From assembly GCA_050951565.1 (NCBI GenBank), contig JBMNJH010000012.1:63141-127140 (forward strand): a stretch of DNA of 64,000 nt, in the 5' to 3' direction. Below are positions 1-64,000 of this stretch, one piece after another. The first letter of the stretch is position 1. Every line of letters starts with the position of its first letter. A program made the position numbers and the translations under genes. Source of the DNA: Peptococcia bacterium (lineage in GTDB: Bacteria > Bacillota > Peptococcia > DRI-13 > DTU073). The notes beneath the pieces were generated by a model. That model worked only from the letters and a program-made list of their open reading frames with translations, had not been told where the DNA came from and did no database searches.

Positions 1-28
1 AGCTCCCAAAGAGCAAGTAGCAGAAAGT

Positions 29-823
29 ATGGAGGAAAACTACGGGGAATATGTTGCGCCCGCTTTGCTTGAACAATGGAAGCAAGACCCGCAAAAGGCC
101 CCGGGCAGGCTTACTTCCAGCCCTTGGCCGGATCAGATCGAAATATTGAACATGAACAAAGTTTCGGAGGAAGCCTATCATGTAAAAGGTGAAATTATCG
201 AGGTTACCAATGTGGAAAAAGAAAGCGGGGAAGTTGCCGCGAAAAGAGAAATTAATCTCACCGTGGTAAAAATCGATGAACGGTGGTTCATTAACAGCGT
301 TGAACTGGGAGATTACGTGGAGGGCGACGGTGCCCTCAATAACGGTACTGATAACGATAGCGCTGCCGCTAATACTAATACTAATACTAATGGTAATGCT
401 AATGCTAATACCGGAAGCAAGCTCTCCCTGGTGTATAAAAACGAGCAATATGGGTTCAGTTTTGCTCTGCCCGAGAGTTGGAAAAACTACAAGATTATCA
501 CTGAGGAATGGGAGGGGAGATGGTTAGAAGACGCTCCCGAGGGTAAAAATGTGGAGAAAGGTCCGCTGATTTCCATTCGCCATCCTCTTTGGACAGAAAA
601 AAACCCGCGGCAGGATATCCCCATGCTCATTCTTACGCATCAGCAATGGAACTCTGTGCAGCAGGAAATACTCGCGATCGGAGCGGCGCCTGTTCCGCCA
701 TCTAAATTAGGCAGTAATGACAAGTACGTTTTTGCCTTGCCCGCCCGTTATAACTACGCTTTTCCCGAAGGATTCGAAGAAGTGGAGGACATTTTAGCCA
801 GCAATCCCCTGCAAACGAACTAA
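29..823 (+). CDS. Hypothetical protein (5'-partial; reading frame is open to window start) with Asn/Thr low-complexity segment NTNTNTNGNANANT
   Basis: Long ORF in frame from position 2. No recognisable catalytic motifs. Contains an in-frame hexamer repeat at 371-412. Confidence 0.5.
   Translation: MEENYGEYVAPALLEQWKQDPQKAPGRLTSSPWPDQIEILNMNKVSEEAYHVKGEIIEVTNVEKESGEVAAKREINLTVVKIDERWFINSVELGDYVEGDGALNNGTDNDSAAANTNTNTNGNANANTGSKLSLVYKNEQYGFSFALPESWKNYKIITEEWEGRWLEDAPEGKNVEKGPLISIRHPLWTEKNPRQDIPMLILTHQQWNSVQQEILAIGAAPVPPSKLGSNDKYVFALPARYNYAFPEGFEEVEDILASNPLQTN
371..412 (+). repeat. In-frame hexanucleotide tandem repeat (AAT-NNT)x7 encoding NTNTNTNGNANANT
   Basis: aatact aatact aatact aatggt aatgct aatgct aatacc read directly from the sequence. 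Confidence 0.8.
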
Positions 824-919
824 TTGATAATTTTAGACCTGCTGAGGTAAAGTGACATAAGTAAGTCGCATAAGCATAAAAGCGCAGCGATGGTCCAAAA
901 TATATGGTAAGGATACAAA

Positions 920-947
920 GGCAGTAATATCGCAAGGTATTACTGCC
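920..947 (+). other. Perfect 10-bp stem / 8-nt loop hairpin (GGCAGTAATA-tcgcaagg-TATTACTGCC) in the intergenic region
   Basis: Inverted repeat seen in the sequence between the first ORF and the CODH-like gene. No downstream U-tract. Confidence 0.4.
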
Positions 948-1019
948 CAAACTATTTAAAAGAGGTTTTTTTGCAGGAGAATTACCGAAGAAAAATTCCA
1001 GAAGAAGGAGAATGATTGC

Positions 1020-2723
1020 TTGATGGCGGAAAATGTTTTGGAAAGAACCGAAGGGCGGGTCAGTTATCATGATTCGGTGGAAGCGATGCTGAAAAGAATC
1101 AAAGAGGATGGGCTTTCCAGCGTCTTTTCCAGGTGGCCGGTCCAGGAAAAGCTGCGGTGTAGTTTTTGCTTGCAGGGTCTGAGCTGCCAGTTATGCACCC
1201 ATGGGCCTTGCCGGATCAGCGATAAGGTGGCGGGCGCGGACAAAGGGGTGTGCGGTATTGGGCCTGATGCCATGGCTATGCGGAATTTGCTCATGCGTAA
1301 TATTATGGGCGCCGCAACCTATGCCCATCATGCTTTTGAAGCCTTTCGCACCTTGAAAGCCACCGGAGAAGGAAAAACTCCTTTTACCATCGGCGATGTG
1401 GGCAAACTGAAATGGATGTGTGAAAAGGTGGGCATCGACCCCAATCAGGAGACGAAGCAACTGGCGATTCAATTGGCGGAATTGCTGGATCGGGAATTAA
1501 AAATCAATCCGGACCAGGAAAGCATCATGCTGGAGGCCTTTGCCCCGAAGAAGCGCAAAGTTTTGTGGCGGGAGAAGGAGCTTTATCCTTCCGGGGTACA
1601 GCATGAGGTGGAAAACAGTATTGCCAGTTGCCTTACCAATGTGGACGGGGACTTTGTGTCCCTGGCCCGAAAAGCCCTGCGTTTGGGGATCGCAACCATT
1701 TATACGGCTCAAATCGGCCTGGAAATGGTGCAGGATATTCTTTTTGGGACTCCCATGCCCCACCAGGTCGATGTTGACCTGGGCATTATGGATCCTGATT
1801 ATGTCAACATCGTTTTCAATGGACATCAACCCTGGATTGGGGTGGCCACCCTGCAAAAAGTGCGGCAGCCCGCCTACCAGGAGCGGGCCCAAAAGGCAGG
1901 AGCCAAGGGGATCCATATTGTTGGTTCCATCGAAACAGGACAGGAGTTAGTTCAAAGATTCCCGGTGGACGACGTTTTTGTGGGTTTGATGGGAAACTGG
2001 CTATCGCTCGAACCACTTTTGGCCACCGGCGCGGTGGATGCCTTAGTGATGGAAGAAAACTGTTCGCCGCCGGCGATTGACCAGTATGCGGAAAAATACC
2101 AGTTTGCTTTGTTCTACCGGGAACTGGGCGTGGAATTAAACACGATTAAAGCCTTGCTCACGTCTCCCTCTTTTGATAAGACCGCCGCTTTGCGTGAACA
2201 CCATGCCAAACTCCTGGCGAAAAAGGCGCGTCTGGAACTATTGATTGCCAACGTGGAAAAATCCATTGCGGCGGCGGAGGGGAGGATTAGGATGTCGGAC
2301 CAGGAGAAGTTTGAGGGCTTTAAGAAAAAATTGCTGGAAGAAAACGAAGCCCAATACGGGCGGGAGAGTAGAGAAAAGTACGGGGAAGAAGCGGTTCGCC
2401 GGTCCAACCAAAAGTTCATGGAGATGACCGAAGAGCAATATGCCAAACTCCAGGAATTGACCGAGCGGCTCAATGATACCTTAAAGCAGGCCATGGTCAC
2501 CGGCGATCCGGCCGGAGACTTGGCCCAAAAGGCTTGTGCACTGCACAAAGAATGGTTGCTTTACTTTTGGCCGAAGTATTCAAAAGAAGCGCATTGGGGG
2601 CTGGCTCAAATGTACGTGGATGGCCCTCGTTTTACCGCCTACTATGACCAGATTGCTCCGGGTTGTGCCGTGTTTTTACGCGATGCCCTGCGGATTTATA
2701 CGGGAGCAAAGGGAGGAGAATAA
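1020..2723 (+). CDS. Truncated, probably catalytically inactive Ni-CO-dehydrogenase (CooS/hybrid-cluster family) N-terminal region fused to a C-terminal TipAS-like (thiopeptide/antibiotic-recognition) domain
   Basis: N-terminal Cys cluster CSFCLQGLSCQLCTHGPCRI...GVCGIGPD matches the CooS B/D-cluster motifs (CCRHCLQGPCRI...GICGATAE). ILFGTPMP and NIVFNGHQP match the CooS LFGTPAP / VAVHGHNP motifs. The C-cluster Cys of the 'ICCTGNE' motif is replaced (GSIETGQE) and the C-terminal half of CooS is absent. The last ~150 aa (RFTAYYDQIAPGCAVFLRDALRIY) match the TipAS/Mta C-terminal domain. Confidence 0.75.
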   Translation: MMAENVLERTEGRVSYHDSVEAMLKRIKEDGLSSVFSRWPVQEKLRCSFCLQGLSCQLCTHGPCRISDKVAGADKGVCGIGPDAMAMRNLLMRNIMGAATYAHHAFEAFRTLKATGEGKTPFTIGDVGKLKWMCEKVGIDPNQETKQLAIQLAELLDRELKINPDQESIMLEAFAPKKRKVLWREKELYPSGVQHEVENSIASCLTNVDGDFVSLARKALRLGIATIYTAQIGLEMVQDILFGTPMPHQVDVDLGIMDPDYVNIVFNGHQPWIGVATLQKVRQPAYQERAQKAGAKGIHIVGSIETGQELVQRFPVDDVFVGLMGNWLSLEPLLATGAVDALVMEENCSPPAIDQYAEKYQFALFYRELGVELNTIKALLTSPSFDKTAALREHHAKLLAKKARLELLIANVEKSIAAAEGRIRMSDQEKFEGFKKKLLEENEAQYGRESREKYGEEAVRRSNQKFMEMTEEQYAKLQELTERLNDTLKQAMVTGDPAGDLAQKACALHKEWLLYFWPKYSKEAHWGLAQMYVDGPRFTAYYDQIAPGCAVFLRDALRIYTGAKGGE

Positions 2724-2905
2724 GCCGGCTCATCCCGGATCAAGCAGTCGGAAAAGTAATGACGCTCTGCACTTTGACTGTTACCCTTTCCAACGGTCAA
2801 TTTTAGTGCATCGGGGCCCGAAATCAGTTATAATAATATTTGTTGTATTGCCAACAACTCGAGTAATTAAGTCGAGTGCTTCAGTGAAAGGTAGGGCTCC
2901 TGGTT

Positions 2906-3646
2906 ATGAATACCCGCAAAACCGCCATTATCACCGGCGCATCCCGGGGGATTGGCCGGAAAACCGCCGAGCTATTTGCCCTTAACGGATACAATGTGCT
3001 GATTAATTTCCGCCATTCGCAGCAGGCGGCGGAACAACTCCAAAAGGAATTAAGACAAGCCGGGGCCAAGGTGGAAATTTTCCGGGCCGATGTGGGAAAT
3101 TATGATGAGGCCCGGGCGATGGTGGATTTTTGTTTGGACCGTTTTGGCGCGGTGGACGTTTTGGTCAACAACGCGGCCATCAGCCAGAGCAAATTGTTTA
3201 CCGAGCTGACGCCGGCCGAATGGCAGGAAATGATGAGGGTGATTTTGAACGGGGTTTTCAACTGCACCCAGCATGCTTTAAAGCACATGCTGCGGGAGAA
3301 TCGGGGGAAGATTATCAACCTGTCTTCGATTTGGGGGATTGCCGGAGCGTCTTGTGAAGTGCATTATTCAACGGCCAAGGCGGGTATCATCGGCTTTACC
3401 AAGGCTTTAGCCAAAGAGATGGGCCCTTCCAATATTCAGGTAAATTGTGTGGCCCCCGGCGTAATCGAGACGGATATGCTCAATGAGTATACGGAGGAGG
3501 ATTTGGAGGCGCTGCGGCAGGAGACCCTGGTGAAGCGACTGGGCAGCCCCCAGGACATTGCGCAGGTGATTTTGTTTCTGGCTTCGGAAAAGGCGGACTA
3601 TATTACCGGCCAGGTAATCAGCCCCGACGGAGGCTTTTTGCTCTAA
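2906..3646 (+). CDS. Short-chain dehydrogenase/reductase (3-oxoacyl-ACP reductase FabG-like)
   Basis: TGASRGIG Rossmann motif, NNAG, and catalytic S...YSTAKAG (YxxxK) spacing typical of classical SDRs. Confidence 0.85.
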   Translation: MNTRKTAIITGASRGIGRKTAELFALNGYNVLINFRHSQQAAEQLQKELRQAGAKVEIFRADVGNYDEARAMVDFCLDRFGAVDVLVNNAAISQSKLFTELTPAEWQEMMRVILNGVFNCTQHALKHMLRENRGKIINLSSIWGIAGASCEVHYSTAKAGIIGFTKALAKEMGPSNIQVNCVAPGVIETDMLNEYTEEDLEALRQETLVKRLGSPQDIAQVILFLASEKADYITGQVISPDGGFLL

Positions 3647-3724
3647 GGTGGAAAAGGGAAAGCGAAAAGTAAAAAAGTGACCGGGAATAGGAAGTAGAGA
3701 AAAGAGAGCAGGAAAAAGAAAGAA

Positions 3725-5365
3725 GTGGGAGAGGGAATGGAAAGTAGAAACGCAAAGGAAGAAAAAATAAACAAACCGGTGCGAGTACGGTTTGCGCCTA
3801 GTCCTACCGGCTATTTGCATATTGGCGGGGCACGGACGGCTTTGTTCAACTGGCTTTTTGCCCGGCAAAACCAGGGAACCTTTGTCTTGCGGATTGAAGA
3901 TACGGATACGGAACGATTAAAAGAAGATTCGGTGGCGCAGATCCTGAACAGCCTCCGTTGGCTGGGTCTGGACTGGGACGAAGGGCCGGATGTGGGCGGA
4001 GCTTACGGGCCATATTACCAGTCGGAGCGGCAAAGCTTCTACCAGGCCGCCGCTGCCGCTTTGTTAAAAGAGGGAAAAGCCTATTACTGTTTTTGCAGCG
4101 AGGAAGAATTGGCTAAGGAGCGGGAAAAACAACGCCAGGCGGGACAAACCATTCGTTACAGCGGGAAATGTCGCCACTTATCGGATCAAGAGGTACAGGA
4201 AGGTCTGGCCCGGGGCGATAAACCGGTGGTGCGGATTAAGCTGCCGGAAAAAGGCGCCATTGTCGTGCAGGATTTAATCCGGGGCGCGGTGACTTTCCAA
4301 TTTGAACAGTTGGATGATTTTATTATCATGAAATCCAATGGCTTGCCGGCCTATAACTTTGCTTGTGTGGTGGATGACCATACCATGGCCATCAGTCATG
4401 TCATCCGGGCGGAAGAACACCTGTCCAATACACCCAAGCAGCAATTCCTTTATGAGGCTTTGGGTTATCCGGTGCCCCAATTTGCCCATCTTTCCATGAT
4501 CCTGGCGCCGGACCGCAGTAAACTGAGCAAGCGGCACGGGGCCACCAGTGTCAGCGAATTCCGGGAGATGGGCTGCCTGCCGGAAGCCATCGTCAATTAC
4601 TTAACGCTGCTGGGTTGGTCGCCCAGTGAAGAGGAAGGCGAAATCCTGACTCCGGAGCAGACCCTGCGGTCGTTCTCCCTGGAGAAGGTCTCGAAGACGG
4701 CGGCCATCTATGATACGCAGAAATTAATCTGGTTAAATGGCCAGTATCTGATGAACTACGCGCCGGAGAAGCTGTTGCCGCAAGCGTTACCCTATTTGCT
4801 GGAGACCGGTTTGGTGGCCGACCCAAAGGAAGCGGAGCAAAAACAGGCCTTGCTGGTGGCGGTGCTGGCCGCTTTTCAGGGAAGAGTAAAAACCTTAGCG
4901 GAGTTGCCGGAAGCCTGCCGGTATTTCTTTACCGATGTTGGTTCCTACGACGAAAAAGGGCAACAGAAGTATTTCTTTAAGCAAAGCGCCGGTTCCGGCG
5001 CAGGTGCGGGTTCCGGTGGTGCAGATGGTGGTTCGGGTGCAGTCACCAGTACCGGCTCAACTGCAAATGCCGGCTACGATGTGGCGGACTTATTAAGGAA
5101 AGGGCGGGATTGCCTGGCTGAGCTGACGGAATTTACCGTGGAAAGAACAGAAAAAGCCTATCGTGATTTGATTGAAAAACTCCAAATCAAATCCGGTCAG
5201 TTAATTCATCCGACCAGGCTCGCTCTGACGGGGCGGACGGCCAGTCCCGGCTTGTTTGAAGTAATGGCCTTATTAGGTAAAGAAAAGTGCCTGGAGCGTT
5301 TGGAGCAGGCGATTGAATACATTGAATACATTAGAGAGCATAAGAACGAGGAAGAGGGAGATTAG
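3725..5365 (+). CDS. gltX: Glutamyl-tRNA synthetase with a Gly/Ser/Ala-rich low-complexity insertion near the C-terminal (anticodon-binding) region
   Basis: Class I HIGH motif (PSPTGYLHIGGARTALFNW) and KMSKS-like KLSKR. The insert is SGAGAGSGGADGGSGAVTSTGSTANAG (DNA approx. 4987-5075). Confidence 0.9.
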   Translation: MGEGMESRNAKEEKINKPVRVRFAPSPTGYLHIGGARTALFNWLFARQNQGTFVLRIEDTDTERLKEDSVAQILNSLRWLGLDWDEGPDVGGAYGPYYQSERQSFYQAAAAALLKEGKAYYCFCSEEELAKEREKQRQAGQTIRYSGKCRHLSDQEVQEGLARGDKPVVRIKLPEKGAIVVQDLIRGAVTFQFEQLDDFIIMKSNGLPAYNFACVVDDHTMAISHVIRAEEHLSNTPKQQFLYEALGYPVPQFAHLSMILAPDRSKLSKRHGATSVSEFREMGCLPEAIVNYLTLLGWSPSEEEGEILTPEQTLRSFSLEKVSKTAAIYDTQKLIWLNGQYLMNYAPEKLLPQALPYLLETGLVADPKEAEQKQALLVAVLAAFQGRVKTLAELPEACRYFFTDVGSYDEKGQQKYFFKQSAGSGAGAGSGGADGGSGAVTSTGSTANAGYDVADLLRKGRDCLAELTEFTVERTEKAYRDLIEKLQIKSGQLIHPTRLALTGRTASPGLFEVMALLGKEKCLERLEQAIEYIEYIREHKNEEEGD

Positions 5366-5467
5366 GCAACCTAGCCCACGAAAAACCGACCTATGATTGA
5401 TAATAACGCGTAATTTCTTCTTGCATTTCGTTGCTTCTACCTGTATAATTAACTTTGTTTCTTTTGT

Positions 5468-5543
5468 GGCCCCATGGTCAAGAGGCCTAAGACGCCGCCC
5501 TCTCACGGCGGAAACAGGGGTTCGAATCCCCTTGGGGCCACCA
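5468..5543 (+). tRNA. tRNA-Glu (anticodon CUC) with encoded CCA
   Basis: 76-nt cloverleaf. Acceptor GGCCCCA/TGGGGCC, discriminator A, then CCA. Anticodon loop CCCTCTCAC is near-identical to E. coli tRNA-Glu (CCCTTTCAC). T-arm GGTTCGAATCC. Confidence 0.9.
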
Positions 5544-5567
5544 CCAAAATGAAATCGTGTAATATTA

Positions 5568-5606
5568 AAACCCGCTTTTTTGTTAAAGCGGGTTTTATTG
5601 TTTTGG
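5568..5606 (+). terminator. Rho-independent terminator after tRNA-Glu (11-bp stem AAACCCGCTTT/AAAGCGGGTTT, followed by a T-rich tract)
   Basis: Hairpin and T-tract read directly. Flanked by an A-tract, so it may act bidirectionally. Confidence 0.7.
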
Positions 5607-5687
5607 CTGATGACCTTTGGATGCTTTTTCGACTAAAAAGTGAAGTTATTGTCGCAGGAATAATTCGTTGCGCCAGTTTGGCAGCAG

Positions 5688-6467
5688 TTAGTTGTCGACG
5701 GGTTTGCCGGTTCGGCCGGCGATTAACCGATTTTCCCCGGTCTCGAGATTGTATTGATAAACCGCTTCATTGGTGCTATAAGACTCGTCGCTTAACACCC
5801 AGTCTTTTTTGATGTATTCGATGGTCTGCTCGTCAATCCATTTATTGGCCAGGTAATCAGTGCCATCTGTGCCACTGAATAATACTGTGCTTTTTTTCGT
5901 GTGAAGATCATAAAGCACCAGGTCGAAAATATTGGGATCAATCGTAATGGTGTTTTTGATTTCCGATTGATTCTCGTTAAGACCGGTGTAGATTAATTGA
6001 TTTCCTTCCGGGGAAAAGAAAAGGGTTTCATAGTAATCGAAGCTGTCAACAAAGGCTGCATCGGCGGTAAATAAGTGACCAAGCCTGATCACATAGGTGC
6101 CTGAATCGGCGAAGATGTATTTACTGTTGGGTGACCATACTAATTCAGCGACATGAAACAATTCGCGTTCCGACTGGATCGGAGAACTTTCCCCTACAGG
6201 CCATATATGAAGGAAAACCGGTTTGTCGAATTCTTCTTCGGTTTGGCCTTTGAGATAGGCAATATATTTTTTATCGGTTGATTGGGTAATAAAAGTAACA
6301 TCGTCTTGGGCTCTGAGCTGTTGGATAATATACTCCACGGAGAATTGCTCCGTAGCGTTGTTGGCCGTGCCGTTATTGGCGGCCTCGTTGTTTGCGCCAA
6401 AACATCCGCTTAACCCTAAGACCAGGGTCATGAAAAAACAAAGTAAAACGATTCTTTTCAAGTTCAA
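5688..6467 (-). CDS. Lipoprotein of unknown function (lipobox LGLSGC), beta-propeller-like C-terminal region
   Basis: Signal peptide plus Cys lipobox. Low-complexity ANNEAANNGTANNATE follows the Cys. Lies downstream of feoB on the same strand. Confidence 0.6.
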   Translation of the reverse strand: MNLKRIVLLCFFMTLVLGLSGCFGANNEAANNGTANNATEQFSVEYIIQQLRAQDDVTFITQSTDKKYIAYLKGQTEEEFDKPVFLHIWPVGESSPIQSERELFHVAELVWSPNSKYIFADSGTYVIRLGHLFTADAAFVDSFDYYETLFFSPEGNQLIYTGLNENQSEIKNTITIDPNIFDLVLYDLHTKKSTVLFSGTDGTDYLANKWIDEQTIEYIKKDWVLSDESYSTNEAVYQYNLETGENRLIAGRTGKPVDN

Positions 6468-6600
6468 TTCCCCCCTAATCTCCAGATTCTCAAAATCAAT
6501 CGGTAGTAGTGATTTTTAAATCTCTTACCACCCCCGCCTTAAATTCTTGTGGATTATCAGTTAAAGGAATAAGTTCTTCATTCCTTTCATTTTTCCTTTT

Positions 6601-8631
6601 CTATTGACCCAGACCAAGGAGCAGGCCTCCCTGGTAGACCAGGAAAGCCACGAACCAGGCCAGGGCAAAGGTGTAAAGAACCGCAAAAATTGTCCATTTC
6701 CAGGAGCCGGTTTCCGCCTTAATCGCGCCAATCGTTCCCGCACAAGGGATATAGATTAAAGTCATCACCATGAAACTGTACGCGCTTAAGGGTGTCCAAT
6801 GCAAGGCCAGTACGGCCGACAGGCTTTCTTGCCCCGTACCGTAAAGAACGCCGAGGGTGCTGACCACCACTTCTTTGGCGACGACCCCGAAGAGCAGCGC
6901 CGAGGCCGCTTCTCTCGTCCCAAAACCAAGGGGAGCAAAAAGCGGAGCCAGCAGGGAACCTAATTTACCCATGAAACTATCCGGACTGGCATATTCTACC
7001 CCCCAGGGGAAATAGGCGAGAGCCCAGGCAATCATCACGACACTAAAGATTACCGTCCCTACTTTTCTAAAGAAAGCGACGCTTTTTCTTTCGATTTGAA
7101 TGAAGGTATCTTTTAAGGTCGGCAGGCGGTAGGGAGGCAACTCAATTAAGAGGGGCGAAGTCTCCCCGGGGAAGAAAAACCGAGCAAAAATTTTGGCCAT
7201 GATAACTGCAAGGAGAATCCCCAACAGGTAAAGGGAAAACATTACCACTGCCTGGTATGCTTTGAAAAATGCGCCTACAAACAGGGCATATACGGGCAGC
7301 CGCGCCCCGCAGGACATCAGCGGGAGAATTAAAATGGTAATCAGGCGGTCCCGGGGATTTCTCAGGGTCCTGGCCGCCAAAATGGCCGGAACATTGCAGC
7401 CAAAGCCCATCACCAGCGGGATAATGGCTTTTCCCTCCAAGCCAAGATAGCGCATATAGCGATCCATCAAAAAGGCCCCGCGGGCCATATAGCCACTGTT
7501 TTCCAACAGGGAAATCGCCAGGAACAAACAAATAATCACCGGCAGGAAAATAATAATGCTTCCTAACCCGCCGATTATTCCTTCGACCACAAAAGAAGCC
7601 AGTAAATCGTGGGTAATCAGCCCAGACAATTGATTTCCCAGGAAAGCAAAAATATCTTCTAACAAGCTAACAAGGGGACTGCTTAAGGTGAAGGTAATTT
7701 TAAAAACCACCAGAATCGCTAGAAAAAAGAGGGGCAATCCGATGTATTTATTGAGGACGATACGGTCGATTTTATCGGAAAGGGTATAAGTGCCCGCCAG
7801 GTCGGGGCTGTCCACCACCTGTTGCAGGACTGTGTTGATGTATTGATATCTTTTCTCGATAAACATTGCCGCAAGGTTTTCACCATAGATTTTTTTAAGC
7901 CGGTTCATGCTTTGCTTCCGGAAAGCCAGCAGGTTGTGGAAAATCTTTTCACACAGTTCGGCCTTCATCTGCATCGTCTTGAGGAAATTCTCGCCTTCTT
8001 CCAACAGTTTCAGCGCCAGAAAGCGCAAGGGATAGGAAGAAGGGGTGAGGCCCATCGTGAGGATGGCTTCTTCCAGGGTCCTGATTTCCGCTTCAATTTC
8101 CGGGCCGTAATCAAGGGAAAAACCATGTTCCGGCGGGGCTTGTTCGGCGGTGGCCACGCGCACCAGGTCCCCAAGCCCCATTTTTGTTCTGGCGATGGTG
8201 GGGACAATCGGCACTTTGAGCAGATAAGACAGTTTCGTGACGTTGATCTTGATCGCGTTTTTTTCGATCTCGTCCATCATGTTTAAAGCGACGATGACCG
8301 GGACGCCCATTTCCAGCAGTTGCACCGTCAAGTAAAGGTTCCGCTGCAGGTTGGTGGCATCCAGCACGTTGATGACGGCATGGGGTTTTTCCAGCAGCAG
8401 ATAATTGCGCGCTACCAGTTCGTCTTCCGACTGGGAGCCCATGCTGTAAATGCCCGGCAAATCAATGATGGTAACGTGGGGATGATTGATCAGGGGACCT
8501 TCTTTTTTTTCAATCGTAACCCCCGGCCAATTGCCGACTTTTTGCTTGGCCCCGGTTAAATTATTAAACAAAGAGGTTTTTCCTGTATTGGGATTTCCGA
8601 TTAAGGCAATCGTTTTTTCTGTCGTGGTCAT
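6601..8631 (-). CDS. feoB: Ferrous iron transporter FeoB (N-terminal G-domain plus polytopic membrane domain)
   Basis: GNPNTGKTSLFN G1 motif, DLPG G3 motif, long hydrophobic C-terminal region, 676 aa. Confidence 0.92.
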   Translation of the reverse strand: MTTTEKTIALIGNPNTGKTSLFNNLTGAKQKVGNWPGVTIEKKEGPLINHPHVTIIDLPGIYSMGSQSEDELVARNYLLLEKPHAVINVLDATNLQRNLYLTVQLLEMGVPVIVALNMMDEIEKNAIKINVTKLSYLLKVPIVPTIARTKMGLGDLVRVATAEQAPPEHGFSLDYGPEIEAEIRTLEEAILTMGLTPSSYPLRFLALKLLEEGENFLKTMQMKAELCEKIFHNLLAFRKQSMNRLKKIYGENLAAMFIEKRYQYINTVLQQVVDSPDLAGTYTLSDKIDRIVLNKYIGLPLFFLAILVVFKITFTLSSPLVSLLEDIFAFLGNQLSGLITHDLLASFVVEGIIGGLGSIIIFLPVIICLFLAISLLENSGYMARGAFLMDRYMRYLGLEGKAIIPLVMGFGCNVPAILAARTLRNPRDRLITILILPLMSCGARLPVYALFVGAFFKAYQAVVMFSLYLLGILLAVIMAKIFARFFFPGETSPLLIELPPYRLPTLKDTFIQIERKSVAFFRKVGTVIFSVVMIAWALAYFPWGVEYASPDSFMGKLGSLLAPLFAPLGFGTREAASALLFGVVAKEVVVSTLGVLYGTGQESLSAVLALHWTPLSAYSFMVMTLIYIPCAGTIGAIKAETGSWKWTIFAVLYTFALAWFVAFLVYQGGLLLGLGQ

Positions 8632-8703
8632 TGTTTCTTCTCCTTAGGGTAATGTATCGTAGTGATGAAAGTTGTTGCGCGTTGAACGAAGAAAATACAG
8701 GGT

Positions 8704-8943
8704 TTAGCCGGCCTTTTCCACGAGAATTTTGCTGGCCATTTGACGGCCCAGGGCGATTCGGCTGCTGGAGAGGGCAATCAGCACCGGACCCCATCCGTCA
8801 TTACGCACGATGTTGATTTGGGTGCCGCGGTTAAGCCCCATTTCATTGAGTCTTCTTTTTAAGCTGCTTCCGCCGGCGATTTCTTTGATGATGACCTTTT
8901 CGCCAGGTCGCATTGTAATTAAGGATTGTTGTTTTTCGCTCAT
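8704..8943 (-). CDS. feoA: FeoA (small SH3-like ferrous iron transport protein)
   Basis: 79 aa, sits immediately upstream of feoB, typical FeoA size and context (LRRLxELGLxxGxxI). Confidence 0.85.
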   Translation of the reverse strand: MSEKQQSLITMRPGEKVIIKEIAGGSSLKRRLNEMGLNRGTQINIVRNDGWGPVLIALSSSRIALGRQMASKILVEKAG

Positions 8944-9025
8944 TTTACGTCACCTCAGTTTTGTGTGGATGTTAAAGCAGAGTAGTGATGAATCGAACAA
9001 GGATGATTTAGTGACAATAAAAAGC

Positions 9026-9463
9026 TTACAGATCGGACTTAAGTAATTCGGCAGCTTTTTTAAGGTCAAGGTCGCTGCTGATTTGGTAGTTGCCTTTTTC
9101 CAGAAAAGCAATCATACCGGCAATGGTTTGGGGACTAATGACATGTTCGATTAAGCAGGCATCTTTGTTGGCGATATCGGCATCTACTTGCAATACGGTC
9201 ACCAGGAATTCGCGGATGATTTTGTGCATCTTTTTCACTTTTAACGCGGCCAGTTCGCCTTTTTTGGTCAGCGAAACAGGGCCGTATTTTTCTTTCAGCA
9301 CCATTTTTTCATTAATCAAAGTATCAATGGCTTGGGTTGCGCTTGCTTTGGTAATATTAAGAGCGTTGGCGATATCCGTAATGCGCGTGGAATGATTGTT
9401 TTCCGATAGTTGAAGAATTACCTCCAGATAGTCCTGGGTCGAGGGTGTAAGTGCTTTACTCAT
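9026..9463 (-). CDS. DtxR/MntR-family metal-dependent transcriptional repressor
   Basis: N-terminal winged-helix region TQDYLEVILQLSENNHSTRITDIANALNITKASATQAIDTL is typical of the DtxR/IdeR family. First gene of the dtxR-feoA-feoB operon. Confidence 0.85.
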   Translation of the reverse strand: MSKALTPSTQDYLEVILQLSENNHSTRITDIANALNITKASATQAIDTLINEKMVLKEKYGPVSLTKKGELAALKVKKMHKIIREFLVTVLQVDADIANKDACLIEHVISPQTIAGMIAFLEKGNYQISSDLDLKKAAELLKSDL

Positions 9464-9492
9464 CTCGGGCTCACTTCCCTTTAGTAAAAAAT

Positions 9493-9508
9493 GTTAGGCT
9501 TACCTAAC
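9493..9508. promoter_or_regulatory. Inverted repeat GTTAGG-CTTA-CCTAAC, a candidate DtxR-family operator in the divergent promoter region
   Basis: Half-sites TTAGG/CCTAA are those of IdeR/DtxR boxes (TTAGGTTAGGCTAACCTAA) but with a shorter spacer. Located 30 bp upstream of the dtxR-like start. Confidence 0.45.
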
Positions 9509-9632
9509 TTATTTATAACCTATTTTTTGTCCCTCGTCAATAGTGAAAAAAGTTGTCGCCGTGAAACAAGGAAAGGATGGCATTTTGGCCCCGCATATGT
9601 TATATTTTGGTTGGAATGAGGAGGAATGGCAA

Positions 9633-10256
9633 TTGAAAAAGTTAATCATGACGTTTTTGTGTGGGATGTTTATATTTGCCGCCTGTACCGGCCAGGTTTG
9701 GGGAGCCGAAATTACCGTTTATCTTAACGGAAAACAAGTGGAATTTCCCGAGCAAAAACCGATCATCGTCGAGGATAGGACCATGGTTCCATTTCGGGTA
9801 ATCGCTGAACATCCCGATGTGCAAGGAGAAGTAAGTTGGAACGGCGAAGACCGTAGTGTGACCATTATCGATCGTTCCGGCAAAAGGGTAATCTTCGGGC
9901 TCGACACGGCAACCTACCGGATTATCGAGGGTCCAGGCAGTGACAATGAGGACAATGATCTTAACGACAATAACGGGGAAAAAGAAAAGGCCGGGGACAG
10001 TGTAGAGAGCACAGAGAATACAGACCGGGCGGACAGGAGCGTGGTGAAGGAAAACGATGTGGCTCCGGTGGTGTTGGAGAACCGGCAAATCATGTTGCCC
10101 CTGCGCGCTTTTGCGGAAGCATTTGATTTTGAAGTGAATTGGGATGGAACAACGAGGAGTGTAAGCATCACGGAAAAAGAAGGGTATACGCGACTTCTTT
10201 TGTCACCGGAGGAATGGGTAGCCCGGTTGAACAAGAATAAGGATGAACCCTTGTGA
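9633..10256 (+). CDS. Secreted protein, paralog 1 of the Cu-amine-oxidase-N1-like ('stalk') domain family, with acidic low-complexity insert
   Basis: Probable TTG start with AGGAGG RBS giving signal peptide MKKLIMTFLCGMFIFAACTGQVWGA. Motifs LNGKQVEFPEQKPIIVEDRTMVPFR and MLPLRAFAEAFDFEVNWD are shared with the ORFs at 10437 and 12936. The ORF track starts at 9543. Confidence 0.65.
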   Translation: MKKLIMTFLCGMFIFAACTGQVWGAEITVYLNGKQVEFPEQKPIIVEDRTMVPFRVIAEHPDVQGEVSWNGEDRSVTIIDRSGKRVIFGLDTATYRIIEGPGSDNEDNDLNDNNGEKEKAGDSVESTENTDRADRSVVKENDVAPVVLENRQIMLPLRAFAEAFDFEVNWDGTTRSVSITEKEGYTRLLLSPEEWVARLNKNKDEPL

Positions 10257-10436
10257 GGACCATGGGGGTGCCGGTAAGGTTTACCGGCGGGACCGAAAGC
10301 GTATGTAGGTGTATCCTTAATGTAAAATCGTTCCTTGTTTTTATTTGGTGCATAGTGTAAAATTGTGATAAGAAAAAGATAAAAAAAGTGTAAAAAACAT
10401 TGGGTTTTGTAAGTAATATTAAGGAGGAAAACACCC

Positions 10437-11240
10437 ATGAAAAAAATCACAATTTTATTGTTACTTGCATTTATTTTGACAATGCTGGGAACAGTGGTAG
10501 CATGGGGTGCGAGTACGAGAGACAAGATTGCGGATTATACTGTTCAGTATAGGTATCTAAATGGCATAAGTTCAGCTTTAACTTATGATATTTACGAAGA
10601 GCCCGGTCGTTCGAATGATGAGGTAATTGAAAGTACCTTAAAAAAAGTTCGGGCATCGAATAATAAAGATATTTTCCGGATTACCCATGTGAATGACAAA
10701 GAGATCAGTCGTACCAAATGGGCGAAATATGGGGGAGTCATTAATAGCCGATTCAAAAATGATCCTGCAGGGGTCAAGGCCGCGTCGAAGCCGCCCACAA
10801 CGTCCACTAAAGAGGTAAGGGTGTTTATCAATGGCAAACAGGTTACTTTCCCAGACCAGAAGCCCATTATTATTCAGGGACGCACGATGGTTCCCATGCG
10901 GGCGGTTTTTGAACATCCAGATGTGCAGGCACAAGTAGTATGGAATGAGAAAAACCGCACCGTAACCGCTACGGACCGTTCCGACAAGACGATTGTCTTT
11001 AAGATTGGCGACAACTATTACACGGTGAAAACCGGTTCCAAAGAAGAAAAGAAATACTCCGATGTGGCACCTCGCATCCAAAGCGGCCGAACCCTGTTGC
11101 CCTTGCGGGCTTTGTCCGAGTCCCTTGATTTTGAAGTGAACTGGATTGACAACGAGCGGAAAGTCGACATCAAGGAAAAACCGGGGAACAAACGTAAACT
11201 ACTGCCAGCGGAGGAATGGGAAAAAATCCTGAAAAAATAA
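10437..11240 (+). CDS. Secreted protein, paralog 2 of the Cu-amine-oxidase-N1-like domain family
   Basis: Signal peptide. FINGKQVTFPDQKPIIIQGRTMVPMRAVFEHPDVQAQV and TLLPLRALSESLDFEVNWI are about 70% identical to paralog 3. Confidence 0.8.
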   Translation: MKKITILLLLAFILTMLGTVVAWGASTRDKIADYTVQYRYLNGISSALTYDIYEEPGRSNDEVIESTLKKVRASNNKDIFRITHVNDKEISRTKWAKYGGVINSRFKNDPAGVKAASKPPTTSTKEVRVFINGKQVTFPDQKPIIIQGRTMVPMRAVFEHPDVQAQVVWNEKNRTVTATDRSDKTIVFKIGDNYYTVKTGSKEEKKYSDVAPRIQSGRTLLPLRALSESLDFEVNWIDNERKVDIKEKPGNKRKLLPAEEWEKILKK

Positions 11241-11270
11241 ACCCGTAAAGATTAATAGCGCACGATTAAA

Positions 11271-11297
11271 ACCGGCAGAGCACCTGCCGGTTTTATT
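11271..11297. terminator. Bidirectional rho-independent terminator (CCGGCAG-agcac-CTGCCGG flanked by A- and T-tracts)
   Basis: Hairpin read directly. Lies between the convergent genes 10437..11240 (+) and 11347..12768 (-). Confidence 0.7.
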
Positions 11298-11346
11298 ATG
11301 CGCACCAAACCATTTCTGAGGATTAAATTGGGAGGATGAAAAAGAT

Positions 11347-12768
11347 TCATGGCAGAACGGGCGGGAGGCCGTCGATTAATTGATTGATCGTTACCGGATA
11401 AATGTTTTTTTGCGCAGCAAAGCTGATTAACTCATCGCTGAAACCGTTTTTGGAAAAAAGATAATAATATACTCTGGCGGTATTGTTGCTTGGTTTAAAC
11501 TTGGCAAGAAGAGTATTTAAATCTTTCAAGTTAAAGGGGGCATTTTTGAATTTGCATTCACCGATGAGAAAATGGTTTTTCTCCTTATCGGTGGCCATGA
11601 TGTCTAGCTCGTCCGTCTTGTCCCACCAGCGCCCAATTTTGGTAAAGCGGAAAGGTAGTCTTTCTTGCCTGTTGAGCTTTCTTAAATATTCTCGGCAAAT
11701 CAGTTCAAAGCTCCTCGAGGTAAATTGGTTTAAAGAAGGTTTTACAACCTGATGAAAAACGCCATCTATGTCCCCTGTTTCCAGTTCTGATATACAGGGG
11801 AAAACGAAAGCGTACCAAAAACGGAAGAAGTTGTCGGTAATTTGATACAGCCCTCTTTGAAAGCTCGCTTGTTTCTTAATGCTTTCGGAAACGGGAACCT
11901 CTCGCTCGATAATCCCTAAATCGATCAGGTTTTTTAAATATACCGTCAGCTTATTTTTGTCAATTTGGGTTTTTTGATAGATTTCATTAAGTTTGGTATT
12001 ACCTAAAGCGATTGCTTCAATAATCGTGTTGTAGATGGTGGTTTCCCGTAATTCTTGCCTTATTAAGAATTCTATTTCGGAATAGAGGATACTACCTTTT
12101 TGAAGGATGTTTGCTTTGATGTTTTTCTCCAGTGATTGATTATGATCAAATTGTTTTAAATAGTGGGGGATACCTCCCAGGATGGCATAGGCATATATTT
12201 TCTCCAGATGAGGGTATTTGGGGAAGAATTGAATAGCGTCATAAAAGTCCATTTTGCTCATTTTTAAGATGCCGGTTGCTCTGCCGTAAAGGGGATTTTT
12301 TTCCGCTAATACTTCTTTTTCGATAAAAGACATGGCACTGCCGCAAAGAATGATCATTACATTTTCTGCTTTGAGTTTTTCATCCCATAGTTTTTGTAAT
12401 AGAGAAGGGATAGAGCGATTATTTTTGATCATGTAGGGAAACTCATCGATAATCAGTAGTTTTTTTCCTTCTGAAGGCAATTCGGATACACAGGCAAAAG
12501 CCTGTTCCCAGTCGGCAAACTCGCGCAAGTATTTGGCTGCAGGAACATTCTTTTTAAGCATTCTCGCACTGAAGTCTTTAAGCTGTTTTTCATTCGTACT
12601 TTCGGTACAGGTATAAAAGACATGGTCTTTTCCTTCGCAAAACTTACGCAGGGTTTCAGTCTTTCCGATACGGCGACGACCGTATACCACAATGAGTTGA
12701 CCGCCTTTACTACGGTATTTATCTTCTAAGAATTGCAGTTCGTTTTTTCTGCCGATAAACATCCGCAA
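11347..12768 (-). CDS. AAA-type ATPase of the DUF234 ('archaeal-type ATPase') family
   Basis: Walker A GRRRIGKT, Walker B LLIIDEF. 473 aa with the C-terminal DUF234-like region typical of this family. Confidence 0.75.
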   Translation of the reverse strand: MRMFIGRKNELQFLEDKYRSKGGQLIVVYGRRRIGKTETLRKFCEGKDHVFYTCTESTNEKQLKDFSARMLKKNVPAAKYLREFADWEQAFACVSELPSEGKKLLIIDEFPYMIKNNRSIPSLLQKLWDEKLKAENVMIILCGSAMSFIEKEVLAEKNPLYGRATGILKMSKMDFYDAIQFFPKYPHLEKIYAYAILGGIPHYLKQFDHNQSLEKNIKANILQKGSILYSEIEFLIRQELRETTIYNTIIEAIALGNTKLNEIYQKTQIDKNKLTVYLKNLIDLGIIEREVPVSESIKKQASFQRGLYQITDNFFRFWYAFVFPCISELETGDIDGVFHQVVKPSLNQFTSRSFELICREYLRKLNRQERLPFRFTKIGRWWDKTDELDIMATDKEKNHFLIGECKFKNAPFNLKDLNTLLAKFKPSNNTARVYYYLFSKNGFSDELISFAAQKNIYPVTINQLIDGLPPVLP

Positions 12769-12935
12769 GCCCCCTTAATTTATCAAATCACGATTATTAT
12801 AATCTAGATTTGATTATATTACATTATTTACCTGTTGTCAAGCAAGGGAAAATTCTATTACATTTTTGGCATTGGTTGAAACTGTTGCTATATTTTTGTA
12901 TAATAATACACGTTAGTACTTGTGGAATATTTAGT

Positions 12936-13799
12936 ATGGGGTTAAGGGGGCAGGATGCTGTGAGCAAGAGTAGGAAATCAAAGGTTATCATATTATTGCT
13001 TATTGTTGTTTTAACAAGTGCAAGTTCAGTCGAGGTCTGGGGAGAATTGCCCGGGTATGAGAATGTTGTTAGAAGCTATAAAATAGCCGATTATACCGTG
13101 GAGGTTCGACGCCCCGATGGCAGGCAGCTTATTAGAACTTTTCCAGTTTACAATAGTACAATCTACACAGATGATGAGATGATTGAAGCATCTTTAAAGA
13201 GTTGCTGGACAAATAATGAAAGAGAGCTCTATCGTATCACTCATGTTAACGGTAAGCCAATTGAGCAGACGAAATGGGCTAAATACGGGGGAGTCATCCA
13301 GCATGTAGGTAGAAACTTGATGTTTTCGTATGTACCATTGGAGCCTGCCGTTACCGAGGTGGCCGTGTTCATTAATGGAAAGCAGATTGAGTTTCCCGAC
13401 CAAAAGCCGATCATTATGCTTGGAAGGACAATGGTACCCATGCGGGCAGTTTTCGAGCATCCGGATGTCCAGGCGCAGGTAATCTGGAATGAGGATGAAG
13501 AAACCGTTACGGCTACAGACCGTTCCGGGAAAACCATCGTTTTTCGGATCGGGGAAGAGAATTACCGGGTTAAAACAGGTAACAAGGAAGAACTGAAACA
13601 ATCAGATGTTGCCCCGTTAATTCAAAACAGTCGCACATTGCTTCCGCTACGGGCTTTGGCGGAATCGCTGGATTTTAAGGTGGATTGGATCGGGGAAGAA
13701 AAGAAAGTTGAGATAAAAGAAAAACCGGGGACTAAGCGTAAACTTTTGTCTCCCGAGGAGTGGGCAACCTTTTTAAAGCAGGGGGGGAACACTCAATGA
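12936..13799 (+). CDS. Secreted protein, paralog 3 of the Cu-amine-oxidase-N1-like domain family
   Basis: Start ambiguous: ATG at 12936 or GTG at 12958 with an AAGGGGG RBS. Signal-peptide-like KSKVIILLLIVVLTSASS. The C-terminal 150 aa are near-identical in pattern to paralog 2. Confidence 0.7.
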   Translation: MGLRGQDAVSKSRKSKVIILLLIVVLTSASSVEVWGELPGYENVVRSYKIADYTVEVRRPDGRQLIRTFPVYNSTIYTDDEMIEASLKSCWTNNERELYRITHVNGKPIEQTKWAKYGGVIQHVGRNLMFSYVPLEPAVTEVAVFINGKQIEFPDQKPIIMLGRTMVPMRAVFEHPDVQAQVIWNEDEETVTATDRSGKTIVFRIGEENYRVKTGNKEELKQSDVAPLIQNSRTLLPLRALAESLDFKVDWIGEEKKVEIKEKPGTKRKLLSPEEWATFLKQGGNTQ

Positions 13800-16675
13800 G
13801 AAAACTTCGAAAGTGGAAGTTATCCGTCGTAATATTTTTTCTGGTTTATATAATTACAAGCATCCTGCCGGCAACTTCATTGCCGGTTTTTGCTGCCGCT
13901 CCCCGTTTTGGCATTGATGAATATAACTCCCGACAGATTAAAGACAGCTTCGCAGAAACCGGTTTTCCCTTTCAGGTAGCGTGGTCTTGTGATTTAAAAG
14001 GGAAGGTTAACAGCCAGCCGATTATTGTGGACGGGAATGTCTATGTTCAAGCCGGAAAAGATTTAGTAAAACTATCGTTAGCAGATGGCAAGATTCTGGG
14101 CAGAGTAACAGTAAACAATCATGAGTTACCTTCCGGTTCGTCACCGACTTATGCTAAGACGACTCATGGATCGAGGATTTATCAGGCCACCCGTGATCAC
14201 CGGCTCTGGGCAATTGAGCCGGAAACCTTGAAGCCAATTTGGGATGAACCCTTAATTTTATCTTATGACGGGAAGAATTATGATAAGCGTTACCGGGTCA
14301 CCGCCAGTCCTTTTGTGTATATTCATAATAACCGGACATATATTGCGATAGGCACGGCCAATGGGGACGGCACGGGTCTCCCCGGACAGTATAAGGATAA
14401 CGGTTTCTTCATTATTCAGGATAAGGGTTTCGAAGCACAGGTTGTTTTTAGTGGTAAGTTTGAAGGAGAAGTTACTGGTTCTCCCATTTTTCATCAGGGG
14501 ATGGTTATTGCCACGGAAAATACGCAGAGAGCAGAATCAATGTTGATCAGGTATTCACCGGAGCTGAATCACTACATTTCAATAAATTGTAAACTTCCTT
14601 TTTGTATACCCGGTTCACCGGCAGCAGAAGGCGAATACATTTACGTTGCGGATAGGGAAGGGTGTATCTATAAATTCCATAACAAAAATGCAAATGAAAT
14701 ATGGGCAAATCCTTTCGAACAAGGTGAGTTCGACTTTAATCGGCCACATAACAGCTACAACCTTATGTCACCCACCATTGGTAGCAAATATATCTATCTG
14801 CCGATTCGGAACTACCATAGTAGAGCCACGGGCGGTTCCGGAGCGGTGGTCGCAGTAGATAAAGAAACAGGCTTAACCCATAAAGTGCGCAAGTTTAACA
14901 CGATTCTTCGCTCCAACCTGCTTTACTGGAAACCCTCCCCGGAGTCAGAGCAGGATTATGTATTTGTTTTTGCCTATGACGGGACGGCCTGGGTTTTGGA
15001 TGGACATACCCTTGAGCCTGTACCGTGGTTTTATGACAAGACGGAAAATAGGGTCAAGGAAGTGGTAGAGCTCTTTCCTGTGAGGTCGGGCAGTGATTCC
15101 CCTGAGATGGTTATCGCCGAATCCCACCTTTTGATTACCGATGGCCAAGGCATTATGCATGCGTATAAAGCGGAAGAGCCGATAAACTTCAAAGCAGTAT
15201 CCTTAGAACCGGTGGAACAGGTTCCGGGTGAGGCGAAGGCGGGATATGAGGGCGGCGAGGAGGTCCAGCTTCAATTCACCGTGGAAAACACTTCCCCTGT
15301 CGATTACAGGAATATTCCGATCGTCCTCACTGAGCCGGACGGCACAACTATTCCCGGTGGTACTATAGACTTAGCGGCCGGGGAAAGAAAAACCGTGGTG
15401 CCTTGGACCGTGGAAGTGCCTCCTTCCGACAGTCTGCTTTATCAGGCGACCATCAACCCCGAAGGGCATCCCCAGGAAATCACGGCGGAGGTAAAACCAC
15501 GGATTGATAATACCGCCGAAGTGGAGCTGAATAAAAAGAGTCATGATATTGAGGTAGTGTCCTTGTCGGTGGAAACGCCTACTGATGCCGGGAAGGTGCA
15601 AAACATTGAAGCGGTGATTGTCAATAATACCGGGAGCGAACTGCCGGAGGTGGTCGTCCAATGGCAGGAGGACAGCCAGGTGATTCGTGAAGAAAAGGTA
15701 TCCTTTGCCGTGGGAGAGACCAAAACCCTTTCCTTTGCCTGGCGCGCCCCGGACCGTGAAGATATTATCAATCTGGCCGTGTTGGTTGATCCGGCAGAGC
15801 TCTTGCCGGATACCAACCGGGCCAATAATTTCAAAGAACAATACATTACCGTGCGCAAGCAAGTCCAGCGTAGTTGTACCGAGCCTTTGGAAAGGGCCAG
15901 TTGGGACGTAACCTACAACATTATTGAAGGGTATAATAAGAAAAGAGTATCGTATACCGTGACGGAAAGAGATGAAAACGGGAACGAGGTAAAAAGGCGC
16001 AAGTCGAAATGGGTGACCGATTACAACAACCCGATTTGGAAACCGGTTACCGTCACCTATAACGAAGCGCTTTCCGTGGAAGTCAAAGTGAACACCAAAC
16101 AGGGGATAGCCACCGATCCTAAAAACCCCAAGGAAAGCGACCGGGAAAGCCGGGGTTCCTGGGCCATTATCCCTTATGCTGAGGAACTGTCGAAAAAATT
16201 AGGCAGGCGCGTTGACCCAAATGAGATTACCCGGGCCGGGTATGGTTTTGAAGTAACCGTAGTGACGGATTACCAGAATGACTGGGAAACCAAAGTGCCC
16301 GAGGGTCTGGAGGATACCGCCCAGCCCATTGGAGGAACTTTTAACGGGCCGAAACAGGTCTTCGCGGAATTCTACGATACGAATAACCGCTTTGTTACCG
16401 CTGTGGAAATGGAAAGGGTGTCGGGCAGCAAGGGAACGGGGAAAGCCACCTGGAAGCTGCCGGAAAAGAAGTACACTTTTCAGGACCGAACAACAGTCTT
16501 TGAAAGAAAGCATTACACCAGCCCCGACATCAAGGACGGCGATTACACGGTGCTGGTGCGCGTGGAATACGCAGGCAAGAACGGGCTCTATACCTGCAAA
16601 CAAAAGGTCGTGAAGATTTGGGGCAGTATGTATGATGATTTTTACACCGCCCCTGTGCCCCGCAACCGGCGGTAA
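13796..16675 (+). CDS. Large secreted protein: N-terminal PQQ/BamB-like beta-propeller repeats, central CARDB-type domains, C-terminal region of unknown function
   Basis: ATG overlaps the stop of the preceding paralog (ATGA), suggesting co-translation. Signal anchor KLSVVIFFLVYIITSILPATSLPVFA. Repeated G..YV/AL.DGK..W motifs. CARDB-like segments (VSLSVETPT...VNNTG). Confidence 0.7.
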   Translation: MRKLRKWKLSVVIFFLVYIITSILPATSLPVFAAAPRFGIDEYNSRQIKDSFAETGFPFQVAWSCDLKGKVNSQPIIVDGNVYVQAGKDLVKLSLADGKILGRVTVNNHELPSGSSPTYAKTTHGSRIYQATRDHRLWAIEPETLKPIWDEPLILSYDGKNYDKRYRVTASPFVYIHNNRTYIAIGTANGDGTGLPGQYKDNGFFIIQDKGFEAQVVFSGKFEGEVTGSPIFHQGMVIATENTQRAESMLIRYSPELNHYISINCKLPFCIPGSPAAEGEYIYVADREGCIYKFHNKNANEIWANPFEQGEFDFNRPHNSYNLMSPTIGSKYIYLPIRNYHSRATGGSGAVVAVDKETGLTHKVRKFNTILRSNLLYWKPSPESEQDYVFVFAYDGTAWVLDGHTLEPVPWFYDKTENRVKEVVELFPVRSGSDSPEMVIAESHLLITDGQGIMHAYKAEEPINFKAVSLEPVEQVPGEAKAGYEGGEEVQLQFTVENTSPVDYRNIPIVLTEPDGTTIPGGTIDLAAGERKTVVPWTVEVPPSDSLLYQATINPEGHPQEITAEVKPRIDNTAEVELNKKSHDIEVVSLSVETPTDAGKVQNIEAVIVNNTGSELPEVVVQWQEDSQVIREEKVSFAVGETKTLSFAWRAPDREDIINLAVLVDPAELLPDTNRANNFKEQYITVRKQVQRSCTEPLERASWDVTYNIIEGYNKKRVSYTVTERDENGNEVKRRKSKWVTDYNNPIWKPVTVTYNEALSVEVKVNTKQGIATDPKNPKESDRESRGSWAIIPYAEELSKKLGRRVDPNEITRAGYGFEVTVVTDYQNDWETKVPEGLEDTAQPIGGTFNGPKQVFAEFYDTNNRFVTAVEMERVSGSKGTGKATWKLPEKKYTFQDRTTVFERKHYTSPDIKDGDYTVLVRVEYAGKNGLYTCKQKVVKIWGSMYDDFYTAPVPRNRR

Positions 16676-16685
16676 GTGATATATA

Positions 16686-16715
16686 GGACAACTGTTTTAA
16701 AACAGTTGTCCTTTT
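16686..16715 (+). terminator. Rho-independent terminator (perfect 13-bp palindrome GGACAACTGTTTT/AAAACAGTTGTCC plus a T-tract)
   Basis: Read directly, 10 nt after the stop of the 971-aa gene. Confidence 0.85.
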
Positions 16716-16772
16716 CAGCTAACGAAAAACGGTATAATATGAAAGAAAGCAATTATAAAGGTGGAATTGCGA

Positions 16773-17351
16773 ATGACAGACAATGGTGATAAAACAATCA
16801 GAGCCTTTCTGGGGATTGAACTGGCACCGGAAGTAAAAAAGGCGATCTACGAGTTGCAGCAGCGCCTTAGAAAATACGCGCTCAAAGGCCGCTGGAAGTA
16901 TATCGAGAATTATCATCTTACTTTAAAGTTTTTGGATCAGATAAGTATGGCCCAGTGGAAACAAATTGATGCGGCGATGAGAGAGGTTGCTGGGGGCAAG
17001 AAGCCTTTTGATTTAATTGTATCCGGGATGGGGGTTTTTGCAGGCAAAGGAGCCATCCGGGTCTTATGGCTGGGGCTGAGCGGCGACCTTCCTGAGCTCT
17101 ATTCGTTACAGCGGGAAATTGACCAAGCCCTGACTCCCTTGGGTTTTCCGCCGGAGAAGCGCCCCTACCGACCCCACATTACCATTGGACAAGACATTGT
17201 TTTCGAATGCCCTTTCGACCAGATTCGTGAAAGCAGCGGTGAAGTGCACTTGGGGTTAACCAAAGTGGACAACATATATTTATTCAAAAGTGAGCAAGTT
17301 CAGCAGAAGAGGGTGTATTCGAAGCTCTCTGAATACCAATTGAACGGCTAG
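16773..17351 (+). CDS. thpR: RNA 2',3'-cyclic phosphodiesterase / 2'-5' RNA ligase family (ThpR/LigT)
   Basis: Two H-x-T/S-x motifs (YHLTLKFL and PHITIGQ) define the 2H phosphoesterase fold. ATG at 16773 has a better RBS than the GTG at 16761. Confidence 0.8.
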   Translation: MTDNGDKTIRAFLGIELAPEVKKAIYELQQRLRKYALKGRWKYIENYHLTLKFLDQISMAQWKQIDAAMREVAGGKKPFDLIVSGMGVFAGKGAIRVLWLGLSGDLPELYSLQREIDQALTPLGFPPEKRPYRPHITIGQDIVFECPFDQIRESSGEVHLGLTKVDNIYLFKSEQVQQKRVYSKLSEYQLNG

Positions 17352-17468
17352 CACTCCAACCATTTCCGGAAATTCAAGAAAAAGAGGTAAAAAAGTGGAA
17401 AAATGTAGTATAATATGTTGTATAATATCTTATAAAATCTTTTGAAAAAATCAGGCAAGAGGGGTTTT

Positions 17469-18146
17469 ATGGAGAAGCATTTACACTGGGGACACCGGCA
17501 ACGGGTCAAAAAAAGATTTTTGGAAGAAGGATTAGATGCTTTTGCTGATCATCAGGTGTTGGAGTTGCTGTTGTTTTATTGTATCCCGATGAAGGATACC
17601 AATGAACTGGCTCATAAGATGATCGACCAATTTGGTTCCCTGGCCAATTTGTTTGAAGCCAGGCCGGAAGAGATCTGCGAGCGGTGCAAGGTCAGCGAGA
17701 ACACGGCCATATTAATCTCGTTGATTCCTAAGCTTGCCGGCAGGTATTATCAAGGGAAAAAAGGAAACCGGCCGGTATTAGGCAATCCTAAGGATGCCGG
17801 CGAGTACATCCGGACTCTTTTTGCGGGAAGAACCTATGAGGCTTTTTATGTGGTTAGCCTGGATTCCCAAAACAGGGTGAATCATGCCACGCTGGTCCAC
17901 GAGGGAACAATTAATGAAGCGCCCGTTTATCCAAGGAGGATCGTGGAAACGGCACTGCATCATAAAGCGAATACCATCATCGTGGCCCACAATCATCCCG
18001 GAGGAAGTTTGCGTCCTTCCCGGGGTGATATTGACGTGACCGGGAAAATAAGGATTGCCACGGAATCGATTGGGATCAGGGTAGTTGATCACATCATTGT
18101 GGCCGGGGACCAGTTTTTTAGCTTTGCCGAAAACGGCTTGCTGTAA
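17469..18146 (+). CDS. radC: RadC-like JAB/MPN-domain protein
   Basis: C-terminal JAMM-like motif HNHPGGSLRPSRGDIDVT and N-terminal HhH-like region. ATG at 17469 has an RBS; the ORF track starts at a TTG at 17442. Confidence 0.8.
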   Translation: MEKHLHWGHRQRVKKRFLEEGLDAFADHQVLELLLFYCIPMKDTNELAHKMIDQFGSLANLFEARPEEICERCKVSENTAILISLIPKLAGRYYQGKKGNRPVLGNPKDAGEYIRTLFAGRTYEAFYVVSLDSQNRVNHATLVHEGTINEAPVYPRRIVETALHHKANTIIVAHNHPGGSLRPSRGDIDVTGKIRIATESIGIRVVDHIIVAGDQFFSFAENGLL

Positions 18147-18295
18147 GGCGATTTAAAATAATCTTAAAACATTTGTAAGATGTTTGTAAAATATTTGGAT
18201 GATAATTATAAATAAAGAGGGGATGGGCTGATGATCGGCATATGAGGGAGGATTTGGGCAATGCTAGTACGGAAAAGGATTAAGGAGAGGTGCGC

Positions 18296-18847
18296 ATGGA
18301 CAAATTTACTTTAACCCAGGAAGATGCGGTTTTGATGTTGATTGATATCCAGGAGCGGCTGGTCCCGGCCATGCTCGATGGCCCCAAGATGCTTCAAAAT
18401 ACCAATATCCTCATTACCGTAGCCCAAAAGTTAAATATTCCCGTTATCGTCACCGAACAATACCCCAAAGGCTTAGGGAAGACCGTACCGGAAGTCAGTG
18501 CCAATTTTGACGAACAGGTGGCGGTTTACGAAAAAATCACCTTCAACGGCTGCATTGAGGAAATAGCCGCTGTCTTAAAACAAAACGGGAAGAAGAAAAA
18601 CATCGTAGCGGGCATGGAAACCCACATTTGTGTTTTTCAGACGGTAAGAGAATTACTGGCTCAGGATTACCAGGTGTTTGTGGTGGGGGATGCGGTCTGT
18701 TCCCGCACCAGGGAAAACTACCTGAACGGCCTGGCCCAAATGCAGGCCATGGGGGCGGTGGTAACCAACACCGAAACGGTGGTTTTCGATTTGCTGAAGA
18801 GGGCAGGAACCCCCCTCTTTAAAGAGATGTCCAAGCTGGTCAAATAA
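18296..18847 (+). CDS. Isochorismatase-family cysteine hydrolase
   Basis: LMLIDIQERL (Asp) ... GMETHICVFQT (catalytic Cys) pattern of the isochorismatase/YcaC/PncA family. Confidence 0.75.
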   Translation: MDKFTLTQEDAVLMLIDIQERLVPAMLDGPKMLQNTNILITVAQKLNIPVIVTEQYPKGLGKTVPEVSANFDEQVAVYEKITFNGCIEEIAAVLKQNGKKKNIVAGMETHICVFQTVRELLAQDYQVFVVGDAVCSRTRENYLNGLAQMQAMGAVVTNTETVVFDLLKRAGTPLFKEMSKLVK

Positions 18848-18983
18848 TTGAGCCGCCGGGAAAGGCGGCTTCGCGAAAAAGCTATTTTAAGGGAGGTGGT
18901 TAGCTAAAAAAATTTTAAATTATTCCGTATAATGCTTTGGGATTCAATCGCATGGTTTGAAATATTTGACGGGAGGTATGTAG

Positions 18984-19799
18984 ATGTCAAAAAATAGTGG
19001 TGTAAAAGGTTTGGTGATTATTTTAGTCGTGGCGGTGCTGCTAGCGGGGGGCTGGTTTGTTTACAAAGCCTACAAGGCGGATCCGGCCGTTGAAGAGAAT
19101 CTCCCGGGAGCCGACCAGCCGGCCGTTGGCCAGGATGTTTTAACGGGTGAAGCTAATGGGTCAAATGTAGTGGATGTATCCCCTAGTACCGTGGGGCTCC
19201 CGGAAGGAATCGACCTTAATACGGCTGATTTTCCTAACGTGGAGAAAGAGTATCTCCTGGCCGATGGGAGCAAATTGTTGTATAAAGCAGGCGAGTATGA
19301 ACAACACGTCATCACCATTTCATCCGGAGGGGAAGAAAAAATAATTAATCGTTACCCTTCCTGCTCGCAGCCGGTGGTGTCTCCGGACGGCACCAGATTT
19401 GCCTATATCGATGTCCTGGAGTGGGAAGAATTAGGAGAAGTATACCTGTATGATGTGGAAACAGGGACCCAGGAATTAATCATGAAAAGAAACAAAGATT
19501 TTGAAAGCCAACATACCCCCAAGGATCTGGTTTGGCTGGACGATAACCACCTGTTGGCCGTCATTGGGTTTGCTTATGGAACGGTGAGCGTGGGAGGTAA
19601 TCTGTACGTTTACGACCTTCAAAAACAAGAAACCAGGTTAGCCTTGGAGGCCGGAGAGCGGGAAGAAATCACCAGTGTAAAAGTGGCTCCGGACAAGGTC
19701 ATCGTACACTATGTAGAGTTTGACGAGGAATATAATCATACCACTGATGTAAAGAAAGAATTCTCCAGGGCGGGTTTCTTAGAGCTTGTTGAAAAATAG
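18984..19799 (+). CDS. N-terminally membrane-anchored hypothetical protein (beta-rich extracytoplasmic domain)
   Basis: TM helix LVIILVVAVLLAGGWFVY then 240 aa with no known motifs. Confidence 0.55.
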   Translation: MSKNSGVKGLVIILVVAVLLAGGWFVYKAYKADPAVEENLPGADQPAVGQDVLTGEANGSNVVDVSPSTVGLPEGIDLNTADFPNVEKEYLLADGSKLLYKAGEYEQHVITISSGGEEKIINRYPSCSQPVVSPDGTRFAYIDVLEWEELGEVYLYDVETGTQELIMKRNKDFESQHTPKDLVWLDDNHLLAVIGFAYGTVSVGGNLYVYDLQKQETRLALEAGEREEITSVKVAPDKVIVHYVEFDEEYNHTTDVKKEFSRAGFLELVEK

Positions 19800-19810
19800 C
19801 CTTCGCCCAC

Positions 19811-20683
19811 CTAAACATTCCCCATGAAAACATATTTCAAATGTTGCCGCGCCAGTTCGGCCAGTTCCATCATCCGCTGACGGCTGATGGGCGCCGGCTC
19901 GTTCATCTGGTAATCCGGATGGTGCCTCGACAGGTGCAGAGGGATGTCTGCGGAAAGGGAAGCCAGCCATCGGGCAAGCATGCCAACTTCTTCTTCGCTA
20001 TCATTGAAACCCGGAATCAGCAGGGTGGTTACTTCCACATGGCAGGCCGGCGCGCAGAGGGCAATAGTCTCCCGGACATGCTTGATGCGCCCTTTGCACA
20101 TCTTTTGGTAGAAGTCATCGGAGAAGGCTTTTAAATCAATATTGATGGCATCCAGATAGGGGAGCAGCTCTTGGAGCGGCTCCCTATTAATATAGCCGTT
20201 GGTCACCATGACGTTTTTCAGCCCCTTTTGGTGAGCCAGCCTGGCACAGTCGTAAACGAATTCATACCAGATGGAAGGCTCGTTGTAGGTGTATGCCAGA
20301 CCGATGTTCCCCAGTTTGACAGTGTCCTCGGCGGCTTTCACCAACTGTTCCGGGCTAAAGCGTTTCGCCGGGGGCTGCTCCTGGGAGAGGTGCCAGTTCT
20401 GGCAGAAGGAGCATTTCAGGTTGCAGCCGAAGCTGCCGGCGGAGAGGATGAGGCTCCCCGGATGAAAGCGCTTTAAAGGTTTCTTCTCAATGGGATCAAG
20501 GGCCAGGGCCGTGACCTGACCGTAATTCAGGGAAACGAGCTTTCCGCCCACATTCTGCCGGGCCAAACAGAGCCCGGTTTGCTCGGGGTTAAGGGCGCAG
20601 CCATGGGGACAGAGCAGGCATTTCACCTTGCTGTCGCCGGTTTTTTCGTAATAGCGGGCCGGGGCCAAGAAGGGCTGGGCCAT
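19811..20683 (-). CDS. AmmeMemoRadiSam-system radical SAM enzyme (AmrS-like)
   Basis: CNLKCSFCQNW radical-SAM motif plus the family-typical N-terminal extra Cys cluster CLLCPHGCALNPEQTGLC. Sits downstream of the AMMECR1 gene. Confidence 0.8.
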   Translation of the reverse strand: MAQPFLAPARYYEKTGDSKVKCLLCPHGCALNPEQTGLCLARQNVGGKLVSLNYGQVTALALDPIEKKPLKRFHPGSLILSAGSFGCNLKCSFCQNWHLSQEQPPAKRFSPEQLVKAAEDTVKLGNIGLAYTYNEPSIWYEFVYDCARLAHQKGLKNVMVTNGYINREPLQELLPYLDAINIDLKAFSDDFYQKMCKGRIKHVRETIALCAPACHVEVTTLLIPGFNDSEEEVGMLARWLASLSADIPLHLSRHHPDYQMNEPAPISRQRMMELAELARQHLKYVFMGNV

Positions 20684-20760
20684 ATCGGAATCACCCCACT
20701 AGATTTAAGTCGATAGTTTATGCCGGTAATGCTTTTACCGGGGTATTTGCCTAGTTACGG

Positions 20761-22272
20761 TTATTTAAAGCGGGTTACGGTGAATTTGGCGATGGCATAG
20801 GTGTCGTGAGGATCAATCCCTGCTTTTTGGCAGGCAATCGCTAGTTGTTCTTCCACCGTATCGACTCCTTCCAAATCAGGGAGCAATAACCCCCGGCGCC
20901 ATCCTTGGCTGACGATGACGCCGTATTTTTTCGGGTCAAGCTCGGCCTTGCTTTGGACCGGAATCGGACTGTCCAAAACATCCACGCTGTATTCCAAAAA
21001 GGGCAGCTCGTCAGGGGTAACGGGGGTAAAGCGAGGGTCCTTTGTTCCTGCACTAATGGCATTCTGCCTGATTTCTTCGGCAATGCTGGAGGTGGTAGGC
21101 TCCGTAGTACCGATACAACCCCGCAGTTCGCCGAATTTTTTTAAGGAGACGAAAACCCCGGCCTTTTCCGTCCACAGGTCGAAAGAAGCGGTTTCGTTTT
21201 CCTTTTGCTGCCCATTGTTATGGTTAATGTCCGTCTGATGGAGAGACGTTTTCAACTGTTGCAGGTCGATGATTTGCTTGTTCAGCACGTATTCTTCCAG
21301 GGTTTTTTGAGCGATTTGAACCGGAAGGCTGCCGGCTTCCCGTTCTTTGGCCAGCATATTCCTTATCTTGGCCAGCGGATCATCGGCCGTTTGGTCCGTT
21401 GGTTGGGGCAAGAACTGAGCCACGCCATAGCCGATGCCGAAGGGCGCTTCGTAGGATAAAACCTCGGTCCGGGGATTTAAGCCTTCAAAGGCACCGCAAA
21501 GCACAATCAGGGAGCGGTAGCCACATTCCGCCGCTTCTTCCCTTAAGTGATGGTTAATCGTGAGTAAAGCAGAAAGATCCCCTTGTTTTAGGTGTTCGAT
21601 CAGTTGTTGGTCAAAGGCGGCTCCTTCCGGGCAGGCGCCATAGGGGCTTTCTTCGTTGACCCGGTGGGATAAATCGCCACTGGCCACCAGCACAATTCTT
21701 TTGTGTAGCTTTTCCGCCGCTTGACGGATGATTTGGCCCAACTGATAAAGGCGCTGCAAGTCCAAAGCGGAAGGGGCCATAGCCACCAGTTGGAATTGGT
21801 TGTAGCGGGAGCTCAGGTAATACAAGGGGACGAAGGCGCCGTGGTCCAACGTGTTTTCCAGCCCGTGCCGCCGCATGGTCGCCTCATCCAGCCTGCCCCC
21901 GGGAAGACCGGCTGCTTCCATCAGTCCCTCGATTTCCGTGATCAAAGCAGTGTCTTGCGGGAAGGAAAGCTGGCAGTCGGCCCGGAACTGGCGCAAGTCC
22001 CCTTCCAACACCGGACTGTTATAAATGAAGATAAAGTCGCGAAACATGGGGGCATGGGGGGAAAGCAGAACCACCGTGTCGGGCTCGAGTTCGCGGATTT
22101 TTTCGGCTACCTTCTTAAGCGCGGCGATTGTTTGCGCCGCGGCTTTTTCCTGGCCTTTGCCTACTTCCGGGACAATGACCGGGGGATGAGGAAGGAGAAA
22201 ACCGGCACCAAGAAAGTTCTTCCCGCGGGAAGGCCGTCTGTTCGCCACGGGCGACAGTTTCCTGTAGTTCAT
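20761..22272 (-). CDS. Fusion protein: N-terminal LigB/Memo-like (class III extradiol dioxygenase fold) domain plus C-terminal AMMECR1 domain (AmmeMemoRadiSam system proteins B+A fused)
   Basis: [18 protein letters not shown] and ASGDLSHR motifs of the LigB/Memo fold. C-terminal [21 protein letters not shown] is the AMMECR1 signature. Confidence 0.75.
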
Positions 22273-22476
22273 TAAAAAACACCGTCCTTTTTGCCGATGG
22301 GCAAGCTCGCACTTGACGTTTTCGTCCCAGGTCCACTTGCACTGTTTTGGTATTAGTCATATTATATCCTAAAGCACATCTTCCGTAAAATTTCCCTATT
22401 GAGAATATTTGCGCTATAATATAATTTGTGTTATTATGATTTGATAGTTTGGAGGGTCAAAAATGGGGTGAGCAAA

Positions 22477-23631
22477 ATGGAACAGGATTATGATAAGGAA
22501 AGCATCAATTTGCACGATACCGACCTACGGGAACGGTATGGAAAAATCAGCAGCTTTGTGGGCATTTTCGTCAATGTCTTCCTGTTTGCGATTAAGCTGT
22601 TTGTCGGCCGGCTTTTTCATAGCGTGGCCGTTACGGCGGATGCGGTAAACAATCTTTCGGACGCCGGCTCCTCCGTTATTTCCCTCGTGAGTTTTAAATT
22701 GGCGGGCATGCCGGCCGATAAGGAGCATCCCTTTGGGCATGAACGAATCGAATACCTGGCTTCCAGCGTCGTCGGGTTTTTGATTATTTTGCTGGGCGTT
22801 GAATTGTTAAAGACCTCCTTTGAAAAAATCCTGCATCCCGACGAGATCGTATTCAGTATGTTGACCGTCGGCGTTTTGTTGTTTTCCATTGTAGTTAAAT
22901 TCTTTCTGTATTTCTTCAACATGCGCTTGGGTAAACGCTTTAATTCGTCAGTAATGAAGGCGACGGCCGTGGATAGTCTCTCTGATGTACTGGCGACTTC
23001 TTCCGTCTTGCTTTCCACGGTGGTCAGTCCCTTGATTGGCTTGCAGTTGGACGGCTATATGGGTGTTGCCGTTTCCATCTTGATTATGATTTCCGGTATT
23101 AATATCTTAAGAGAAATGTTGGATACGCTCTTAGGAGAAAAGCCTGCCGCTGAACTGGTCGAGCGGATCGAGAATGCAATCAAGAAATATGATGGGGTGC
23201 TCGGGGTCCATGATTTGGTTATCCACAGCTACGGGCCACGGCGTTTCTTTGCCACTGCCCATGTGGAGGTCGACGCGAAAAATGATGTTTTAGCCAGTCA
23301 TGATTTAATTGATAATATCGAGCGGGAAGTGGAGGAGCAGTTGAACATTCACCTGGTCCTGCACATGGATCCCTTGACGATGGATGACCCTGATGTGAAC
23401 AGGTGGCGGGAAATGACGAAAGAAATCGTGGCCGAAGTAAATGAGTCTTTATCCATGCACGATTTTCGGGTGGTGAAAGGGGTTACCCATACTAATTTGA
23501 TCTTTGACGTGGTGGTTCCATACCAGTGTCAGAAGAACGATCGGCAGGTGATTGAGGAGATCACGCAAAAAATTCAGGCCCAAGGAGAAAACCTTTTCCC
23601 GGTAATTACCATTGACCGCTCCTATGTGTAA
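22477..23631 (+). CDS. Cation diffusion facilitator (CDF) family divalent-metal efflux transporter
   Basis: HSVAVTADAVNNLSD (TM2 metal site) and HxxxD in TM5 (ATAVDSLSD). C-terminal cytoplasmic domain present. ATG at 22477 with RBS. Confidence 0.85.
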   Translation: MEQDYDKESINLHDTDLRERYGKISSFVGIFVNVFLFAIKLFVGRLFHSVAVTADAVNNLSDAGSSVISLVSFKLAGMPADKEHPFGHERIEYLASSVVGFLIILLGVELLKTSFEKILHPDEIVFSMLTVGVLLFSIVVKFFLYFFNMRLGKRFNSSVMKATAVDSLSDVLATSSVLLSTVVSPLIGLQLDGYMGVAVSILIMISGINILREMLDTLLGEKPAAELVERIENAIKKYDGVLGVHDLVIHSYGPRRFFATAHVEVDAKNDVLASHDLIDNIEREVEEQLNIHLVLHMDPLTMDDPDVNRWREMTKEIVAEVNESLSMHDFRVVKGVTHTNLIFDVVVPYQCQKNDRQVIEEITQKIQAQGENLFPVITIDRSYV

Positions 23632-24061
23632 GGACTCGGAAGATGCCAACAAGTTGAGGAAGGCAGGTTTGTCAGACAAGTTGAGGAAAAACTATTGTCT
23701 ACGGATGGTTAAAATGATATCCTATACTTTAGAGTATGTTTTGATGAGTTAAAGGGGAGTAACAACCGGAACCGGAGATAAAGTCAACAACCGGCGGATG
23801 GAGAACCCGCCTGGCTTTATCCTTTGCTTTGTCAAAGTTGTAAGACCTTTAGCATGGTTTTATCATCTATTGATAAAATTTTGTTTAAGGTCTTTTTTGT
23901 CGGGCTTTTTAGGGAGGAGGGATAAAATATTAAAGAATAAGGCAGAAAAAAATATGATAAGATGAATGAGACCAGGCAAACAGGTTTAAGAAGATTTTTT
24001 GAGATAAAAGGATTAAGCTGCAAAGATGGTGGTTAGCTTGAGGAAGGGAGAATGATTGTTC

Positions 24062-26734
24062 ATGTGGTTTGCCAAAACAAAGGAAGAAGTTATCGAAGAA
24101 CTGCAGGTTAATGCAAGCAGCGGGTTAACATCAGCAGAGGTGGAAACCAGGCAGGCGCAATACGGGAAGAACAAACTGCGGGAAAAGCCCAAGAAAAGCC
24201 TTTTCGCGTTGTTTTTAGGCCAGTTGCAGGATATGTTGATTTATGTTCTGCTCGGTGCGGCCGTAATTACCGTATTAATTCGCGAGTACGTTGATGCCAT
24301 CATCATTTTGTTGGTGGTGCTTTTAAATGCCACCATCGGAGTTATTCAGGAATACAAGGCGGAAAAGGCGATTGAAGCGCTGAAGCAACTAACCAGCCCC
24401 AAATCAATCGTCCGGCGTGACGGCGAGGTGCTGGAAATCGATTCGGTGGAGATTGTCCCTGGTGATATCATTCTCCTGGATGCGGGCCGCTTTGTTCCGG
24501 CAGATTTAAGACTGATCGAAAGTGTGAATCTGCAGATTGACGAATCTGCCCTCACCGGTGAGTCGGTGCCGGTGGAGAAGAATGCCGGGGACGTGCATGA
24601 GGATGAAAAAACGCCCCTGGGCGATCGTACCAACATGGCCTTCATGTCCACCCTGGTTACCTACGGCCGCGGCGAAGGTGTGGTGGTAGGAACGGGGATG
24701 AATACGGAAATCGGGAAAATCGCCAAAATCCTGGATGAGGGCGGGGAAGAATTGACGCCTTTACAGAAAAGGTTGGAGGAGTTGGGCAAGGTCCTCGGTT
24801 ATGGGGCGCTGGGGATCTGTGTCCTGATGTTTGGCATCGCTCTTCTGCAGAATCGGGATTTATTCGAGATGTTCCTCACGGCGATCAGCCTGGCGGTGGC
24901 GGCGATTCCGGAAGGGCTGCCGGCCATTGTGGCCATTGTGCTGGCCCTGGGCGTTACCCGGATGTCCAAGGTCAACGCCATTGTGAAAAGGCTTCCTGCC
25001 GTGGAGACTTTAGGGTCGGTAAATGTCATCTGCTCCGATAAAACCGGTACCCTGACCCAGAATAAGATGACGGTGGTACAGTTCTATACATATGGTAAGT
25101 TGCAGGAAGTACCTGGTGAGGGAAGCGGCTTTCAAGCCGGGCCGGATGCCCAGGCCTTGATGAAAGCTATGGTGCTGTGTTCGGATGCCATTTACGAACA
25201 TGGGCAAAGCACCGGCGATCCCACTGAGGTGGCCCTGGTGGTGCTTGGGGAGCGTTATAACCTCGTCCGGAACAAGTTGCACACGGAGCACCGGAGGGTG
25301 GGCGAAAAGCCTTTCGATTCCGACCGCAAACTGATGTCTACGTTAAATGAGGTAAAAACAGAACAGGGCAGCCAAGGTTTTCGGGTGCATACCAAAGGCG
25401 CTCTGGACAATCTGTTAAAAATCTGTACCAAAGTTTTGGTAAACGGGCAGGCTGTTCCTTTAACGGAAGAAATCAAGGCGGAGTTCTTAAAGGTGGCCGA
25501 AGAAATGTCCGACCGTGCCCTGCGGGTATTGGGGGCAGCCTTTAAAGATACGGACAAATTACTGGAACCGGAAACGATGGAAACTGAGCTTACCCTCATC
25601 GGTATGGTGGGAATGATTGATCCGCCCCGTGTAGAAGTGAAAGCTTCTATTGCGGAGGCGCAAAAAGCCGGGATTATCACCGTTATGATTACCGGTGACC
25701 ATAAAAACACGGCTGTGGCCATTGCGAAAGAATTGGGGATTGCTGATTCGATCGAACAAAGTATTACCGGGGCCGAGCTTGATGAGTTTTCCGATGAGGA
25801 ATTTGGGCAAAAGGTGAATCAGTACCGGGTTTTTGCCAGGGTATCCCCTGAGCATAAGGTGAAAATTGTCAAAGCCTTCAAGGCCCAGGGAAAGATAGTC
25901 TCGATGACCGGGGACGGGGTGAACGATGCACCGTCGTTGAAAATCGCCGATATTGGCGTGGCCATGGGCATTACCGGGACGGATGTGTCCAAGGGCGCCA
26001 GCGACATGATTCTAACGGATGACAATTATACGACCATTGTCAACGCCATCAGGGAAGGGCGGAACATTTACAGCAACATCAAAAAAGCCGTGGTTTTTCT
26101 GCTTTCCTGCAATTTAGGCGAGATTGTCACCGTGTTTTTGTCCGTTTTGTTCTTTTGGCCGATTCCCTTATTGCCGACCCAGATCTTGTGGATCAATTTG
26201 ATTACCGATAGCCTTCCGGCCATTGCGCTGGGCGTTGATCCCGGCGACAAAGATGTAATGAAGAAAAAACCCCGGAATCCGAAGGAGAGCTTTTTTGCCA
26301 GAGGCGCCGGAGTCCGGGTGGTTTTAGGCGGCACTCTCATCGGGGCCTTTACCTTGGCGGCCTTCTACTTTGGCCTGCATGAATATGGTTACGGCCTGAC
26401 TTCCGCCCATATTTCCGACGAAGCGTTGACCTATGCCCGGACTATGGCTTTTGTGGTGTTGGCCGCATCGCAGCTCTTTATGTCTCTGAGCATGCGCAGT
26501 TTCAGCAAGCGGATTTTTCAACTGGGCTTGTTTACCAATATGAAACTCATCGGGGCGATTATCGTCGGCTTTGTCTTGCAATTGAGCGTCATTTCCATTC
26601 CTGTGCTGGCCGATGCCTTTAAAGTAAAGATGCTTTCCTTATATGACTGGGGGCTGGTCTTACTTTTTGCCTTGGTGCCCTTTATGATGAATGAATTGCT
26701 AAAGAGCGTTGGAAAAAAAGCAGAGCATTACTAA
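24062..26734 (+). CDS. Calcium-translocating P-type ATPase (type IIA, PMR1/YloB-like)
   Basis: TGES, DKTGTLT, TGDHKNTA, GDGVNDAP, and the TM4 IPEGLPA motif diagnostic for Ca2+ pumps (Mg2+ MgtA has PEMLP instead). Confidence 0.9.
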   Translation: MWFAKTKEEVIEELQVNASSGLTSAEVETRQAQYGKNKLREKPKKSLFALFLGQLQDMLIYVLLGAAVITVLIREYVDAIIILLVVLLNATIGVIQEYKAEKAIEALKQLTSPKSIVRRDGEVLEIDSVEIVPGDIILLDAGRFVPADLRLIESVNLQIDESALTGESVPVEKNAGDVHEDEKTPLGDRTNMAFMSTLVTYGRGEGVVVGTGMNTEIGKIAKILDEGGEELTPLQKRLEELGKVLGYGALGICVLMFGIALLQNRDLFEMFLTAISLAVAAIPEGLPAIVAIVLALGVTRMSKVNAIVKRLPAVETLGSVNVICSDKTGTLTQNKMTVVQFYTYGKLQEVPGEGSGFQAGPDAQALMKAMVLCSDAIYEHGQSTGDPTEVALVVLGERYNLVRNKLHTEHRRVGEKPFDSDRKLMSTLNEVKTEQGSQGFRVHTKGALDNLLKICTKVLVNGQAVPLTEEIKAEFLKVAEEMSDRALRVLGAAFKDTDKLLEPETMETELTLIGMVGMIDPPRVEVKASIAEAQKAGIITVMITGDHKNTAVAIAKELGIADSIEQSITGAELDEFSDEEFGQKVNQYRVFARVSPEHKVKIVKAFKAQGKIVSMTGDGVNDAPSLKIADIGVAMGITGTDVSKGASDMILTDDNYTTIVNAIREGRNIYSNIKKAVVFLLSCNLGEIVTVFLSVLFFWPIPLLPTQILWINLITDSLPAIALGVDPGDKDVMKKKPRNPKESFFARGAGVRVVLGGTLIGAFTLAAFYFGLHEYGYGLTSAHISDEALTYARTMAFVVLAASQLFMSLSMRSFSKRIFQLGLFTNMKLIGAIIVGFVLQLSVISIPVLADAFKVKMLSLYDWGLVLLFALVPFMMNELLKSVGKKAEHY

Positions 26735-26785
26735 AAATGCTCATGCGCAAGGAACAAAAGGAACTGTCGCAAGGAGGAGATTGTG

Positions 26786-28681
26786 ATGGCATTGAAACGC
26801 TTTAAAGCAGAGTCTAAAAGATTGCTGGATTTAATGATTAATTCCATTTACACCCATAAGGAGATTTTTTTAAGGGAACTGCTATCCAATGCCAGTGACG
26901 CCATTGATAAGCTCTATTACAAGTCCTTAACGGACGGCTCAATGCAGGTTGACCCCCAAAGCTGTTACATCAAAATAAGCTTTGACAAGGACAGCCGGAC
27001 CTTGAAGGTTGTTGATACGGGGATTGGCATGACCAAAGAGGAACTGGAAGGAAATTTGGGGGTCATTGCCCAAAGCGGCTCGTTGGCTTTTAAGAAGGAA
27101 CACGAAATTAAAGACGGCTATGAACTGATCGGGCAGTTCGGGGTCGGGTTTTATTCGGCCTTTATGGTGGCGGATACCGTGACGGTAATCAGCAAGGCCT
27201 TAGACAGCGATCAGGCTTATCGTTGGGAATCCCAAGGGGTCGAAGGCTATACCATTGAGCCCTGTGCAAAAGAGCAATTTGGCACGGAAGTAATTTTGAA
27301 GATTAAAGAAAACACGGATGAGGAGAATTATGACGACTATTTGAACGAATTTACCCTGCGGGCCCTGATCAAGAAATACTCTGATTTTATCCGTTATCCG
27401 ATCAAAATGGACGTCACCAAGACCCGACCCAAGAAGAAAGAGGACGGCTCGGAGGAGAGCGTGGAGTTTTACCAGGAAGAAGAGATCATTAACAGCATGA
27501 TCCCCATCTGGAAAAAGAACAAAAACGAGCTTAAGCCGGAGGATTATGAGAACTTTTATGCGGAGAAGCATTTCGGTTTCGACAAACCGCTGAAATACGC
27601 CCATATTAACGCGGAAGGAACGATCAGCTACCGGGCGATCCTCTATATCCCGGAAAAAATGCCCTATGCTTTCTATACCAAGGAATATGAGAAGGGCTTG
27701 GAGCTATACTCCAACGGTGTCTTAATCATGAACAAGTGTGCCGAACTGGTGCCGGATTATTTCAGCTTTGTCAAGGGAGTCGTCGATTCGGAGGATTTGT
27801 CGTTAAACATCTCCCGGGAAATGCTGCAGCATGACCGGCAGCTCAAGGTCATCGCCAAAAACATTAAGTCCAAAATCAAGGGCATGCTGGAAGAATTACT
27901 GAAAACCGAGCGGGAGAAGTATGAGCAATTCTTTAAGCTTTTCGGGCGGCAGCTCAAGTACGGCCTGTACAGTGATTATGGCGCCCATAAAGATGTTTTG
28001 CAGGATTTGTTGATGTTCTATTCTTCCAAGGAAAAGAAGATGGTGACCTTAGCTGAATACGTGGCCCGGATGCCCGAAGAACAAAAGTATATTTATTACG
28101 CGGTGGGTGCTTCGGTGGAAAGACTGGAGAAGCTCCCGCAAACGGAACTTGTGGCAGACAAGGGCTATGAAATCCTTTATTTTACCGACGACGTCGATGA
28201 ATTTGCCATCAAGATGCTGGGAAGTTTTCAAGGGAAAGAGTTTAAATCGGTTTCCGGCAGTGATTTAGGGCTGGAAAAAGACGAAAAAGAAGCGGCGGAC
28301 AAGCAAGCGAAACAGGAAGATTACAAGGAAATTTTCGAGCAGATGACGAAACTCCTTGAAGGAAAAGTCACCTCCGTGCAAGCTTCCGAGCGCTTGAAAA
28401 GCCATCCGGTTTGCCTTTCCAGCGGGGGCGAGCTGACCATCGAGATGGAGAAGGTCTTGAACGCCATGCCCTATAACAACCAGAAGGTTAAGGCGGACAA
28501 AATCCTGGAAATCAACGTGCAGCACGAGGTTTTCCAAGCACTCCAGGAAGCCTTTAAAAACGACCAGGAGAAATTTAAGCTGTACACGGATCTGTTGTAT
28601 AATCAAGCCTTGCTGATTGAAGGACTGCCCATTGAGGACCCGGTCCAGTTTACGAATAACATCTGTAAGATGATGAAATGA
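26786..28681 (+). CDS. htpG: Molecular chaperone HtpG (Hsp90)
   Basis: [23 protein letters not shown] ATPase motif, GQFGVGFYS. Confidence 0.92.
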
Positions 28682-28703
28682 AGAAATGAAATGAGGTCCC
28701 AAA

Positions 28704-30326
28704 ATGATTTACATTTTTGGTCATAAAAACCCGGATACGGATTCTGTCGCCGCGGCCATCGCTTTGGCCGATTTTAAGAACAAAACCGGCGTCGAGGCAG
28801 AGGCAAGGGTTTTAGGACCGCTCAATAAGGAAACCCAATATGTTTTGGATTACTTCGGGACTGTCGCGCCCAAACTCATCGAGGACGTGAAGCCCAGGCT
28901 GAAGGACCTTAATTATGACAGGGTGGCCAGCATCGGCCCGCGCCAGTCGCTGCTTTCCGCGTATAAAATCATGGAAAAAAACAATATCAAAACCTTGCCC
29001 ATTGTGGATGAGGATAACCTGCTGATGGGTATCGTAACCATGAAGGATATTGCCATGTGGTTGATTAAGGGCGACTTTTATTACCTGCGCAGCACCATTG
29101 CCAATATTGCCGAGGATTTGGAAGGCAGGCTGCTTGCCGGCAATGCAGCCGCGGAGGTGGAGGGGCAGATTTCTGTCATCTCCTATTATTACGATACGGT
29201 GGTCAGGGAAAGAATTATCAGGAAAGACAGCATTGTGATTGTGGGCGACCGTTATGAGATCATCGATTATTCCATTGAGAGCGGTGTAAAATTGCTCATA
29301 GTCACCGGTGGAAAGGAGATTCCCGTCAAATACCTGGAGAAGGCCCGGGAAAGGCAAGTCCCGGTTTTGTTGGTGCCGAAAAACACCTATGCCGCTGCCA
29401 AACAGTTAAATCATTGCAATTATGTCTCCATCATCATGAAGACGAAAGACCTGGTCAAATTTACGGAGAATGAAGATTTAGCCGAGGTCAAAGAGGAGTT
29501 GCTCATCCACCGGCACTCCAATTATCCGGTGGTCACCGAAAACAACGAATACCTGGGTTTTGTCGGCCGAAGACATCTTTTAAACCCCAACCGGAAAAAA
29601 GTAATTCTGGTGGACCACAATGAATATGCTCAAAGTGTGAAGGGCTTAGCCCTAGCGGAAATAGTCGAGGTGGTCGACCATCATAAGATTGGTGATGTCA
29701 GCACCTCCAGTCCGATTATCTTCCGGAACCTGCCGGTGGGCAGTACTTGCACCATTGTTTTCAAGCTGTTTAAGGAAGAAAAGGTTCCCTTGACGCGGCC
29801 GATAGCGGGCTTGCTTTTGGCCGGGATTCTTTCGGACACTTTGTCTTTGCAATCCCCCACGACCACGGCTTTAGACCGGGAAGCGGTGCAGGAATTGCAA
29901 AAAATTGCGCAAGTAGATTGGCAGACCTTTGCTCTGGAGATGTTTAAAGCGGGCACCTCTTTGGAAGGGCAAAACATTGCGGAGATTTTCTATAAGGATT
30001 TCAAGGAGTTCGGCGTGAAGAACAGAAAAGTTGGTATCGGGCAGGTTTTCACGCTGGACATGGAGAATATTTTTAATCGCCAGGCGGAGTTTTTGGACTT
30101 TATCGCCCAGATCCATCAACAAAAGGACTATTTACTGACCTTGCTCCTGGTCACGGATATTTTGCGCAAGGGCTCCTATCTCTTTTACAAGTGCAACAAC
30201 GGGCGACTTTTGGCGAATACTTTTAATAAGGAAGTGGAGCAAGGCGTTTTTATCGAAGGGGTAGTATCGAGGAAAAAACAAGTTATCCCGCAAGTGATCG
30301 AAGCGCTGAATAATCTGGAGATGTAG
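28704..30326 (+). CDS. Family II (Mn-dependent, DHH-DHHA2) inorganic pyrophosphatase with inserted CBS-domain pair
   Basis: N-terminal HKNPDTDS DHH motif, CBS pair in the middle, DHHA2 region (VDHH...GSTCT) at the C-terminus. Confidence 0.8.
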   Translation: MIYIFGHKNPDTDSVAAAIALADFKNKTGVEAEARVLGPLNKETQYVLDYFGTVAPKLIEDVKPRLKDLNYDRVASIGPRQSLLSAYKIMEKNNIKTLPIVDEDNLLMGIVTMKDIAMWLIKGDFYYLRSTIANIAEDLEGRLLAGNAAAEVEGQISVISYYYDTVVRERIIRKDSIVIVGDRYEIIDYSIESGVKLLIVTGGKEIPVKYLEKARERQVPVLLVPKNTYAAAKQLNHCNYVSIIMKTKDLVKFTENEDLAEVKEELLIHRHSNYPVVTENNEYLGFVGRRHLLNPNRKKVILVDHNEYAQSVKGLALAEIVEVVDHHKIGDVSTSSPIIFRNLPVGSTCTIVFKLFKEEKVPLTRPIAGLLLAGILSDTLSLQSPTTTALDREAVQELQKIAQVDWQTFALEMFKAGTSLEGQNIAEIFYKDFKEFGVKNRKVGIGQVFTLDMENIFNRQAEFLDFIAQIHQQKDYLLTLLLVTDILRKGSYLFYKCNNGRLLANTFNKEVEQGVFIEGVVSRKKQVIPQVIEALNNLEM

Positions 30327-30331
30327 CGGGG

Positions 30332-31159
30332 ATGGAGGTGTCCGGTTTGCAGCCCATAAGAATCTTATTCGTGGTGTTGCCAACGGCTATCCTGCTTCTT
30401 GTGGGGGTGGCGGTGAAATATTTTCGCGCCTATTGGCTTATTTCCGGTTACAACACCATGTCCAAAGAAAAGAAACAGAATGTGGATATTGAAGCACTCG
30501 CCAATTTTACGGGAAACTTCTGTTTTGTTATTGCCATTATCATTGGTTTTTCCTTTCTCTTTATGGAGACCGGCCATTATCCGCTGGCCATGGCCTTTTT
30601 GGTGTCATTGTTTCCGCTGACCATTTTTGTACTGATCAAGACCCAGGCTTTTGACGGAAACAACCGGAACCCGGACGGGACGATGAAACGCAGCGCCATG
30701 CTGAAAATCGGTTTCGTCATCGTATTTATGGTCATTGTCGGAATAGGGGTTGGTGTGCTCCTGTATCAAAGCTATCAACCGGTGGAAATCGTGGTCGCCG
30801 AGGAATACTTCATGATCAAGGGTATCTATGGGGAAAAGATTGCCTACCAAGACATCACGGAAGTAGCCCTCATTCAGGAAATCCCGCCTATTACCGCCCG
30901 AACCAACGGTTCTTCCCTGGGGGTAAAGAAAAAGGGACATTTTCGCATGAAAGAACTGGGTGCCGTTAAATTATTTTTGGACAGCGGCGAACCCCCCTTT
31001 ATTTATATCGAACGCGGAATGAACGAAGAGCAGGCAGAAAGCGGGGAACAGCAAAGCCAACCGGCGAAAAAAGGCAAGCCGGTGATCATCAATCTTGTCC
31101 ACAAGGAAGACACCGAGTCGGTGTATTATGATTTATACAAGGCCTGGAAAGGGGAATAG
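30332..31159 (+). CDS. Membrane protein with DUF3784-type N-terminus (YWLISGYNTMSKEKK) and bacterial PH-like domain
   Basis: Four predicted TM helices plus a soluble C-terminal domain. Confidence 0.55.
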   Translation: MEVSGLQPIRILFVVLPTAILLLVGVAVKYFRAYWLISGYNTMSKEKKQNVDIEALANFTGNFCFVIAIIIGFSFLFMETGHYPLAMAFLVSLFPLTIFVLIKTQAFDGNNRNPDGTMKRSAMLKIGFVIVFMVIVGIGVGVLLYQSYQPVEIVVAEEYFMIKGIYGEKIAYQDITEVALIQEIPPITARTNGSSLGVKKKGHFRMKELGAVKLFLDSGEPPFIYIERGMNEEQAESGEQQSQPAKKGKPVIINLVHKEDTESVYYDLYKAWKGE

Positions 31160-31432
31160 AAGAACCGGGCAAAAGGAGAGGGCGCCGGATCGGCATTCAG
31201 TGAGGGCGCCCGCCGCCTCTTTTTAGGCAAAAAAGAGCGTGAAGAATTTTTAACATAAGCACTTGCATATTTTACAAGGATGACTTATAATAAATAAGTA
31301 ATTCAATTGTTTATAATATTATGACTAAAGTAGTTTATTCAGGACAATTACAACTTCCCAGCGACCGGTATTGCGAAGCAAATGCTTTCGTAATTTACTG
31401 CTTTTTTCATATATTTGAAAGGATGGTTTTTC

Positions 31433-32569
31433 ATGAAAGTTATTATCAAAAATGACGAGAGAGGTCTATTGTTCAGAAACGGGAATTATATGAAATGCCT
31501 AAAGCCCGGAACATACCGCTTTAGTTCATTTGGCAACAGCACGGTGATTCTTGCTAATGTCAATGACGCCTTGTCTGTTGCGGACAAGAATATTAATATC
31601 TTTCTGAAAGACCAGGAACTGTTGAAGGAGCTTTCGGTGATTGACGTGCAGGATCACGAGATTGCCCTGCATTATGAAGACTGGAAACTGGCCGAAGTGC
31701 TGAAACCAGGGAAGTACGCCTTTTGGAATGTCCTGAAAAAGCATGATTTTATTGTGGTTGATACCAGAAATCCCGAGGCCATTCCGGATATTGACATCTC
31801 CAGTTACACCAACCCGAAACTGGAAAAATACCTGGAATGTCACGACATCGAAAGCTACGAAAAAGGCCTGCTCTATTACGATAATGTCTTTCAAAAAATC
31901 CTGGAGCCCGGACGGTATTACTTCTGGAAAGGGCCTGTCCATGTGGACCTGGTCAAGGTGGACATGCGGCAGCAACAAATCGACGTCACCGAGCAGGAAG
32001 TGATGACGGAAGATAAGGTGAACGTCAAACTTAACTTTGTCTGTCAATACAGAGTTGTGGATCCTTTAAAAGTGGTGGAAGTCCGTTCCCTGGAAGAACA
32101 ACTGAACATTCTGGTACAAATGATTGTCCGGGATTTTGTCGGGATCCTGAAGTTGGATGATTTCCTCATGAAAAAGCAGGAAATTGGTCTCTATGTTTTA
32201 AAACAACTTAACGAAAAGGGCGAGGACATCGGTGTGGAATTCGTGTATGCCGGCCTGAAGGACGTGATTCTGCCCAGTTACATCAAAGAAGTTTTGAACA
32301 CGGTAGTCATTGCCGAAAAGAGAGCGCTGGCCAATAATATTGCCCGCCGGGAAGAAGTTGCTTCCACGAAGACGCTTTTGAACACGGCAAAACTGATGGA
32401 GGAAAACCAGACGCTTTACCGCTTAAAAGAGTTGGAGTACCTAGAAAAAATCTGCGATAAAATTGGGAACATTTCTTTAACCGGCAGCGGGAGTTTGTTA
32501 GAGCAATTAAACACCTTGTTGGCCAAAAGGATCTCGGATCCGGTTGACGATCCTTCAGCCAAAAATTAG
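31433..32569 (+). CDS. SPFH/band-7 (slipin-like) domain protein with N-terminal duplication
   Basis: MKVIIKNDERGLLFRNG is the SPFH N-terminal signature. C-terminal coiled-coil. ATG at 31433 has an RBS; the ORF track starts at a TTG at 31415. Confidence 0.7.
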   Translation: MKVIIKNDERGLLFRNGNYMKCLKPGTYRFSSFGNSTVILANVNDALSVADKNINIFLKDQELLKELSVIDVQDHEIALHYEDWKLAEVLKPGKYAFWNVLKKHDFIVVDTRNPEAIPDIDISSYTNPKLEKYLECHDIESYEKGLLYYDNVFQKILEPGRYYFWKGPVHVDLVKVDMRQQQIDVTEQEVMTEDKVNVKLNFVCQYRVVDPLKVVEVRSLEEQLNILVQMIVRDFVGILKLDDFLMKKQEIGLYVLKQLNEKGEDIGVEFVYAGLKDVILPSYIKEVLNTVVIAEKRALANNIARREEVASTKTLLNTAKLMEENQTLYRLKELEYLEKICDKIGNISLTGSGSLLEQLNTLLAKRISDPVDDPSAKN

Positions 32570-32587
32570 CGGCTAAAAAGAGGGCGT

Positions 32588-32629
32588 AAAAAACATCCAC
32601 GGTCAGTATTTTGACCATGGATGTTTTTT
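32588..32629. terminator. Bidirectional rho-independent terminator (13-bp stem with one mismatch, flanked by A6 and T6)
   Basis: ACATCCACGGTCA-gtattt-TGACCATGGATGT followed by TTTTTT. Lies between the convergent SPFH gene and pyc. Confidence 0.8.
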
Positions 32630-32667
32630 GTTTGGTCTGTCTTGGAGAGAGCGGCTGCTTGGGCCGC

Positions 32668-35600
32668 CTATTCCTCGAGAATAATCAGGAGTTCGCCTGA
32701 TTTAACGAGTTGGCCTTCTTTTACGACGATGGATTTGACAGTGCCTTCCGTGTACGAAACGACATTGGTTTCCATCTTCATCGCTTCAATGACGGCGACT
32801 TCCTGGTTAACGCGTACCCGGTCACCGGGTTTTACCAAGATTTTGACCACTTTGCCGGGGATGCTGGCGCCGATTTCCAGAGGATTGGAGGTATCCGCCA
32901 TCCTTGTGGCGATTTGTTCTTTCGCTACGGCTTTCTTTTTATCCTTAACCTTAATGATGCGCACACTGTCGTTTACTTCAAAGTGCAAGGGCACATAACC
33001 TTCTTCGTCCATCTTGCCCACTTCCCGCAGCCTGATGACCAGGATCTTACCGTCGTCAATCTCGACTTCACAGGTTTCTCCTTCTTTAATCCCGTGGAAG
33101 AAAATATGGCTTTCCATGCGGCTGAAGTCACCGTTTTCCCGGATGTAGGTCAGGTAATCATCAAAGACCTTCGGATAAAGGGCGTAACTGATGATATCCT
33201 TCATGGTTGGTTCGATATGGTGTTTTTGAGCCAGTTCTTCGCGGATTTTATCAAAGTCCTCGGGTTCCAGCAGTTCGCCGGGCCGAACGGTGATGGGTTC
33301 TTCTCCTTTAAGGACCAGTTTCTGCAGTTCTTGGGGGAAACCGAATTCCGGTTGCCCCATCATTCCTTTGAAATAGGCCACCACCGAATCGGGGAAGGAG
33401 AGGTTTTTGCCTTTTTCATAGATGTTTTCCGGGGTCAGGTCATTCTGGACCATAAAGATGGCCAGGTCACCGACGGTTTTGGAGGAAGGCGTAACTTTGA
33501 CGATATCGCCGAGCATTTCGTTCACTGTTTTGAACATTTCTTTGACTTCGTTGAAACGGTGCCCCAAACCGAAGCTTTCCACTTGTGGTTTGAGGTTGGA
33601 GTATTGTCCACCCGGGATTTCGTATTTATAGATTTCGGCGGTACTGGATTTCAGTTCTGATTCGAACTGGTAATAGACCGGTCTTACCGCCGCCCAATAG
33701 TCGGAAAGGGCCTGAATGTCATCAAGATTAATACCGGTGTTGCGTGGGGTGTTTTCCAGGGCCGCGACTACGGAGTTAAGCGCAGGTTGGCTGGTCAGGC
33801 CCGACATGCTGTTAAAGGCGGTGTCCACAATGTCAACCCCCGCCTGGGCCGCCATGAGAATGGTGGCGACGCCGTTGCCGCTTGTATCGTGGGTGTGCAG
33901 GTGGATAGGCAGGCTGATTTCTTCTTTCAATGCCTTCACCAGCTTGTAAGCGGCATGGGGCTTTAAGAGAGCCGACATATCCTTGATGCCGAGGATGTGC
34001 GCCCCGGTTTTCTCGATTTCTTTCGCTTTTTTGATGTAATACTCCAGGGTGTATTTGTCTTTTTTATCGTCCAGGATATCGCCGGTATAGCAGATACAAG
34101 CCTCGGCGATTTTGTTTTGCTTCAAGACTTCCTCGATGGCCAGTTCCATCCCTTTCAGCCAGTTGAGGGAGTCGAAGATCCGGAATAAGTCAATGCCGCT
34201 GGCGGCCGCCTCTTGAATTAAGGCCCGGATCACGTTGTCGGGATAGTTTTTGTAGCCTACGCCGTTGGCGCCCCGCAGCAACATTTGAAAGAGAATATTG
34301 GGGATTTTTTTGCGCAACTTGATGAGCCGGTCCCAGGGAGACTCCTTCAGGAAGCGGTAGGCCACATCAAAGGTGGCTCCACCCCACATTTCCAGGGAAA
34401 ACAGGTCTTGGCCCAGGATCGACGTGGCTTTGGCGATTTTTAACATATCAATGGTCCGGATGCGGGTGGCGACCAGGGACTGGTTGGCGTCGCGCATGGT
34501 CGTATCGGTAAGCAGCAGCTTGTTTTGCGCCTTAATCCACTCCACGATCCCTTCGGGTCCTTTTTCGTCCAGCAGTTGTTTCGTGCCGTATTGTTTCTCC
34601 GGTCTGGTCAGCATTGGCACTATCGGCACATCGAAATCCTTTTTCTCTTTAACCTCGTTGATGACCTTTTCCCCGAGGAAGGTTAAAATATGCTGCTCAA
34701 TATCGATTTTAGGCGTTATTTCAAACAACTGGGGATTTTCGGCAATAAAGCCGGTGTGGCATTTTCCTTTCATGAAGGTGGGGTGTTTCAAAACATTGAT
34801 CAAAAAGTCACTGTTTGTTTTGACCCCTTTAACCTTTTGTTCCTTGATTGCCCTGATTGATTTGCGAATGGCATCTTCAAAGGTTCTGCCCAGGGAGGTA
34901 ACTTTCACCAGCAGGCTGTCGTAATATGGGCTGATTACCGCGCCTGTAAAGCCGTTGCCGCCGTCCAGCCGAATTCCGAAGCCGGAGCCCGTGCGGTAAA
35001 CGTTGATTACGCCCGTGTCCGGCGCAAAGTTATTTAGCGGGTCTTCCGTGGTGATACGGCATTGAATGGAAAAACCTCTGGGCTGGATATCATCCTGGGA
35101 ATAGATGCCGATTTCTTTGGAAGCCAGGGGATACCCCTGGGCAATGAGGAGTTGGCTTTGGACGATGTCAATCCCCGTTACCATCTCGGTAACCGTATGT
35201 TCCACCTGAATCCGCGGATTCATTTCGATGAAATAATGGTTGCCGTCCTGGTCCAGGAGAAATTCCACCGTGCCCGCACTGCGGTAATTGACGGATTTGG
35301 CAATCTTGACCGCGTCATTACAAATTCTTTGCCGTTGTTCCTCCGTCAGGGAGATGGCGGGGGTGAACTCAATGAGTTTTTGGTGTCTCCTTTGGATGGA
35401 GCAGTCTCTTTCGTAAAGGTGCACCACATTACCGTATTGGTCGCCCAGGATTTGCACCTCGATGTGTTTCGGATTTTCAATGTATTTTTCGATGAAGATA
35501 TCGTCAATACCAAAGGCTTTTTTGGCTTCGTTTTTCGCCGTCTGAAACTCCTTCAGCAAATCCTCTTCCCGGTGGACTACCCGCATGCCACGGCCACCAC

Positions 35601-36099
35601 CACCGGCCGAAGCCTTGAGGATCACCGGATAGCCACTTTTACGGGCAAAGGACAAGGCTCCCTTTTCTGAGGTGATGGCCTTGTTACTGCCGGGGATGGT
35701 AGGAACATTGACCTTTTGGGCGACCAGTTTTGATTGGATTTTGTCGCCCAGTTTGTTCATCATGTGATAGGTAGGACCGATAAAGGCGATGCCCGCTTCT
35801 TCACAGCTTTTCGCAAATTCGCTGTTTTCGGATAAAAAACCGTAACCGGGATGGATCGCGTCGGCGCCTTTTTTGCGGGCAAGTCTGATGATTTCTTCAA
35901 TATTCAGGTACGCTTCCACCGGACCTTTGTTTCTGCCCACCAGATATGATTCGTCCGCCTTCGTTCGGAAGAGGGAATTCTTGTCCTCTTCGGAATAGAT
36001 GGCGATTGTTCTGATCCCTAGTTCAGCGCAAGCTCTGAATATTCTGATGGCAATTTCTCCTCTGTTGGCGACTAAAACTCGCTTAAAGTTTTTAATCAT
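32668..36099 (-). CDS. pyc: Pyruvate carboxylase (biotin carboxylase + carboxyltransferase + biotinyl domains)
   Basis: 1143 aa. N-terminal BC domain (RVLVANRGEIAIRIFRA), central TIM-barrel CT domain, C-terminal biotin attachment EAMKMET. Confidence 0.93.
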   Translation of the reverse strand: MIKNFKRVLVANRGEIAIRIFRACAELGIRTIAIYSEEDKNSLFRTKADESYLVGRNKGPVEAYLNIEEIIRLARKKGADAIHPGYGFLSENSEFAKSCEEAGIAFIGPTYHMMNKLGDKIQSKLVAQKVNVPTIPGSNKAITSEKGALSFARKSGYPVILKASAGGGGRGMRVVHREEDLLKEFQTAKNEAKKAFGIDDIFIEKYIENPKHIEVQILGDQYGNVVHLYERDCSIQRRHQKLIEFTPAISLTEEQRQRICNDAVKIAKSVNYRSAGTVEFLLDQDGNHYFIEMNPRIQVEHTVTEMVTGIDIVQSQLLIAQGYPLASKEIGIYSQDDIQPRGFSIQCRITTEDPLNNFAPDTGVINVYRTGSGFGIRLDGGNGFTGAVISPYYDSLLVKVTSLGRTFEDAIRKSIRAIKEQKVKGVKTNSDFLINVLKHPTFMKGKCHTGFIAENPQLFEITPKIDIEQHILTFLGEKVINEVKEKKDFDVPIVPMLTRPEKQYGTKQLLDEKGPEGIVEWIKAQNKLLLTDTTMRDANQSLVATRIRTIDMLKIAKATSILGQDLFSLEMWGGATFDVAYRFLKESPWDRLIKLRKKIPNILFQMLLRGANGVGYKNYPDNVIRALIQEAAASGIDLFRIFDSLNWLKGMELAIEEVLKQNKIAEACICYTGDILDDKKDKYTLEYYIKKAKEIEKTGAHILGIKDMSALLKPHAAYKLVKALKEEISLPIHLHTHDTSGNGVATILMAAQAGVDIVDTAFNSMSGLTSQPALNSVVAALENTPRNTGINLDDIQALSDYWAAVRPVYYQFESELKSSTAEIYKYEIPGGQYSNLKPQVESFGLGHRFNEVKEMFKTVNEMLGDIVKVTPSSKTVGDLAIFMVQNDLTPENIYEKGKNLSFPDSVVAYFKGMMGQPEFGFPQELQKLVLKGEEPITVRPGELLEPEDFDKIREELAQKHHIEPTMKDIISYALYPKVFDDYLTYIRENGDFSRMESHIFFHGIKEGETCEVEIDDGKILVIRLREVGKMDEEGYVPLHFEVNDSVRIIKVKDKKKAVAKEQIATRMADTSNPLEIGASIPGKVVKILVKPGDRVRVNQEVAVIEAMKMETNVVSYTEGTVKSIVVKEGQLVKSGELLIILEE

Positions 36100-36454
36100 G
36101 CTCGAGATCCCTCCACAAGATAAAAATACTAAAATATTTCGATTCTTAAAAATAGGACGAAAAATTTGATTTTATTTTTTAATCATTATACCAGTAATTT
36201 CAACGGTAATAAAGAGGTTTTTGTGCTGAATATTGTATACTTGATTGTATCCTTGCGAATTATCGGCAAATGATTGTCTATTTCAGTCATTGTGGAGAAA
36301 AAAGTCATAAAAAGTGCTAAGCAGCCGTTTGGTGGAAAGAATCGATGAATATACAAAATATTATCGGAAATTTGAATTTTTAGTTTAATCCTTTTTATTC
36401 TATAATATAAATTAAGGGACTTATTTAAAAAAATAAGAAGCGGAGGGGAGTATA

Positions 36455-37672
36455 GTGAAAAAAGCAGGTGTTTTACTATCATGCTTATTGGTATTAACCC
36501 TGGCGCTTACTGGATGTGGTGGTAAAGACGCAGGGGGAGCAGATCAGATTCTGATTAAAGGATCCGCTGCTTTAGACCCGGTTCTTTCAAGATTTGCGGA
36601 AGATTTCATGAGGGATAATCAAGGAATTAACGTAACAGTTTCTTCGGATGGCGGTGCTGCCGCCGGAATACAAAGCATCATCGACAATACGGTTGATTTC
36701 GCGATGGTGGTCGGCAACGTCGATGAGGCAGACAAAACCAGAATCAAAAATTACCAGGAGTTTTTGCTCGGCTATCAAACCCTCAATATTGCGATCAGTC
36801 AGGACAATCCGCTGGCTGAACTGAAAGACAGCCTTACCACAGAGGAAGTACAAAAGATTTTTGCCGGTGAAATTCAGTACTGGGATGAATTAGACCAATC
36901 CCTTCCCCATAACAAAATCCTTGTAGTGACAAGCAAAACAGGGGATGAGGCGTATCAATTATTTATGAAGAGCATCATGGGTGACAAAAACATTAGCCAG
37001 GACGCCATTCAGGTAGAATCAATGCGGGAACAGGCGGCGCAAATCTTTGAGAATAATGATGCCATTGGCTATATTGGCATGGGGATGCCCGGACCTGGAC
37101 TCGGGCGCGGTTTTGGTCCGGCGCGCGATGGAGAACGCGGGGGTCCGAGAGGAGGCTTCCGTGATCGCGGCCGCAATTGGGATTGGGATCGTGATAATGA
37201 TGAAAATGGCCCTCCGGCTCCGCCGCCGGTAGATCAGCCGCAGGCTTCGCAAGCTTCTGCCAGCACCGATGGCAACACTTCGGTCACTCCCGGTGACCGT
37301 CCTGCCGGCGACAATGAAGGCCGCAGGAGAGGACCGCGCGGTGGATTCCGTGGCGATAACGGCGATGGACCGCCAAGAGGATTTAGCAGAGGCGGCGGCT
37401 TCATGGGCGGAATGGTTATGTTAAAAATTGATGGGGTTGAGTCATCTTTCGATAACATTAAGAATGGCTCCTACAAGCTCCAGACTCCCGTGTTGCTGAT
37501 TGCCAGCGGCAAGCTGAACAAACAGGAACAAGCCTTTATCGATTCCTTGCTTTCGGGACGGGGATTAATGGCTTTAGGTATGGCAGGCATTATGCCCGCT
37601 AATTTCCCCGATAACTTTCCGGGGTCTGGTAATCCTCCGGGACGTGGAAACTTTCCCGCTCCCGCTAATTAA
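36455..37672 (+). CDS. PstS-like (PBP type 2) substrate-binding lipoprotein with a long Gly/Arg/Asp-rich disordered insertion
   Basis: Lipobox LTGCGG. PstS-like KGSAALDPVLSRFAEDF...SSDGGAAAGIQSI. About 120-aa insert rich in RGG/GPRGGFRG between the two lobes. Confidence 0.7.
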   Translation: MKKAGVLLSCLLVLTLALTGCGGKDAGGADQILIKGSAALDPVLSRFAEDFMRDNQGINVTVSSDGGAAAGIQSIIDNTVDFAMVVGNVDEADKTRIKNYQEFLLGYQTLNIAISQDNPLAELKDSLTTEEVQKIFAGEIQYWDELDQSLPHNKILVVTSKTGDEAYQLFMKSIMGDKNISQDAIQVESMREQAAQIFENNDAIGYIGMGMPGPGLGRGFGPARDGERGGPRGGFRDRGRNWDWDRDNDENGPPAPPPVDQPQASQASASTDGNTSVTPGDRPAGDNEGRRRGPRGGFRGDNGDGPPRGFSRGGGFMGGMVMLKIDGVESSFDNIKNGSYKLQTPVLLIASGKLNKQEQAFIDSLLSGRGLMALGMAGIMPANFPDNFPGSGNPPGRGNFPAPAN

Positions 37673-37675
37673 AAC

Positions 37676-38623
37676 CTAGCCCATCAAACTATATCCTTCC
37701 TTATTCGACTGTTCCGACGAACCGGGGTTCCTATTCCCGGTCGTTGTTTTTTGGCAAAAGTTAATAAACTCCTGCACCAAAGGGGATAAAGTGCGCGACT
37801 TGTTAAAAGCCAGATAGAAGGTGCGCTTTTCGGATAGTTCAATAAGCTCATAAGCATTAATCCATTTTTGCTGCACATAGTCCGTGGCAGCCACTTCGGA
37901 GATTACGGAAAAACCCAGCCCTTCCTTCACACATTGTTTGATGACTTGCACATTGTCAAAATAACCGATGACGTTCAGTTGGCTCAAGTCAATTTGCGCA
38001 TCCAGGAGAATTCTTTCCAGGGTAGCCTGCGTCCCGGACCCGCGTTTGCGGAAAAGAAGGGGATAGCGGGCTATCTCTTTGATGGAAACCGGAGCAGGCA
38101 AGTCAAAGGACGGAGGAGTAATCAAGACCAGCTTTTCTTCCAGGAGCGGAAGATAATCCAGTTTTTCGGCCAGGTATTGATAGCCCAAAATGCCTACGTC
38201 CGCATCGCCTTTGCCGAGTCTTTCGGCCACGTGATAGGAGTCGTTGAGAGCCAGATTGACTTTCACCCAGGGGTATTGTTGGGCAAACTGCGCCAGGATT
38301 TTCGGGGCGATATATTGGGCCGGCACGGTGCTGGCCGCTATTTTCAGTTCACCGTCAATTTTGTTCTTACTTTTTTTCAATTCCCAATGGGCCTTGTCCT
38401 GCAGGGTCAAAATTTCCTTGGCGATGGGGTAAAGGGTTTCCCCGGCGCTGGTTAAGACCACTTCTTTGCCTAGGCGGTCAAACAGTTTTTGCTCAAAATA
38501 TGCTTCCAAATTGCTGATGTGGGTGCTAATGGTGGATTGACTTAAATAAAGGTTTTCCGCCGCTTTGGAAAAGCTTTTTAATTCAGCTACTTTCGTAAAA
38601 GCCAGGAGCTGGTGTAACAGCAT
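37676..38623 (-). CDS. LysR-family transcriptional regulator
   Basis: N-terminal HTH LLAFTKVAELKSFSKAAENLYLSQSTISTHISNLE. 315 aa. Confidence 0.85.
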   Translation of the reverse strand: MLLHQLLAFTKVAELKSFSKAAENLYLSQSTISTHISNLEAYFEQKLFDRLGKEVVLTSAGETLYPIAKEILTLQDKAHWELKKSKNKIDGELKIAASTVPAQYIAPKILAQFAQQYPWVKVNLALNDSYHVAERLGKGDADVGILGYQYLAEKLDYLPLLEEKLVLITPPSFDLPAPVSIKEIARYPLLFRKRGSGTQATLERILLDAQIDLSQLNVIGYFDNVQVIKQCVKEGLGFSVISEVAATDYVQQKWINAYELIELSEKRTFYLAFNKSRTLSPLVQEFINFCQKTTTGNRNPGSSEQSNKEGYSLMG

Positions 38624-38802
38624 TTTTCGTCACCTCTTTTTACAATCGTATCATATCGAAAAGATAAAGGCACATCTTTCACTTTTAAGATTTAAGTCAA
38701 TTGGCACGATTATGATTTTAAAATGGCGAAGATGATGATTTAAAGAACAAAGATAGGGAGGATCTGGTCTTGACGGATCATTAAGATACGCAGGATCGGT
38801 AA

Positions 38803-41121
38803 TTATGGTTTAAAGCTTTTTAAACGGAGAGCATTGGTAACAACGGAAATGGAACTGAGCGACATGGCGGCGGCGGAAAAGATCGGGTTCAGCAAAGGAC
38901 CGCCAAAGAGATATAACAGGCCGGCGGCCAGCGGGATGCCGGCGATGTTGTAGCCAAAGGCCCAGAAGAGATTTTGCTTAATATTGCGGATGGTGCTTCT
39001 GCTCAGTTTGATGGCGGTAGGCACATCCTGCAGGTCACTGCGCATCAGGACGATATCGGCAGATTCGATGGCCACATCGGTGCCGGAGCCGATGGCAATG
39101 CCGATGTTGGCCTGAGCCAGGGCCGGAGCATCATTGATCCCGTCACCGACCATCGCCACATTGCGCCCTTCGGCCTGCAGCTTTTTGATTTCTTCGGCTT
39201 TATGTTCAGGCAGGATTTCGGCGAGGACACGGGTAATCCTGACCTGTTGGGCGATGCTTTGGGCGGTTTGGGTATTATCACCGGTCATCATTACCACTTC
39301 AATCCCCATTTTTTGCAGTTGGGCAATGGCCTGGGCGCTGCTTGCTTTCACCACGTCAGCGACGGCAATCAGACCGGCTATTTTCCCTTCCACGGCAAGA
39401 TACATGGGGGTTTTTCCTTCCGAGGCCAGGTGGTCGGCGGTGTTTTCCAGGGGACCAGGATCAATTCCTCGTTCCTGCAACAGTTGCCGGTTACCCAGGA
39501 GGACTTCGGTGCCGTTGACTACGGTCGCGATGCCTTTGCCCGGGAGCGCCTCGAATTGCTCGGGCTTAAACAGTTCCAGCTTCGCCTTTTGCGCGGCTTT
39601 CACGATGGCTTCGCCGAGGGGATGTTCCGAATCCTTTTCCGCCGAAGCAGCGTATTGCAACAGCCAAGTCCGATGCTCGTCCCATTGCATCCCTGCATTA
39701 CCATATTGCCTTGCCGATTGCTCTTTTTCCAATTGATCATTTTTCGCCAATATTTCGGCGGCCGTTAAAAGGTCCGTCACTTCAGGGATCCCTTCGGTGA
39801 TGGTGCCGGTTTTATCAAAAACGATGGCGTCAATCTTGTGGGTGCTTTCCAGGGCTTCGCCGCTTTTAAAGAGGATCCCGTATTCCGCGCCTTTGCCCGT
39901 GCCCACCATGATCGCAGTGGGGGTGGCCAAACCCAGGGCGCAGGGGCAGGCGATGACCAGTACGGAAATAAAGATGGTCAGGGCAAAAACAAGGGATTTT
40001 CCCGCCAAATACCAGGCTAATGCTGACAGCAGGGCAACATAAAACACGATGGGCACAAAATAGCCGGAGACAATATCCGCCATTTTGGCAATGGGCGCCT
40101 TGGAGCCCTGGGCCTCTTCCACCAGTTTGATGATTTGGGCAAGGGCCGTTTCGCTGCCCACTTTGGTCGCTTGCAAGGTAATCGCGCCATATTTGTTCAT
40201 CGTGGCGCCAATCACCTGGTCACCGGCTTTTTTCTCCACGGGAATGCTCTCCCCGGTGAGCATCGATTCATCAACGGAGGTATAACCGTCTAACACCACG
40301 CCGTCCACCGGAATTCGTTCTCCCGGCTTTACCAAAAGCAGATCCCCGACTTCGACTTCTTCGACCGGGATTGCGATTTCTTGCCCGTTTTGGATGACCA
40401 GAGCCGTTTTGGGAGTGAGTTCAATTAGTTTTTTAATCGCTTCGGAGGTCCAGCCTTTGGAAATCGCTTCCAGTGTCTTACCAAGGAGGATCAGGGTAAT
40501 AATTACCCCGGCCGTTTCGAAATACAAGTTTTCCACATGGCCCAGGGAACCGTCGGTAATTTTGTAGATGGAATACAGGCTATAGAAGACCGCGGCCGCG
40601 GTGCCCATGGCAATGAGGGAATCCATATTGGGGCTGCCTTGCCGGATGGCCTTAAAGCCGCTGGTGTAAAAACGGGCTCCCGCGATTAAAACGGGAATGA
40701 CCAGGGCTAGTTGAACCAAGGCATGGCGCAGGGGGAATTCCATGGGATGCAACCCAGGGGGAACCGGCCAATTTAGCCAGGGAAACATCGGACCCATTGC
40801 CAGGTAGAGCAGGGGAAGGCTAAACAGGGCGGAAACGAAGAAGCTGCTCTTGAGCTTTTTGATTTCCTGCTCTTTTCTTTGGCGGTCTTCGTCGATGGCT
40901 TGTCTGCCTTCTATTTCCAACGCTTTATACCCGGCCTGGGCGATGGCTTGTTTTATTTCGGAAAGCCTTATTTTCTCCGGTTCATAGGTAACGGTGGCTT
41001 TTTCCGTGGCGAGATTCACGGATGCCATGGTAACTCCGTTCAATTGGCTCAAAACCTTTTCAATTCTGCTGGCACAAGCGGCGCAAGACATTCCTTCAAT
41101 CGGGATTGTAACCTGTTTCAT
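38803..41121 (-). CDS. copA: Copper-translocating P1B-type ATPase
   Basis: N-terminal HMA domain [17 protein letters not shown] motif, [13 protein letters not shown]. Confidence 0.9.
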
Positions 41122-41343
41122 CCTTTTGACCTCCTTGCCATATTCTTAGTGTAAGCATGGTGTTCGCTGATGCTCAATTTTAATTAGTATGATCGGTTTG
41201 TGAGCTAACGATTACTAATCATAATATACTTCATCTGTTTCCCGAAAGAAACACTTCGCCGGAAAAAAAGCTACCATATTAATATATATAAAGCCAGAGT
41301 CTCAGGAGAAACTCCGGCAAAGGCAGCTTGTTTACTTAATCTT

Positions 41344-44300
41344 TTACTTGAAGTAGTTGACCCCGGCGGCAAAAATGTCTTGCTTTTTATTGCCGGGGAT
41401 ATTTTTCGCCACGTGGTCGGTGATTCGTTCATTATGCGCCATTTTCCCCAGCACGCGGCCGTCGGGACTGGTGATTCCTTCAATGGCTTCCATGGAGCCG
41501 TTGGGATTGTAGTCCATGTCGTAGGTCGGCCTGCCGTCGGGCGTGACATACTGGGTAGCCACCTGTCCGTTGGCAAAGAGGGTCTTTAAAACCTCCTCGT
41601 TGGCAATAAAGCGGCCTTCGCCGTGGGAAACGGGTAGGAGAGCCATCGTGCCTGGTTCGATGTTATTAAACCAGGGGGAAAGGTTGGATACCACTTTGGT
41701 GTAGAGGAACTTGGAAATATGGCGGCCGATGACATTGTAGGTAAGGGTTGGGCAGTTTTCGTCAATGGGGCGGATTTCGCCGTAGGGGACAAGTCCCAGT
41801 TTGATTAGAGCCTGGAAGCCGTTACAGATACCCAGCATCAGGCCGTCCCGGTGTTTGAGCAGGGTCATTACCGCCTCCTGGATGCGGGGATTACGGAAGA
41901 CGGTCGCAATAAACCTGCCGGAGCCGTCCGGCTCGTCACCGGCGCTGAAGCCGCCGGGGATTGCAATGATTTGGGCTTGGGCGATTTTTTGTGCGATGCG
42001 TTCCAGGGATTCCTCGATTTCCGGGGAACTGAGATTCCGGATCACCATGGTGTCCACTAGCGCCCCGGCTCTTGCAAAGGCATTGGCCATGTCGTACTCA
42101 CAGTTGGTGCCCGGAAAAACGGGAAGGAAGACCCGCGGTTTGGCAAAAGCAGTTGCCTTAACGCCGGCCATCCCGGGAACGATTCGAGCTGGGCTTGTTT
42201 CCGTCCTTGTCTGGTTGCTTTGGTTGGGAACGTTGGTTTGGTTGGCCCGGTGGGCAAAGAACAAGTCGTCACGCGGCGTTGAATCAGTGGGCAGGTTGAC
42301 CCGGGTGGGGAAGATTTTTTCCAGGGGTTCTTCCCAGCTCTGCCGGACCTTTTCCAGCGGGATGCTCTCATCGCCCAGGGTGATTTCCGCCTTTTCCTGC
42401 GTGTGACCCATGACCTGATAGGGAAGACCGGCCAGGAGGCGGGTCACATCCTGCCCGGGCGCTATCTCAAGAAGGATTGAGCCGTACAGGGGGGCAAACA
42501 GGTGGGCATTGGGGAGAGCGGATTCCTGGGATGACCCGAGAAAGGCCGGGTCAAAGGCAAAGCCCACCATGTTCCCCAAAGCCATTTCGCTGACGGCCGC
42601 TGCAATCCCGCCGGAGCGGATACTGCGGGCCGCAAGAATCTTCCCGCTCTGGATCAGCTCGTAAAGGGCGGTATAATTCTTTTTCAGTTGTTCAAAATCC
42701 GGAAGCTCGTTTTCATCAAAAGGAAGGGAAAGTAAGACCACGGGATTGTTGGCTGCCTTGAATTCCGTCGATATTACTTTGCGTACGTCCTCGACCACAT
42801 TGACGGCAAAGGAGATCAGGGTAGGAGGAACGGAAAGGTCCTTGAAGGTGCCCGACATGCTGTCTTTTCCGCCGATGGAAGGCAGCTTTAGTTGCAGTTG
42901 GGTGTGGTAGGCGCCCAAAAGAGCCGCCAGGGGTTTGCCCCATTTTTCCGGATTGTGGCCCAGCTTCTCGAAGTATTCCTGGAAGGAGAAGCGGATTTTC
43001 CGGTAATCACCGCCCATGCAGGCAATTTTGGCACAGGATTCAACGATGGCGAAAACGGCGCCGTGGAATGGACTCCACATGCCAATTTCCGGGTTATAAC
43101 CGTAAGCCATCAGGGTTCCGGTGGTGGTTTCCCCGTCCGGCACTGGAATTTTGGCGGCCATCCCCTCCTGGGGGCTGAGTTGGTAGGCGCCGCCTAAGGG
43201 CATCAGTACGGTCCCGGCACCGATGGTGCTGTCGAACATCTCAATGAGGCCCCGTTGGCTGCAGTGATTGAGGTTGGTCAGGTTGTCCAGCCAGGTCTTG
43301 GTCAGGTTATGGGCCAAATCAGCTTCATTAATATCGGCCGGAAGCGTGCGGAAATATGACGCCTCTTTTTGCGGAGCAAGGACCCGGGCTGTGGCGTATT
43401 GTTTGGCTCCGTTGGAGTTCAGAAACTCCCGGCTCAAATCCACGATGGCCTTGCCGCGCCAGTATAGTTTCACCCTGTTTTCGGCACTAACGGTGGCCAC
43501 TGTGGTTGCTTCCAGGTTTTCTTCCCGGGCGCGGCGGATGAATTCCGCTTCGTCGGCGGCGGAAACGACTACCGCCATTCTTTCCTGGGATTCGGAAATG
43601 GCCAGTTCCGTGCCGTCCAGCCCCTCGTATTTTTTGGGGACCTTATCGAGATTGACTTCCAGGCCGTCGGCTAATTCGCCAATCGCGACAGAAACGCCGC
43701 CGGCTCCAAAGTCATTACATTTTTTAATCATCAGGCTGACTTCGGGATTACGGAAGAGCCGCTGGATTTTCCGTTCGGTGGGGGCATTCCCTTTTTGCAC
43801 TTCGGAACAGCAGGTGACGAGGGATTCTTCGGTATGCTCCTTGGAGGAGCCGGTGGCCCCGCCACAGCCGTCCCGGCCGGTACGGCCGCCCACCAGGATA
43901 ATCACATCCCCGGGAACCGGTTTTTCTCGTTTGACGTTTTTCTGCGGCGCGGCGCCGATCACGGCCCCGACTTCCATTCTTTTGGCCACAAAATTGGGAT
44001 GGTAGACTTCCGCAACCTGTCCGGTGGCCAGCCCTACCTGGTTGCCGTAGGAACTGTAGCCTGCCGCGGCGCCGGTGGTAATCTTTTTTTGGGGCAGTTT
44101 GCCCGGCAGGGTCTCTTCGATCCTGGCCCGGGGGTCGCCGCTACCGGATACCCGCATGGCTTGATAGACAAAGGCGCGGCCAGAGAGGGGGTCACGAATC
44201 GCCCCGCCGAGGCAGGTGGCAGCCCCCCCGAAGGGTTCAATTTCGGTGGGGTGGTTATGGGTTTCGTTTTTAAACATGACTAGCCAGTCTTCCGGGCCCT

Positions 44301-45261
44301 TTTCCGTATTGACTTTGACCACGATACTGCTGGCATTGATTTCATCGGAGACTTCCAGGTCGTCCAGGTAGCCGTCTTTTTTCAGGTGCCGCATTGCTAC
44401 CGTAGCCAAGTCCATAAGGGTAATCTCCTTTTCTTTGCCCGGTTTGGTAACGGCCGGCCGGTTGGTCACATAATTCTGGTAAATACGCTGCATCAGTTCG
44501 GCAAAGGGTCCCTCGGCAAAACTGACCTCTTTTAGTACCGTGTGGAAAGTGGTATGCCGGCAATGGTCGGACCAGTAGGTATCGATGACCCGGATTTCCG
44601 TAATGGTGGGGTCACGTTTTTCGTTGTTTTTGAAATAATCCTGGCAAAAGGCCAGGTCAGCCGGGGACATGGCCAGCCCCAGCTTGTCAATCAGGTCTTG
44701 CAAGCCGTTTTCTGATAAGTTTATAAAGCCGGTCAGGATTTCCACGTCCTGCGGGACTTCCATTTGGGTTTGCAGGGTGGTGGGTTTTTCCAGGGACGCT
44801 TTCCGGGTTTCGATGGGGTTGATGCAATAGTCCCGGATGCGCCGGAGTTCTTCCGGGGAAAGCTCCCCTTGAAGCACCAGCAGTTTAGCCGTGCGAACCA
44901 ACGGCAGTTCGCCGCGGGTCAGAATCTGGATGCATTGGGCGGCGGAGTCGGCTCTTTGGTCGTATTGGCCGGGCAGGTACTCGATGGGCAGCACATGGTC
45001 ATTGGGCCCGAAGGAGACCTCCTCCAGGTAAATCCAGTCCACCGTGGGTTCGGCAAATATGGTTTGCCGGGCAGCCTCAAATTCGGCCGGGCTGATTCCT
45101 TCCACATCATAGCGGTTGAGAATTCGTAAACCGGTAAGGCCGTCCAGGTTCAGCATCATTTTTAGATCGTTAAACAGCTTTTGGGCTTCGATGTCGAAAC
45201 CCGGTTTCTTTTCCACAAAGATGCGCAAGACATTCGGATCGCTCAAGTTCATCCACCTCAT
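41344..45261 (-). CDS. purL: Phosphoribosylformylglycinamidine (FGAM) synthase, large single-chain form (PurL with fused glutaminase domain)
   Basis: 1305 aa. Central AIRS-like domains. C-terminal class I glutamine amidotransferase domain (GICNGFQAL catalytic Cys). Confidence 0.88.
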   Translation of the reverse strand: MRWMNLSDPNVLRIFVEKKPGFDIEAQKLFNDLKMMLNLDGLTGLRILNRYDVEGISPAEFEAARQTIFAEPTVDWIYLEEVSFGPNDHVLPIEYLPGQYDQRADSAAQCIQILTRGELPLVRTAKLLVLQGELSPEELRRIRDYCINPIETRKASLEKPTTLQTQMEVPQDVEILTGFINLSENGLQDLIDKLGLAMSPADLAFCQDYFKNNEKRDPTITEIRVIDTYWSDHCRHTTFHTVLKEVSFAEGPFAELMQRIYQNYVTNRPAVTKPGKEKEITLMDLATVAMRHLKKDGYLDDLEVSDEINASSIVVKVNTEKGPEDWLVMFKNETHNHPTEIEPFGGAATCLGGAIRDPLSGRAFVYQAMRVSGSGDPRARIEETLPGKLPQKKITTGAAAGYSSYGNQVGLATGQVAEVYHPNFVAKRMEVGAVIGAAPQKNVKREKPVPGDVIILVGGRTGRDGCGGATGSSKEHTEESLVTCCSEVQKGNAPTERKIQRLFRNPEVSLMIKKCNDFGAGGVSVAIGELADGLEVNLDKVPKKYEGLDGTELAISESQERMAVVVSAADEAEFIRRAREENLEATTVATVSAENRVKLYWRGKAIVDLSREFLNSNGAKQYATARVLAPQKEASYFRTLPADINEADLAHNLTKTWLDNLTNLNHCSQRGLIEMFDSTIGAGTVLMPLGGAYQLSPQEGMAAKIPVPDGETTTGTLMAYGYNPEIGMWSPFHGAVFAIVESCAKIACMGGDYRKIRFSFQEYFEKLGHNPEKWGKPLAALLGAYHTQLQLKLPSIGGKDSMSGTFKDLSVPPTLISFAVNVVEDVRKVISTEFKAANNPVVLLSLPFDENELPDFEQLKKNYTALYELIQSGKILAARSIRSGGIAAAVSEMALGNMVGFAFDPAFLGSSQESALPNAHLFAPLYGSILLEIAPGQDVTRLLAGLPYQVMGHTQEKAEITLGDESIPLEKVRQSWEEPLEKIFPTRVNLPTDSTPRDDLFFAHRANQTNVPNQSNQTRTETSPARIVPGMAGVKATAFAKPRVFLPVFPGTNCEYDMANAFARAGALVDTMVIRNLSSPEIEESLERIAQKIAQAQIIAIPGGFSAGDEPDGSGRFIATVFRNPRIQEAVMTLLKHRDGLMLGICNGFQALIKLGLVPYGEIRPIDENCPTLTYNVIGRHISKFLYTKVVSNLSPWFNNIEPGTMALLPVSHGEGRFIANEEVLKTLFANGQVATQYVTPDGRPTYDMDYNPNGSMEAIEGITSPDGRVLGKMAHNERITDHVAKNIPGNKKQDIFAAGVNYFK

Positions 45262-45610
45262 CTTTTCGTTGCTTTTTGCTCGAAGCGTAATGATTACCTA
45301 TATATAATAAATGATTAGGTTGAAGAAGTAAACCGATGGGAGGAAACAGGCGGCTCAAAGGTTTGTGAAAAAGGGCACTTGCGCAAGTTCCAAAAGCATT
45401 TTTACAAAAAAAGCAGGAATATGTAAAAGGATTGGAGAAAATATGAAGTAGAGTGATTTTTTTATGAAACATAAAAATTGATAATAAAGTGGGGGGTTTT
45501 GAACCAATTATAGACAAGATTTATTAATAATTATATAATAAATATTAATTATATTTTGTTATTGTGCCCATTTATTAAATTTTTTCGGATTATCCTTAAT
45601 TATTTTTTAA

Positions 45611-53278
<7,668 letters not shown>

Positions 53279-53289
53279 AACAAGGGGGT

Positions 53290-54066
53290 GTGAAGTTGGA
53301 TATTTTTCTTGCTGTCATCATCGTAATCCTGCTCATGAACAGCTTCTTGTTCCTGGTTTTTAAAAGGATCGCGGTGAATGTGGGCAAGCATGCGCAGAAT
53401 TACGTGGTGCGGCAGCTCTCGGCATACGATGACCTGATTAAGAAAAAAGCACAAAAACTGCATGAATTAAATGAAGCCATCAATAACGAACAAGCCCAGA
53501 TGGCGAAGGAGCCTGTCCAAGTCAAGGAAAGCGTTCCGAAACCGATTAATCCCTTTGCTTTTTTGCCCGGAAATTATCTGGACACCAGTTTTTTAGGCAA
53601 CTATCGCAAGGTGCGGGAGTTTTTCCACTTTGATCATCGACTATGTATTAAAAATGTGCTTGAACTGTACGACACCGAGCAAGAGGACATCAAGTCTTTA
53701 CTGAGCAGGCAGATTTTAGTCCGCTTTTCCCTGGAAAACCGCTTCGGCATTGCGACCATGGAGGAGCAAGACCAATTAGCAGTTTTTAAGGAAATGTTGA
53801 ATAACGAAGAACAAAGCCTTTTGGAGGAATATTGCGCTTCCCATCCCTCGTTTGATTGTATAAGCTTTTTTGACTGGCTGGAAGTAGTATCTTTTCGTTC
53901 TAATCCTGAGGTGGTGATCCGAACCGGCGAAAGCAAAGAAAACCTGACCTGGTTAAACGACCGGATTAGGATGGAGTACGACAGCAGTATTTGCGAAGGC
54001 ATTCAGGTTGTTTTGTGGAATAAGCTTTATGATTTTTCGATACAGAAAAGGGAGTTATGCGGATGA
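53290..54066 (+). CDS. Peripheral-stalk (b-like) protein: N-terminal TM helix plus long amphipathic/coiled-coil region
   Basis: TM IFLAVIIVILLMNSFLFLVF. Position between the c-like and alpha-like genes mirrors atpF. Alternative TTG start at 53296 has better RBS spacing. Confidence 0.55.
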   Translation: MKLDIFLAVIIVILLMNSFLFLVFKRIAVNVGKHAQNYVVRQLSAYDDLIKKKAQKLHELNEAINNEQAQMAKEPVQVKESVPKPINPFAFLPGNYLDTSFLGNYRKVREFFHFDHRLCIKNVLELYDTEQEDIKSLLSRQILVRFSLENRFGIATMEEQDQLAVFKEMLNNEEQSLLEEYCASHPSFDCISFFDWLEVVSFRSNPEVVIRTGESKENLTWLNDRIRMEYDSSICEGIQVVLWNKLYDFSIQKRELCG

Positions 54067-55384
54067 ACGAACATTTAAATGATGTTATTCAGAAAAAAAT
54101 CGATACAATCAAACAGAAGAAAAACATTTACGAGTTGGGCCTTGTGACCAATGTCCATGACTATATCCTCGAAGTAAGTGGCCTGGAAAACGCGGCCTTT
54201 TTCGAGCACGTGGTGATTGGCGACAAGGCCGAAGGCTATGTCAACAATATCGGACGTAATACGGTGACCGTAGTGCTGGCCAAAAGAAACGCTCCGGTTT
54301 TTGTGGGCGACAAGGTGGCTGCGACCGGCGAGCAGTTTTGCGCTTTCTATTCCCCCGACTCCATCGGCCGGATTGTGGACATGTTTGGTCAGGATGTGAT
54401 GCGGGACCAGTTTTTCAGCAACCGGGAAAAAATCCCCATTGAAACGCCCCCGATCCCGATTATGGACCGGACCAGTGTGAATCGTCCCCTTTATACGGGG
54501 ATTACGGGGATTGATTTGCTTTATCCCATTGGGAAAGGGCAGCGTCAGTTGATTATCGGCGATAAGAAAACCGGGAAGACGCAAATCGCCCTTGATGCCA
54601 TCGTCAATCAACGACAGGACGAAGTGCTGTGTATCTATATTGCCATCGGAAAAACTAAAAAAGAAGTCAAAGAGGTTTACAGCGAGTTGCTTTCCCATGG
54701 GGCGATGGAGTACACGATTATTCTGGCGGCCTTCCAGGATGAATGTGCCCCGGTCTTGTGCAACACGCCCAGTGTGGGGGTTACCATTGCCGAGCATTAT
54801 ATGCTGCAAGGGATGGATGTGCTGGTGGTGATTGACGATTTGAAACAGCATGCCGACAATTACCGGGAAATCAGCCTGCTTTCCGGAAGAGTGCCTGGCC
54901 GGGACGCTTATCCGGCGGATATCTTTTTCGCCCATGCCAGTTTGCTGGAAAAAGGCTGCCAGCATAAGGACGGCGGTTCGATTACGATCCTACCGATTAC
55001 GGAAACGAAAGGCGGGGACATTACCGATTACATCTCCACCAACATTATTTCCATTACCGACGGGCAGATCGTGCTTTCCGCCAAAAACTTCGAAAAAGGG
55101 CAAAAACCGGCCATTAACTATGGCTTGTCCGTCTCCCGTTTAGGTGGCGCGGTGCAGACGAAAGAACTTAAGAAGTTAGGTTCCGTGGTGCGCCGGGAAC
55201 TGTTGTCTTATTTAGAATCACGGGCAGTTTTTGAACTGGCCAATACCGAAGAAATGAGCGAAGACTTGCGGCAGAAGATGGGAGTGGGCAGTGAAATCCT
55301 GAAGCGGATGAACCAGTACAAGTTTGAAGCCCGCGCGCCCGAAGAAATGGTCCAGCTCTTTCAAGAATTGGTGGTGGTTCCTGA

Positions 55385-55388
<4 letters not shown>
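54057..55388 (+). CDS. F1-ATPase alpha-subunit paralog (443 aa, C-terminal domain shortened)
   Basis: GQRQLIIGDKKTGKT (alpha-type Walker A, canonical GDRQTGKT), Walker B VLVVIDDL, ISITDGQI, and Arg-finger context GLSVSRLGG (E. coli alphaR376 SVSRVGG). Start overlaps the upstream stop. Confidence 0.85.
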
Positions 55389-57528
<2,140 letters not shown>

Positions 57529-57561
57529 GACGAGCTTTGGGACAGTAAGGAGGAGTTTTCT

Positions 57562-57903
57562 TTGGAAAACGAGGGAAGGACGGTTGAATCTACGGAAAAA
57601 GCAATCCAGCAGGAGAGCGACAGTAACGGCGCCGGCATGGAAGTGCGCATTTCCAGTTTCGAAAAAGGGCTGGAAGTGTACCAGAATGTGCTCTTTATCC
57701 GGGTGACCAGCGAGAAATACAACCTCCTTATCATGGAGGATTACATGCCCATCATCGGCAAAGTGGAGGGCAGTGTTACTTTTCTGGCGGAAGATCAGGA
57801 ACATACGCTGGAAAACATCGAAGGTTTTTTCTATCACAAACATAATGTTTTTTCGTTGTTAATAAAGGAGAGTTCCCATGTGGACGAAGATCATGCAGAC
57901 TGA
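57562..57903 (+). CDS. F1-ATPase epsilon-subunit-like protein (N-terminal beta-sandwich only)
   Basis: TTG start with a TAAGGAGG RBS. LLIMEDYMPIIGKVEGSVTFL resembles the epsilon GHAPLLTAIKPGMIRI region. Position after beta, as in atpC. Confidence 0.55.
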   Translation: MENEGRTVESTEKAIQQESDSNGAGMEVRISSFEKGLEVYQNVLFIRVTSEKYNLLIMEDYMPIIGKVEGSVTFLAEDQEHTLENIEGFFYHKHNVFSLLIKESSHVDEDHAD

Positions 57904-58462
57904 GGTACCATGGACCAATGTGATGCAGGCGCTTCTGGAATTTAAGTGGCTGGTTATGGTCACGGTGGGTGTCGGTTTGCTGGTGGGCATCATCGGCTTA
58001 TTGCTGTCCCGCAATTTGCGCTGGCATCAGAAACGGGTGAAGGTCCTGGGTGTTTTTCTTAATTTAAGCGCCCGGGATAATCTCCTGCTGTGTATTGCTT
58101 TGTCCCGGTGCCTGTTTGTGGTAAGCGCGGTCGCTTTTTGCGTGGGAATCGATACGACGCAGCTTTGTTTATTCATTATGCTGTGTATTTTATATAACCT
58201 TTTAGCCTTTCGTTTTTCCGTTTTTTTATTCGATTTGTTCAACAGCGCGGTTATCTGTGCCGCGTTACTGGTGGGCAACATTCTGACTGGCTTTTTGCAG
58301 GAGGTACGTTTCGACTGGCGCACGATTACCGTGTATGTTTTGTTGGCCATTTTTATCAGCGTTTATTCCGCCTTTTTCTTCTTGCGGGATGTGGCGCGGA
58401 TCGCGCAGCGGGAACCGAAGCGCAAGGGAATCAAGAACGAAGAGGAACAAGAAGCAACCTAA
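57878..58462 (+). CDS. Polytopic membrane protein (about 5 TM) of unknown function, in the ATPase-like operon
   Basis: Hydrophobic segments. Overlaps the epsilon-like gene. No convincing a-subunit R/N motif. Confidence 0.55.
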   Translation: MWTKIMQTEVPWTNVMQALLEFKWLVMVTVGVGLLVGIIGLLLSRNLRWHQKRVKVLGVFLNLSARDNLLLCIALSRCLFVVSAVAFCVGIDTTQLCLFIMLCILYNLLAFRFSVFLFDLFNSAVICAALLVGNILTGFLQEVRFDWRTITVYVLLAIFISVYSAFFFLRDVARIAQREPKRKGIKNEEEQEAT

Positions 58463-58484
58463 AGGGAAGAAAGGGAGACGAAAA

Positions 58485-59213
58485 ATGAACGCGATGCGGG
58501 TGCAAGGGCAAAAAAGAAGATTAAACAAGGACAGATTATTAATTATCGCGATTGTGCTCATTTGTGCGGGGCTGCTCTCCGCCGTGGCCGTATATATTTT
58601 CTTTTTGGATAACCGGTTGATTAAAGAAGATTTGTACCTTTATGATATCGGTTTTCGTTTTGATTATCCCGGCCCGTCGCGGATTCAGAAAACGGATGAA
58701 GGAATGGTCCTGAAAAACAACGGGAAAGAGCTGTTACTGCAAACAAGTCCGCTTTTTTACAAGGAAGAGGAACGCATCTTCCTGCCGACGGTCATGGTGG
58801 CTTGTTTGCCGTCCGAGCGCAAGTTTGGCCGGGTAGATTACTTTACGGAAGTTTACCGGGATCAAGACGGAATTTACGCGCAACTGGGGCGGCAAAGCAT
58901 TCCCTTAGGAAAAGGCTTTTTGCATGATGGCAAGGACCTGTATATCTTCCTGGACAACACCACGGTCAAATGGCAGGACAAGGTGGTGCGCCTGAAACCT
59001 TTTTCCTACGCCATCGTGGTTTACAACCAGCGTTTGGAGATTTATTCGGCGAAAGGCGGCGAATGTGTTTTAGAAGATACGGGTGCCTGCAAGGTAGTGG
59101 CGGAAGCGGAGAGTGGGTACCGGATCGATTTGGGAACCGATATCCTGTACCGGGCCGACGGCAATGAACAAATGTTGTTTGCCCAGCCTTCGACGCTGAA
59201 AGAGTTGAAGTAA
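58485..59213 (+). CDS. N-terminally anchored protein with about 210-aa extracytoplasmic beta-rich domain
   Basis: ATG at 58485 with a GGGAG RBS. TM LLIIAIVLICAGLLSAVAVYIFF. The ORF track shows a longer out-of-context start at 58335. Confidence 0.6.
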   Translation: MNAMRVQGQKRRLNKDRLLIIAIVLICAGLLSAVAVYIFFLDNRLIKEDLYLYDIGFRFDYPGPSRIQKTDEGMVLKNNGKELLLQTSPLFYKEEERIFLPTVMVACLPSERKFGRVDYFTEVYRDQDGIYAQLGRQSIPLGKGFLHDGKDLYIFLDNTTVKWQDKVVRLKPFSYAIVVYNQRLEIYSAKGGECVLEDTGACKVVAEAESGYRIDLGTDILYRADGNEQMLFAQPSTLKELK

Positions 59214-59227
59214 GGAGGTGTCTCGGT

Positions 59228-62200
59228 TTGAAGAAGATTGTTGCTTTAGCAGTGGTTATTCTGGCGGTTTTAGTTTTTGCAAAATATTACCAGCTCCAAA
59301 CAGTGGGGATTTTGGAGAGCAATACATATGCGGTTACGGACAACCAGATCACGCAGAGTTTGTTCTCCGACCAGGTTCCCCCCGAAAAGGCGGTGCTGGA
59401 ACCAACGGTGGCGGAGTCCCTGACTCCGCTCTACGAGTTGGGCGGCAATCTTTTTCTCGGGGAGCGGAAAAATAAGCTGAATAACGCGTATCCCCTCTTT
59501 GTCAATGACGCCGTGGCCCTCATGAACGTCAACAACAGCGCAAAGCTCATCACCGAAGATTTTGAAAGAAAGAACACCTATTACGGCCTGTACGTCAGTG
59601 ACGGCCTCTCCTTTAATGCGGATAAACAGCGGGCGGATGCTGAGACCTTTATCCTGCTGGAGTTGGCCAATAAGCTGTATATCAATGCCCGGCCCATGGA
59701 AGTACATACCATTTGCGGCGATGTCCTGATCCCGATGAACGGGGTTGTCAATTTTCAGGAAGATGCTATTCGTTATTACACTTTGGAGAAAGGGAAGTTC
59801 CACTACAAGGAAATCCCGAGAGTGGACGAGCAGACCTGGGTGCGTTTTGCCGGCAAAAAATACCCCTATTATGACTTTTTAATCGGCCTGGGCAAGCTTA
59901 AAGAACCTTCCGGGCAGGCAAGACCTGCTCTTCAGGAAGAGGAAGCCCCGCCTGAAATCCCGGAGCGGGAGGAGGAAGAAGGAAAAGCGCAGGAGGAGCC
60001 GGTGGAGCCGGCCGAATCTCCGGTGCTGAAGCCGGAAGCGCCTGAAAAAACCAAAGCAAGCTTCCGGAAGCCGCGGCTTTCGATGACCGATTTCCGGGTC
60101 AATTCGATCCAAAGGACCGCGGAGACGACCCTAAGCATCCACGACCCCTCAGGGGTCCTGACCGGTGCGATTCAGGTGATCATCCGGGACGAAAAAGGTA
60201 ATGCGCAAAGTTGGACCTTTACGAACTATGCCGAAGCGCAAAAAGGGATTTTGCAGCCTGTGGCCTTCTTTGATAACCTGGAAAACGGGATGACCTATAC
60301 CGCATACGGGACATATAGCTATATAGACGCCGACGGGCAAAAACAGACGGAGTTCTTTGGCTGGAAGACCTTCCAGGTGGAAGAGCGGCTAATCTATTTC
60401 TTTGATCTGCTGGAGATCAAAGAAGAGCCGGAGCCGGAACCGGAGTTTGTCCCCGTCAAGCCGCAGGTTAGCTGTGAGCCTTTTGTGGCATCGATTTATG
60501 ATTTGCATTCCACGTTGACCATTCACGAACGGGGCAGCCTGGTGACCGGCGGCATCCGTTTTGAGGTCTATCATGATGAGCGCATGTATATGCGCAAAAC
60601 GGTTTCGGCAAGTGGGGAATTAACCCTCGGTCCTTTGCCGCCCGCCACGGAATTTAAAATCATCGGGTACATTACCTACTTAAATGAATACAAAATAAAG
60701 GTGGAGGAAAAGTTTTTCGAACAGACCATTGCCACACTTCCGCTGGATCAGTTGGAGCCCATGTCCTTGTCCTTCCAAAACGGCAAGATCTTTTATGACC
60801 GCATTCAAATTGTGGACTTGTGTTTTGTCGATGACCCTGCGGACAGCAACCGGAAAATCGGCGCCGGTACCATTCCCTATGTGGCGAAAATTGCCGTCCT
60901 GATTGACAATAATACTTACGGCTTAAAGCCGGCCCAAATCAGCGCCATGCAGGAGGGCGGCAAAGTAGAGTATGAAACCCCGGCGGTATTGCGTTCCAAT
61001 CAGAAATACCGGTACAGAATTGTCTGTTTGGACCGGTTTGGTAACGAGTTGCCATTGACGGAGCCGGCGGAAGGGGAGACTCATACCTGTAAAGCGCCGC
61101 CGAAAGCGATTATCCGGTTGACCACCAATGAAGTGGCCAATACGGAGCTTACGGTCGAGATTGAAAACAAGGACCATGTGGAAGCGCAGAATTACCGGAT
61201 TGCCTTGTATGATATCAATGATCATTTAATCCACACGGTCAGAAGGACAGAAGGCGGGGAGGATTCCGAAGCCTCGACCCACCATGACCTGCCGGAGGAC
61301 GGCGGTAAAATCACCTTTACGAATCTGAGTGCCGGTGCGGCCTATACGGCCGTGGTCTATGCCGATTATGACCTGGACAACGGTGAAGGGATACAGGAAA
61401 ACATGGAAATCGGGCGGATTCGTTTTACGACCCTGTCCATTTCCGCGCTGGGTTATGCCATTTTTACAACGGAAGTAACGGAACTGACCGATCAGGAGGC
61501 CACCTTAACCATTTCTCTCGACAAAAACCGGACCAATCCCCAATTGCAGTTTTTACTGGATAAGGTTACGGTGCTCATTACCGGCCCCGATGGTGAGGAA
61601 ATTATGACCGTATCCCTGACGGAAGAGGAACTGGCCCGGTTCGTGGCCGGCGACGGGGAACCTTTCCAAATCGAACTAGAGAACCTGCTGAGTTCCACCG
61701 AATATGGAATTACTATTCTGGCGGAGGTAGAGCAAGGCGGGGAGATCCATGATATTAAAACGTCCAATAGCATCGATGGTTTTAAGACCCTCAAGACCGA
61801 GCCGGAGGTTGTGATCAGTTCCTATTTTTCCATTTCCAATGCCATTGAGCTGTATGACGTGATCATCAACGATCCGGACGGGGCGATTCTGAGCCATGTT
61901 AACCTGCTGGTAACGGACAGTTACGGCCGGGTGGTGGGTTCGCGCATCCTCCAGGCGAATACCCTTTATGAGACGCTCGTTTTCCCGAAACTGATTAAAA
62001 ACGAGATGTATACCTTTACCTTTGTGGCCACCGAGTTTAACAAAGGGTATGACTATACCACTTTTGAGACCCTGTATGAGCTTAAACCGGTTTATCAGAT
62101 TATCAATGAAAACAAGCTGGCCGGTGAAATCGGGCTGCAGAGCCTTGACGAGATTACCGGTGACAATGACCATTACCTGGCGAAACTGCGGGTACAAATC

Positions 62201-62488
62201 AGTGATGAGACCCAGTTGCTGCTTGAAGAGCCATACTATACCATCAAGGTATTTAAGGAAGAAGAGCAGGTTGATGCTTTGGTCTACGATATTGAGCCTG
62301 CCGGTTCCGATGTGGATCATATTTTCACCTATCAGGTTGATGCGATGAGCGAATATCGTCTGGAATTATGGGTAAAGGTGCGTGACCATGAGTTCAAGCT
62401 GGATGATACATCTTTTACCACGGAGCAACCCATTATTGGGCTTGCCACGTTCAGGATTTTAACAAGTCAAAACGAATACGAGCGGTAA
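59228..62488 (+). CDS. Giant (1086 aa) N-terminally anchored surface protein with multiple beta-sandwich repeats
   Basis: TTG start with an AAGGAGGTG RBS. TM IVALAVVILAVLVFA. Repeat architecture similar to the 1817-aa protein. Confidence 0.75.
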   Translation: MKKIVALAVVILAVLVFAKYYQLQTVGILESNTYAVTDNQITQSLFSDQVPPEKAVLEPTVAESLTPLYELGGNLFLGERKNKLNNAYPLFVNDAVALMNVNNSAKLITEDFERKNTYYGLYVSDGLSFNADKQRADAETFILLELANKLYINARPMEVHTICGDVLIPMNGVVNFQEDAIRYYTLEKGKFHYKEIPRVDEQTWVRFAGKKYPYYDFLIGLGKLKEPSGQARPALQEEEAPPEIPEREEEEGKAQEEPVEPAESPVLKPEAPEKTKASFRKPRLSMTDFRVNSIQRTAETTLSIHDPSGVLTGAIQVIIRDEKGNAQSWTFTNYAEAQKGILQPVAFFDNLENGMTYTAYGTYSYIDADGQKQTEFFGWKTFQVEERLIYFFDLLEIKEEPEPEPEFVPVKPQVSCEPFVASIYDLHSTLTIHERGSLVTGGIRFEVYHDERMYMRKTVSASGELTLGPLPPATEFKIIGYITYLNEYKIKVEEKFFEQTIATLPLDQLEPMSLSFQNGKIFYDRIQIVDLCFVDDPADSNRKIGAGTIPYVAKIAVLIDNNTYGLKPAQISAMQEGGKVEYETPAVLRSNQKYRYRIVCLDRFGNELPLTEPAEGETHTCKAPPKAIIRLTTNEVANTELTVEIENKDHVEAQNYRIALYDINDHLIHTVRRTEGGEDSEASTHHDLPEDGGKITFTNLSAGAAYTAVVYADYDLDNGEGIQENMEIGRIRFTTLSISALGYAIFTTEVTELTDQEATLTISLDKNRTNPQLQFLLDKVTVLITGPDGEEIMTVSLTEEELARFVAGDGEPFQIELENLLSSTEYGITILAEVEQGGEIHDIKTSNSIDGFKTLKTEPEVVISSYFSISNAIELYDVIINDPDGAILSHVNLLVTDSYGRVVGSRILQANTLYETLVFPKLIKNEMYTFTFVATEFNKGYDYTTFETLYELKPVYQIINENKLAGEIGLQSLDEITGDNDHYLAKLRVQISDETQLLLEEPYYTIKVFKEEEQVDALVYDIEPAGSDVDHIFTYQVDAMSEYRLELWVKVRDHEFKLDDTSFTTEQPIIGLATFRILTSQNEYER

Positions 62489-62495
62489 ATTTATT

Positions 62496-64000
62496 GTGCT
62501 GAATGATATTGATGTGACGTCAGGGCCGCTTCTTGGGTCGGCTGACTCTTTTAACGGGGAGTTGGATTTTCAGGGTTATACGCTGCATAATAGCAAGGGT
62601 ACTTACTTATTTCGCATTTGGGTAAAAACGGGTATCATTAAAAATATGGTACTTGATGTGACGATCCCGTATACTGATCCGATGCGTTACCGGGCTTTAT
62701 TGCTTATGTTTCCAGGGGACGGATGGAGAATATTATGGTGAACGTAAAAGGTTGTACCGAGTTATCTGCATAATGACTGGGGACTTTTTTGTCCATAACA
62801 GTGCGACCGGCGTGATTGAAAACTTTGTGGTCAATCTGGAAAGTCCGCTTTATGTTTGGAGAAATTTGGGTGTGTACGCATATAACAGCGGGATGGTACG
62901 AAACGGTTATGTGTATGGTAGCGATATTGAACTGCCTGATATTGAGGTGGATGGGGGCTATACTGCCTCTAATTTTGGCGGGATTGTGGGCAGAAACGAA
63001 ACAGCCGGACGGGTGGAAAATGTCTTTTCTCTGGTCAATATCCGTACCGGCACACTGGTCACGCCTAGCAAGAACAATTTTGGCATGATTGTGCGGCGTA
63101 ACAATGGGACAGTGAAGGGTGCTTTTACCACGGGAGAGGTCTATTTCGGAGGGGCAAATGACCTGCGCTATGGCCCGGCGGTAGGCCGTCAGGGCGGGAT
63201 GCTGCAGACTGATGCTTACTACATTTCGGAAAGACTCTACCTATACGAATACATATAACGCGAAAGTAAGCAAGGAAACGCTCTATGATCCATTGTGGCA
63301 CAAGGCCGTCCTGGGGGATATGTTTGACACGGAGACACTGGTCTTAATGGGTTATTACCCCCAATTAAAGCTGCCCGATTGTATGCCGGCCCAGCCTTAT
63401 CTGCCCTTGCCGGAGTTAAATGTTGCCGATGCGGTGGATCTGGCCAGCGTAATGGTCGAAGAGCAGTACGAGGATTACGCTATCGCCCGGTTTACCTTTA
63501 ATAACCCCTATGGCTATACGATTAAGAGCGTGGGGGTCGAATACCTCAATGCCACCATTATCCCGGACAGCCAGGAGGATAAAGATGGACTCACCCGTGT
63601 GCTGGTGCGCTTGGATAACCCCACTAAGTTTTATTCCAGCTACAATGTCCTTTATTTCGGATACGGTGTTTCCGCTAGCAGTCCAACGACTTTGCGCCAC
63701 TATCAAAAAGGAGAACGTCTGGTCAATGCAGAGTTTTTTAAGCCAATTCGCACAATTGAAGATTGGGCATCTATAGAGGATAGCTTAGAGCAGAACTATC
63801 GTTTGAAAGAGGATTTGGATTTTAATAATACTCCGCCGCAATTAATCCGCATTGGGGAAAATGATGCTAATCAATTTACCGGCAAACTGGATGGCGGTAT
63901 TTATGACAAAAACATGAAATGTATTGGGATGCATACTATTCGTAATCTTGATTTATCCATTGGCTTAGGAGGAGTGATCACTAATTTAAAAGGTTCGGTT
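62496..64000 (+). pseudogene. GLUG-motif surface protein split over three consecutive frames (62496-62741 frame 0, 62752-63258 frame +1, 63257 to window end frame +2): frameshifted pseudogene, phase-variable gene or sequencing error; 3'-partial
   Basis: Each downstream frame is open well before the upstream frame's stop. GLUG-like motif ASNFGGIVGRNETAGRVENVFSLVNI. The last segment runs off the window end, so the ORF track omits it. Confidence 0.45.

Follow-up and report, generated by a model that had tools for sequence, protein, structure and literature searches.

Deletion between adjacent genes on the same strand is a known route to pseudogene-like remnants, and occasionally to gene fusions, in bacteria. 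One parent of the fusion described here is closest to CooS-V of Carboxydothermus hydrogenoformans (PDB 7B7Q), which belongs to the "Ni-CODH-like" hybrid-cluster proteins; carbon monoxide oxidation is not performed by the CooS-V/clade D-1 family. CooS-V has the scaffold of a CO dehydrogenase (CODH), yet it houses an Fe/S/O hybrid cluster, and its N-terminal, middle, and C-terminal domains span residues 1-235, 236-414, and 415-629 (Jeoung et al., PMC9311411). Within this subclade, the replacement of Cys295 by Glu, correlated with that of Gly41 by Cys (which gives a bridging cluster of the [2Fe-2S] type), counts as a synapomorphy (PMC9311411). Clade D, structural group D-1, is marked by a type III D-cluster, by Glu in place of the first C-cluster Cys, and by Tyr where the acid-base His would stand (Inoue et al., PMC6344411).

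The other parent is a relative of the TipA-class regulators (S. lividans TipAL/TipAS, B. subtilis Mta, C. crescentus SkgA, and AlbA/AlbAS). Their architecture comprises the four helices of the DNA-binding domain, an alpha5 dimerization coiled coil, and a TipAS effector domain. The tipA gene has two start codons, which give TipAL and a short form, TipAS, that is the predominant, antibiotic-binding isoform (PMC7762955).

In the 64,000-nucleotide stretch of DNA analyzed here (the window), a single reading frame joins the first 364 residues of a CooS-V-type protein to residues 54-254 of an Mta-like regulator. To our knowledge, this particular chimera has not been described before. With CooS-V of C. 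hydrogenoformans it shares Glu at the Cys295 position (GSIETGQE here, GSIESGQE there), the D-cluster motif CxxC, NGHxP, and a Tyr in place of the acid-base His. Unlike CooS-V, it lacks the C-terminal domain altogether, and about 60 residues are gone from its middle domain. With the TipA-class regulators it shares alpha5, a full TipAS domain, and a conserved internal Met, the counterpart of the start of the short TipAS form, but it is without their residues 1-53 (helix-turn-helix, wing, and half of alpha4) and without a MerR-type promoter with a 19-nt spacer. The known in-frame chimeric ORFs that arose by deletion between same-strand neighbors resemble it in their co-oriented genes, short microhomology, breakpoints inside domains, and strain-level polymorphism. 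It differs from deletion-made chimeras in being in frame and the commonest allele sampled, and in that the same regulator has undergone a second, independent deletion.

Domain content of the chimeric reading frame

The ORF is uninterrupted and encodes 567 aa from TTG 1020, or 566 aa from ATG 1023, the version found in most database entries (Table 1). In Pfam searches, residues 55-366 match positions 2-301 of the 513 in PF03063 (Prismane/CODH, E 1.8e-73), and residues 446-560 match PF07739 (TipAS) over its complete length (positions 1-117 of 117, E 1.2e-35). Both matches are far beyond chance, and they bear out the sequence-only reading of this locus, which had proposed a CODH-like N-terminal part and a TipAS C-terminal part. 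A weak partial match to PF09278 (MerR-DNA-bind, residues 361-410, E 3.4e-4) begins where the CODH match stops. The cooS equivalog model of NCBIfam, TIGR01702, is matched over model positions 1-349 of 621 with 440 bits, which is under its 478-bit cutoff.

Table 1. Features of the chimeric locus, in window coordinates
Feature	Position	Strand	Basis
CooS-V(1-364)::Mta(54-254) chimera	1020..2723, stop included	+	ORF list, Pfam/NCBIfam, 11 other independent contigs
cooS ribosome-binding site AAGGAG (1005-1010) with alternative starts TTG 1020/ATG 1023	1005..1025	+	read from sequence; identical in unfused allele
cooS-derived segment	1020..2111	+	window 1-2111 100% identical to L005 8979-11089, there continuing as 637-aa cooS
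Deletion junction, TTTG microhomology cooS/mta	2108..2111	+	breakpoint comparison of window, L005, and L007
Mta-derived segment missing from unfused allele	2112..2303, residues 365-428	+	no L005 match; aligns to P0141 residues 54-117
Internal Shine-Dalgarno GGAGGGGAGGA (2276-2286) with ATG 2292-2294 (Met425)	2276..2294	+	read from sequence
TipAS effector (ligand-recognition) domain, complete	2355..2699, residues 446-560	+	PF07739; sister-lineage Mta 76-78% identical across 203-208 residues

The cooS-derived segment covers the N-terminal helical domain in full and the middle Rossmann domain for about two thirds of its length. LFGTP is found at residues 241-245, the B-cluster Cys residues at 56, 59, 64, and 78, and a D-cluster motif of the CxxC type at C47 and C50; LFGTP and the B/D-cluster Cys motif had been recognized as retained. 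What had been taken for a retained HGHxP motif is NGHQP (267-271), the NGHxP form found in CooS-V. At the "CCTGNE" position the Cys is replaced as reported, by Glu (GSIETGQE, 302-309). Taken together, the Cys295 to Glu replacement and the CxxC motif of a type III, [2Fe-2S] D-cluster (C47-x2-C50) are the CooS-V subclade signature, which is the same in 7b7q; the description of the CODH part as "degenerate" does not hold, since these residues mark the CooS-V/clade D-1 family and are not signs of decay. The intact parental cooS has 7b7q as its best PDB match (825 bits), with the next CODH at 442 bits.

The canonical C-cluster ligand set (His261, Cys295, Cys333, Cys446, Cys476, and Cys526 in CODH-II numbering) is incomplete in the chimera. 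Three of the six active-site ligand positions are kept, namely H269, E305 (the Cys295 position), and C348, and the three Cys positions of the C-terminal domain are deleted, so that the claim of a protein that stops before the C-cluster ligands is right for the latter three and wrong for the former. The three-domain scaffold of CooS-V is likewise incomplete: the match stops at residue 364 (approximately CooS-V residue 355), and the intact allele runs to 637 aa. Because part of the middle domain and the C-terminal domain with its three ligands are deleted, the hybrid-cluster site should be unable to form. With a TIGR01702 score below the cutoff and an incomplete ligand set, the chimera is therefore not a member of the CODH family.

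The C-terminal part had been described as a TipAS domain of ∼150 aa. The TipAS domain is indeed complete, but the Mta-like sequence extends over 203 aa (residues 54-254) and includes half of alpha4, the alpha5 coiled coil, and the PF09278 match, the last of which had been missed. In an alignment with 120 MerR-TipAS regulators, the window sequence begins at their residue 54. The segment missing from the unfused allele contains the second half of helix alpha4 of the DNA-binding domain, a linker, and the alpha5 dimerization coiled coil, with residues 365-424 aligning to the coiled-coil region of the 120 homologs. The chimera contains no helix-turn-helix or wing because its Mta part begins in the middle of alpha4; neither PF00376 nor PF13411 is matched in a Pfam search of the chimera, whereas the full-length homologs all have both domains. 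Having neither the helix-turn-helix nor a MerR promoter, it therefore does not qualify as a TipA-class regulator.

Within the Mta part, a strong Shine-Dalgarno sequence, GGAGGGGAGGA, lies 5 nt upstream of the ATG at 2292. The Met that it precedes is kept in 119/120 full-length Mta homologs, and a conserved E-G-R stands before it. Conservation of this kind is what would be expected for an internal start of the TipAS type, and Met425 is probably the start of a stand-alone TipAS isoform of 143 aa. At the 5′ end, the native cooS translation signal now drives the chimera. A weak promoter-like site upstream of it, at 824-853, is a tentative assignment; the promoter and terminator scan gave nothing above shuffle expectation. 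An Rfam scan of the window returned a tRNA only, with no regulatory RNA near the chimera gene, and no second CODH or Mta homolog was found within the 64 kb.

Junction, unfused allele, and ancestral layout

A homolog search with the whole protein returned an identical fusion (P0001) together with P0002, a full-length CODH-like protein of 637 aa whose identity to the first 64% of the query is 100%. P0002 is encoded on two contigs, L005 and L006, which share the gene neighborhood of the window, with ABC transporters plus an acyltransferase upstream and a short-chain dehydrogenase, gltX, and feoAB downstream. L005, which comes from the same species, is 100% identical to the window at the nucleotide level over positions 1-2111 and 99.9% identical over 2304-8000. 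The 192 nt between these blocks (2112-2303) are absent from L005, and 868 nt of L005 (11090-11957), comprising the last third of cooS and intergenic DNA, are absent from the window. Because each allele has DNA that is missing from the other, neither can be derived from the other, and both must come from a fuller ancestor, one with all of cooS and a longer part of the downstream gene.

The layout of this ancestor was reconstructed from a sister lineage, because no intact mta of the same species was seen in 16 contigs. The sister lineage consists of "Peptococcia bacterium" GCA_050951585.1 and five metagenome contigs (together L007-L012). Its cooS encodes 638 aa and is 93% identical; it is followed by an 80-nt spacer with a MerR-type promoter, TTGACA-19 nt-TATGAT (L007 7944-7974), which is deleted in the window. 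The gene after the spacer encodes P0141, a 254-aa protein with MerR helix-turn-helix, MerR-DNA-bind, and TipAS domains that is 76-78% identical to the C-terminal ∼205 residues of the window protein.

At the junction, the cooS letters are ..GCTTTG/ATT.. and those of mta are ..ATTTTG/TTY.., so that Leu364 can be assigned to either parent. CooS residue 364 is joined in phase to Mta residue 54 (...EKYQFAL/FYRELGVEL...), and the window allele is thus an in-frame deletion of ∼1.06 kb whose ends lie at cooS codon 365 and mta codon 53. The L005-type allele has a separate deletion of ∼385 nt, reaching from the mta promoter spacer to about codon 116, and what is left there is a TipAS-only ORF of 130 aa without an ATG, a Shine-Dalgarno sequence, or a −10 box. 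A deletion between adjacent genes explains the fusion base for base; the chimera is not an evolved domain architecture.

Authenticity and spread of the fusion allele

The sequence-only reading had allowed that the gene might be a fragment created by an assembly or frameshift error that merged two genes. In favor of a mis-join, the data are metagenomic and an alternative allele with intact cooS exists, but the same join recurs elsewhere. The same 566/567-aa protein is present on 11 further contigs (L001-L004 and L015-L021): three are from NCBI MAGs, two from ENA assemblies, three from JGI metagenomes, and three from public runs assembled by Logan. The samples number at least 10, and more than one assembler was used (SPAdes-style NODE_, MEGAHIT k141_, JGI, and Logan). 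All 11 align across 2111/2112 in one ungapped HSP, with scattered SNPs in the flanks. Since the flanking SNP haplotypes differ, the contigs represent independent genomes, and since the same junction occurs in 11 other contigs from independent assemblies, the deletion is genuine. A microhomology of 4 nt is also too short to mis-join or collapse a de Bruijn graph. We therefore regard an artifact as practically excluded and the join as a real genomic deletion. About ten more members of 566/567 aa are found in the 90% protein cluster.

By exact-protein look-ups, the fusion is the commonest allele seen, with at least 12 fusion contigs against 4 with intact cooS, a tally that comes from an uncontrolled sample of assemblies. 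A search of metagenome and genome contig collections with an exact 33-nt DNA pattern from just upstream of the junction gave zero matches. The 13 fusion sequences that were aligned are 99-100% identical to each other, which indicates one recent, species-restricted event. They contain six variable sites within the gene, three synonymous and three nonsynonymous, all in the Mta part, and none in the 1092 nt of the CooS part; with six variable sites only, dN/dS on the fusion alleles has no power and shows neither constraint nor decay. Val493 of the window (T2497) is derived with respect to the sister lineage and is common to the unfused allele, though not to the other fusion copies, and several flanking SNPs are also common to fused and unfused alleles. 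This sharing indicates that the two alleles co-circulate in one recombining population.

Outside this species the fusion was not encountered. It occurs in none of 160 related cooS loci, collected by protein-seeded scans of species-representative genomes and metagenomes, and no other fusion is present in the lists of the 120 best homologs of either half; the domain combination is as unusual as had been supposed. None of the 160 loci is a same-species locus that extends across the junction (L123 is 100% identical and stops at residue 303). An mta-like gene lies in the cooS flanks at one of the 160 related loci, that of the sister lineage. The adjacency of cooS and mta is thus an accident of this lineage and not a conserved partnership. 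As a structural polymorphism, the feature is genuine, ordinary, and restricted to the species. Separately, matches covering query residues 1-433/440 were weighed as candidates for older fusions; they proved to be ordinary CooS proteins of 637 aa, with an alignment that is over-extended at low identity.

Origin of the chimera and its possible residual function

We consider it likely, with a probability of roughly 0.8, that the chimera is a deletion remnant of two neighboring genes that retains at most a residual TipAS function. The ancestor of this uncultured Peptococcaceae/Peptococcia species would have carried a CooS-V-type gene (clade D, group D-1), ∼80 nt of spacer, and an independently transcribed MerR gene of the Mta/TipA class. 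A single deletion of ∼1.06 kb at the 4-nt TTTG microhomology then took out the end of cooS (codons 365-637), the intergenic MerR-type promoter, and the start of mta (codons 1-53), and it brought the two reading frames into phase by chance. The fusion is a strain-level structural polymorphism that circulates beside the intact-cooS allele, which has its own independent deletion at the 5′ end of mta.

What is known of the two families suggests the consequences for both parents. CooS-V activity is probably lost: of the six hybrid-cluster ligands three are missing, as are one third of the middle Rossmann domain and all of the C-terminal one. The Mta part would be unable to bind DNA because its helix-turn-helix and wing are gone, and unable to autoregulate because its own promoter is gone. 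We infer that the product is inactive both as a CooS-V enzyme and as a DNA-binding protein. The large product is probably unstable, given its truncation inside a Rossmann domain, and it is most likely a nonfunctional remnant in which both parental genes would be disabled. If a function remains, it may reside in the TipAS ligand-binding domain, produced either at the end of the fusion protein or, with greater plausibility, as the 143-aa isoform made from the internal Shine-Dalgarno sequence and Met425. In both cases the cooS promoter would now drive transcription of this domain, in place of an autoregulated promoter that is inducible by drugs. The earlier suggestion of a ligand-sequestering protein survives only in part, in that the TipAS moiety, by itself or at the end of the chimera, may have kept its ability to bind ligands.

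Two observations count against reading the chimera as a remnant. The ORF is intact in 12/12 copies, and the fusion is the commonest allele, which would fit an allele that is tolerated or even advantageous. In addition, nothing is missing from the N-terminal helical domain, which has both of its Fe-S sites and might fold alone.

Alternatively, along the lines of the sequence-only reading, the chimera could be a functional new protein, in which the N-terminal Fe-S domain of the CODH serves as a redox- or Fe-S-sensing or dimerizing module coupled via the coiled coil to TipAS. The reading frame is open and in phase, all D- and B-cluster cysteines are present in a complete helical domain, alpha5 and TipAS are complete as well, and the allele is widespread within the species. 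We nevertheless think this very improbable. There is only one near-clonal allele, absent from the 160 related loci and from the listed homologs, and the parental genes are adjacent in this lineage only. Furthermore, the breaks fall inside the middle Rossmann domain (at about residue 355 of 236-414) and inside MerR helix alpha4; breaks within domains rather than at their borders are the pattern of random deletion, unlike what domain shuffling under selection usually leaves. The related proposal of a TipAS-family variant for Fe-S or redox sensing is not supported, for the same allele, 99-100% identical and confined to one species, circulates beside one with intact cooS, and a deletion explains the join.

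A different possibility is that the deletion has been maintained as an adaptive rewiring, for the sake of TipAS expression under the cooS promoter, an advantageous loss of Mta, or both, with the chimera as a by-product. Two independent deletions in the same species each take the mta promoter and DNA-binding domain, no intact mta of the species appears in the 16 contigs, and the fusion is the majority allele. The internal Shine-Dalgarno sequence, the Met, and the full TipAS domain are preserved, and in tipA it is TipAS that predominates and binds the antibiotic (PMC7762955). Against this, the allele count comes from an uncontrolled assembly sample, drift or hitchhiking would look alike, and the TipAS remnant of the other allele, which is without ATG, Shine-Dalgarno sequence, and −10 box, speaks against selection for TipAS expression. 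We regard adaptive rewiring as unlikely, although it is the alternative that we would take most seriously. That the chimera is a young functional gene, in which the complete N-terminal CODH domain with its Fe-S sites and the coiled coil form a dimeric redox-responsive scaffold for TipAS, or that the two deletions reflect selection to decouple TipAS from drug induction, seems to us quite improbable.

Read as a deletion remnant, the locus carries a caution: a striking "new domain architecture" in one genome may be a recent in-frame deletion between neighbors. It is also a clean natural example of the origin of a gene fusion, with the ancestral layout, the junction microhomology, and the co-circulating alternative allele all documented, and it shows the same regulator decapitated twice, independently, within one species. 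Should expression of the chimera or of the short TipAS form be found, the locus would offer a modest case study in how a drug-sequestering domain captures a promoter. Public databases already list the chimera under misleading and inconsistent names, either as "TipAS antibiotic-recognition domain-containing protein" or as "hydroxylamine reductase (hybrid-cluster protein)".

Loss of the mta 5' end in the unfused allele

The alternative same-species allele, represented by contigs L005, L006, and L014, retains an intact cooS, and its mta carries a separate deletion of ~385 nt that runs from the promoter spacer to about codon 116. What remains of mta is a 130-aa TipAS-only ORF that lacks an ATG, a Shine-Dalgarno sequence, and a -10 box; of the promoter, only the -35 box and 8 nt of the spacer are left. 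This deletion is independent of the one that created the cooS-mta fusion, and the Mta regulator has therefore been decapitated twice within one species. We saw no intact same-species mta in 16 contigs. In the sister lineage, where mta is intact, the element 5' of the gene on L007 is a textbook MerR-type promoter, with a spacer that includes CCGTAACGTAAAGG. JGI sample 3300060823 (contigs L009 and L013) holds both this lineage, with intact cooS and mta, and the window's species, as the intact-cooS allele; the two therefore share a habitat.

Features discussed in the text
Feature	Location	Remarks
Internal Met ahead of TipAS, with Shine-Dalgarno	window 2276-2294	120 Mta homologs aligned
MerR-type promoter	L007 7944-7974	sister lineage, 5' of intact mta; TTGACA, 19-nt spacer, TATGAT
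Promoter remnant	L005 about 11943-11957	unfused allele
TipAS-remnant region	L005 11915-12377 (also L006, L014)	unfused allele; counterpart of window 2304-2723
CTAATA/CTAATG repeat, in-frame	window ~345-375	within upstream hypothetical gene, ORF 29-823
gltX	window 3725-5365	glutamyl-tRNA synthetase
tRNA-Glu(CTC)	window 5468-5543	same strand as gltX
DtxR-type gene and feoB-feoA	window ~6600-9500 (L002 6227-9089)	minus strand

Exchange between alleles and the probable internal start

At window 2497, in the TipAS part, a derived C to T change converts Ala to Val at codon 493. The Val is common to the window and the unfused allele (L005, L014) and occurs in 0 of the 11 other fusion contigs, a pattern which implies that the fused and unfused alleles have recombined 3' of the deletion. 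The Met preceding the TipAS domain is kept in 119 of 120 aligned Firmicute Mta-like regulators, and ahead of it lies a conserved E-G-R whose codons encode a GGAGG Shine-Dalgarno. Together, these features suggest that dual translation in the TipAL/TipAS style is general in the Mta-like family, rather than a Streptomyces peculiarity.

Neighboring genes

The hexanucleotide repeat lies in the Asn-rich NTNTNTNGNANANT linker of the upstream hypothetical protein, and its copy number differs between same-species contigs (-6, +6, and +12 nt), giving products of 350-356 aa. On the other side, tRNA-Glu(CTC) follows gltX by ~100 nt, and a DtxR-type iron-dependent repressor gene adjoins a feoB-feoA pair, after which the plus strand encodes two proteins with a Cu_amine_oxidN1 (copper amine oxidase N-terminal-like) domain.
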